Origin: a virus | Lineage: Duplodnaviria; Heunggongvirae; Uroviricota; Caudoviricetes | Virus record (IMG/VR): IMGVR_UViG_2693429637_000008 | Span: 1-6,448 of that record | Length of the DNA stretch: 6,448 bases | Direction: 5' to 3' (one strand) | Shown here: one piece after another, positions 1 to 6,448 of the stretch | Position numbering within the stretch: position 1 is the first letter of the stretch | Layout of the letters: the number at the start of each line of letters is the position of its first letter | Position numbers and translations under genes: made by a program | The notes under the pieces: model-generated | Seen by the model: the letters and a program-made list of their open reading frames with translations, nothing else | The model's database searches: none | What the model was told of the DNA's origin: nothing

Positions 1-50
1 TGTCAACGCCACGATGTTTGACCGTTATTTGCCATTTTCATGCCCGCTAA
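1..50. repeat. IS21-family terminal inverted repeat, istB-distal end (IRR); extent approximate
   Basis: TGTCAACGCCA...GACCGTTATTTGCCATTT pairs imperfectly with the reverse complement of 2081-2130 (TGTCAGCGCCA...GACGGTAATTCGCCATTT). Confidence 0.75.
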
Positions 51-59
51 ATACTTTCG

Positions 60-2029
<1,970 letters not shown>

Positions 2030-2080
2030 GTTGATGTCCTTTCTGGTGTGAGAACCTTAAGGAAACAACATGTTGGGTGG

Positions 2081-2130
2081 AGCGGACAATCCAAATGGCG
2101 AATTACCGTCTTATATCACTGGCGCTGACA
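2081..2130. repeat. IS21-family terminal inverted repeat, istA-proximal end (IRL); extent approximate
   Basis: Ends ...GGCGCTGACA at 2121-2130, the reverse complement of the window start with one mismatch in the first 11 nt. Confidence 0.75.
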
Positions 2131-2361
2131 CTCCCTCCGTTGTTGAGAACGGCGACGGTATGCCAGCAACTCAAGAACTCTGGTTCGTATGTTGCGCATA
2201 TCCACGCCGTTAAGCTCAATACCGTCACGGCGCATTACCTCATCCACCACACGCGCATAATTTTCAGCGGTCACGCTGTCCGGTTGCATGGCCTGTTCGT
2301 CAACCTGCTGGCTGATTCCGGCGACGCGGCGGATTAATCCCAGTATTTCGGCTTCTGTCAT
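2116..2361 (-). pseudogene. Small element gene truncated by the IS21 insertion; possibly a head-completion or head-tail connector-like protein (weak guess)
   Basis: ATG at 2361 preceded by a GGGGG Shine-Dalgarno-like run. Codons 1-77 (2131-2361) are native; the last four codons and the stop (2116-2130) lie inside the IS21 terminus. It sits directly downstream of the capsid gene. Confidence 0.5.
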
Positions 2362-2399
2362 TGTGCCCCCATCGCGCTGGTTAAGAAAACAAGCTCAGA

Positions 2400-2613
2400 T
2401 TTTTTGTAAAGAATCTGTCACGCTAAAAGATGTCGAACAAAAATTAACCACAATCATCATCTTTTTTGCATCAACTACATTAAAAACAACAGGTTACACA
2501 CATGATGATGATGACGATAAAACCACAAAAATGCGCTTTTTTCCGCGCCGACCCGCCCCGTGGACAGGCCCCCCCCACCAGGAGGACCCGCAAAAAAGGC
2601 GGCTGCTGCCGCC
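2400..2613 (-). repeat. Intergenic terminator/regulatory cassette, copy 1 (paralogue of 4918-5130)
   Basis: Shares with copy 2 the blocks TTTTTTGTAAA, TCGAACAAAAA, CGCYTTTTTCCGCG, CCGCCCCGTGGACAGGCC, CCCCCACCAGGAG and a terminal hairpin plus A-run, in the same order and spacing (plus-strand reading). Confidence 0.75.
2592..2613 (-). terminator. Rho-independent terminator downstream of the capsid gene
   Basis: Minus strand reads GGCGGC-AGCA-GCCGCC followed by TTTTTTG, 6 nt after the capsid stop codon at 2620-2622. Confidence 0.7.
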
Positions 2614-2619
2614 TTGTTC

Positions 2620-3378
2620 TCATGAAGAAATCGCTCTGACCATTCCGCGATAATCCAGAGCAGCAACGCCAGCATCAATGCGGACCTTCCAGGCCACACC
2701 GTCAACAATAAAGCCCTCCTGCTGCTCAAGGTAAGGCTCGTCATTACCGTCAAGATAAGCCACCTCAATTGTGTCCGTTCCCTGTGCTGAAAGCATGTAC
2801 CATTGCTTATCACTGACTTCATCAAGGCGGGGATCGACAATAATATCCAGTTGTTTGTGGTACGGGTTATATGAACCACTGTTTGTATCGGCACCGAAAG
2901 GCGTGGTTGAGTTAACCATTTGCAACGCTCTGTCTTCCAGAGCCGCAGGAACAAGAAGGAATTTTGGCACAATATTCAGCACCTCACCGTTTTCATCCCT
3001 CTGTGTGCGCATTGCACGGCGTGCAATGCCAAGCCCTGTAGTGCTGACTCCGTTATCAATATCATTTCCGTGTTTTTTGCTGAACAGCGGTATACCGTCA
3101 GAAAGCTTTGTGTTTCCTGTCAGCACCAGATGAACCAGATTACCCACCGTTCTGGCGGCTGCTCGCCCCATTGCCTGTGGGATAACTGTTAACTGATTCA
3201 GGTCATCGTTAATAATCGCCTGTCGGGTAATGCTGAAAATATTTCCGTAAGTTGCCAGCGCGATTGGTTCGCCACGGTCACTGGTGGTGATGTATTTATA
3301 TTCCGCGCCTTCCGGCACTTTGTTTAATGTAGAGAAGCCATTCAGGCCAACACGACGTGCCTCATGGAAGTTTGACAA
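2620..3378 (-). CDS. Major capsid protein (HK97-like), C-terminal ~250 residues; downstream frame of a split protease-capsid gene
   Basis: The 252-aa ORF has no ATG start (the ORF track begins it at a TTG) and is in the -1 frame relative to 3342-4487. Composition and length fit the body of a phage major capsid protein. It is entered from the upstream frame at the A_AAA_AAG heptamer at 3384-3390. Confidence 0.7.
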   Translation of the reverse strand: MSNFHEARRVGLNGFSTLNKVPEGAEYKYITTSDRGEPIALATYGNIFSITRQAIINDDLNQLTVIPQAMGRAAARTVGNLVHLVLTGNTKLSDGIPLFSKKHGNDIDNGVSTTGLGIARRAMRTQRDENGEVLNIVPKFLLVPAALEDRALQMVNSTTPFGADTNSGSYNPYHKQLDIIVDPRLDEVSDKQWYMLSAQGTDTIEVAYLDGNDEPYLEQQEGFIVDGVAWKVRIDAGVAALDYRGMVRAISS

Positions 3379-4487
3379 TGAACCTTTTTTCGTCCACTGG
3401 CGGAACGTTTCGCCGCTGTGTTCACGGATTTTTCAGCACCACCAGCAAGGATATAAGTAAAATCGCTGCTGCTGTGGGTGAATGCCGCGTTTACTATCTG
3501 CGAGCGTGTGCTGTAGCTGCCTGTGCTTATGCCGCGATGGGTTAATGATGCCTGTGCCATATCGAAAAGGCTCATCATGGCGTAAGGGTTGCCGCGTTCT
3601 GCCTGTTCATGTCCCAGACGCGCATTAAGCCCCTGACGCATTGCATCGCCGGTTATGTTGCCGTTATCCGTGTACGCGTAGTAAAGATTTGCGGGGGTGG
3701 TTTTGTTTGTCGGTGTCGATTCTTTACCCATAGTGAGTAAAAGGCGTTCGCGTGCATCCTCAACGCTACAGCCTGAATCAGCAAGACAACTTATAGCCAG
3801 GTCGTTATATCTTCCATTGAACGTGCCAAACAATTCACGTATCCCGTTGAGTCGTTCCTGTTCTCCGCTGCCAGTTTTCTGGCTGATCATGCTTTTAATA
3901 TTTTCCGGCATATTCGAAAAATCTCCGATTCGTTTTGATTCAATTCTGGCCATTGCTGTAATCGCGGGTATAACCTCATCTGCGAAGCCATTAGCCTTAC
4001 ACTCATTGCCATCCATCCAGGTTTCCGCCTCCATCATGGCGGTGATTTCCTGTTTGCTCCTGCCCGTTCTTCCGGCGTAGGTTTCCGCCATCGTGTCGCC
4101 CAGCTTGTCCATCAGGTCAGCAAAGCGGCGAACGTCGCCCGACACTCCGGCAGTAACACCACGGGGGGCATGTATCATCATCATCGCGTTTTCAGGCATA
4201 ACGATGTGATCGCCACACATGGCAATAAACGAGGCCATAGAAGCCGCCATGCCTTCAATGTGTACAATTTTCTTTGCCGGATGATTTTTCAGGGCGTTAT
4301 AGATAGCCAGCCCTTCAAAGATGTCGCCACCAGGTGAATGGATGCGAAGATGGATTTCAGGCACATTACCGCACGCGTTGATCTCGTCAGTAAGTGCCGA
4401 TGCTTTTACACCGTACCCGCCGATCTCGTCATAAATGCGTACATGTACAACATCAGCCATAGCCTTAATGGAAAACCATGTTTTCAT
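3342..4487 (-). CDS. ClpP/S49-like prohead protease fused to a scaffold-like linker and the N-terminal part of the major capsid protein; upstream frame of the split gene
   Basis: 381-aa ORF with AGGAG 7 nt before the ATG at 4487. The N-terminal ~190 aa have serine-protease-like motifs (IHSPGGDIFEGLAIYNAL, HIEGMAASMASFIAMCGDHIVMPENAMMMIHAP). This frame stops 13 codons after the slippery heptamer. Confidence 0.75.
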   Translation of the reverse strand: MKTWFSIKAMADVVHVRIYDEIGGYGVKASALTDEINACGNVPEIHLRIHSPGGDIFEGLAIYNALKNHPAKKIVHIEGMAASMASFIAMCGDHIVMPENAMMMIHAPRGVTAGVSGDVRRFADLMDKLGDTMAETYAGRTGRSKQEITAMMEAETWMDGNECKANGFADEVIPAITAMARIESKRIGDFSNMPENIKSMISQKTGSGEQERLNGIRELFGTFNGRYNDLAISCLADSGCSVEDARERLLLTMGKESTPTNKTTPANLYYAYTDNGNITGDAMRQGLNARLGHEQAERGNPYAMMSLFDMAQASLTHRGISTGSYSTRSQIVNAAFTHSSSDFTYILAGGAEKSVNTAAKRSASGRKKVHCQTSMRHVVLA

Positions 4488-4711
4488 AGCCAGGCTCCTA
4501 ACGTTGCCCTGTACCAGTATTCAACCGCGCTTCTCGCAATCTGCCCTTTCGTGGGTACTGGCATTCCAGGGTGATGACTTTTAATGAACTGCTGATAGCG
4601 TTCGAGCTTCTCCATAGTTCCGGCGTCTATGTGCACTGTTGCACTTTTATCCGGTTTTCTGCTGTTGTTCTCTGGCATAAGTCTGCCTCCGTTATGATTA
4701 ACGGGCATCAT
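4484..4711 (-). CDS. Small ribbon-helix-helix-like DNA-binding protein (putative regulator); true start probably the ATG at 4678
   Basis: GGAGG (plus-strand CCTCC at 4686-4690) lies 7 nt before the internal ATG at 4678, giving a 64-aa product. Predicted strand-helix-helix pattern (ATVHID / MEKLERYQQFIKS / TKGQIARSAVEYWYR). Its stop overlaps the protease start (ATGA at 4484-4487). Confidence 0.6.
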   Translation of the reverse strand: MMPVNHNGGRLMPENNSRKPDKSATVHIDAGTMEKLERYQQFIKSHHPGMPVPTKGQIARSAVEYWYRATLGAWL

Positions 4712-4859
4712 TATTGATCGATAAAACTGGTAAATAAATCATTTTCTATCTAAAAATCAGATTATGTGTTTTCTGATTTTTGTCATACCAGCAAAAGAAT
4801 TGACTAATTATTGCCACGCCAGCACAATTAAGACTCATCATTTCGGTAGTGGCAGTATC

Positions 4860-4876
4860 CTTTGTCGCTGACAAAG
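4860..4876. promoter_or_regulatory. Perfect 7-bp inverted repeat with 3-bp spacer, CTTTGTC-gct-GACAAAG; candidate operator or hairpin
   Basis: Exact dyad symmetry seen in the sequence, located in the leader upstream of the RHH-capsid operon. Confidence 0.4.
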
Positions 4877-4910
4877 CGCCTCCGGTGGCACCATCGGGGC
4901 GCTTTTTTTT
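4876..4910 (+). terminator. GC stem-loop followed by T8 on the plus strand; terminator-like, possibly bidirectional attenuator
   Basis: GCGCC (4876-4880) pairs with GGCGC (4898-4902), followed by TTTTTTTT (4903-4910). On the minus strand the same stem is followed only by a weak TTTGTC. No plus-strand protein gene ends here. Confidence 0.45.
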
Positions 4911-4917
4911 GCGCCTG

Positions 4918-5130
4918 TTTTTTGTAAATGCTTTCGGGAACGTTCCGGCGTCGAACAAAAAACAACCTAATTCGACACTAAAAATTTTTATTTTGCCATA
5001 TATCAATAACTTAAACTGGTGGTGATGGTGACATAAAAATCAAAAAATACGCCTTTTTCCGCGAACCGCCCGCCCCGTGGACAGGCCACCCCCACCAGGA
5101 GTACCTACAAAAAAGCCGGATTGCTCCGGC
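4918..5130 (-). repeat. Intergenic terminator/regulatory cassette, copy 2 (paralogue of 2400-2613)
   Basis: Same ordered conserved blocks as copy 1. Also contains a match to the IHF-site consensus as I recall it (TATCAATAACTTA, 5001-5013). Confidence 0.75.
5108..5130 (-). terminator. Rho-independent terminator downstream of the SSB-like gene
   Basis: Minus strand reads GCCGGA-GCAA-TCCGGC followed by TTTTTTG, 17 nt after the stop at 5147-5149. The stem differs from the copy-1 terminator by compensatory changes. Confidence 0.7.
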
Positions 5131-5146
5131 TTCTGTCACTCGTTGC

Positions 5147-5569
5147 TTAAAACGGTATGTTATCCCCGTACGGATCATCATTCCCCGCCTGTTGTTTGGC
5201 CCTGTTCAGTGCATCAGTGGCCTGCCCCTGTTGGCCTTTTTTACCGCCCGGTCGCGCCGTTCTGGCACTGATTACACTGTCTGCGATAACCTGCCAGCCC
5301 TGCCGCGTTTCTCCGTTCTGGCCTGTCCACTGGCTTACCTGCATGTTACCCGCCACGCTCACCAGCTCGCCTTTCTGGTGCTTTGCCAGTGCGTCAGCCT
5401 GTCTGCCAAACGCCAGGACGGATAACCATATCGTCGCCGTTCCGTCATCTGCCTGGCTGCACGGCAGGGGAACCGCCATACTCGCCATCGTCATTTGCGT
5501 ACCCTTGCTGGTGGTCTTTAACTGCGGGTCAGCCACCAGCCGCCCGTAAGCCGCTATCTGTGCTGTCAT
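5147..5569 (-). CDS. Short single-stranded-DNA-binding (SSB)-like OB-fold protein with a C-terminal ...DNIPF tail
   Basis: 140-aa ORF with GGAGAG 8 nt upstream. The N-terminal ~100 aa follow the bacterial SSB OB-fold pattern (GRLVADPQLKTT..., WLSVLAFGRQADALAKH, QKGELVSVAG). A Gly/Gln-rich linker leads to a C-terminal ...GNDDPYGDNIPF, resembling the SSB acidic IPF tip. Its ATG overlaps the upstream stop (ATGA at 5566-5569). Confidence 0.7.
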   Translation of the reverse strand: MTAQIAAYGRLVADPQLKTTSKGTQMTMASMAVPLPCSQADDGTATIWLSVLAFGRQADALAKHQKGELVSVAGNMQVSQWTGQNGETRQGWQVIADSVISARTARPGGKKGQQGQATDALNRAKQQAGNDDPYGDNIPF

Positions 5570-5811
5570 GCTGTCTGCTCTCCGGTTTTAACGTTGATGG
5601 TTGTCACCTGTTCCGCTTCGGCAATCTCCCGTTCTGTCAGCGTGGCAAAGTTTGCCGCCGTCGTGGTCATGAATGCGCTTATCAGTTCGGGATGTGCTTT
5701 CGCGTATCCTTCCCCGGCGTTGCGGTCGATGATTTTTATCGCCACCCTCAGCCAGTGTTCTGTCAAATCAAGGGCGTGAGATTGTGGTTTTTTGGCGTGC
5801 TTCGTTGTCAC
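5566..5811 (-). CDS. Hypothetical 81-aa protein, first gene of the SSB operon
   Basis: GTG start at 5811 with GAGG 8 nt upstream; translationally coupled to the SSB-like gene. No recognisable motif. Confidence 0.5.
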   Translation of the reverse strand: MTTKHAKKPQSHALDLTEHWLRVAIKIIDRNAGEGYAKAHPELISAFMTTTAANFATLTEREIAEAEQVTTINVKTGEQTA

Positions 5812-5855
5812 AGGCTTTACCTCACAGCAATAAAATAAAATTTTTGCATTTTAAC

Positions 5856-6086
5856 CCTTCACCTGTTCACCTTTTGCAATTTTCCCTTTTTATTCATGAT
5901 GTTAATGGGTTAACAGTTTCACAAAAACTATTCACCAACTGTTCACCACTGTTCACCCTTAAAGCTCAATAAAGAATCAAAAAGGTGAACAGTGAATAGT
6001 TTGGTGAACAGTTCATAAATAACTGTTCACCCTATAATATACTGATATAAAAGACATTTATTGCAGGGTGAACAGTGGTGAACAGT
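5856..6086. repeat. Iteron array: putative replication origin of P4 alpha-protein type
   Basis: Direct copies of (AC)TGTTCACC at 5864, 5940, 5950 and 6024, with variants CCTTCACC at 5856 and TATTCACC at 5929. Inverted copies GGTGAACA(GT) at 5984, 6003, 6067 and 6077. Interspersed AT-rich tracts and a perfect TATAAT at 6033-6038. Confidence 0.75.
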
Positions 6087-6114
6087 TATTCCATAAGTTT
6101 AATTTTTTCCATCG

Positions 6115-6411
6115 TCATTTGTGACCTATTGCACATGATGGCATCCAGTCTTCTGAATCCTCTGTCAGGGTCACATTTGAACGCAAACCGTGCTTCGTTT
6201 TCCGTTTCATATACTCCCTGCCATATTCCGCCATTGCCCCCGGCATATCTTTACCGAAGCGCGTCAGTGTTACAGGTTTACCGAATCCGTGTGCCCTCAT
6301 ATATGCCAGATAGGCGTGATAAAGATACCTGCGCGGACTGAACGGAATAATTTCGGCATTACCCACTAACAGACCATCACACATTACCGACGACATGAGG
6401 TGTACTGGCAA
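6115..6411 (-). CDS. Hypothetical 98-aa protein upstream of the iterons (possibly replication-associated); start uncertain (TTG at 6411 or ATG at 6396)
   Basis: Open frame with protein-like composition, but no convincing Shine-Dalgarno sequence. An in-frame TAG lies at 6421-6423, and other minus-strand frames are open right to the window edge. Confidence 0.35.
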   Translation of the reverse strand: MPVHLMSSVMCDGLLVGNAEIIPFSPRRYLYHAYLAYMRAHGFGKPVTLTRFGKDMPGAMAEYGREYMKRKTKHGLRSNVTLTEDSEDWMPSCAIGHK

Positions 6412-6448
6412 TAGCGGACACTACCATTTGTTCTTTTTTTAAGCAGCC

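What the first reader, a model, noticed from the sequence alone, without database searches (positions are those of the whole stretch)
2131..4711. Stand-alone capsid module: RHH protein plus protease-scaffold-capsid fusion, with no adjacent portal or terminase
In tailed phages, and in capsid-forming satellites as I recall them, the prohead protease and capsid genes follow the terminase and portal genes. Here the protease-capsid fusion is preceded only by a translationally coupled 64-75-aa ribbon-helix-helix-like protein and a long regulatory intergenic region. It is followed by one small gene and is bracketed by terminators. Together with a P4-type iteron origin and an SSB-like gene, this suggests a satellite-like element that makes its own HK97-fold shell, or interferes with a helper phage's capsid assembly, while taking portal, terminase and tail from elsewhere. 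The portal and terminase genes may simply lie beyond the IS21 element, outside the window.
Basis: inference. Interest (0 to 1): 0.75.

Follow-up and report, generated by a model that had tools for sequence, protein, structure and literature searches.

The report
Broken capsid gene of a phage satellite
This is the packaging end of a known kind of phage satellite (a Gram-negative PICI) in Shigella sonnei: its capsid gene really does stand alone, without portal or terminase, but that is normal for the family, and this copy is a dead remnant broken by a 13-bp deletion and by insertion sequences.

Summary
The window matches Shigella sonnei Ss046. It covers part of an ~11-kb integrative element lying between cspD and clpS. 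The element's gene order is int, alpA, primase with iteron origin, SSB, cos1, a 64-aa gene, a ClpP-protease/scaffold/capsid gene, cos2, a 93-aa gene, then attR.

No portal or terminase lies beyond the IS21 copy; clpS does. So the lone capsid module is real. It is also expected: a capsid gene is one of the five core components used to define Gram-negative PICIs, and the fused gene has its own NCBIfam model (NF045540).

- The "fusion" is two out-of-frame ORFs here. A 13-bp deletion inside the capsid domain breaks it, while E. coli carries the same allele intact.
- The "terminator-bracketed regulatory regions" are two lambda-type cos sites. cos2 is 86% identical over 204 bp to the cos of a lambdoid prophage that carries the same type of fused head gene.
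- Sister elements at the same att site also carry a TerS gene after cos2.

The element is further broken by IS21, an IS in the primase gene and an IS1. In intact relatives the fusion gene is under purifying selection (dN/dS 0.13), but its role is untested.

Verdict: ordinary, already known, decayed.

The parts
1..2130 (-). Complete IS21-family insertion sequence (istA 857-2029, istB 60-860). It is inserted into the last gene of the satellite, with a 4-bp target duplication (CTCC on the + strand at 2131-2134).
   Evidence: Pfam rve/Mu-transpos_C_2 and IstB_IS21. Ends TGTCA.../...TGACA and the GGAG duplication were read in L006. Copies without the IS are L005, L007 and L010.
2131..2361 (-). Last satellite gene (PHROG 1561, unknown function; 93 aa when intact). 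Here IS21 cuts it after codon 77, leaving ORF 2116-2361 of 81 aa with 4 IS-derived residues.
   Evidence: phrog_1561 at 1.2e-43. The intact 93-aa form is present in L001, L005 and L011. The single-sequence AF2 model is all-helical, pLDDT 70. No PDB or Pfam match.
2394..2615 (-). cos2. A terminator-like hairpin (2598-2613) plus T-run is followed by cosQ/cosN-like sequence (cosN-like GGGCGGGTCGG at 2548-2558) and a helper-type cosB-side sequence.
   Evidence: Direct repeat D1. Window 2596-2394 is 85.8% identical over 204 bp to the cos region just upstream of the TerS gene of a lambdoid prophage (L002 23718-23516). It aligns with lambda ACG|GGGCGGCGACCT|CGCGG.
2620..3378 (-). ORF2: the C-terminal ~250 residues of the HK97-fold major capsid domain. 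It is out of frame with ORF1 and has no start codon of its own apart from an internal TTG.
   Evidence: PF25209 Phage_capsid_4 at 1.5e-49, starting at profile position 43 of 262. It is 100% identical to the C-part of the E. coli proteins P0038, P0041, P0042 and P0078, which read straight through the junction.
3423..3424 (-). Site of the 13-bp deletion (GCTTGCAGGCTGG in relatives) that shifts the frame inside the capsid domain.
   Evidence: MAFFT alignment with L001 and L002. Intact alleles read EKSVLAGWE(Q/H)SGETFRQWTKKGSLSNF across the junction. In intact proteins the capsid domain spans residues 330-623.
3384..3390 (-). A_AAA_AAG heptamer. Only after the deletion does it sit in slippery register, so that a -1 slip would rejoin the capsid frame. 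Judged coincidental.
   Evidence: Frame analysis. The A-run is ancestral and is read ACG AAA AAA GGT in intact alleles. There is no downstream stimulatory structure, z = -0.54.
3342..4487 (-). ORF1 (381 aa): ClpP-like head-maturation protease (Ser83 and His106 motifs intact), linker/scaffold region and the first ~25 residues of the capsid domain (which starts at residue 330 in intact proteins). After the deletion, near residue 354, it continues as a 27-residue out-of-frame tail.
   Evidence: PF00574 at 3.7e-33. NF045542 Clp_rel_HeadMat at 8.3e-60 and NF045540 at 822 bits on the reconstructed protein. Catalytic motifs. The exact protein is recorded in ~2900 collection blocks; the six places read are CP000038.1 and other NCBI assemblies.
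4484..4678 (-). Conserved 64-aa gene (PHROG 4934), translationally coupled to the fusion gene by an ATGA overlap. Its shape is compatible with a ribbon-helix-helix fold, but this is unproven.
   Evidence: phrog_4934 at 4.3e-40. Conserved in L001 and L002 with dN/dS 0.125. A 34%-identical homologue sits in the same position in L011. AF2: coil 1-18, helices 19-35 and 44-63, pLDDT 67. No Pfam, PDB or hhalign support.
5020..5132 (-). cos1. A terminator-like hairpin (5115-5130) plus T-run is followed by cosQ/cosN-like sequence (cosN-like GGGCGGGCGGTT at 5064-5075). Downstream of cosN it diverges from the helper's cos.
   Evidence: Direct repeat D1. 83% identical over 95 bp to the helper cos and 83% over 102 bp to cos2. 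Alignment with lambda cos.
5147..5569 (-). Satellite SSB gene (replication zone).
   Evidence: PF00436 at 3.9e-16. TIGR00621.
5924..6100 (.). Iteron cluster (GGTGAACAGT repeats, direct and inverted), the likely satellite origin. It lies downstream of the primase gene, as in PICIs.
   Evidence: Repeat families D2 and D6 and inverted repeats I1, I6-I8, I14 and I19. Origin position as described for PICIs in PMC6092414.
6115..6411 (-). C-terminal fragment of the primase/helicase gene. The gene is split by an IS3-family element just beyond the window's right end.
   Evidence: PF03288 Pox_D5 at 3e-11. L006 shows D5_N/DUF5906 (495 aa), then the IS (HTH_Tnp_1 + rve), then this fragment.

Best explanation
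The region is the 'late zone' of a classical Gram-negative PICI-type satellite of lambdoid (Gifsy-2/O157-type) phages. In Shigella sonnei it is integrated between cspD and clpS.

Layout, in the direction of transcription: SSB, cos1, a 64-aa gene translationally coupled to a tripartite gene (ClpP-like protease, scaffold, HK97-fold capsid), cos2, a 93-aa gene, attR.

How the family works:
- Shown here by homology and context: the satellite carries its own integrase, AlpA, primase and origin. It also carries two copies of the helper's cos site, so the helper's terminase can cut and package it. Portal, large terminase and tail must come from the helper.
- Shown here: in intact relatives the tripartite gene is kept under purifying selection with its protease active-site motifs.
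- Inferred: the satellite therefore supplies its own shell subunit, with its scaffold and maturation protease, to assemble on or compete for the helper's portal. This would either build or resize capsids, or interfere with the helper.

This copy is dead. A 13-bp deletion frameshifts the gene inside the capsid domain. IS21 truncates the last gene, an IS splits the primase gene and an IS1 sits next to int. The TerS gene that sister elements carry after cos2 is absent.
For: Source and borders:
- The window maps to S. sonnei CP000038.1 (L006 8040-14487). The element has int, AlpA, DUF4222 and D5-type primase upstream and clpS/clpA downstream.
- An 18-bp att core is repeated at both ends.

Intact relatives:
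- In E. coli RM10410 the ~10.7-kb element lies between mppA and pgrR and has no portal or terminase.
- In O157:H7 the same element lies inside the split terminase gpA gene of a lambdoid prophage. That prophage has its own portal followed by a ClpP/capsid fusion gene.
- These arrangements match the PICI/HE-PICI four-zone layout (PMC10111431) and the five PICI core components, which include capsid morphogenesis (PMC10085698).

Fusion family: NF045540 at 822 bits against a cut-off of 475, and PHROG 133.

cos sites. Two cos sites are also known in EcCICFT073 (PMC6092414, PMC6739421).

Pseudogene: the 13-bp deletion, and intact alleles with an identical capsid part.

Selection and divergence:
- dN/dS is 0.13 overall and 0.12 downstream of the frameshift. 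Ser83 and His106 are kept.
- Satellite and helper fusion proteins are only 51% identical, so this is not a recent capture.

Sister elements with TerS after cos2.
Against: - No experiment bears on this family's tripartite gene. In EcCICFT073, whose capsid gene is lambda-E-type rather than this fusion, deleting the capsid or decoration gene did not relieve interference with lambda, and the DNA was packaged in phage-sized heads (PMC6092414). [quoted passage not shown] The 'own shell or resizing' step is therefore inference only.
- The cos assignment rests on sequence similarity and position, not on mapped ends.
- The frameshifted allele, with the same IS break in the primase, also appears joined to a prophage-embedded right arm (L008). 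So either the dead copy has recombined, or that contig is chimeric.
- A low level of -1 slippage at A_AAA_AAG cannot be excluded.
Confidence: 0.85

Rival explanations
1. It is an ordinary defective prophage: the leftover head module of a lambdoid phage whose portal and terminase genes were deleted or lie beyond the IS21 copy.
For: The fusion gene is of the same family as the head gene of lambdoid prophages. The locus is IS-ridden.
Against: - Beyond IS21 lie the gene's 3' end, attR and clpS.
- The same compact ~11-kb architecture, with int, alpA, primase and SSB, recurs intact at several att sites and inside prophages.
- The satellite fusion protein is only ~51% identical to the helper's and forms its own lineage.
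Confidence: 0.03
2. It is a capsid-forming PICI (cf-PICI) that makes complete satellite capsids and steals only tails.
For: It encodes protease, scaffold and capsid functions, and shares int/alpA/primase modules with E. coli PICIs. cf-PICIs share these modules too (bioRxiv 10.1101/2022.09.08.507074).
Against: cf-PICIs are defined by portal, head-tail connectors, HNH and TerL in addition (PMC10085698; 10.1101/2022.09.08.507074). None of these is present between the att sites of this element or its intact relatives.
Confidence: 0.02
3. It is a P4-like satellite, as the 'P4-type origin' remark suggests, that remodels P2-type capsids.
For: A D5/P4-alpha-like primase, AlpA, an Icd-like gene and an iteron origin are present.
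Against: - No sid, psu or delta genes are annotated or detected in the element or its relatives.
- cos is lambda-type and matches a lambdoid prophage cos.
- Relatives are embedded in lambdoid prophage late genes.
- PMC10085698 notes that int + AlpA + primase alone does not distinguish P4-like elements from PICIs.
Confidence: 0.02
4. The two-ORF arrangement is functional. Programmed -1 frameshifting at A_AAA_AAG would give a protease-scaffold product (381 aa) and a minor full-length protease-scaffold-capsid product.
For: The heptamer A_AAA_AAG lies in X_XXY_YYZ register in ORF1, 6 codons before... rather, upstream of its stop, and a -1 shift rejoins the capsid frame. The allele is found in thousands of assemblies.
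Against: - The register arises only from a 13-bp deletion absent from all other lineages. Intact alleles with an identical capsid part exist.
- The A-run is ancestral in the other frame.
- There is no stimulatory structure, z = -0.54.
- The rescued product would replace the conserved LAGWE.SGETFRQWT segment with unrelated residues.
- The allele's abundance may simply reflect many near-identical assemblies: the places read share the same IS-broken element at up to 99.9% identity.
Confidence: 0.04

Closest known systems
Gram-negative PICIs of E. coli (EcCICFT073 type; Fillol-Salom 2018 PMC6092414 and 2019 PMC6739421; SatelliteFinder PICI model, PMC10085698)
   Same: - int, alpA, primase with a downstream origin, and unidirectional genes.
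- Size of ~10-15 kb.
- Two lambda-type cos sites.
- A lone capsid-family gene without portal or TerL.
- Lambdoid helpers.
- Sister elements (L011 type) have all five PICI core components, including TerS.
   Different: - The capsid component here is a Gifsy-2-type tripartite protease/scaffold/capsid gene. EcCICFT073 instead has a lambda-E-type capsid gene plus a decoration gene.
- No RppA/B/C-sized gene is seen. A 64-aa coupled gene occupies the position after cos1.
- The window's lineage lacks TerS.
- This copy is a pseudogenised, IS-disrupted remnant.
Helper-embedded PICIs (HE-PICIs; Tommasini, Mageeney and Williams 2023, PMC10111431)
   Same: - Close relatives (~90% nucleotide identity) sit inside the terminase gpA gene of a lambdoid prophage (L002; also L008).
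- The same four zones occur: integration, Bro, replication and late.
- The late zone holds helper-type head genes.
   Different: The window's copy is chromosomal, between cspD and clpS. Other elements use the same site (L011, L012), so it is not helper-embedded.
Tripartite capsid gene of Salmonella phage Gifsy-2 and related lambdoid prophages (NCBIfam NF045540; the Effantin et al. 2010 work is known to me from memory, and only its title was seen cited)
   Same: A single gene encodes ClpP-like protease, scaffold and HK97-fold capsid protein. The reconstructed protein scores well above the family cut-off and aligns over its full length (51% identity) with the prophage version.
   Different: - In phages the gene follows terminase and portal and is followed by decoration, connector and tail genes. 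Here it stands alone between two cos sites in a satellite.
- The linker is ~35 residues shorter than in the helper protein.
- In this window the gene is frameshifted.
SaPIbov5 Ccm and the PmCI172 capsid homologue (satellite-encoded capsid-protein homologues linked to small capsids; cited in PMC6092414 and 10.1101/2022.09.08.507074)
   Same: A cos-packaged satellite that encodes a homologue of its helper's major capsid protein.
   Different: - Ccm is a capsid homologue without a fused protease or scaffold.
- Size redirection is demonstrated for Ccm, and only observed in association for PmCI172.
- Nothing has been tested for this family.

Membership tests
Gram-negative PICI (five core components, PMC10085698; features in PMC6092414) | Tyrosine integrase at one end, bounded by att repeats | tested here: met
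   PF00589 integrase in L005 and L006. The 18-bp core AATGGTGTAGTTAATTTT is repeated at L005 967 and 12860. The integrase lies outside the window.
Gram-negative PICI (five core components, PMC10085698; features in PMC6092414) | AlpA-type regulator | tested here: met
   PF05930 Phage_AlpA gene next to int in L005, L006 and L011. It lies outside the window.
Gram-negative PICI (five core components, PMC10085698; features in PMC6092414) | Primase-replicase with an origin downstream | tested here: met
   D5_N/DUF5906/Pox_D5 primase, split by an IS in this copy. Iterons at window 5924-6100 lie just downstream of it.
Gram-negative PICI (five core components, PMC10085698; features in PMC6092414) | Capsid-morphogenesis (capsid-family) gene | tested here: met
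   PF25209 and NF045540. Present, but frameshifted in this copy.
Gram-negative PICI (five core components, PMC10085698; features in PMC6092414) | Small terminase (TerS) homologue | tested here: not met
   There is no TerS in the window, L001, L002 or L005. A DUF1441 TerS is present after cos2 in the sister elements L011-L013. The window's lineage would therefore be a 'Type B' PICI, with four of the five components.
Gram-negative PICI (five core components, PMC10085698; features in PMC6092414) | No tail, holin, portal or head-tail connector genes | tested here: met
   Gene lists between the att sites.
Gram-negative PICI (five core components, PMC10085698; features in PMC6092414) | Helper-phage-dependent induction, replication, packaging and transfer | not testable with these tools
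   This needs induction and transfer experiments. The only indirect support is cos similarity to a lambdoid prophage.
ClpP-like prohead protease/major capsid protein fusion (NCBIfam NF045540) | Whole-protein score above the curated cut-off (475 bits) in one reading frame | tested here: inconclusive
   The protein reconstructed by a -1 shift scores 822.6 bits in two stretches. The genomic gene is split into two frames, so it is a pseudogene of the family.
Capsid-forming PICI (cf-PICI) | Portal, head-tail adaptor/connector, HNH and TerL genes in the element | tested here: not met
   None is present in the element or its intact relatives. Definition taken from PMC10085698 and 10.1101/2022.09.08.507074.
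P4-like satellite | psu-delta-sid capsid-hijacking operon and epsilon | tested here: not met
   No such genes are annotated or hit by Pfam in the full elements. Definition taken from PMC10085698.
Helper-embedded PICI (HE-PICI) | Integration inside a late gene of a lambdoid prophage | tested here: not met
   The window's copy lies between cspD and clpS. The relatives L002 and L008 are inside the terminase gpA gene.
Ribbon-helix-helix DNA-binding proteins (claim for the 64-aa protein) | N-terminal beta-strand followed by two helices, with a match to an RHH profile or structure | tested here: inconclusive
   AF2 gives coil, helix 19-35 and helix 44-63, pLDDT 67. No Pfam hit even at E=10. No PDB sequence hit. 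No Foldseek hit. hhalign against CopG gives probability 0.1.
Programmed -1 ribosomal frameshift site | Slippery heptamer in register, with the two-frame arrangement conserved among relatives and a stimulatory element | tested here: not met
   The heptamer is in register. However, relatives have a single ORF and no structure stands out, z = -0.54.

The most novel reading that the evidence does not exclude
In intact members of this lineage, the satellite's own tripartite protease/scaffold/capsid gene builds the shell on the helper's portal, possibly a smaller shell sized for the ~11-kb genome. This would make these elements a functional intermediate between classical PICIs, which only remodel helper capsids, and cf-PICIs, which encode the whole head. 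The coupled 64-aa protein would act at the satellite-specific side of cos1 to steer the helper's terminase. A remoter variant concerns the S. sonnei allele itself: its truncated product, with an active protease and scaffold but no shell domain, might be kept as an anti-phage interference factor, or be rescued by -1 slippage.
Probability: 0.25. Interest if true: 0.6.

Novelty: already known. Interest (0 to 1): 0.22.

Why it matters
For this window, little. It is a decayed copy of a catalogued satellite type in a genome known for IS expansion and gene decay. Its value is mainly in correct annotation: a pseudogene, two cos sites and the IS boundaries.

For the family, one open question remains. 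Most enterobacterial PICIs keep a lone capsid gene under purifying selection, yet the only knock-out tested, in EcCICFT073, had no effect on interference or transfer. The tripartite-gene lineage supplies protease, scaffold and shell in a single gene flanked by two cos sites. That makes it a clean system for asking whether such satellites build or resize their own heads.

Tried and rejected
- Programmed frameshift. The A_AAA_AAG register looked striking. It was rejected after alignment showed a 13-bp deletion, intact alleles with an identical capsid part were found, and no downstream structure appeared.
- RHH assignment for the 64-aa protein. I tried Pfam, NCBIfam and PHROG scans, a PDB sequence search, a word-index homologue search (6 hits), a full HMMER scan of 1.84 billion representatives (8 hits), a single-sequence AF2 model, Foldseek against the PDB (no hit) and hhalign against CopG. 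The family is narrow and the fold remains unproven.
- Rpp homologue. PDB sequence searches with the 64-aa, 93-aa and 81-aa proteins gave nothing.
- The AF2 model of the 81-aa truncated last gene is all-helical and uninformative.
- Megablast of the module against the phage collection found no match.
- An Rfam scan of the window gave only a chance miRNA hit on the iterons.
- I tried to fetch EcCICFT073 by guessing coordinates in CFT073. That returned the icd prophage instead, so no direct sequence comparison with EcCICFT073 was made.
- The promoter/terminator scan listed only + strand sites. The minus-strand hairpins after SSB and after the capsid gene were read directly from the sequence.


Full report
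**What is in the window.** All genes of interest lie on the minus strand. In order of transcription they are:
- a primase C-terminal fragment (6411-6115, Pox_D5);
- an iteron cluster (6100-5924);
- an 81-aa ORF (5811-5566);
- an SSB gene (5569-5147);
- a 435-bp intergenic region;
- a small ORF (4678-4484 as 64 aa, or from 4711 as 75 aa) whose stop overlaps by ATGA the start of a ClpP-protease ORF;
- ORF1, the ClpP-protease ORF (4487-3342, 381 aa, PF00574 at 3.7e-33);
- ORF2 in another frame (3378-2620, 252 aa), which matches Phage_capsid_4 only from profile position 43 onward (1.5e-49);
- a 258-bp spacer;
- a small ORF (2361-2116);
- a complete IS21 element (istA and istB, 1-2130).

The 'fusion', however, is two out-of-frame ORFs.

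**The frameshift.** Intact homologues in E. coli are single 629-aa ORFs annotated 'ClpP-like prohead protease/major capsid protein fusion protein'.
- Alignment shows that the window lacks 13 bp (GCTTGCAGGCTGG) at 3424/3423, inside the capsid domain. That domain spans residues 330-623 in intact proteins.
- A protein reconstructed by a -1 shift scores 822.6 bits against NCBIfam NF045540, cut-off 475.
- The E. coli proteins P0038, P0041, P0042 and P0078 have a capsid part 100% identical to ORF2. They read straight through the junction as EKSVLAGWE(Q/H)SGETFRQWTKKGSLSNF. The deletion is therefore a recent, lineage-specific pseudogenising event.
- After the deletion, an ancestral A-run falls in A_AAA_AAG slippery register, and a -1 slip would rejoin the frames. 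I judge this coincidental for three reasons. Relatives read the run in the other frame. No downstream structure stands out, z = -0.54. The rescued protein would lose a segment that is also conserved in the helper's homologue.

**Source and borders.**
- The exact ORF1 protein is on record in about 2900 blocks of the assembly collection. The window maps to CP000038.1, which I know to be Shigella sonnei Ss046, at L006 8040-14487.
- In that genome the order is macB, cspD, [int, IS1, alpA, small genes, DUF4222, primase split by an IS3-family element, 81 aa, SSB, 64 aa, ORF1/ORF2, last gene cut by IS21], clpS, clpA.
- Copies without IS21 (L005, L007, L010) have the intact 93-aa last gene.
- An 18-bp att core is repeated at both ends.
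- IS21 has a 4-bp target duplication, and the finding's start (2131) is the first base after it.
- Beyond IS21 there is therefore chromosome, not portal or terminase.

**Intact relatives.**
- In E. coli RM10410 the whole ~10.7-kb element lies between mppA and pgrR. It carries int, an HTH gene, BRO-N, YlcI/YnfO genes, Icd-like, DUF4222, primase, an 81-aa gene, SSB, the small gene, the fusion gene and the 93-aa gene.
- In O157:H7 H6437 the same element sits inside the split terminase gpA gene of a lambdoid prophage. That prophage has its own gpW, portal, ClpP/capsid fusion, DUF2190 and tail genes.
- This is the helper-embedded PICI configuration of Tommasini et al. (PMC10111431). They describe four zones (integration, Bro, replication, late) and note that a capsid gene is the most common late gene in Gram-negative PICIs, present in 21 of 29 reference elements.
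- SatelliteFinder lists 'capsid morphogenesis' among the five core PICI components (PMC10085698).
- A sister lineage (fusion protein 61% identical) uses the same cspD/clpS site. It adds a DUF1441 small-terminase gene between cos2 and the 93-aa gene. That TerS is 48% identical to the prophage's TerS.
- The window's lineage therefore has four of the five core components.

**The 'terminator-bracketed regulatory regions' are cos sites.**
- The longest direct repeat in the region (2487-2615 versus 5004-5132) follows the SSB and capsid stop codons.
- Each copy has a GC hairpin plus T-run, followed by CCTG..CACG|GGGCGGG....|CGCGGAAAAA. This aligns with lambda's ACG|GGGCGGCGACCT|CGCGG, and with the sequence just upstream of the TerS gene of the O157 prophage.
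- cos2 (2596-2394) is 85.8% identical over 204 bp to that prophage cos, including the TerS-proximal side. cos1 (5113-5020) shares only the first ~95 bp and then diverges.
- Two cos sites, one with a non-phage cosB, are exactly what was found and tested in EcCICFT073 (PMC6092414, PMC6739421).
- No Rpp-sized gene is present here. The conserved 64-aa gene lies after cos1, in the position that Nu1 holds after lambda's cos. That suggests a packaging-specificity role, but this is inference only.

**The small proteins.**
- The 64-aa protein belongs to PHROG 4934, of unknown function. It is under purifying selection, dN/dS 0.125, and has a 34%-identical counterpart in the sister lineage.
- Its family is very narrow: 6 hits by word search and 8 by exhaustive HMMER.
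- AF2 gives coil, helix, helix at pLDDT 67. That is compatible with a ribbon-helix-helix monomer, but no profile, PDB or Foldseek evidence supports it.
- The last gene (PHROG 1561) is predicted to be all-helical and has no known relatives.

**Is the fusion gene functional in intact elements?**
- Between the window's allele and RM10410, dN/dS is 0.13 overall and 0.12 downstream of the frameshift.
- The gene is mosaic: dS is 0.04 in the protease part and 0.84 in the capsid part.
- The ClpP Ser and His motifs are kept.
- Satellite and helper proteins are 51% identical in the protease, 39% in the scaffold and 58% in the capsid domain. Satellite sub-lineages are 57-66% identical to each other.
- The gene has therefore been maintained in satellites for a long time, rather than recently captured.
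- What it does is untested. In EcCICFT073, which has a different capsid family, deleting the capsid or decoration gene did not relieve interference with lambda, and the DNA was packaged in phage-sized heads (PMC6092414). [quoted passage not shown] In SaPIbov5 (Ccm) and PmCI172, satellite capsid homologues are linked to small capsids.
- I consider an 'own shell or resizing on the helper's portal' role the most likely for intact elements, at roughly one chance in three to four. Interference or a spare-part role are the alternatives.

**Verdict.** The satellite interpretation is right in outline. The arrangement is the known norm for Gram-negative PICIs, the element is not P4-like, and this S. 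sonnei copy is a decayed remnant. It has a frameshifted capsid gene, a split primase, IS1 and IS21 insertions, and no TerS.

Rival readings are rejected on tested features: prophage remnant, cf-PICI, P4-like satellite and programmed frameshift. Novelty is 'already known' and interest is low.

Noticed in passing
window 4800-4916, + strand: A possible small transcription unit runs opposite to the late genes, between cos1 and the 64-aa gene. It has a promoter-like TTGACT-17-CACAAT (4800-4828), two hairpins, and a strong GC hairpin plus U8 terminator (about 4876-4911). The fold z-score is -2.73. The promoter-like hexamers and the hairpin stem are kept in E. coli relatives, with changes in the loop. 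There is no Rfam match.
   Followed up: partly
window 3384-3390, minus strand: After the 13-bp deletion, the ancestral A-run reads CGA_AAA_AAG in slippery register, and a -1 slip would rejoin the capsid frame. It looks like a programmed frameshift site but is most likely coincidental.
   Followed up: yes
L008 (GCA_900160285.1, FUCV01000007.1) 1-5000, compared with L005: The same frameshifted allele, with the same IS break in the primase, is 99.9% identical to the cspD/clpS copy up to L005:12622. It then continues into a right arm joined to a prophage terminase gpA gene, the helper-embedded configuration. This is either recombination between two resident satellites or an assembly chimera.
   Followed up: partly
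L011/L012 10171-10940; L013 10161-10930: Sister satellites, two of them at the same cspD/clpS att site, carry a DUF1441 small-terminase gene directly after cos2. It overlaps the start of the 93-aa gene, the position the large-terminase gene holds in phages. The window's lineage lacks this TerS gene.
   Followed up: partly
window 2620-4487 compared with L001 12489-14378: The fusion gene is mosaic. The protease part is almost identical between lineages (dS 0.04), whereas the capsid part is highly diverged (dS 0.84). This indicates recombination within the gene.
   Followed up: partly
L002 10454-11584 and 22002-23006: In E. coli O157:H7 H6437 the satellite splits the large-terminase gene of a lambdoid prophage, so the prophage cannot make terminase until the satellite excises. 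This configuration is already known as HE-PICI.
   Followed up: partly
window 5924-6100: A dense set of direct and inverted GGTGAACAGT iterons lies between the primase stop codon and the 81-aa gene. It is presumably the satellite origin. A chance Rfam miRNA hit falls on it.
   Followed up: partly
window 5566-5811: The 81-aa ORF (PHROG 1231, unknown function) differs from the RM10410 copy by 6 non-synonymous changes and 1 synonymous change (dN/dS about 1.9). There are too few changes to interpret.
   Followed up: no

Follow-up and report, generated by a model that had tools for sequence, protein, structure and literature searches.

The window analysed here, a stretch of 6,448 nucleotides corresponding to positions 1 to 6,448 of IMG/VR virus record IMGVR_UViG_2693429637_000008, contains the end of a primase gene, a set of iterons (5924-6100) and minus-strand genes for an SSB, a capsid fusion protein and a small terminal protein. 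The SSB gene (5147-5569; Pfam SSB, E = 3.9e-16) encodes a product 80% identical to the SSB of EcCICFT073. The ClpP-like prohead protease/major capsid fusion gene (2620-4487) is a pseudogene with its reading frame split into 3342-4487 and 2620-3378 and a 13-bp deletion at 3422/3423 relative to the related island L015, while the intact homologue matches both CLP_protease and Phage_capsid_4. The terminal 93-aa gene (2131-2361; phrog_1561), which shares 82% identity with its counterpart at the end of EcCICFT073, is truncated by an IS21-family element occupying positions 1-2130, and homology to intact islands starts at 2131. Two intact sister islands, L001 and L015 (~10 kb), carry int, an alpA-like HTH gene, an Icd-like gene, a primase with an iteron origin, SSB, the capsid module, cos and the 93-aa gene. 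[quoted passage not shown] A tblastn search with the 144-aa protein adjacent to cos1 of EcCICFT073 yielded no match in the window, L001, L015 or the related island L016 (E ≤ 1e-3); locus L003 carries that protein at 97% identity. The window's island is thus a non-Rpp variant of the family, and it is without a TerS as well. The small ORFs that follow each cassette described below (81/93 aa; 75 aa) match only PHROGs of unknown function and have no Pfam match, and they were rejected as TerS-like or Rpp-like candidates.

The capsid fusion and SSB genes are each followed by one member of a pair of paralogous cassettes of ~213 bp, located at 2400-2613 (copy 1) and 4918-5130 (copy 2), as a sequence-only reading of this DNA had already described. 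A MAFFT alignment of 2380-2640 with 4898-5157 gave a mean column identity of 79% and recovered all of the ordered blocks recognized in that reading, while a repeat search returned an ungapped pair (2487-2615/5004-5132) of 129 nt at 71% identity. A search for further copies, using a profile of the conserved core, found exactly two sites in the window, and the same pair was present in L001, L015 and 18 IMG/VR loci. On the minus strand, both cassettes begin with an intrinsic terminator placed directly after the stop of the upstream gene, which likewise bears out the earlier description. For the capsid fusion gene (stop at 2620), the minus-strand hairpin lies at 2598-2613 (GGCGGCAGCAGCCGCC; GGCGGC-AGCA-GCCGCC), and for SSB (stop at 5147), at 5115-5130 on the same strand (GCCGGAGCAATCCGGC; GCCGGAG-CAAT-CCGGC); RNA folding predicts an 8-bp stem plus U6 in both. 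The T-run of the former (2592-2597) runs straight into the element identified below as cosQ, whereas that of the latter occupies 5109-5114. A terminator consensus scan reported the hairpin at 2598-2613 on the plus strand only. The capsid-type hairpin is also found 3' of the capsid gene in L001 and L015 and the SSB-type hairpin 3' of SSB in L001, L003 and many IMG/VR loci, and across related islands the stem type tracks the gene context regardless of which type of cos follows. The two stems had previously been interpreted as compensatory variants of a single structure, but they are in fact the terminators of two different genes.

Beyond the terminators, both cassettes exhibit the same minus-strand order, consisting of cosQ, ~24 nt, a cosN sequence CCACG/GGGCGG (the slash marking the predicted nick) and an AT-rich cosB. 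In copy 1 (cos1), cosQ (2583-2589) is GGGTCCT, identical to the lambda heptamer and located 24 nt upstream of the predicted nick. The cosN region (2543-2563) reads CCACG, GGGCGGGTCGG and CGCGG in succession and aligns with the lambda junction, in which TTACG is followed by GGGCGGCGACCT and CGCGG; the predicted top-strand nick falls between 2559 and 2558, such that the cohesive end begins GGGCGG. Within cosB, an R3-like arm at 2497-2512 (ATCATCATCATGTGTG; inverted repeat I1) spans bp 47-62 from the nick, compared to bp 50-65 for lambda R3 (PMC9026076), and an R2-like arm at 2453-2468, inverted relative to the R3-like arm, spans bp 91-106. The arms ATCATCATC/GATGATGAT are also present in the cos of CP-933V. 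Between the arms lies an AT-rich spacer (2469-2496), from whose plus strand a near-consensus IHF site, CATCAACTACATTA, can be read; since this misses WATCAANNNNTTR by one base of spacing, it is a candidate site only. The distal cosB boxes (2400-2443), TTTTTGTTCGAC at 2432-2443 and TTTACAAAAAA at 2400-2410, occupy an R1-like position and are common to both copies and to the cos of both phage types discussed below. It is also at the cos1 distal boxes that homology to phage cos stops, with phage matches beginning at approximately window position 2394-2400. All of these elements of cos1 are in minus-strand orientation, as are those of copy 2.

In copy 2 (cos2), a cosQ variant, AGGTACT (5100-5106), matches GGGTCCT at 5 of 7 positions and is located at the same distance from the nick as in cos1. 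Its cosN region (5059-5080) consists of CCACG, GGGCGGGCGGTT and CGCGG, with the nick predicted between 5076 and 5075. The cosB core (4984-5040) is formed by inverted arms at 5025-5040 and 4984-4999 around the IHF consensus TATCAATAACTTA (5001-5013, plus strand), which is the sole exact match to WATCAANNNNTTR in the entire window, and the distal boxes (4918-4961) are again TTTTTGTTCGAC (4950-4961) and TTTACAAAAAA (4918-4928). In both copies, the putative R arms are inverted and flank an IHF site or near-site, a layout compatible with the R3-I1-R2 order described for lambda cosB (PMC9026076), although no R consensus is known for TerS of the DUF1441 type. The 7-bp cosQ is known to be highly conserved, and the confinement of cosN variation to bp 7-12 is likewise a known pattern (PMC4669245). 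At the SSB-side site, 10 of the 18 related loci have the AGGTACT allele; GGGTCCT is found at almost every other site. As cosQ is otherwise almost invariant, cos2, with its 2-base variant, may have a termination defect or be undergoing decay.

The assignment of these elements is based upon several comparisons with phage genomes. When aligned by MAFFT with the joined end and start of the lambda genome, cosQ GGGTCCT, the 23-24 nt spacer, ACG/GGGCGG and CGCGG all align, and further alignment to phage cos shows that the conserved GC-rich core recognized earlier corresponds to cosQ plus cosN and the AT-rich tract to cosB. The interval between Rz/lysis genes and terS is the canonical location of cos, and this is precisely where the cassette resides in CP-933V, VT1-Sakai, Stx2_112808, 1720a-02, mEp460 and cdtI, namely between Rz/lysis and terS(DUF1441)-terL. 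The termini of phage records are also in agreement: the phage cdtI record ends with GGCCTGCCACG (terminating in CCACG) and starts with GGGCGGGAGCGTCGCGGAAAAAGG/GGGCGGGAGCGTCGCGG (GGGCGGG...), exactly at the predicted nick, whereas the mEp460_4F5 record ends with GGCCTG and starts with CCACGGGGCGGG, inside the cos2 cosN core. We therefore consider it highly probable that both cassettes are lambda-type cos sites belonging to a PICI and act as DNA rather than as RNA or a promoter. Of the roles previously proposed for the cassette, the loosest, a protein-binding site linked to morphogenesis, is thus the one that survives, with cos serving as the terminase signal. Cleavage of both sites in the window's island, as well as binding of IHF and TerS to both cassettes, would be expected from these sequence features.

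The alternative originally proposed was that each operon is followed by a regulatory module acting in transcription or as RNA, in the form of an activator-dependent late promoter, an antitermination or RNA-processing target, or P4-like immunity targets. The terminators are indeed real as judged by RNA folding, the genes downstream of each must have some route of expression, and RNA from the minus strand is predicted to fold slightly more stably than its shuffled counterparts (z -2.4 to -2.8). Nevertheless, when both strands of both cores were folded, the z-scores were modest and derived mainly from the terminator hairpin, leaving little to suggest selection upon RNA structure. The features conserved between the copies are cosQ, cosN and the distal boxes instead of a paired RNA, a pattern accounted for by DNA-level homology to cos. 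An Rfam scan of the whole window (E ≤ 1) returned chance matches of microRNA models to the iteron region and none in the cassettes, which argues against a processing or antitermination target and also against P4-like immunity; moreover, the intact sister islands L001 and L015 are devoid of the P4 genes sid, psu and delta, so that neither P4 seqA/seqC targets nor late promoters of the P2 Ogr or P4 Delta kind find support. The absence of an obvious sigma70 promoter was upheld, as a scan of the gene strand found no sigma70-like site inside either cassette, although an activator-dependent promoter within cosB lies beyond the reach of such a scan. Together with the position-for-position correspondence of the core to lambda cosQ/cosN, its coincidence with phage genome termini and the fact that phage cassettes occupy the cos locus and lack a preceding terminator, these results render a regulatory module extremely unlikely.

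If both cassettes are cos sites, it is pertinent to consider their origins. The nearest sequence relatives of both are the cos of Stx and lambdoid phages, which fall into two types: type A, consisting of CP-933V/VT1-Sakai and Stx2_112808, and type B, consisting of 1720a-02/CP-1639. By BLAST against phage cos, copy 1 matches at 85-88% over ~200 nt and copy 2 at 89-91% over ~160 nt. The cosB of cos1 shares 82-83% identity with its type A counterparts but 62% with type B, whereas that of cos2 shares 78% with type B but 62-64% with type A; between the two copies, identity is 64%. Each window copy also matches the copy at the other position of a related island (E = 2e-24 and 1e-21). As each copy is closer to a phage-lineage cos than to its partner, a recent internal duplication was rejected. 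The sequence-only reading had reached the same conclusion, albeit by way of the terminator stems; the conclusion stands, whereas the reason is a different one. Before the nick, both window copies read GTCC in place of the GAAC of sister islands and phages, an agreement suggestive of local gene conversion.

The two cosB types are paralleled by differences in the cognate terminases. The TerS proteins of the two phage types share 54% identity over the DNA-binding N-terminus (residues 1-70) but 95% over the remainder, and cosB type covaries with the TerS N-terminus. The related island L016 carries a TerS gene immediately following a cosB with 98% identity to the 1720a-02 cosB, and the N-terminus of the encoded protein is 73% identical to that of the 1720a-02 TerS. 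Having neither a TerS nor Rpp, the window's island must rely upon cosB regions copied from helper phages. The survey covered the 18 IMG/VR loci in which the direct pair recurs at a spacing of ~2537 nt; these loci are non-independent, as the E. coli genomes they come from are close relatives. In all 18, type B occupies the upstream site and type A the downstream site, and 8 of them have a perfect upstream cosQ.

Two cos sites are already known from relatives of this E. coli PICI, and the window's island adds a further case. In EcCICFT073, deletion and plasmid transfer showed both sites to be functional (PMC6092414, Fillol-Salom et al. 2018, ISME J; PMC6739421, 2019, Mol Cell). The two islands have in common a pair of lambda-type cos whose cosQ and cosN are conserved, a forward site at which cosQ directly adjoins a terminator hairpin, and a reliance upon helper TerS and TerL for packaging, the last presumed in the case of the window's island. 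However, the EcCICFT073 cosB is unlike phage cosB and its cos1 is read by an RppA-TerS heterodimer (PMC6739421), whereas the cosB regions of the window are 78-83% identical to genuine phage cosB. The two EcCICFT073 sites are in inverted orientation on either side of rppA, whereas those of the window are in direct orientation on either side of the capsid operon, 2.5 kb from each other; likewise, the cosN right halves are GGGCGGGTCGG and GGGCGGGCGGTT in the window compared to GGGCGGCGACCT. In contrast to lambda, the cognate TerS is a DUF1441-family protein that shares ~20% identity with Nu1 of lambda; in addition, lambda has an AT-rich palindrome at the place taken in the islands by a GC-rich terminator. 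The same distinction separates the islands from Stx and lambdoid phages, in which cos is preceded by an AT-rich palindrome and followed by terS-terL, while island cos is preceded by a terminator and followed by small genes of unknown function. Staphylococcal cos islands of the SaPIbov5 type similarly carry the cos of their helper and encode a capsid-protein homologue (PMC6092414), but in this literature-based comparison their sequence, host and terminase type are unrelated.

Most likely, the two sites are kept because each would initiate packaging for a different helper TerS specificity. It is also conceivable, although we judge it improbable, that a single cassette is the working cos and the other is a relic, or an initiation-only or termination-only site, derived from modular phage recombination and kept by linkage. 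There is precedent in EcCICFT073, in which cos1 is required (PMC6092414; PMC6739421), while cos2 is dispensable and slightly inhibitory, its deletion having raised transfer (PMC6092414), from which it follows that a second site need not be beneficial. The nonconsensus AGGTACT of cos2 in the window, L001 and 10 of the 18 related loci would fit this scenario as well. Against it, both copies retain an intact cosN left half, the flanking CG, the R-like arms and a full or near-consensus IHF site, the type B/type A pairing is invariant in the 18 loci of the same architecture, and the upstream cosQ is perfect in 8 of them. It is far less probable that both cassettes are inert remnants of a decaying island with no current function. 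The IS21-family insertion in the last gene and the frameshifting capsid deletion do indicate a degenerate copy, due to which the sites may be out of use in this particular island. Yet, the decay is specific to the window's copy and spares the cos sequences, and the same two sites are conserved in the intact islands as well as in the IMG/VR loci. At the opposite extreme, the heterotypic pair, type B on the SSB side and type A after the capsid gene, could be an adaptive design by which two helper terminase specificities initiate packaging of an island encoding neither TerS nor Rpp. In this scenario, AGGTACT disables termination at the upstream site, so packaging would always end downstream and yield genomes of defined length. 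We offer this elaboration tentatively and regard it as rather doubtful.

Based upon the cos interpretation, a packaging sequence can be proposed. The island would excise and replicate, after which it would be recognized by the terminase of a helper lambdoid phage. The winged-helix domains at the TerS N-terminus would bind the R-like repeats on either side of a bend induced in cosB by IHF, thus positioning TerL to introduce staggered nicks in cosN at CCACG/GGGCGG. DNA would then be translocated toward lower window coordinates until packaging stopped at a later cos containing cosQ and cosN. The terminator hairpins are a property of the upstream SSB and capsid genes and happen to lie against cosQ. 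One possible problem is that two direct cos sites separated by 2.5 kb could give rise to sub-genomic molecules or molecules with mismatched ends.

With the cos interpretation, a concrete, testable proposal takes the place of a speculative regulatory one. The precise ends of packaged island DNA can be predicted from the two sites. The predicted helpers are Stx1-type prophages resembling CP-933V/VT1-Sakai together with prophages resembling 1720a-02/CP-1639. A single PICI family would employ at least three modes of packaging hijack: Rpp in combination with an island-specific cosB, an island-encoded TerS with a matching cosB and, in the window's island, mimicry of two helper cosB types. This is of relevance to Shiga-toxin-producing E. 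coli, in which such islands and Stx phages cohabit and compete for one terminase.

It is now evident that the two cassettes are PICI cos sites, an ordinary and largely explained feature of a known kind. The duplication reported in the sequence-only reading was recovered where it had been placed, with 79% mean column identity between 2380-2640 and 4898-5157 and with all of its listed blocks present, and a repeat search of the window returned a 129-nt ungapped pair between the cassettes at 71% identity. A profile of the core found exactly two sites in the window, copy 1 (cos1, 2400-2613) and copy 2 (cos2, 4918-5130), and Rfam contained no family matching either cassette. Among 5,426 complete E. 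coli genomes, more than 1,100 carry the cassette, with up to 7-8 copies in one genome. Although the blocks are real, they are parts of cos rather than regulatory elements: cosQ and cosN together make up the GC-rich core, the AT-rich tract corresponds to cosB, the CGCYTTTTTCCGCG block is the right flank of cosN, and the TCGAACAAAAA and TTTTTTGTAAA blocks are distal cosB boxes that the related phages also have.

When the minus strand of both copies is aligned with the junction of the lambda right and left ends, copy 1 has GGGTCCT and copy 2 has AGGTACT opposite the lambda cosQ heptamer GGGTCCT, and a spacer of 23-24 nt matches between lambda and both copies. The lambda nick site (slash), TTACG/GGGCGGCGACCT CGCGG, aligns with CCACG/GGGCGGGTCGG CGCGG in copy 1 and CCACG/GGGCGGGCGGTT CGCGG in copy 2. 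Among lambdoid and Stx phages (CP-933V, VT1-Sakai, Stx2_112808, 1720a-02, mEp460), the cassette invariably occupies the interval from the Rz/lysis genes to terS(DUF1441)-terL, the classical cos position. In phage cdtI, it is found at the genome ends, directly upstream of terS; the deposited genome ends in ...GGCCTGCCACG and starts with GGGCGGGAGCGTCGCGGAAAAAGG, exactly at the predicted nick, while the mEp460_4F5 record is a second with its break inside the cos core. The cosN variation observed here also follows the pattern described for lambda-like phages, in which positions 1-6 of the cohesive end are conserved, as is the flanking CG, and variation falls in bp 7-12 (Feiss and colleagues, PMC4669245). 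The “hypothetical protein” ORFs annotated across the cos region of three phage or genome records (L002, 8997-9269; L004, 2130-2378; L009, 3059-3208) probably represent spurious gene predictions over cos.

As had been proposed, each cassette begins on the minus strand, the gene strand, with a terminator, an 8-bp GC-rich hairpin followed by U6, which comes immediately behind the stop codon of the protease/capsid fusion gene (2620) in one case and that of the SSB gene (5147) in the other. The accompanying proposal of compensatory changes between the stems was not borne out. Stem type goes with the upstream gene (SSB or capsid) and not with cos type, and the stem differences are therefore those of two separate terminators. 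Of 43 distinct island contexts, 31 show a hairpin plus T-run directly adjoining cosQ, and all sites in inverted orientation are among those lacking it. In phages, lambda among them, the stretch just upstream of cosQ is an AT-rich palindrome (ATGATAAnCATTATCA) and then a T-run (L002, ~9197-9225; lambda record L008, 48440-48470), whereas the islands have a GC-rich terminator and T-run at the same position. Judging from these comparisons, the placement of an inverted repeat directly against cosQ is conserved; we know of no function assigned to this repeat.

Downstream of cosN, both copies exhibit a putative cosB with the layout of lambda-like phages (PMC9026076). In copy 1, inverted arms at 2497-2512 and 2453-2468 surround an AT-rich spacer, with the first arm spanning bp 47-62 counted from the nick (bp 50-65 for lambda R3), and in copy 2 the arms at 5025-5040 and 4984-4999 surround TATCAATAACTTA, the sole exact IHF consensus in the 6.4-kb window. 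Internal duplication can be ruled out as the source of the copies, because each cosB is closer to a different phage lineage: copy 1 is 82-83% identical to the type A cosB of CP-933V/VT1-Sakai and Stx2_112808 and 62% to the type B cosB of 1720a-02, copy 2 is 78% identical to type B and 62-64% to type A, and the two copies are 64% identical to each other. By these alignments, the island appears to carry real phage cosB of two kinds. TerS co-varies with cosB, as type A and type B TerS share 95% identity over the C-terminal part but just 54% over residues 1-70, the DNA-binding domain; divergence so confined to the N-terminus would be a signature of changed packaging specificity. The related island L016 (10419-10904 and 11036-11102) reinforces this link, since its own DUF1441 TerS, located directly after a cosB 98% identical to that of 1720a-02, shares 73% identity with 1720a-02 TerS at the N-terminus and has a divergent C-terminus (38%). 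Separately, GTCCACG precedes the nick in both window copies (2560-2563, 5077-5080) and the type A site reads GAACACG in sister islands and phages, which suggests that the two cos cores underwent gene conversion with each other in the window lineage.

Two intact sister islands, L001 and L015 (strain ST130), are ~10 kb long and encode, in order, an integrase, an AlpA-like HTH protein, an Icd-like gene, DUF4222, a primase or helicase with an iteron origin, SSB, cos, a small ORF, a ClpP-protease/major-capsid fusion, cos, and the 93-aa gene. Given that EcCICFT073, the PICI of E. coli CFT073, shares 80-87% identity with the window in three proteins (SSB, the product of the adjacent upstream gene, and the terminal 93-aa protein), the window island can be placed in the EcCICFT073 family. 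Our cos profile recovered both published sites on CFT073, in inverted orientation and flanking a 144-aa gene. The EcCICFT073 cos1 has an unusual cosB recognised by an RppA-TerS heterodimer (PMC6739421), whereas the window island has phage cosB of two kinds, and neither an Rpp homologue nor TerS was found in it. The TerS of L016 suggests a third mode of hijacking inside the same PICI family.

Among 80 IMG/VR loci gathered via the 93-aa gene, 51 have at least two cos cores. The window architecture, a direct pair ~2537 nt apart, occurs in 18, and 18/18 pair a type B site on the SSB side with a capsid-distal type A site, a count that overstates independence as these loci are closely related. At the upstream site, 10 of the 18 carry AGGTACT, and nearly all of ~100 other sites carry GGGTCCT; the recurrent allele stands out, given the published statement that no natural variation in cosQ is apparent (PMC4669245). 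Most of the other loci with two or three cores are arranged like EcCICFT073 (one forward, one inverted site), and some have a third, type A site adjoining SSB. One such island, that of NCTC86 (L003), is EcCICFT073-like with cos at 5884-5950 (+), 6662-6729 (-) and 9105-9172 (-), consisting of a published-type pair with lambda cosN (GGGCGGCGACCT) plus the phage type A site; CFT073 lacks the latter and has a PerC-family regulator gene there instead. The locus nearest the window, L076, has identical cohesive-end sequences and a further mEp460-like core (9270-9337) ~5 kb past the 93-aa gene, preceded by a capsid-type terminator, which may belong to a second island in tandem.

The island as it occurs in the window is degenerate. 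An IS21-family element (1-2130; istB 60-860 and istA 857-2029, minus strand) truncates the terminal 93-aa gene at about codon 77, with homology to intact islands beginning at 2131, and the minus-strand capsid fusion gene (2620-4487) is a pseudogene, split into two ORFs by a frameshifting 13-bp deletion at 3422/3423 relative to ST130. Densely arrayed GGTGAACAG iterons, running in both orientations (5924-6100), separate the primase gene end (~6115) from the gene at 5566-5811; they are probably the island replication origin and are the source of spurious microRNA matches in Rfam. A pair of overlapping GC hairpins with T-runs, located just past the distal cos2 boundary (4876-4916, plus strand; GCGCC...GGCGC TTTTTTTT GCGCC), has no plus-strand gene nearby and no counterpart at copy 1; the hairpins are followed by ~200 bp of AT-rich DNA and then a 75-aa ORF.

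Presumably, helper TerS and IHF would assemble on cosB, TerL would nick at 2559/2558 or 5076/5075, and DNA would be translocated toward lower coordinates until packaging stops at a later cos. The type of cosB is known to have no bearing on termination, and mismatches between cohesive ends in bp 7-12 are tolerated at a ~four-fold loss (PMC4669245); packaged molecules starting at one site and ending at the other are therefore possible. We favor a reading in which packaging starts at one site or the other according to helper specificity, of which there would be two; the main rival is that only one of the sites works. For EcCICFT073, where two cos sites were demonstrated experimentally, each cloned site mobilises a plasmid, transfer is abolished by double cos deletion, cos1 is required, and cos2 deletion raises transfer (PMC6092414). 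Whether read as initiation sites for two helpers, as we prefer, or as a single working site, the cassettes are cos sites of a familiar kind; what is less ordinary is a conserved heterotypic cos pair in an island without Rpp or TerS, together with a recurrent cosQ variant.

What the first reader, a model, noticed from the sequence alone, without database searches (positions are those of the whole stretch)
3342..3440. Protease-capsid fusion gene is split at a perfect A_AAA_AAG -1 slippery heptamer
The upstream frame (protease, linker, start of capsid) and the downstream frame (capsid body) overlap by ~90 nt. The only route between them is a -1 shift at CGA-AAA-AAG (minus strand, plus coordinates 3384-3390), the same heptamer used for programmed frameshifting in E. 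coli dnaX. Either a -1 slip or a single A inserted into the A6 run would give ...SASGRKK-GSLSNFHEARRVGLNGF... Three readings are possible: (a) programmed frameshifting that sets the ratio of a short protease-scaffold product to the full fusion; (b) a one-base deletion pseudogenising the capsid gene in an element that also carries an IS insertion; (c) a homopolymer sequencing error. I see no strong downstream stem-loop or upstream SD-like stimulator, which weakens (a).
Basis: partly seen in the sequence, partly recalled or inferred. Interest (0 to 1): 0.7.

Follow-up and report, generated by a model that had tools for sequence, protein, structure and literature searches.

The report
Capsid gene broken by 13-base deletion
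The split protease-capsid gene in this Shigella sonnei prophage-like island is an ordinary pseudogene made by a 13-base deletion 33 nt upstream of the A-run, not a programmed ribosomal frameshift site.

Summary
The sequence facts are right. On the minus strand a 381-aa ORF (4487..3342: ClpP-like protease, linker, start of capsid) overlaps a capsid-body frame (open 3432..2620) by 88 nt, and cgA-AAA-AAG (3390..3384) is in phase for a -1 slip. Intact single-ORF orthologues carry the same A6 run, read in frame as ACG-AAA-AAA-GGT (Thr-Lys-Lys-Gly). The window instead lacks 13 nt (GCTTGCAGGCTGG, codons for Leu-Ala-Gly-Trp plus one base) at 3424|3423, 33 nt upstream of the heptamer. Re-inserting those 13 nt gives a 626-aa protein identical to an intact allele found in other Shigella sonnei isolates. 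More distant orthologues have non-slippery codons at the site. All 59 informative E. coli rows have the extra 13 nt, and 120 of 123 phage homologues cover at least 80% of the junction peptide (one frame in all 30 rows listed). No stimulatory structure is present. The deleted allele is on record in thousands of S. sonnei assemblies, so it is not a sequencing error. The island is bounded by IS21-family and IS3-family insertions within the window, and related loci add an IS1. Verdict: a lineage-fixed frameshift pseudogene in a decaying PICI-like island. At most, trace accidental slippage could occur.

The parts
3342..4487 (-). ORF1, 381 aa: the truncated product of the broken fusion gene. Residues 1-355 are native (ClpP-like prohead protease 44-173, scaffold/linker, first residues of the capsid domain). 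The last 26 residues are out of frame.
   Evidence: PF00574, 3.7e-33; NF045540 profile positions 2-193 as best stretch, 442.7 bits, below the cutoff of 475. Named 'putative protease/scaffold protein [Shigella sonnei Ss046]'.
3423..3424 (-). Junction of the 13-nt deletion. The minus strand reads TCCGT|GAACAC; the intact gene has TCCGT-GCTTGCAGGCTGG-GAACAC, which encodes Val-Leu-Ala-Gly-Trp-Glu. This is the real frame break.
   Evidence: DNA alignment with the intact E. coli orthologue. Protein alignment with six homologues. Re-insertion reproduces S. sonnei protein P0003 exactly. All 59 informative E. coli rows have record span = query span + 13 nt.
3345..3422 (-). Out-of-frame tail of ORF1 (NTAAKRSASGRKKVHCQTSMRHVVLA, 26 aa). 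In the other frame the same DNA encodes the conserved capsid segment EHSGETFRQWTKKGSLSNFHEARRVGLNG.
   Evidence: both translations; only the capsid-frame reading matches homologues.
3384..3390 (-). A_AAA_AAG heptamer. Ancestrally these are the in-frame codons (AC)G-AAA-AAA-G(GT), Thr-Lys-Lys-Gly. The upstream deletion put them in the slippery phase by accident.
   Evidence: The A6 run is identical in the 92%-identical orthologues. More distant orthologues have ACG-CGT-ACC-GGT, ACG-CGT-AGC-GGA or ACG-CGG-AAA-GGT.
2620..3432 (-). Capsid-frame remainder of the fusion gene (HK97-fold Phage_capsid_4 body). ORF-listing runs it from a TTG at 3378 (252 aa), but homology in this frame runs up to the deletion junction.
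   Evidence: PF25209, 1.5e-49; NF045540 profile positions 400-650, 368.8 bits.
1..2130 (-). IS21-family insertion (IstA 2029..857, IstB 860..60). Context only: it marks the island as decaying and cuts the downstream 93-aa gene to 81 aa (2361..2116).
   Evidence: NF033546, NF038214; other S. sonnei loci L002 and L005 match the window only from 2131 onwards. One search gives the gene lengths, 93 versus 81 aa.
6396..6448 (-). Terminal 53 nt of an IS3-family element that splits the island's primase gene. Context only: a second IS hit on the same island.
   Evidence: HTH_Tnp_1 + rve ORFs lie between the D5_N/DUF5906 part and the Pox_D5 part of the primase. One search gives the IS end sequences.

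Best explanation
The window comes from Shigella sonnei. It is 99.98% identical to strain Ss046, CP000038.1. It lies in a small integrase/AlpA/primase/SSB island of the PICI (phage-satellite) type. Such islands normally carry one long gene for a ClpP-like prohead protease, scaffold and major capsid protein fusion (NCBIfam NF045540). In this lineage a 13-nt deletion (GCTTGCAGGCTGG, at window 3424|3423) removed Leu-Ala-Gly-Trp and shifted the frame. Translation now runs 26 out-of-frame codons and stops at 3344..3342. The result is a 381-aa protease/scaffold stub, and the capsid body is left without its natural start. The A_AAA_AAG heptamer is the family's ordinary Lys-Lys-Gly codons seen in the shifted phase. 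It is a by-product of the deletion, not a recoding signal. Shown: the deletion, its position, the intact allele, the non-conservation of the heptamer, and reproducibility across assemblies. Inferred: loss of capsid function, and that any slippage is trace-level and unselected.
For: (1): the intact 629-aa E. coli orthologue (WP_032209815, 90% nt identity) has the same GGACGAAAAAAGG with six A's and 13 extra nt upstream. (2): the motif V-L-x-G-W-x4-E-T-F/Y-x2-W-T-x2-G-x-L-S-x-F is present in single-ORF homologues at 92%, 63% and 52% aa identity. The window encodes EHSGETFRQWTKK only in the capsid frame. (3): other S. sonnei isolates carry a 626-aa intact allele (P0003, 113 contigs). It is identical to the window gene translated after the 13 nt are put back. 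(4): the exact 381-aa product is listed in 2904 blocks of assemblies and in at least 1000 contigs. Six independent loci share the identical 62-nt junction, so this is not a sequencing error. (5): in a spread sample of 343 E. coli genomes, all 59 informative rows have a record span 13 nt longer than the query span. Fifty-eight of these are annotated as intact fusion proteins and one is cut by an IS66 element. (6): 120 of 123 phage records cover at least 80% of the 136-aa junction peptide, as one continuous frame in all 30 rows listed. (7): ORF1 and ORF2 hit complementary halves of the single-protein model NF045540 and each falls below its cutoff. The intact allele scores 863 bits. (8): the 84 nt downstream fold no better than shuffles (z = -0.27). 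No GGAG/AGGA-like element lies in the 20 nt upstream. (9): IS1, IS3-family and IS21-family insertions sit in the same island.
Against: The heptamer really is in the right phase, and it is among the most shift-prone in E. coli when stimulators are present (PMC4066793). Some -1 slippage into the capsid frame cannot be excluded. No expression or protein data are available. Its 13 nt are therefore inferred from its protein sequence and from the E. coli orthologue.
Confidence: 0.96

Rival explanations
1. Programmed -1 ribosomal frameshifting at A_AAA_AAG sets the ratio of a short protease/scaffold product to the full protease-capsid fusion.
For: The heptamer is in the X_XXY_YYZ phase, and a -1 shift joins the two frames. 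It is the same heptamer used by dnaX and IS911 (established knowledge).
Against: No orthologue has the two-frame layout. The heptamer is read in frame in close relatives and is replaced by non-slippery codons in others. The frame switch in homology falls at the 13-nt deletion, not at the heptamer. There is no downstream structure (z = -0.27) and no upstream SD-like element. An otherwise identical intact allele exists in the same species. The shifted product would lack 4 residues and scramble 13 more, 11 of them changed, in a segment that carries no gap in the five distant phage homologues aligned.
Confidence: 0.01
2. Accidental ('saviour') frameshift suppression. The deletion is real, but unprogrammed -1 slippage at the fortuitously phased heptamer yields trace amounts of a 622-aa fusion that retains some function or acts as a capsid poison.
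For: The phase and direction are right. Translational correction of indels is a recognised phenomenon (abstract of PMC5009743, seen). Heptamers without stimulators do shift above background.
Against: Without stimulators, shift-prone heptamers gave only 2.1-10 times a 0.055% background, which is at most about 0.6% (PMC4066793). The product lacks conserved G-W and E-T-F..W residues. The island's primase is IS-disrupted, so the element is probably not mobilisable. The deletion looks recent, because the intact allele is otherwise identical, so there has been no time for selection on the arrangement.
Confidence: 0.025
3. Sequencing or assembly error, or a one-base deletion within the A6 homopolymer.
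For: Homopolymers are common sites of both kinds of event.
Against: The A-run is A6 in the intact orthologue too. The difference is a 13-nt block of mixed sequence. The identical junction occurs in six independent assemblies, and the exact truncated protein occurs in thousands.
Confidence: 0.005
4. Transcriptional slippage by RNA polymerase on the A-run inserts an extra A into some mRNAs and restores the frame.
For: Adding one A would join the frames.
Against: Productive slippage generally needs runs of about 8-9 or more A/T (established knowledge). This run has six. It would also be an accident of the deletion and would yield the same scrambled product.
Confidence: 0.01

Closest known systems
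E. coli dnaX and IS911/IS3 orfAB programmed -1 frameshift sites
   Same: The slippery heptamer A_AAA_AAG is identical, is in phase with the upstream frame, and the shift direction (-1) joins the two frames.
   Different: Those sites are conserved in orthologues and flanked by stimulators: an SD-like element upstream and a hairpin or pseudoknot downstream (established knowledge; PMC4066793). Here there is no conservation of the layout and no stimulator. The two-frame arrangement arises from a 13-nt deletion unique to one S. sonnei lineage.
ClpP-like prohead protease/major capsid protein fusion proteins (NCBIfam NF045540), e.g. in Stx-converting phages, VT1-Sakai, Salmonella Fels-1 and Pseudomonas MD8
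   Same: The ancestral gene here is a full member. The intact S. sonnei allele scores 863 bits against a cutoff of 475, with 52-61% identity to the phage versions around the junction.
   Different: The window's copy is broken into two ORFs, each below the family cutoff. It sits in a small satellite-like island rather than in a complete phage head module.
Gram-negative PICIs such as EcCICFT073 (Fillol-Salom et al. 2018, PMC6092414)
   Same: The gene content includes integrase, AlpA and a D5-type primase. Iterons lie immediately 3' of the primase gene, and there is a capsid-protein homologue.
   Different: I did not test whether c1499 of EcCICFT073 is the same fusion family. The S. sonnei island is IS-disrupted. 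Induction and packaging are untested.
Frameshift pseudogenes and IS-mediated gene decay in Shigella genomes
   Same: A non-multiple-of-3 deletion fixed in a clonal lineage, with several IS insertions in the same element.
   Different: Nothing of substance. This is a typical example. That Shigella is rich in IS elements and pseudogenes is from my own knowledge, not tested here.

Membership tests
Programmed -1 ribosomal frameshift site (dnaX/IS911 type) | Slippery heptamer X_XXY_YYZ in phase with the upstream (0) frame, with the -1 frame open downstream | tested here: met
   cgA-AAA-AAG at 3390..3384. The -1 frame is open to 2620.
Programmed -1 ribosomal frameshift site (dnaX/IS911 type) | The two-frame gene layout and the heptamer are conserved among orthologues | tested here: not met
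   Orthologues are single ORFs. The heptamer is read in frame as KKG or replaced by CGT-ACC, CGT-AGC or CGG-AAA. Of 123 phage records, 120 cover at least 80% of the junction peptide, in one frame in all 30 rows listed.
Programmed -1 ribosomal frameshift site (dnaX/IS911 type) | Stimulatory elements: an SD-like sequence upstream and/or a stable hairpin or pseudoknot a few nt downstream | tested here: not met
   The downstream 84 nt give MFE -20.6 against a shuffle mean of -19.7, z = -0.27. The upstream 20 nt AAACGTTCCGCCAGTGGACG contain no GGAG/AGGA/GAGG.
Programmed -1 ribosomal frameshift site (dnaX/IS911 type) | Two protein products in a fixed ratio in vivo | not testable with these tools
   Needs western blot, mass spectrometry or a reporter assay.
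Frameshift pseudogene | An indel whose length is not a multiple of 3, located exactly where homology to intact relatives changes reading frame | tested here: met
   A 13-nt deletion at 3424|3423. The ORF1 frame matches homologues upstream of that point and the capsid frame matches them downstream.
Frameshift pseudogene | An intact allele or orthologues exist as a single ORF | tested here: met
   S. sonnei P0003 (626 aa) equals the window gene plus 13 nt. E. coli WP_032209815 is 629 aa.
Frameshift pseudogene | The lesion is real, not a sequencing artefact | tested here: met
   The exact 381-aa product is listed in 2904 blocks and in at least 1000 contigs. The junction is identical in L002-L007.
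NCBIfam NF045540, ClpP-like prohead protease/MCP fusion | One polypeptide that matches the 652-position model above 475 bits | tested here: not met
   Window ORF1 scores 442.7 bits and ORF2 368.8 bits, on complementary halves of the model. The intact allele P0003 scores 863.2 bits, so the ancestral gene is a member and the window's ORFs are its fragments.
Gram-negative PICI (EcCICFT073-like satellite) | Integrase, AlpA and a primase/rep gene with the origin (iterons) immediately 3' of it, and no full set of phage structural genes | tested here: met
   Gene content in L002/L003. GGTGAACAGT iterons at 5924-6100, 3' of the primase fragment. Criteria taken from PMC6092414.
Gram-negative PICI (EcCICFT073-like satellite) | Helper-phage induction, excision, replication and packaging | not testable with these tools
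   Experimental. In S. sonnei the primase is split by an IS, so activity is doubtful.

The most novel reading that the evidence does not exclude
The 13-nt deletion happened to place the conserved Lys-Lys-Gly codons in the A_AAA_AAG phase. Ribosomes would then restore the capsid frame at a low rate, under about 1%. The result would be trace amounts of a 622-aa fusion with a locally scrambled N-terminal capsid segment. That product might keep residual function or act as a dominant-negative poison of related helper-phage capsids. This would be a natural 'saviour indel' frameshift.
Probability: 0.03. Interest if true: 0.3.

Novelty: already known. Interest (0 to 1): 0.07.

Why it matters
It matters mainly as a caution. 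A perfect dnaX-type heptamer in the overlap of two ORFs looked like recoding. It turns out to be ordinary Lys-Lys-Gly codons exposed by an upstream deletion of 3n+1 bases. Any such deletion upstream of AAA-AAA-G creates this appearance automatically. For annotation, the two S. sonnei Ss046 CDSs ('putative protease/scaffold protein' and 'unknown protein encoded within prophage') should be merged into one frameshifted pseudogene of the NF045540 family. The 13-nt indel could also serve as a simple lineage marker within S. sonnei, since both alleles circulate.

Tried and rejected
(1) I tried to fetch the DNA of the intact S. sonnei allele (P0003) with the look-up of encoding contigs. (2) My first in-silico repair was one base out of register and gave a wrong peptide. 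It was corrected. (3) An Rfam scan of the whole window found no family at gathering score. (4) The promoter/terminator scan of 2100-5300 found nothing relevant near the site and no excess of promoters. (5) Folding the 84 nt downstream of the heptamer found no structure beyond chance. (6) A literature search for a satellite carrying a protease/capsid fusion returned nothing specific, and a phrase search failed on term length. The PICI paper gave only the general precedent of a capsid homologue in EcCICFT073. (7) I folded the two copies of the repeated intergenic module. Only the terminator-like hairpin is shared, with no common further structure. (8) I considered a database-wide protein search and structure prediction and did not run them, because the comparative evidence was already decisive.

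Full report
OBSERVATION. On the minus strand, the ORF listing gives a 381-aa ORF at 4487..3342 and a 252-aa ORF at 3378..2620. Pfam places a Clp protease domain at residues 44-173 of the first ORF. It places a Phage_capsid_4 domain, profile positions 43-262 only, over the second. Reading the DNA and translating both frames shows three things:
- The upstream frame ends ...AEKSVNTAAKRSASGRKKVHCQTSMRHVVLA*.
- The capsid frame is open from 3432: *KIREHSGETFRQWTKKGSLSNFHEARRVGLNGFS.
- The upstream frame reads GGA-CGA-AAA-AAG-GTT.

So A_AAA_AAG (3390..3384) is in the canonical phase, and a -1 slip joins the frames. The overlap is 88 nt. The motif is not rare here: AAAAAAG occurs 9 times in the window against 1.67 expected.

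WHAT BROKE THE FRAME. A megablast of 2600-4500 against complete E. coli genomes found 209 genomes. The listed hits are all annotated 'ClpP-like prohead protease/major capsid protein fusion protein', a single gene. I aligned the window with the intact 629-aa orthologue of strain 2014C-4423. That alignment shows the orthologue has exactly the same GGACGAAAAAAGG with six A's. The window lacks 13 nt, GCTTGCAGGCTGG, between TCCGT and GAACAC, which is window 3424|3423, 33 nt upstream of the heptamer. In the orthologue the A-run is read in frame as ACG-AAA-AAA-GGT (Thr-Lys-Lys-Gly).

A protein alignment with satellite-type and lambdoid-phage-type fusions at 92%, 63% and 52% identity shows a conserved segment, SVLAGWEHSGETFRQWTKKGSLSNF (V-L-x-G-W-x4-E-T-F/Y-x2-W-T-x2-G-x-L-S-x-F). 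The window encodes EHSGETFRQWTKK only in the capsid frame. The ORF1 frame gives the unrelated NTAAKRSASGRKK. Homology therefore changes frame at the deletion, not at the heptamer. The codons at the heptamer position differ in more distant orthologues: ACG-CGT-ACC-GGT, ACG-CGT-AGC-GGA and ACG-CGG-AAA-GGT. The slippery sequence is not conserved.

BREADTH.
- A spread sample of 343 E. coli genomes matched 3250-3550. All 59 informative rows have a record span exactly 13 nt longer than the query span, and 58 of them are annotated as intact fusions. One is truncated by an IS66 element.
- A tblastn of a 136-aa junction peptide against 50,697 phage records found 123 records. In 120 of them one place covers at least 80% of the query, and all 30 rows listed are a single continuous piece. 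They include Stx-converting phages, VT1-Sakai, Fels-1, Pseudomonas MD8 and Rhodobacter phages.
- Five distant phage homologues have no gap where the window lacks Leu-Ala-Gly-Trp.
- The NCBIfam model NF045540 is a single-protein model of 652 positions. ORF1 hits its N-terminal part (442.7 bits) and ORF2 hits positions 400-650 (368.8 bits). Both fall below the cutoff of 475, while intact genes score 863-891 bits.

SOURCE AND REALITY OF THE LESION.
- The exact 381-aa protein is on record in 2904 blocks of public assemblies, including CP000038.1.
- The window is 99.98% identical to that record over all 6448 nt.
- Source names identify the two ORFs as 'putative protease/scaffold protein' and 'unknown protein encoded within prophage' of Shigella sonnei Ss046.
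- Six independent loci share the identical 62-nt junction, including the A6 run.
- The same protein cluster contains a 626-aa 'fusion protein' from other S. sonnei isolates (P0003, 113 contigs). It is identical, residue for residue, to the window gene translated after the 13 nt are put back.

The deletion is therefore real, recent and polymorphic within S. sonnei. It is neither a homopolymer error nor a loss of one A. A further S. sonnei variant (P0010, 376 aa) has the intact 13 nt but ends ...TKKGEVA*. That tail is the translation of GG + TGAGGTAGCCTGA, which is the end of the IS3-family element that also splits this island's primase gene. It looks like an independent inactivation of the same gene. 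This last point is an inference from the protein tail.

STIMULATORS AND EXPECTED SLIPPAGE. The 84 nt downstream of the heptamer fold no better than shuffled sequence: -20.6 against -19.7 kcal/mol, z = -0.27. The 20 nt upstream contain no SD-like element. In the systematic E. coli study of Sharma et al. 2014 (PMC4066793), heptamers without stimulators gave only 2.1-10 times a 0.055% background. High efficiency of A_AAA_AAG required the IS911 or IS3 stimulators. Any slippage here should therefore be well below 1%. Its product (622 aa) would lack four residues and carry 13 scrambled positions in place of the conserved G-W...E-T-F..W segment.

CONTEXT. In S. sonnei the gene lies in an island between cspD and clpS. 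The order is integrase, IS1, AlpA, small ORFs, DUF4222, a D5-type primase split by an IS3-family element, an 81-aa ORF, SSB, a 64/75-aa ORF, the broken fusion gene, and a 93-aa ORF. In the Ss046 lineage an IS21-family element follows. GGTGAACAGT iterons lie just 3' of the primase fragment. This matches the Gram-negative PICI layout described by Fillol-Salom et al. 2018, who also note a putative capsid protein gene in EcCICFT073 (PMC6092414). The island is visibly decaying, which fits a pseudogene.

MECHANISM AND VERDICT. Best explanation (confidence 0.96): this is a lineage-fixed frameshift pseudogene created by a 13-nt deletion. The heptamer is the family's Lys-Lys-Gly codons seen in the shifted phase. 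Any deletion of 3n+1 bases upstream of AAA-AAA-G produces an apparent A_AAA_AAG site in the direction that would 'rescue' the frame, so the coincidence is structural rather than meaningful. Programmed frameshifting, sequencing error and an A-run indel are rejected. Trace unprogrammed slippage ('saviour indel', a concept reviewed in PMC5009743, abstract seen) cannot be excluded, but it is unlikely to matter. Novelty: none. This is a known gene family, a known kind of lesion, and an organism known (from my own knowledge) for IS expansion and pseudogenes. Interest is low.

Noticed in passing
window 2362-2625 and 4890-5150 (minus strand): There are two copies of an intergenic module of about 230 nt, with 79% column identity. 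One lies after the capsid stop and one after the SSB stop. Each has a GC hairpin plus T6 (terminator-like). A nearly identical GC-rich core follows (CTCCTGGTGGGGGnGGCCTGTCCACGGGGCGGG...CGCGGAAAAA), and then an AT-rich stretch with TTTTTGTTCGAC and TTTACAAAAAA. Each copy precedes the next gene block. There is no Rfam match, and only the hairpin is a shared fold. It may be a duplicated terminator/promoter or regulatory module of the island.
   Followed up: partly
window 5924-6100: There is a cluster of at least seven GGTGAACAGT iterons in both orientations. It lies immediately 3' of the primase C-terminal fragment (6411..6115, minus strand). This looks like the island's replication origin, as described for PICIs (PMC6092414).
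   Followed up: partly
window 1-2130: An IS21-family element (IstA 2029..857, IstB 860..60) is present in the Ss046-like sequence. It is absent from other S. sonnei loci (L002, L005). It truncates the downstream 93-aa hypothetical gene to 81 aa at 2361..2116.
   Followed up: yes
window 6396-6448; L002 6829-8092: The window's right end is the last 53 nt of an IS3-family element. Its other end begins TGAGGTAGCCTGAGTTTAACGG, and the element splits the island's D5-type primase gene. The 98-aa 'ORF' at 6411..6115 starts inside the IS end and is only the primase C-terminal (Pox_D5) fragment.
   Followed up: partly
protein P0010 (S. sonnei SRS04835.1), corresponding to window ~3384: One S. sonnei isolate carries the intact 13 nt, but its protein ends ...TKKGEVA*. 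That tail matches the same IS3-family end inserted right after AAA-AAA-GG. This would be an independent knockout of the same gene at the A-run. It is inferred from the protein only.
   Followed up: partly
L001 260-5068; L005 4801-13161: In E. coli 2014C-4423 and in one assembly that carries the S. sonnei allele, the island directly abuts a lambdoid late region. That region begins with an N-terminally truncated terminase gpA gene. Portal, a second ClpP/MCP fusion (52% aa identity to the island's) and tail genes follow. The island may have inserted into, or recombined with, a helper-type prophage.
   Followed up: no
window 4484-4711 (minus strand): A small ORF (75 aa from the first ATG; called as 64 aa in public assemblies) ends in ATGA, overlapping the start codon of the protease-capsid gene. 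This suggests translational coupling. It has no Pfam or NCBIfam match.
   Followed up: no

What the first reader, a model, noticed from the sequence alone, without database searches (positions are those of the whole stretch)
4712..4917. Structured ~200-bp leader upstream of the RHH-capsid operon, with a possible antisense small RNA
Between cassette copy 2 and the RHH gene lie a perfect dyad (CTTTGTC-gct-GACAAAG, 4860-4876) and an adjacent GC stem-loop followed by T8 on the plus strand (4876-4910). A plus-strand promoter-like pair (TTGACT at 4800-4805, 17-bp spacer, CACAAT at 4823-4828) would start a ~75-nt plus-strand RNA ending at that terminator, antisense to the operon leader. On the minus strand the same stem followed by TTTGTC could act as an attenuator. 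Copy 1 of the cassette has no counterpart of this insert, so the capsid operon may carry an extra layer of control.
Basis: inference. Interest (0 to 1): 0.5.

Follow-up and report, generated by a model that had tools for sequence, protein, structure and literature searches.

The report
Terminator and candidate small RNA beside cos
The stretch is the non-coding spacer between a phage-satellite's DNA-packaging (cos) site and its capsid operon; it holds a real, conserved transcription terminator and possibly a ~75-base RNA gene on the opposite strand, but it is probably not the capsid operon's leader.

Summary
Only the GC hairpin (4876-4902) with T8 (4903-4910) is clearly non-random and conserved. 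The dyad at 4860-4876 is no rarer than chance and is lost in the commonest related haplotype.

The window is part of an E. coli-type phage-inducible chromosomal island (PICI). Relatives sit inside a helper prophage's terminase gene. The "cassette" copies are the two lambdoid cos sites already known for this family.

The hairpin is a bidirectional intrinsic terminator that favours the + strand: it is more stable there, its wobble pairs are G·U on +, and the T-run is 6-9 long. The + strand promoter-like pair TTGACn-17-CAnnAT is the best promoter match at the same position in every haplotype. Together they delimit a ~75-nt orphan transcription unit that always accompanies the helper-type cos cassette.

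The capsid operon's own promoter most likely lies further downstream at 4710-4738, because conservation across PICI types ends exactly after its -10 hexamer. The structured part is therefore upstream of the operon transcript, not in a leader.

No transcript evidence, Rfam match or convincing target was found. Verdict: a real terminator, a plausible but unproven small RNA, and an unlikely attenuator. Interest is modest.

The parts
4876..4902 (+). GC-rich hairpin of an intrinsic terminator. It is bidirectional but better on the + strand.
   Evidence: The + strand stem is -18.6 kcal/mol and the - strand stem -14.5. In all 9 stem variants the + strand is 3-7 kcal/mol more stable, because the invariant wobble pairs are G·U on + and C·A on -. 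The loop varies while the stem is kept.
4903..4910 (+). T8 tract, the U-tail of the + strand terminator. It reads as A8 on the satellite's sense strand.
   Evidence: The run is 6-9 T in all A/B-type relatives. Tail score is -5.77 on + against -3.86 for TTTGTCAG on -.
4800..4828 (+). Sigma-70-like promoter TTGACT-17-CACAAT for the candidate small RNA.
   Evidence: It is the top + strand weight-matrix hit at the same position in all A/B haplotypes tested (12.1 bits in the window, 9.9-10.6 in the others). The TTGAC core and the 17-bp spacer are invariant while the flanks and spacer bases vary.
4835..4910 (+). Candidate ~75-nt small RNA. The start is inferred at about 7 nt after the -10; the end is the U-tract.
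   Evidence: Fold z = -4.1. The covariance model finds one copy per element and none elsewhere. The body has 0 of 47 polymorphic columns within the B lineage, against 10-28% in the flanks, yet differs 34% between A and B. There is no transcript evidence.
4860..4876 (.). Perfect dyad CTTTGTC-gct-GACAAAG, probably not functional in its own right.
   Evidence: Present. Not rarer than chance. Broken in the main B haplotype. Not used in the minimum-free-energy fold.
4752..4781 (.). Inverted repeat AAAAATCAGA-N10-TCTGATTTTT, an operator candidate upstream of the late promoter.
   Evidence: The core AATCAGA-N10-TCTGATT is kept in the B type, and AATCTGATT is shared with type D PICIs.
4710..4738 (-). 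Proposed late-operon promoter: -35 TTTATT, 17-bp spacer, -10 AATAAT.
   Evidence: It is the best conserved sense-strand weight-matrix hit in every type (8.16 bits). Conservation across the A, B, D, L112 and L115 types stops immediately after AATAATG. The assignment is an inference.
4676..4704 (-). Short 5' UTR: hairpin CCGTTA-ATCA-TAACGG (4689-4704) abutting the SD GGAGG, then the ATG at 4678-4676.
   Evidence: NCBI's annotation pipeline (PGAP) calls the homologue as 64 aa from this ATG.
4484..4678 (-). Small gene (64 aa, phrog_4934), first gene of the capsid operon. The RHH fold is unconfirmed.
   Evidence: There is no Pfam hit. The single-sequence AlphaFold2 model has pLDDT 67 and two helices. 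There are no PDB matches.
4953..5113 (-).
   Evidence: About 90% identical to phages 1720a-02 and CP-1639 just upstream of their small terminase gene. Aligns to the lambda end junction at ACG|GGGCGG...CGCGG.
5109..5130 (-). Intrinsic terminator after ssb: GCCGGAGCAATCCGGC followed by T6.
2400..2615 (-).
   Evidence: Two cos sites are described for EcCICFT073 (PMC6092414, PMC6739421).

Best explanation
The region is the intergenic spacer of a PICI-type phage satellite, lying between its helper-type cos site and its late (small gene plus capsid) operon.

The hairpin with its T-run is a genuine Rho-independent terminator that works mainly on the + strand, which is antisense to all satellite genes. 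Together with the conserved TTGACn-17-CAnnAT promoter about 75 nt upstream, it forms a small self-contained + strand transcription unit. This candidate ~75-nt RNA travels as one module with the helper-type cos cassette.

Plus-strand transcripts are stopped at the T-run before they enter cos. The same stem, with an A-tract before it and TTTG/TTTTAC after it, can also act as a weaker second terminator for sense transcripts that escape the ssb terminator.

The capsid operon is fired from its own promoter at 4710-4738. The structured part is therefore upstream of the operon transcript, not inside it.

Shown: the anatomy, the conservation, the strand asymmetry and the linkage to cos. Inferred: that the promoter fires, that the RNA accumulates, and what it does.
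For: Context. The element is a PICI. Relatives are embedded in a prophage terminase gene, as described in PMC10111431. The cassette is a cos site.

Terminator. Stem energies and tail scores favour the + strand. Two invariant wobble pairs, and two natural variants, are G·U on + only. The T-run is kept at 6-9.

Promoter. It is the top + strand hit at an identical position with a constant 17-bp spacer in all haplotypes tested, although the body has indels.

Module behaviour. All 45 A/B-type loci carry the helper-type cosB, whatever the integrase (100%, 38% or 22% identity). There is a single copy per element. The RNA body is invariant within the B lineage but 34% diverged between A and B.

Late promoter further downstream. 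The shared ~70-nt block ends after AATAATG in all types, and L115 has the ssb terminator fused directly to it.

Position. Related PICIs carry non-homologous terminators at the same place.
Against: - No transcript data were available.
- The promoter match is only 8/12 in the commonest haplotype, and a 9/12 match is common by chance.
- No hairpin other than the terminator is conserved, and there is no true covariation.
- One variant (L009 group) puts a C·A mismatch on the + strand, so the wobble asymmetry stands at 4 to 1 and is not statistically strong.
- Type D relatives have a sense-only terminator at this place. The feature common to the family is therefore sense termination, not an antisense RNA.
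- There is no Rfam family and no outstanding trans target.
Confidence: 0.45

Rival explanations
1. The hairpin is only a bidirectional terminator or insulator. It closes the cos-containing gap and keeps early (pri-ssb) or helper read-through transcription out of the late promoter region. The + strand promoter-like pair is fortuitous AT-rich sequence, and any short RNA is a by-product without function.
For: - Terminators occupy the same position in non-homologous form in type D (sense-only) and Nissle-type PICIs.
- The minus-strand stem (-12.8 to -14.5 kcal/mol) and tail (about -4) are still within the usual terminator range.
- The promoter match is not beyond chance and is weaker in type B.
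- No structure or seed is conserved in the RNA body between A and B.
Against: - The T-run and the G·U pattern are optimised for the + strand, not the sense strand.
- The TTGAC core and the 17-bp spacing are kept through 30-40% local divergence.
- The RNA body has 0 of 47 polymorphic sites within the B lineage while the flanks vary.
- A strong ssb terminator already lies upstream of cos.
- L112 has only a remnant of the terminator at this position and L115 no separate one, so a second terminator is not essential.
Confidence: 0.3
2. The ~200 bp form the structured leader of the capsid operon. The minus-strand stem with TTTGTC attenuates it. The + strand RNA is a cis-antisense regulator of that leader, and the dyad may be an operator for the small RHH-like protein.
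For: - In helper-embedded copies, helper late transcription should read through the satellite in the sense direction (PMC10111431). Sense RNA complementary to the + strand RNA can therefore exist.
- The hairpin can terminate weakly on the minus strand.
- GGCGC-A8-GCGCC offers a small alternative pairing.
Against: - The conserved late block and its -10 lie further downstream.
- L115 shows that the operon needs only about 110 bp after a terminator.
- The minus-strand stem carries two mismatches and a poor U-tract.
- The alternative pairing is only 5 bp against 11 bp.
- The dyad is absent from the major haplotype.
- The RHH fold is unconfirmed.
Confidence: 0.12
3. The module works at the DNA level as part of the packaging signal. 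It would be an extension of cosB, for example a binding or bending site for small terminase, IHF or a satellite redirecting protein, rather than a transcription signal.
For: - The module is strictly linked to one cos type in 45 loci, irrespective of integrase.
- It starts right where homology to the phage cosB ends.
- It contains an A8 tract and the palindrome GGAACGTTCC at 4937-4946.
Against: - The helper phages with this cosB go straight into their small terminase gene and lack the module.
- The imperfect positions in the stem are transitions that keep RNA pairing on one strand. That fits an RNA hairpin better than a protein site.
- The loop is free to vary.
Confidence: 0.08
4. The region encodes a small protein or a type I toxin-antitoxin pair. 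The candidates are a sense 31-codon ORF at 4841..4746 and a + strand 35-codon ORF at 4764..4871.
For: The sense ORF is open with the same stop codon in 4 of 5 haplotypes, and its middle is hydrophobic in the window version.
Against: - pN/pS is 1.0-1.4.
- The commonest B haplotype has a premature stop.
- There is no Shine-Dalgarno sequence at a usable distance.
- The + strand ORF is cut to 11-28 codons in the other haplotypes.
Confidence: 0.03

Closest known systems
EcCICFT073-family Gram-negative PICIs and helper-embedded PICIs (PMC6092414, PMC6739421, PMC10111431)
   Same: Same gene order: int-alpA-...-pri-ori-ssb-cos-small gene-capsid-cos. Two cos sites. Relatives are integrated in a lambdoid terminase gene.
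   Different: The passages of those papers that I searched describe no RNA gene or terminator module beside cos. This island has one helper-type and one PICI-type cosB, and a ClpP-protease/capsid fusion gene instead of lambda E/D-like genes.
SviR, the trans-acting sRNA of the Vibrio satellite PLE (bioRxiv 10.1101/2022.04.08.487710)
   Same: A small RNA gene carried by a phage satellite. If the present RNA is real, it would be the analogous case for E. coli PICIs.
   Different: There is no sequence or Rfam relation. Expression and targets of SviR are shown experimentally, whereas nothing is shown here.
Short Hfq-bound sRNAs of lambdoid prophages (AgvB/AsxR, HnrS; PMC4104026, PMC13502914)
   Same: Short orphan units in mobile DNA. 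They have a strong terminator, a conserved 3' part and a variable 5' part.
   Different: Those lie in the moron site after PR' or within prophage late genes. They have Rfam models that do not match here. The sequence is absent from the supplement of PMC4104026.
Lambda OOP and P22 sar cis-antisense RNAs (from general knowledge)
   Same: RNAs of about 70-80 nt with their own promoter and an intrinsic terminator, transcribed against the flow of phage genes.
   Different: OOP and sar overlap a defined coding or leader target. Here the only overlapping sense RNA would be read-through across cos, because the operon promoter seems to lie further downstream.
Bidirectional intrinsic terminators (from general knowledge)
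   Same: A GC stem flanked by an A-tract on one side and a T-tract on the other.
   Different: These usually sit between convergent genes. Here all annotated genes run one way, so the stronger direction has no annotated gene to terminate.

Membership tests
Rho-independent (intrinsic) terminator | GC-rich stem-loop | tested here: met
   An 11-12 bp stem, -18.6 kcal/mol on the + strand. Conserved in about 45 loci with a variable loop.
Rho-independent (intrinsic) terminator | U-tract immediately 3' of the stem | tested here: met
   The + strand has T8 (T6-9 in relatives). The - strand has only TTTG or TTTTAC.
Rho-independent (intrinsic) terminator | Transcripts actually end there | not testable with these tools
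   Needs Term-seq, 3' RACE or a reporter assay.
Small regulatory RNA gene (trans- or cis-acting) | Own promoter at a fixed distance from the terminator | tested here: inconclusive
   It is the top weight-matrix hit, conserved in position and with a constant 17-bp spacer. It matches only 8-9 of 12 consensus positions, which is not beyond chance.
Small regulatory RNA gene (trans- or cis-acting) | Conserved structure or seed with covariation | tested here: not met
   Only the terminator is a consensus structure, and upstream pairings shift register between haplotypes. The 5' part is 34% diverged between A and B, though invariant within B.
Small regulatory RNA gene (trans- or cis-acting) | Match to a described RNA family | tested here: not met
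   No Rfam hit near any gathering score; the only hits are generic terminator look-alikes.
Small regulatory RNA gene (trans- or cis-acting) | Detectable transcript and a target | not testable with these tools
   No expression data were available. A duplex scan of the satellite plus helper DNA gave no outstanding non-self target.
Transcription attenuator in an operon leader | Lies between the operon promoter and the first gene | tested here: inconclusive
   The conserved block and the -10-like AATAAT place the promoter at 4710-4738, downstream of the hairpin on the satellite's sense strand. This is an inference without transcription-start data.
Transcription attenuator in an operon leader | Competing antiterminator structure or sensing element | tested here: not met
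   The only alternative is a 5-bp GGCGC/GCGCC pairing. There is no leader peptide and no riboswitch hit.
Lambdoid cos site (the 'cassette') | cosN core and flanks homologous to phage cos, positioned upstream of the small terminase gene in phages | tested here: met
Gram-negative PICI / helper-embedded PICI | int, alpA, primase, ori, cos and a capsid-type late gene, unidirectional, about 10 kb; the embedded type lies inside a helper late gene | tested here: met
   Seen in L001 and L002. The window itself holds the primase end, ori iterons, ssb, cos and capsid gene. The att sites and integrase of the window's own copy were not seen.
Ribbon-helix-helix DNA-binding protein (the small gene) | Beta-alpha-alpha fold or a match to an RHH family | tested here: inconclusive
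   No Pfam family. It matches phrog_4934, of unknown function. AlphaFold2 gives two helices at pLDDT 67 with no strand in the monomer. There are no PDB hits by sequence or fold.

The most novel reading that the evidence does not exclude
The ~75-nt + strand RNA is a real, stable regulator carried by the cos cassette of E. coli/Shigella PICIs. It would exist as distinct alleles (A and B types, with a variable 5' part and a conserved 3' part) and would act on helper-phage, satellite read-through or host transcripts. That would make it the first small-RNA regulator described for Gram-negative PICIs, comparable to SviR in the Vibrio PLE satellite.
Probability: 0.2. Interest if true: 0.6.

Novelty: new member of a known kind. 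Interest (0 to 1): 0.3.

Why it matters
PICIs spread virulence and defence genes, and how they time capsid and packaging gene expression relative to their helper is poorly known. If the small RNA is real, RNA-level control would be added to satellite-helper conflict in enterobacteria.

The element is very common. The exact small protein is found in thousands of assemblies, and the region is in 144 of 5426 complete E. coli genomes.

Even the sober reading is useful for annotating these islands. It gives a terminator module linked to cos and a late promoter mapped to a 30-bp window, and it corrects the reading of the two 'cassettes' as regulatory units: they are cos sites.

Tried and rejected
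- Rfam scans of the whole window and of the region alone, in two haplotypes, gave nothing near any gathering score.
- Protein-coding and toxin-antitoxin readings were rejected. ORFs on both strands are not conserved, pN/pS is about 1, and there is no Shine-Dalgarno sequence.
- A trans-target scan with duplexfold over the satellite plus helper DNA gave a best non-self hit of about -40 kcal/mol inside a terminase fragment. That is not at a start codon and is unremarkable for 3650 windows.
- The covariance model R1 found no extra copies in 36 loci.
- The fold of the small protein stayed unresolved: no Pfam family and a PHROG family of unknown function; no PDB match by sequence or fold; a low-confidence AlphaFold2 model.
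- The genome-contig scans were uninformative. The protein scan found no relative, and the 18-mer scan gave only matches in unrelated taxa, none of them enterobacterial.
- Neither the A nor the B hairpin sequence occurs in the supplements of the EHEC Hfq-crosslinking paper. The EHEC sRNA papers do not place an sRNA here.
- A pR'/Q-type antitermination cassette on the sense strand was considered. No sense promoter fits between cosB and the hairpin in this type, so the idea was dropped.

Full report
**What the window is.** The ORFs and Pfam hits show, all on the minus strand: the end of a P4/D5-type primase, an origin made of GGTGAACAG iterons, a small ORF, ssb, the region in question, a 64-aa gene, and a ClpP-protease/major-capsid fusion gene that is frameshifted here. 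After these come a second non-coding repeat, a small ORF, and an IS21.

The same arrangement occurs in 144 of 5426 complete E. coli genomes at about 80% identity over the region. In E. coli O157:H7 3-5-1 and SCU-171 the ~10-kb element also carries int, alpA, a BRO-domain gene and an icd-like gene. There it lies inside the large terminase gene of a lambdoid prophage. This is a Gram-negative PICI of the helper-embedded kind described in PMC10111431.

**The 'cassette' is cos.** Window 4953-5113 is about 90% identical to phages 1720a-02 and CP-1639 immediately upstream of their small terminase gene, and one phage record starts inside it. Aligned with the joined ends of lambda, it shares ACG|GGGCGG...CGCGG and the cosQ-like GGGTCCT..CCGGTG.

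Two cos sites per island are already documented for EcCICFT073. Copy 2, next to ssb, has the helper-type cosB. Copy 1 has a cosB like that of the Nissle island.

**Checking the observation.** All motifs are at the stated coordinates.
- The hairpin with T8 is a strong terminator.
- The 7-bp dyad is not unusual: 7 such loci in the window, 14 counts against 4.6 +/- 2.6 in shuffles.
- The 9/12 promoter match is not unusual either: 3 found against 5.1 expected.

**Comparative data.** An exact-match scan of the viral contig collection gave 35 loci. A second scan of the metagenome collection and fetches from E. coli genomes added more. After removing duplicates there are 25 versions of the region, falling into a window type (A), a common type (B) and intermediates.

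- *Hairpin.* The stem and the T-run (6-9 T) are kept and the loop differs. The stem is 3-7 kcal/mol more stable on the + strand in all nine variants, because its two invariant non-Watson-Crick pairs are G·U on + and C·A on -. Two natural variants add further G·U pairs on +, and one variant goes the other way.
- *Tails.* The + tail scores -5.4 to -5.8 and the - tail about -4. The element is thus bidirectional but built for the + strand.
- *Dyad.* It is destroyed in type B, and the + strand fold does not use it.
- *Upstream pairings.* They shift register between haplotypes, so there is no real covariation.

**The promoter-like pair.** With a simple sigma-70 weight matrix, TTGACn-17-CAnnAT is the best + strand hit at the same position in every A/B haplotype tested (12.1 bits in the window, 9.9-10.6 elsewhere). 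The TTGAC core and the 17-bp spacing are unchanged although the neighbouring bases differ and the RNA body has indels. In type B it matches only 8 of 12 positions and fails the stricter tool.

Within the B lineage the 47 columns of the putative RNA body have no polymorphism, while the flanks have 10-28%. Between A and B the body differs by 34%. The pattern suggests distinct alleles of something constrained, but the sequences are not independent samples.

**Where the operon promoter is.** Other PICI types carry the same ~70-nt block directly upstream of the small gene. Conservation across all types ends exactly after AATAATG, beyond which the leaders differ with the gene type.

The best conserved sense-strand match is -35 TTTAT(T/C), a 17-bp spacer and -10 AATAAT, at window 4710-4738. 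In metagenome relative L115 the ssb terminator is fused directly to this block with no cos between them. The late operon therefore most likely starts about 25-30 nt before its Shine-Dalgarno sequence. The 4860-4910 structures are then upstream of the promoter, not in a leader. The inverted repeat at 4752-4781 sits where an operator or activator site would be expected.

**What sits at this position in relatives.**
- Type D islands have a sense-only terminator, GCCGGAttctcTCCGGC followed by T6.
- The Nissle island has a non-homologous A6-hairpin-T4.
- L112 has only a remnant.

A terminator after cosB is thus common but not universal, and only the A/B and Nissle types are competent on the + strand. 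The A/B module occurs in all 45 loci that carry the helper-type cosB, whatever the integrase type. It occurs once per element.

**Mechanism proposed.** Plus-strand transcription starts at about 4835 and ends at the T-run, giving a ~75-nt RNA and keeping antisense transcription out of cos. The same stem gives a weaker second stop for sense transcripts. The late operon has its own promoter further downstream. I put 0.45 on this.

The rivals and their weights are:
- 0.30 on a terminator or insulator with no meaningful RNA;
- 0.08 on a DNA-level packaging role;
- 0.03 on a small protein.

**What failed.**
- No Rfam family matched.
- No conserved ORF was found, and pN/pS is about 1.
- No convincing trans target emerged.
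- The sequence is not in the supplements of the published EHEC sRNA survey that were searched.
- The RHH fold of the small protein could not be confirmed.

**Novelty and interest.** The island type, its two cos sites and intrinsic terminators are all known. An sRNA gene beside cos in an E. coli PICI is not mentioned in the passages of the papers I searched, and the closest precedent is SviR of the Vibrio PLE satellite. Without expression data this is a plausible new member of a known kind, of modest interest.

Noticed in passing
window 2400-2615 and 4953-5113: The two repeats are lambdoid cos sites with different cosB parts. The one next to ssb is about 90% identical to helper-type phages. The other resembles the cosB of the Nissle/EcCICFT073-family island.
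   Followed up: yes
window 2620-4487 (-): The ClpP-protease/major-capsid fusion gene is split by a frameshift into 381-aa and 252-aa ORFs that overlap at 3342-3378. Relatives (L001, L147, L151) have an intact gene of 626-629 aa, while L145 and L149 share the split.
   Followed up: partly
window 60-2361: An IS21-family element (istA 857-2029, istB 60-860) lies next to a phrog_1561 gene that is 81 aa here against 93 aa in relatives. The insertion probably truncated it.
   Followed up: no
window 4752-4781: Inverted repeat AAAAATCAGA-N10-TCTGATTTTT, about 40-70 bp upstream of the proposed late promoter's -10 hexamer. Its core is kept in type B, and AATCTGATT is shared with type D islands. It is a better operator candidate than the dyad in the finding.
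   Followed up: partly
window 4714-4742 (+): A second + strand promoter-like pair, TTGATC-17-AATCAT (9.4 bits), overlaps the proposed late promoter back to back. It is conserved in most A/B haplotypes tested. Transcripts from it would also end at the T8 terminator.
   Followed up: no
L115 (metagenome) and L041/L043 (type D islands): In L115 the ssb terminator is joined directly to the late-promoter block with no cos between them. In type D a near-copy of the ssb terminator follows cos. The cos cassette therefore looks like an insertion into an older terminator-promoter junction.
   Followed up: partly
L005 8727-8830 (Nissle island): Upstream of the small gene there is a perfect TATAAT, followed within the leader by a hairpin with U6 just before the Shine-Dalgarno sequence. 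This is a possible attenuator or antitermination-dependent leader in that island type.
   Followed up: no
window 5850-6100: Origin-like array of direct and inverted GGTGAACAG iterons downstream of the primase gene. It produced spurious microRNA hits in Rfam.
   Followed up: no
L145-L152: The exact 64-aa small protein of the window is indexed in 3780 blocks of the assembly collection. Seven full-length copies of the intergenic region differ from the window at most by one SNP (4747). The window type is absent from the complete E. coli RefSeq set, so the source may be a heavily sequenced close relative such as Shigella; this was not verified.
   Followed up: partly

What the first reader, a model, noticed from the sequence alone, without database searches (positions are those of the whole stretch)
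5147..5569. Minimal SSB-like protein with a divergent IPF C-terminal tip
The ORF keeps an SSB-like OB-fold core and a flexible Gly/Gln-rich linker, but ends in ...GNDDPYGDNIPF rather than the usual D-rich DDDIPF-type tip. The tip is what recruits host SSB partner proteins, so a variant tail on a mobile element may retarget or compete for those partners during element replication. It is co-transcribed with an 81-aa protein of unknown function directly downstream of the iteron origin.
Basis: partly seen in the sequence, partly recalled or inferred. Interest (0 to 1): 0.45.

Follow-up and report, generated by a model that had tools for sequence, protein, structure and literature searches.

The report
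Ordinary satellite-island SSB gene
The ORF is a genuine single-stranded-DNA-binding protein gene that belongs to the replication module of a very common, already described E. coli phage-satellite island, and its slightly less acidic tail is a normal polymorphism of that family, not a special feature.

Summary
Window 5147-5569 (-) encodes a 140-aa protein that passes the curated SSB thresholds (Pfam PF00436, TIGR00621). It is predicted to have an OB fold that matches only solved bacterial SSBs, followed by a disordered linker and the tail ...DDPYGDNIPF. It overlaps an 81-aa ORF by 4 nt and lies just downstream of eight exact TGTTCACC iterons.

The gene is not novel. The orf81-ssb pair occurs in 1753 of 5426 complete E. 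coli genomes, where RefSeq already names the protein SSB. It also sits in the same position (primase, ori, small ORF, SSB) in EcCICFT073, the experimentally studied prototype Gram-negative PICI. That copy is 72% identical and its tail ends DDIPF. A published survey already lists SSB among PICI replication genes.

The tail keeps the binding anchor: aromatic -7, Asp -5, Ile-Pro-Phe. Position -4, where the N sits, varies freely within the family (N/G/D/E/S), which argues against retargeting. The hexapeptide is nevertheless at the low-acid end of its clade.

The island in this window is decayed: IS600 truncates the primase, a 13-bp deletion breaks the capsid gene, and IS21 is inserted. The most likely role is a replication accessory that recruits host replisome partners. 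This has not been tested experimentally.

The parts
5147..5569 (-). ssb: 140-aa single-stranded-DNA-binding protein. OB core is residues 1-103, disordered linker 104-128, tip DDPYGDNIPF.
5566..5811 (-). orf81: conserved small protein (phrog_1231) of unknown function, GTG start, with a 4-nt ATGA overlap onto ssb. Predicted two-helix hairpin.
5864..6084 (.). Replication origin region: eight exact and two near-exact TGTTCACC iterons in both orientations, flanking AT-rich stretches. The octamer is the same as the P4 'ori type 1 repeat'.
6115..6399 (-). 3' remnant of the Pri-Rep (P4 alpha-type primase/helicase) gene. It encodes the C-terminal domain (51% identical to P4 alpha residues 690-771) and is cut upstream by an IS600 end.
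5109..5132 (-). Intrinsic terminator after ssb: stem GCCGGA/TCCGGC, loop GCAA, followed by a T6 run.
   Evidence: dG -19.8 kcal/mol, z = -2.76; read directly from the sequence
4990..5108 (-). cos-type packaging site, copy 1. It has a cosQ-like GGTACTCC/GGGTCCT box and a cosN-like ACGGGGCGGGCGGTTCGCGG at 5059-5078. Its cosB-side is shared with phages 1720a-02 and mEp460.
2468..2600 (-). cos-type site, copy 2, after the capsid gene (71% identical to copy 1 over 129 nt). Its cosB-side differs from copy 1.
4484..4711 (-). orf75 (phrog_4934, unknown function). It abuts the start of the protease-capsid gene.
2620..4487 (-). ClpP-like prohead protease / major capsid protein fusion gene. It is a pseudogene here, with a 13-bp deletion near 3424 relative to the intact RM10410 gene.
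2137..2361 (-). Last island gene (phrog_1561). Its 3' end is replaced by the IS21-family insertion.
1..2136 (-). IS21-family element (istA 857-2029, istB 60-860) inserted at the island's distal end.
6400..6448 (.). End of an IS600 (IS3-family) copy that truncates the Pri-Rep gene.

Best explanation
The ORF is the island-encoded SSB of a Gram-negative phage-inducible chromosomal island (PICI) of the EcCICFT073 type. This island carries a P4-alpha-type Pri-Rep allele with TGTTCACC iterons.

Shown: it is a bona fide SSB-family OB-fold protein. It is under purifying selection. It is always placed, together with orf81, directly after pri-rep and the ori. It has a disordered linker and a C-terminal tip that keeps the SSB-Ct anchor (aromatic -7, Asp -5, Ile-Pro-Phe-COOH).

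Inferred: the helper phage induces the island, and Pri-Rep then binds the iterons, melts the AT-rich region and unwinds and primes the DNA. The island SSB, made from the same leftward transcript, coats the exposed single strands. Through its IPF tip it hands them to host SSB-interacting proteins, above all the chi subunit of the Pol III clamp loader. This supplements a host SSB pool that is being drained by simultaneous helper and island replication. The Asn at -4 is a neutral or nearly neutral polymorphism.

In this particular window the island is dead: pri-rep is cut by IS600, the capsid gene is frameshifted and IS21 is inserted. This copy of ssb is therefore an intact but stranded gene.
For: SSB identity.

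DNA-contact aromatics: the BLASTP alignment places W48 and W81 opposite, and F54 adjacent to, the E. coli ssDNA-contact residues W54, F60 and W88. All three are invariant in the family.

Purifying selection: dN/dS 0.055-0.105.

Conserved module: in E. coli RM10410 and in EcCICFT073 the order is primase, ori, small ORF, SSB, with the same 4-nt overlap. SSB is 72% and orf81 88% identical to the EcCICFT073 proteins. The Pri-Rep C-terminus is only 35% identical and the iterons differ. The orf81-ssb pair is therefore kept across replicon alleles.

Abundance: the pair is in 1753 of 5426 complete E. coli genomes, almost all chromosomal.

Literature: PMC10111431 places 'Primase, SSB and DUF5906' genes, which colocalize with mapped origins, in the PICI Replication category. 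[quoted passage not shown]

Tip: the anchor is conserved. PMC10164576 gives the defining contacts of SSB-Ct pockets as the C-terminal Phe, its alpha-carboxylate, and Asp side chains on a basic ridge.
Against: No experiment on any PICI SSB was found. The two EcCICFT073 papers read here never mention SSB, and the only two papers holding both 'EcCICFT073' and 'SSB', a preprint and its published version, are bioinformatic.

From memory, P4 replicates using host SSB, so an element-encoded SSB is not obviously required.

The tip has only one acidic residue at -6..-4, which is rare in the clade (2 of 39) and could weaken binding to host partners.

The E. coli W40 and His55 equivalents are absent, and the oligomeric state is unknown.

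No sigma-70-like promoter was detected on the minus strand between the iterons and orf81. In this decayed copy the upstream operon is severed by IS600, so expression here is doubtful.
Confidence: 0.68

Rival explanations
1. Competitor or decoy. The low-acid IPF tip gives the island SSB an altered partner spectrum. It would then sequester or redirect host SSB-interacting proteins, or exclude host or helper SSB from ssDNA, contributing to interference with helper-phage replication or favouring the island's own Pri-Rep.
For: The hexapeptide has 1 acidic residue, against 2-3 in 37 of 39 related representatives. PICIs are known to interfere with their helpers. The lineage is distant from host SSB (25% identity; E. 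coli-type NCBIfam model 24.6 bits against a cut-off of 260). It is also distant from typical enterobacterial plasmid SSBs (only 51 plasmid records matched).
Against: Position -4 is polymorphic within the family, including the canonical DDIPF in EcCICFT073. That is the opposite of what a selected new specificity would show. The anchor residues are the canonical ones. The known EcCICFT073 interference maps to Rpp and packaging, not to replication. There is no PADLOC hit.
Confidence: 0.12
2. Dispensable passenger or stranded remnant. The SSB is redundant with host SSB and is retained mainly by linkage in a compact operon. In this window it has no role, because the island can no longer replicate.
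For: The island in the window is decayed: IS600 truncates pri-rep, a 13-bp deletion breaks the protease-capsid gene, and IS21 truncates the last gene. From memory, P4 with the same replicon type works with host SSB. The EcCICFT073 capsid genes were shown to be dispensable for transfer, so not every conserved PICI gene is needed.
Against: There is strong purifying selection across the family. The module is conserved across different Pri-Rep and iteron alleles. The tip anchor is invariant. None of this would persist in a neutral passenger.
Confidence: 0.15
3. Immune-related role. The SSB (with orf81) acts as an anti-defence factor, or shields island ssDNA from host systems that sense foreign SSB or ssDNA.
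For: Only circumstantial: satellites often carry defence or counter-defence cargo, and orf81 has no recognisable fold or family.
Against: There are no PADLOC matches for ssb, orf81 or the neighbouring small ORFs. The genes sit in the replication zone, not in the variable accessory zones.
Confidence: 0.05

Closest known systems
SSB of the prototype Gram-negative PICI EcCICFT073 (E. coli CFT073, WP_000126698.1, 136 aa)
   Same: 72% identity over the full length. Same position (pri-rep, ori, small ORF, SSB) and the same 4-nt overlap with an 88%-identical small ORF. Same tip architecture, DDPYGDxIPF.
   Different: EcCICFT073 has Asp at -4 (..GDDIPF). Its linker lacks the GQQGQATDALNRAKQQ segment and has QGNQPPAG instead. 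Its Pri-Rep C-terminus is 35% identical, and its iterons and capsid module differ.
E. coli chromosomal SSB (PDB 1EQQ, 178 aa)
   Same: OB fold. W54, F60 and W88 equivalents are kept. It has a disordered linker and an amphipathic tip with an aromatic at -7, Asp at -5 and Ile-Pro-Phe.
   Different: Only 25% identity in the core. W40 and His55 have no equivalent. The tail after the core is 37 rather than 63 residues and is Lys/Arg-containing instead of Pro-rich. The tip is GDNIPF instead of DDDIPF. It fails the E. coli-type NCBIfam model.
Satellite phage P4 replicon (alpha protein plus ori/crr type-1 iterons)
   Same: The Pri-Rep remnant is 51% identical to the P4 alpha C-terminal domain. The iteron octamer TGTTCACC is identical, and the iteron cluster sits immediately after the primase gene, like P4 crr.
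   Different: The P4 record has no SSB and no orf81 (one search found no orf81 match in any phage record). The intact relative of this island has no annotated sid, delta or psu and instead carries a ClpP-protease/capsid fusion and lambdoid-type cos sites.
Plasmid- and phage-encoded SSB paralogues (F-plasmid Ssb, P1 Ssb; from memory, these complement E. coli ssb mutants)
   Same: An SSB carried on a mobile element, with an IPF-type tail, presumed to supplement host SSB during bursts of element DNA synthesis.
   Different: It belongs to a different lineage. tblastn at E<=1e-5 finds relatives in only 51 of 72,556 plasmid records and in no deposited coliphage; the best phage hit is 31% identical.

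Membership tests
Bacterial SSB family (Pfam PF00436 / TIGR00621) | Sequence match to the family model above the curated threshold | tested here: met
   PF00436 59.4 bits against a cut-off of 26. TIGR00621 60.5 bits against a cut-off of 53.95.
Bacterial SSB family (Pfam PF00436 / TIGR00621) | OB-fold three-dimensional structure | tested here: met
   AF2 core pLDDT 77-91. The top 50 Foldseek PDB hits are all SSBs, E down to 3e-9. This is a prediction only.
Bacterial SSB family (Pfam PF00436 / TIGR00621) | ssDNA-stacking aromatic residues (E. coli W40, W54, F60, W88) | tested here: met
   Three of four are present and invariant in the family (W48, F54, W81). There is no W40 equivalent.
Bacterial SSB family (Pfam PF00436 / TIGR00621) | Intrinsically disordered linker between core and tip | tested here: met
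   pLDDT <50 for residues 104-140. The linker varies by indels among homologues.
Bacterial SSB family (Pfam PF00436 / TIGR00621) | C-terminal SSB-Ct anchor: ...[IL]-P-F-COOH preceded by acidic residues and an aromatic at -7 | tested here: met
   Y(-7), D(-5) and I-P-F are present. D(-5) and F(-1) are invariant and P(-2) is nearly invariant in the family. The features are defined in PMC10164576.
Bacterial SSB family (Pfam PF00436 / TIGR00621) | Three consecutive Asp immediately before IPF (the E. coli-type DDDIPF hexapeptide) | tested here: not met
   The hexapeptide is GDNIPF. Only 2 of 39 clade representatives have a single acidic residue at -6..-4. This is a feature of the E. coli-type tip, not of the family as a whole.
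Bacterial SSB family (Pfam PF00436 / TIGR00621) | High-affinity ssDNA binding, homo-oligomer formation, and binding of host partner proteins through the tip | not testable with these tools
   This needs purified protein.
Gram-negative PICI (EcCICFT073 type) | pri-rep followed by an iteron origin with two iteron sets flanking AT-rich DNA | tested here: met
   The organisation is described in PMC6092414.
Gram-negative PICI (EcCICFT073 type) | Gene content and order homologous to the prototype downstream of pri-rep (small ORF, SSB, capsid-type late gene, last small ORF), all unidirectional | tested here: met
Gram-negative PICI (EcCICFT073 type) | Helper-type cos site(s) carried by the island (two in the prototype) | tested here: met
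   Two cos-like copies align with the EcCICFT073 cos sites and with the lysis/terminase intergenic region of phages 1720a-02 and mEp460. Function was not tested.
Gram-negative PICI (EcCICFT073 type) | Integrase and AlpA regulator at the upstream end | not testable with these tools
   The window ends in IS600 before that region. The colinear intact relative in RM10410 has both.
Gram-negative PICI (EcCICFT073 type) | Helper-phage-dependent induction, packaging and transfer | not testable with these tools
   This is experimental. This copy is in any case disrupted.
P4-like satellites | Alpha-type primase/helicase with TGTTCACC type-1 iterons | tested here: met
P4-like satellites | Capsid-size and helper-control genes sid, delta, psu and epsilon | tested here: not met
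   None are annotated in the window's ORFs or in the intact relative L001. The island is therefore not filed as P4-like.

The most novel reading that the evidence does not exclude
The conserved orf81-ssb pair is a specialised two-protein module, not a generic SSB. In this reading orf81, a helical hairpin with no known fold, would be a dedicated partner or regulator of the island SSB or of Pri-Rep. The low-acid DDP[YF]GDxIPF tip would bias recruitment towards a subset of host proteins, or towards the island's own primase-helicase, giving the satellite priority over its helper for the host replisome.
Probability: 0.1. Interest if true: 0.45.

Novelty: already known. Interest (0 to 1): 0.12.

Why it matters
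It matters little as a discovery. The gene is annotated as SSB in roughly a third of complete E. coli genomes, it is present in the model PICI, and it is already listed among PICI replication genes. The remaining open point is modest: nobody appears to have tested what the PICI SSB and its tightly coupled 81-aa partner contribute to satellite replication, or whether tip polymorphism changes partner binding. For annotating this window, the useful result is the context. It is a decayed EcCICFT073-type PICI with a P4-type replicon allele and two lambdoid cos sites, and it has been broken by IS600, IS21 and a 13-bp deletion.

Tried and rejected
- Rfam scan of the whole window at E<=1 gave only spurious miRNA/lncRNA hits, and nothing at the 129-nt repeats.
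- A full-text search for 'TGTTCACC' returned only unrelated primer hits. The P4 iteron identity was taken from the annotated P4 record instead.
- A direct pairwise local alignment of the repeat with the lambda cos junction was no better than shuffles (score 18-19, shuffle mean 18.3). The cos assignment therefore rests on the multiple alignment with the EcCICFT073 cos sites and with phages 1720a-02 and mEp460, and on their genomic position.
- My first guess at the EcCICFT073 coordinates hit the icd prophage.
- The 81-aa protein has no Pfam, NCBIfam or PADLOC family, no tblastn match in deposited phages, and no significant PDB fold match.
- An exact search for the IS600/pri-rep junction in one-genome-per-species contigs found nothing, so the source strain is not identified. 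A 100%-identical partial orf81 is recorded from Shigella sonnei.
- The consensus promoter scan found no minus-strand sigma-70 site upstream of orf81, and it also missed the obvious minus-strand terminator after ssb. That terminator was confirmed by folding.
- I considered filing the island as P4-like and rejected this because sid, delta and psu are absent.
- I considered cfPICI and did not pursue it, because the intact relative shows no terminase, portal or head-tail genes.

Full report
**1. The observation**

The minus-strand ORF at 5147-5569 encodes 140 aa, exactly as quoted, ending ...GNDDPYGDNIPF. Several independent tests place it in the bacterial SSB family:
- Pfam PF00436: E=3.9e-16, 59.4 bits against a cut-off of 26, residues 5-99.
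- NCBIfam TIGR00621: 60.5 bits against a cut-off of 53.95.
- PHROG 44 'single strand DNA binding protein': 1.2e-38.
- 25 solved SSB sequences are found by phmmer, best Thermotoga maritima 1Z9F at 3e-10.

An AlphaFold2 model built on 28 family sequences gives a five-strand, one-helix OB core. Block pLDDT is 77-91 for residues 1-103 and below 50 for residues 104-140. The 50 best Foldseek matches in the PDB are all SSBs, with TM(target) up to 0.81.

Identity to it is 25% over the core. The alignment places W48 and W81 opposite, and F54 adjacent to, the E. coli DNA-contact residues W54, F60 and W88, and all three are invariant in the family. W40 and His55 have no counterpart.

dN/dS is 0.055 against the E. 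coli RM10410 copy and 0.105 against the EcCICFT073 copy. This is a selected protein-coding gene.

**2. Surroundings**

Reading the minus strand from right to left, the window contains:
- An IS600 end at about 6400-6448.
- The C-terminal remnant of a primase/helicase gene at 6115-6399. It hits Pox_D5 and PHROG DNA primase families and is 51% identical to P4 alpha residues 690-771.
- Eight exact and two near-exact TGTTCACC iterons at 5864-6084. No exact copy occurs elsewhere in the window, and 0 of 200 shuffles reach the count. This octamer is the annotated 'ori type 1 repeat' of P4. In P4, as here, a cluster of it (crr) lies directly after the alpha gene.
- orf81 at 5566-5811, and then ssb, which overlaps orf81 by ATGA.
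- A strong terminator hairpin with a T6 run at 5109-5132.
- A 129-nt element at 5004-5132 that recurs at 2487-2615 with 71% identity.
- orf75 at 4484-4711.
- A ClpP-like protease/major-capsid fusion gene, broken by a 13-bp deletion near 3424.
- A last small gene, truncated by an IS21-family element at 1-2136.

**3. What element this is**

The non-IS part of the window (2137-6399) is colinear, at 90-91.5% identity, with chromosomal islands in 92 complete E. coli genomes. The intact example in strain RM10410 lies between mppA and pgrR. Its gene order is integrase, HTH regulator, BRO-N, Icd-like, DUF4222, primase, 81-aa hypothetical, SSB, ClpP/capsid fusion, then two small ORFs.

EcCICFT073 is the experimentally characterised prototype Gram-negative PICI (PMC6092414, PMC6739421). 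Between roxA and phoQ it has the same order: int, HTH, Icd-like, DUF4222, primase, 85-aa hypothetical, SSB (136 aa), PerC, capsid (c1499), decoration protein, and further genes.

The window's SSB is 72% identical to the EcCICFT073 SSB, and orf81 is 88% identical to its counterpart. In contrast, the Pri-Rep C-terminal domains are only 35% identical and the iterons differ. The orf81-ssb pair is therefore a conserved module that travels with different replicon-specificity alleles. This window carries the P4-type allele.

The 129-nt repeats align with the two EcCICFT073 cos sites. They also align with the cos of EcCICFT073's helper prophage, and with the lysis/terminase intergenic region of lambdoid phages 1720a-02 and mEp460 at 79-89% identity. 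GGGTCCT and ACGGGGCGG...CGCG are invariant across this alignment. EcCICFT073 is known to carry two functional cos sites.

P4-like membership fails, because no sid, delta or psu is annotated in the intact relative.

**4. The tail**

In 120 family representatives the last residues follow the pattern DDP[YF]xD[N/G/D/E/S]IPF. Counts for the last six residues are GDNIPF 55, GDGIPF 19, GDDIPF 13, EDEIPF 8, SDDIPF 6, and others. Asp -5 and Phe -1 are invariant, Pro -2 is nearly invariant, and the -7 position is always aromatic.

I also examined the wider clade: representatives at 50% identity, restricted to the 113 of at least 120 aa. Of these, 39 end in [ILVMF]PF and 69 end in F. Among the 39:
- position -5 is D in 36;
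- position -6 is D in 30;
- position -7 is F in 24;
- position -4 is the most variable (D14, E10, A6, P4 and others).

The features that define SSB-Ct docking are the buried C-terminal Phe, its alpha-carboxylate, and Asp side chains on a basic ridge. The penultimate Pro is also important, as the ssb-113 mutation shows (PMC10164576). These features are retained here.

What is somewhat unusual is Gly at -6. It leaves one acidic residue in -6..-4, which only 2 of 39 clade representatives share, with Asp-Asp displaced to -10/-9. The last ten residues carry 3 Asp, against 4 in E. coli. This could lower affinity for basic-ridge contacts, but I could not test that.

The tail after the core is 37 residues, against 63 in E. 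coli. It is Gly/Gln-containing but also basic, and it varies by indels in the family. The GQQGQATDALNRAKQQ segment, which AF2 draws as a low-confidence helix, is absent from the EcCICFT073-type proteins.

**5. Mechanism**

The best-supported reading is a replication accessory. Pri-Rep opens the iteron origin and unwinds the DNA. The co-expressed island SSB coats the single strands and, through its IPF tip, connects to host replisome and repair partners. This supplements host SSB while both helper and satellite replicate.

The identity, placement, conservation and tip anchor are shown. The role in replication and the partner binding are inferred. I found no experimental work on any PICI SSB. 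The two EcCICFT073 papers read here do not mention it. The only two papers holding both 'EcCICFT073' and 'SSB', a preprint and its published version, simply place 'Primase, SSB and DUF5906' in the replication category.

The rivals are a competitor or decoy role, a dispensable passenger, and an immune-related role. They are weighed in the rivals section. The -4 polymorphism, the purifying selection and the absence of PADLOC hits respectively count against them.

In this window the island is non-functional, so this copy is probably stranded. No minus-strand promoter was detected upstream of orf81.

**6. Novelty and verdict**

The orf81-ssb DNA is found in 1753 of 5426 complete E. coli genomes, up to 6 copies per genome, and RefSeq annotates the protein as 'single-stranded DNA-binding protein'. 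Protein clusters 97% identical to the window's SSB have over a thousand members.

The lineage is distinct from host SSB, from typical plasmid SSBs and from deposited coliphages. Even so, it is a recognised component of a described satellite family. I rate it as already known, with low interest. The one modestly open question is the function of the tightly coupled orf81, a predicted helical hairpin (pLDDT 70) with no family or fold match, and whether tip polymorphism has any functional consequence.

Noticed in passing
window 5004-5132 and 2487-2615 (minus strand), extending to about 4950 and 2432: A 129-nt direct repeat (71% identity) lies right after the ssb terminator and again right after the capsid gene. 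It aligns with the two EcCICFT073 cos sites and with the lysis/terminase intergenic region of lambdoid phages 1720a-02, CP-1639, mEp460 and several Stx phages. It has a cosQ-like GGGTCCT box and a variant cosN, ACGGGGCGGGCGG..CGCGG. Copy 1 shares the phage cosB-side (CACCATCACCACCAG..TAAGTTATTGATAT); copy 2 does not. These are likely packaging sites, and they point to mEp460/1720a-02-type helpers rather than lambda or phi80.
   Followed up: yes
window about 3424 (within 2620-4487, minus strand): The ClpP-like prohead protease/major capsid fusion gene has a 13-bp deletion relative to the intact 630-aa gene of E. coli RM10410. The deletion splits it into the two ORFs 3342-4487 and 2620-3378, making it a pseudogene.
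   Followed up: yes
window 6400-6448 and 1-2136: An IS600 end truncates the Pri-Rep gene, so only about the last 95 codons remain. An IS21-family element (istA/istB) replaces the 3' end of the last island gene (phrog_1561, 79 of 93 profile positions matched). This IS content, and a 100%-identical partial orf81 recorded from Shigella sonnei, suggest a Shigella or Shigella-like source.
   Followed up: partly
window 5566-5811 (minus strand): orf81 is more conserved between islands (88% to EcCICFT073) than the SSB it is coupled to (72%). It has an almost invariant core, GEGYAKAHPELISAFMTTAAANFATLTEREIAEAEQVTTINVK, and is predicted to be a two-helix hairpin. It has no Pfam, NCBIfam or PADLOC family and no PDB fold match. 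Its differences from the RM10410 copy (four of the five substitutions) cluster in the last residues, which overlap the ssb ribosome-binding region.
   Followed up: partly
window 5864-6084; L002 (P4) 4291-4590 and 9310-9413: The island's iteron is the exact P4 type-1 octamer TGTTCACC, and the cluster lies directly after the primase gene, as P4 crr does. EcCICFT073 uses different iterons (CTGTCTACC / GGTAGA-type). PICI replicon alleles therefore include a genuine P4-alpha specificity, although PMC6092414 describes PICI Pri-Rep proteins as only distantly related to P4 alpha.
   Followed up: partly
window 4740-4990: About 270 bp of non-coding DNA lies between cos copy 1 and orf75. It contains two overlapping plus-strand terminator-like hairpins (4880-4916) that would also fold on the minus strand, plus AT-rich runs. 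Its function is unknown; it may be a bidirectional terminator or a regulatory region for the late (capsid) genes.
   Followed up: no
window 4484-4711 (minus strand): The 75-aa ORF matches phrog_4934 over its full length (1.3e-46), and its stop overlaps the protease-capsid start. In RM10410 the RefSeq annotation calls only a 43-aa protein at this position, so the family may be under-annotated.
   Followed up: no
SSB residues 112-127 (window about 5189-5236): The linker segment GQQGQATDALNRAKQQ behaves as a presence/absence cassette among family members and alternates or combines with a QGNQPPAG cassette. AF2 draws it as a helix, but with pLDDT below 50.
   Followed up: partly

What the first reader, a model, noticed from the sequence alone, without database searches (positions are those of the whole stretch)
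5856..6086. Dense bidirectional iteron array consistent with a P4 alpha-type replication origin
At least eleven copies or near-copies of the octamer TGTTCACC (10-mer ACTGTTCACC) occur in both orientations within ~230 bp, separated by AT-rich tracts. To my recollection this octamer is the type I iteron bound by the phage P4 alpha primase-helicase at ori and crr. A perfect TATAAT (6033-6038) is embedded between iterons, so initiator binding could also regulate a promoter. The array implies a cognate alpha-like initiator encoded nearby, probably just upstream of 6448.
Basis: partly seen in the sequence, partly recalled or inferred. Interest (0 to 1): 0.6.

Follow-up and report, generated by a model that had tools for sequence, protein, structure and literature searches.

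The report
Orphaned replication origin of a phage satellite
The repeat cluster is the replication origin of a known kind of phage-parasitic island (a PICI) in the Shigella sonnei chromosome; it uses the same binding sites as satellite phage P4, but an insertion sequence has broken its own initiator gene, so it is a correct but ordinary finding.

Summary
TGTTCACC occurs 8 times exactly in 5864-6084 and nowhere else in the window (0.32 expected). Four degenerate copies sit at positions conserved in relatives, giving 12 sites.

TGTTCACC is the annotated "ori type 1 repeat" of phage P4. The ORF directly next to the array (6118-6399, minus strand) is the C-terminal DNA-binding domain of a P4 alpha-like protein (PDB 1KA8, E=8e-23).

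The array is two mirror-image modules. Each has the site order and spacing of the P4 ori core (3 sites, 1 inverted site, an AT-rich spacer of about 35 nt, 2 sites). They flank a 26-bp spacer that is 77% AT.

The window is Shigella sonnei Ss046 (CP000038 929528-935975). It lies inside an island that Fillol-Salom et al. 2018 already list as a PICI. The tested origin of the E. coli PICI EcCICFT073 has the same 12-site layout with a different octamer.

The same layout sits immediately 3' of alpha-like genes across Enterobacterales, and 669 of 5426 complete E. coli genomes carry this array.

In this copy the initiator gene is split by IS600 at codon 508 and also carries a nonsense codon. The origin is therefore orphaned and could fire only if a matching initiator were supplied in trans.

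The promoter idea (TATAAT at 6033-6038) is not supported. Verdict: a new member of a known kind, of low interest.

The parts
5856..6086 (.). Complete iteron array (12 site positions) = replication origin of the PICI
   Evidence: It holds 8 exact TGTTCACC, two 1-mismatch and two 2-mismatch copies. The 12 positions are kept in register in 11 arrays from Shigella/Escherichia, Raoultella, Pluralibacter, Citrobacter, Klebsiella and Pectobacterium. Iteron columns are 87% identical to the window against 62% for spacer columns (Mann-Whitney p=5e-11).
5856..5957 (-). Distal module. Read on the minus strand it has the P4 ori layout: three sites (5950, 5940, 5929), one inverted site (5908), an AT-rich spacer (5872-5907), two sites (5864, 5856)
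   Evidence: Start-to-start spacings are 10, 11, 21, 44 and 8, against 10, 11, 22, 43 and 10 in P4 ori. The two sites plus spacer (5858-5913) are 87-94% identical to the same part of the P4 crr repeats.
5958..5983 (.). Central 26-bp spacer, 77% AT, between the two inner iteron triplets; candidate melting site
   Evidence: Composition is. In relatives the sequence diverges while the flanking triplets stay. Fillol-Salom 2018 describe two iteron sets flanking an AT-rich region as the PICI ori layout. Melting at this position is inferred.
5984..6086 (+). Proximal module. Read on the plus strand it has the P4 ori layout: sites 5984, 5991 (degenerate), 6003; inverted site 6024; AT-rich spacer 6032-6066; sites 6067, 6077
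   Evidence: Window 5963-6086 aligns with P4 9289-9415 at 82% identity over 117 columns, score 62 against a shuffle maximum of 30. It also matches the ori of a P4-like prophage (L010 6001-6117) at 75%.
6115..6399 (-). 3' fragment (codons 508 to stop; stop codon at 6115-6117) of the alpha-like Rep gene: the C-terminal origin-binding domain
   Evidence: PDB 1KA8 (origin-binding domain of P4 alpha) E=8e-23. Pfam Pox_D5 E=3e-11. It is collinear with residues 506-600 of the intact 605-aa protein of E. coli RM10410, which is 50% identical to P4 alpha residues 320-776.
6400..6448 (.). End of the IS600 copy that splits the Rep gene
   Evidence: Annotated as IS3-like element IS600 in plasmid hits. In S. 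sonnei Ss046 the IS is 1264 bp with a TGT target duplication, inserted at GYLM|SS.
5566..5811 (-). First gene 3' of the origin: 81-aa protein, phrog_1231, function unknown
   Evidence: The same gene follows the array in E. coli RM10410, and a hypothetical gene holds the same position in EcCICFT073.
5147..5569 (-). Single-stranded DNA-binding protein gene of the replication module
   Evidence: Pfam SSB E=3.9e-16. An SSB gene follows the origin in RM10410, in the O157 PICI and in EcCICFT073.

Best explanation
The array is the replication origin of a Gram-negative phage-inducible chromosomal island (PICI) of the EcCICFT073 family, integrated between cspD and clpS in the Shigella sonnei chromosome.

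Its initiator is a P4 alpha-like protein made of a D5_N domain, an SF3 helicase and a C-terminal winged-helix domain. That C-terminal domain recognises the octamer TGTTCACC. The origin lies directly 3' of the initiator gene.

The origin consists of two mirror-image modules. Each has the layout of the P4 ori core: three sites, one inverted site, an AT-rich spacer of about 35 nt, then two sites. The modules flank a 26-bp AT-rich centre.

Proposed mechanism (inferred): initiator molecules bound to sites spaced at roughly whole helical turns (about 10, 21 and 43 bp) assemble on both modules. They melt an AT-rich spacer and load the helicase for bidirectional replication after the island is induced.

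In this copy the initiator gene is split by IS600 between the helicase and the DNA-binding domain, and it also carries a nonsense codon. The origin is therefore a relic that can act only if a matching alpha-type initiator (from P4 or a co-resident PICI) is supplied in trans.

Shown here: the sites, their architecture, homology to P4 ori and crr, the adjacent binding-domain homologue, the gene disruption, and conservation across genera. Inferred: binding, melting site and firing.
For: - **Repeat statistics.** 8 exact octamers against 0.32 expected.
- **Iteron identity.** P4 annotates the same octamer as the ori type 1 repeat in ori and crr.
- **Homology and architecture.** 82% identity to the P4 ori core with identical site order and spacing. 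The left module has the same layout on the other strand.
- **Adjacent binding domain.** The neighbouring ORF matches PDB 1KA8 at E=8e-23. P4 alpha's C-terminal winged helix is its DNA-binding domain (PMC2777425).
- **Source and prior listing.** The window is S. sonnei Ss046. Table S2 of PMC6092414 lists a PICI at CP000038 922309-936578, which contains the window.
- **Island gene order.** int, alpA, DUF4222, Rep, ori, SSB, capsid homologue.
- **Tested relative.** EcCICFT073 Rep is 48% identical over its full length to the intact relative of the window's Rep. Its origin has the same 12-site layout with the octamer GGTAGACA. A pri-ori plasmid of EcCICFT073 replicates, and deleting pri or ori impairs this (PMC6092414).
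- **Conservation.** The layout sits 3' of alpha-like genes in many genera, and iteron columns are more conserved than spacers (87% vs 62%). 669 of 5426 complete E. coli genomes hold the array; all 29 near-full-length matches among the 30 hits sampled overlap a primase-family gene.
- **Specificity.** The repeated octamer changes with the C-terminal domain subtype among relatives.
Against: - No experiment exists on this array or on its TGTTCACC-type PICI relatives. Binding and firing are inferred from P4 and EcCICFT073.
- The cis initiator is dead, so the array may have no function at all in this genome.
- Two of the 12 sites differ from the intact E. coli RM10410 copy (5908 TGTTAACC against TGTTCACC there). 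This could be early decay.
- The link between binding-domain subtype and octamer is not one-to-one. EcCICFT073 has GGTAGACA sites but lacks the 5-residue insertion seen in the other GGTAGACA-type proteins.
- In P4 the element at this position (crr) is a cis-required accessory, not the start site.
Confidence: 0.85

Rival explanations
1. The array is the equivalent of P4 crr only. On this reading it is a cis-acting accessory element that binds the initiator and enhances or controls replication, while the real start site lies elsewhere in the island.
For: It occupies the same position as P4 crr, immediately 3' of the alpha gene. The left module's two sites plus spacer are 87-94% identical to the crr repeats.
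Against: - The intact relative RM10410 has no second cluster, and neither does any of 80 related loci within 7 kb on either side.
- Both modules carry the P4 ori layout rather than the crr layout.
- In EcCICFT073 the homologous region acts as the origin with pri alone.
Confidence: 0.07
2. The array is an operator or promoter region. Initiator binding to the repeats would regulate a promoter (TATAAT at 6033-6038), or the downstream SSB operon, rather than start replication.
For: A perfect TATAAT lies between sites. Iteron-binding initiators of plasmids often autoregulate (general knowledge).
Against: - The consensus scan finds no promoter at the TATAAT on either strand. Its single hit (5807-5836, +) is no more than shuffles give.
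- The hexamers 16-18 nt upstream of the TATAAT match TTGACA at 2 of 6 positions at best (read from the sequence).
- The TATAAT is replaced by TTAAC/ATTAAC in the O157 PICI, Raoultella, Klebsiella, Pectobacterium and P4.
- A plus-strand promoter there would read antisense into the Rep gene.
Confidence: 0.03
3. The array has no present function. It is a decaying fossil kept only because too little time has passed since the island was inactivated.
For: - The Rep gene carries two lesions.
- The capsid-protease fusion gene is split.
- IS1, IS600 and an IS21-family element are inserted in the island.
- One iteron is mutated relative to RM10410.
Against: This does not conflict with the origin assignment; it concerns only present activity. 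Ten of the 12 sites are within one mismatch of the consensus, so an initiator supplied in trans should still bind. That is an inference.
Confidence: 0.5

Closest known systems
Replication origin of Gram-negative PICIs (EcCICFT073 type; Fillol-Salom et al. 2018, PMC6092414)
   Same: - It lies immediately 3' of the pri-rep gene, as two iteron sets around AT-rich DNA.
- It has the same 12-site mirror layout.
- Rep is 48% identical over its full length.
- The island gene order is the same: int, alpA, DUF4222, Rep, ori, SSB, capsid homologue.
- The S. sonnei island itself is listed as a PICI in that paper's Table S2.
   Different: - The octamer is TGTTCACC (P4 type) rather than TGTCTACC, and the C-terminal binding domain is of a different subtype.
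- The Rep gene is disrupted here.
- The capsid homologue is a ClpP-protease/capsid fusion rather than separate capsid and decoration genes.
Phage P4 ori (origin bound by the alpha protein)
   Same: - The octamer is identical, and so is the extended 10-mer GGTGAACAGT.
- Site order and orientation are the same, with spacings of 10, 11, 22, 43 and 10.
- Identity is 82% over about 120 nt.
- The cognate protein's binding domain is homologous.
   Different: - P4 ori is a single module lying about 2.3 kb upstream of the alpha gene, between the orf88 (vis) gene and sid.
- P4 also needs a second element, crr.
- Here two modules are fused in mirror orientation, 3' of the gene.
Phage P4 crr (cis replication region)
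   Same: - It holds the same position, directly 3' of the alpha gene.
- It uses the same octamer.
- The two-site block plus T-rich spacer is 87-94% identical.
   Different: - crr is two direct 120-bp repeats.
- In each repeat the three-plus-one site block is inverted relative to the modules seen here.
SaPI replication origins (Gram-positive PICIs)
   Same: [quoted passage not shown]
   Different: No relationship between the SaPI iterons or Rep and those here was looked for; only the shared organisation is described.

Membership tests
P4 alpha-type origin (ori/crr system) | Multiple copies of the type 1 octamer TGTTCACC in both orientations | tested here: met
   8 exact and 4 degenerate copies. 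The P4 record annotates the same octamer.
P4 alpha-type origin (ori/crr system) | The ori core layout: three sites, one inverted site, an AT-rich spacer of about 35 nt, two sites | tested here: met
   The layout is present twice, in mirror orientation. One copy is 82% identical to P4 9289-9415.
P4 alpha-type origin (ori/crr system) | A cognate initiator with a C-terminal origin-binding winged-helix domain homologous to P4 alpha | tested here: met
   Window 6118-6399 (-) matches PDB 1KA8 at E=8e-23. The gene is inactivated.
P4 alpha-type origin (ori/crr system) | Two separate cis elements, ori and crr, several kb apart | tested here: not met
   Only one cluster exists in the intact relative L001 and in the S. 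sonnei island L004. None of 80 related loci has a second cluster within 7 kb.
P4 alpha-type origin (ori/crr system) | The initiator carries an N-terminal DnaG-type zinc-finger primase domain | tested here: not met
   The intact 605-aa relative aligns only with P4 alpha residues 320-776. Its Pfam domains are D5_N, DUF5906 and Pox_D5.
P4 alpha-type origin (ori/crr system) | Initiator-dependent replication from the array | not testable with these tools
   This needs a plasmid replication assay with Rep or alpha supplied in trans.
Gram-negative PICI origin (EcCICFT073 family) | The origin lies immediately 3' of the pri-rep gene | tested here: met
   The Rep stop codon is at 6115-6117 and the array runs from 6086 to 5856. 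Relatives have the same position.
Gram-negative PICI origin (EcCICFT073 family) | [quoted passage not shown] | tested here: met
   Six sites lie on each side of a 26-bp spacer that is 77% AT. The layout is described in PMC6092414.
Gram-negative PICI origin (EcCICFT073 family) | Island context: integrase, AlpA regulator, unidirectional replication module, size of about 10-14 kb | tested here: met
   Gene calls of L003 and L004. The island is listed as a PICI of 14.3 kb at CP000038 922309-936578.
Gram-negative PICI origin (EcCICFT073 family) | Rep homologous to the EcCICFT073 Pri-Rep | tested here: met
   48% identity over 596 aligned residues, including the N-terminal domain.
Gram-negative PICI origin (EcCICFT073 family) | A functional replicon (Rep plus ori sustains replication) | not testable with these tools
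   This has been shown only for EcCICFT073. Here Rep is disrupted, so the cis replicon should be dead.

The most novel reading that the evidence does not exclude
The orphaned array, apparently widespread in S. sonnei with its own initiator gene destroyed, may still act in trans.

Its 12 alpha-type binding sites could titrate the initiator of an incoming P4-like satellite or PICI of the same specificity, which would be an incompatibility or decoy effect. Alternatively such an initiator could fire the array, over-replicating the neighbouring cspD-clpS chromosome in place.

A related evolutionary reading is that the single mirror-symmetric array 3' of the gene is the ancestral state. On that view P4's split ori plus crr arose when one module moved away.
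Probability: 0.12. Interest if true: 0.45.

Novelty: new member of a known kind. Interest (0 to 1): 0.2.

Why it matters
This mainly serves as a correct annotation. It marks the origin of a decayed PICI in S. sonnei and shows that the island can no longer replicate on its own.

Two modest points may interest specialists in phage satellites:

- PICI origins of this family are built from two mirror-image copies of the module that P4 uses as ori. This ties the P4 and PICI replication systems together at the DNA level and suggests that P4's split ori and crr is a derived arrangement.
- Relatives carry at least five different octamers, together with different variants of the initiator's C-terminal domain. 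This is a natural data set for studying origin specificity and incompatibility among satellites.

Tried and rejected
- **Literature search for the octamer.** It returned only primer sequences and was of no use.
- **Promoter and terminator scan of 5500-6448.** It found no promoter at the TATAAT and no terminator. The promoter idea was dropped, also because the TATAAT is not conserved.
- **Rfam scan of the window.** It found nothing, so there is no sign of a structured RNA.
- **AlphaFold2 on the 93-aa domain without an alignment.** Mean pLDDT was 39.9, which is unusable. I therefore do not say which structural element carries the residues that vary with the octamer.
- **First CFT073 region fetched.** It was a lambdoid prophage, not the PICI. 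The right coordinates came from the paper's supplement.
- **A one-to-one 'code' between the KRKTKHG/IRSN segment and the octamer.** I considered this and rejected it. EcCICFT073 has GGTAGACA sites without the insertion seen in the other GGTAGACA-type proteins.
- **Chance or low-complexity repeat.** Rejected on the statistics.
- **A genuine P4 prophage.** Rejected: no sid, psu or delta genes, no DnaG domain in the intact relative's Rep, and only one array.
- **Independent expression of the 93-aa domain from Met508 at the IS600 junction.** I considered this. The upstream sequence ACACCTCATG has no Shine-Dalgarno match, so it is unlikely, but it was not tested.

Full report
**1. The observation**

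The region 5856-6086 holds eight exact copies of TGTTCACC. Four are on the plus strand (5864, 5940, 5950, 6024) and four on the minus strand (5984, 6003, 6067, 6077). There are no exact copies anywhere else in the 6448-base window. Dinucleotide-preserving shuffles give 0.32 exact copies per window, and none of 200 shuffles reaches 8. With one mismatch allowed there are 16 sites against 6.2 expected.

Four further copies are degenerate. Two have one mismatch: 5908 (-, TGTTAACC) and 5929 (+, TATTCACC). Two have two mismatches: 5856 (+, CCTTCACC) and 5991 (-, TATTCACT). All four sit at positions that hold iterons in related arrays. The array therefore has twelve site positions.

Seven copies carry the 10-mer ACTGTTCACC. 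The three longer spacers are 75-77% AT, against 50% in the rest of the island fragment. TATAAT at 6033-6038 is present.

**2. What the octamer is**

The RefSeq record of phage P4 (NC_001609, locus L002) annotates TGTTCACC as the "ori type 1 repeat". It does so both in the origin (9310-9413) and in crr, the "cis required region for replication" (4291-4590). crr lies directly 3' of the alpha gene.

**3. The neighbouring gene**

The minus-strand ORF that ends at 6115 encodes the peptide ...YLMSSVMCDGLLVGNAEIIPFSPRRYLYHAYLAYMRAHGF...KRKTKHGLRSNVTLTEDSEDWMP. It matches the solved origin-binding domain of P4 alpha (PDB 1KA8) at E=8e-23 and Pfam Pox_D5. [quoted passage not shown]

The closest intact relative is a 605-aa "DNA primase family protein" in E. 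coli RM10410 (locus L001). It is 50% identical to P4 alpha residues 320-776, which cover the helicase and binding domain. Its N-terminal 145 residues are different, and Pfam finds no primase domain in it.

**4. Where the window comes from**

The window matches Shigella sonnei Ss046 (CP000038.1) at 99.98% identity (locus L004 14487-8040, reversed). That places it at CP000038 929528-935975.

- Window 1 to about 2134 is an IS21-family element.
- Window 6400-6448 is the end of an IS600 copy.
- The 4.3 kb between them is 91.5% identical to a chromosomal island of E. coli.

In S. sonnei the island lies between cspD and clpS. Its gene order is int, an IS1, alpA, small ORFs, DUF4222, the alpha-like Rep, the array, an 81-aa gene, SSB, small ORFs, a ClpP-protease/major-capsid fusion gene, and the IS21-family element.

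Table S2 of Fillol-Salom et al. 2018 (PMC6092414) lists exactly this island as a PICI: S. sonnei Ss046, 922309-936578, 14.3 kb.

**5. State of the initiator gene**

IS600 (1264 bp, with a TGT target duplication) is inserted at GYLM|SS, codon 508. This is the junction between the helicase and the binding domain. After conceptual removal of the IS the reading frame is restored, but the Ss046 copy also has a nonsense codon at position 496.

Other S. sonnei assemblies have contigs that break at the same place, right next to the 93-aa remnant. The frameshifted capsid gene of this island is indexed in 2904 blocks of the assembly collection, so the decayed island is widespread. The cis initiator is dead.

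**6. Anatomy of the array**

Read in the direction of the Rep gene (the window's minus strand), the twelve sites form this pattern:

[<<] 43 [>] 21 [<(<)<] about 34 [>>>] 21 [<] 44 [>>].

This is two mirror-image modules.

- **Proximal module (5984-6086).** Window 5963-6086 aligns with the P4 ori core 9289-9415 at 82% identity over 117 columns. The alignment scores 62 against a shuffle maximum of 30. Site order, orientation and spacing are the same.
- **Distal module (5856-5957).** Read on the other strand it has spacings of 10, 11, 21, 44 and 8, against 10, 11, 22, 43 and 10 in P4 ori. Its two-site block and T-rich spacer are 87-94% identical to the same part of the P4 crr repeats.
- **Centre.** A 26-bp spacer (5958-5983) that is 77% AT lies between the two inner triplets.
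- **P4 crr compared.** crr differs from both modules in that its three-plus-one block is inverted.

The spacings of about 10, 21 and 43 bp are close to 1, 2 and 4 helical turns, so the sites would lie on one face of the helix. That is an inference.

**7. Relatives**

The array is present at 80% or more coverage in 668 of 5426 complete E. coli genomes. All 29 near-full-length matches among the 30 hits sampled overlap a primase-family gene. At about 80% identity it occurs in an O157:H7 PICI that carries PerC, ProQ and SSB genes (locus L009). That copy has the same twelve positions.

The weakest hit is the ori of a genuine P4-like prophage (locus L010). That prophage has both a separate ori and a crr.

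A scan of one genome per species returned 80 loci with alpha-like genes across Enterobacterales and beyond.

- A repeat array lies immediately 3' of the gene in most of them.
- The twelve-site mirror layout recurs in Raoultella, Pluralibacter, Citrobacter, Klebsiella, Pectobacterium, Photorhabdus, Xenorhabdus, Erwinia and Zobellella.
- No locus has a second cluster within 7 kb.

In an alignment of eleven arrays, iteron columns are 87% identical to the window and spacer columns 62% (Mann-Whitney p=5e-11). This is the pattern expected for protein-binding sites under selection.

**8. Specificity**

The repeated octamer differs among relatives. The types seen are:

- GGTGAACA
- GGTAGACA
- GGTGGAGA
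- GCGGACAGT
- GGTATACA or GTGTATAG
- GTGTTCAT

It changes together with the C-terminal domain, mainly in the segment aligned with KRKTKHG-LRSN of the window. All four GGTAGACA-type proteins in that sample carry a five-residue insertion there.

The window's domain is of the same subtype as all the GGTGAACA-type relatives and P4, which fits a cognate pair. The relation is not a simple code, however. EcCICFT073 has GGTAGACA sites with a third domain variant that lacks the insertion.

**9. Link to experiment**

EcCICFT073 lies at CFT073 1377749-1389210 (locus L092). It has the same gene order, and its Rep is 48% identical over its full length to the intact relative of the window's Rep. Its origin has the same twelve-site mirror layout.

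Fillol-Salom et al. showed that its pri-ori segment maintains a temperature-sensitive plasmid at the restrictive temperature. Deleting pri or ori impairs this. [quoted passage not shown] The class is therefore known and has been tested, though not this octamer variant.

**10. The promoter suggestion**

The consensus scan reports no promoter at the TATAAT. Its single hit in 5500-6448 is no more than shuffles give. The hexamers 16-18 nt upstream match TTGACA at 2 of 6 positions at best (read).

The TATAAT is also not conserved. Relatives and P4 have TTAAC or ATTAAC at that place. What is conserved next to the solitary inverted site is CCC-TTAAC. A plus-strand promoter there would read antisense into the Rep gene.

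**11. Mechanism**

The best-supported model has four steps:

1. After induction of an intact island, Rep is made.
2. Its winged-helix domain binds the twelve sites.
3. The two mirror modules position Rep assemblies on either side of AT-rich DNA.
4. The DNA melts and the SF3 helicase is loaded for bidirectional replication.

The sites, the binding-domain homology, the conserved layout and the EcCICFT073 experiment are shown. Binding, the melting site and the mode of helicase assembly are inferred.

In the S. sonnei copy none of this can happen in cis. A matching initiator supplied by P4 or by another PICI could still bind, since ten of the twelve sites are within one mismatch of the consensus.

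**12. Verdict**

It describes the origin of an already catalogued, decayed PICI, so it is a new member of a known kind and of low interest. The points of some specialist value are the two-module mirror architecture shared with P4 ori, the single-array arrangement as the common state, and the natural variation of octamer and binding domain.

Noticed in passing
window 6115-6448; L004 5304-8373: The alpha-like Rep gene of S. sonnei Ss046 carries two lesions. IS600 (1264 bp, TGT duplication) is inserted at codon 508, exactly between the helicase and the DNA-binding domain, and there is a nonsense codon at position 496. A 93-aa ORF starting at Met508 remains next to the IS end, with no evident ribosome-binding site.
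   Followed up: yes
window 2620-4487 (minus strand): The ClpP-like protease/major capsid fusion gene is a single 629-aa ORF in E. coli RM10410. Here it is split into overlapping 381-aa and 252-aa ORFs. The island thus carries a homologue of a lambdoid helper's protease-capsid fusion, which a prophage in locus L006 also encodes.
   Followed up: partly
window 1-2134: A complete IS21-family element (istA 857-2029, istB 60-860, minus strand) is inserted at the distal end of the island next to an 81-aa phrog_1561 gene (2116-2361). Another S. sonnei assembly (L003) lacks this insertion.
   Followed up: partly
L001 12988-14805; L092 5242-6996: PICI 'primase family' Rep proteins of this group (584-605 aa) have no recognisable primase domain; Pfam finds only D5_N, an SF3 helicase and the Pox_D5 binding domain. 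Their conserved N-terminal 140 residues match only phrog_2850, of unknown function. How these replicons are primed is not evident.
   Followed up: partly
L011-L090 (genome-contig loci): At least five different octamers are repeated 3' of alpha-like genes in different species, and they change with variants of the C-terminal domain. None of the 80 loci has a second cluster within 7 kb, so P4's separate ori and crr looks like the exception.
   Followed up: partly
L087-L090 (Pantoea, Ewingella): These alpha-like genes (772-779 aa, with a zinc-finger N-terminus, the closest in length to P4 alpha) show no repeated 8-mer in the 350-450 nt 3' of the gene. Where their origins lie is unexplained.
   Followed up: no
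L001 13554; L004 5843: A single exact TGTTCACC lies inside the Rep coding sequence of both the E. coli and the S. sonnei island. P4 is reported to have a second replicon as well (titles cited in PMC6092414). One copy could also be chance.
   Followed up: no
L007 5362-5742: In one S. sonnei assembly the segment matching window 2131-2511 (the 93-aa phrog_1561-type gene) occurs a second time about 1.4 kb away, after clpS.
   Followed up: no
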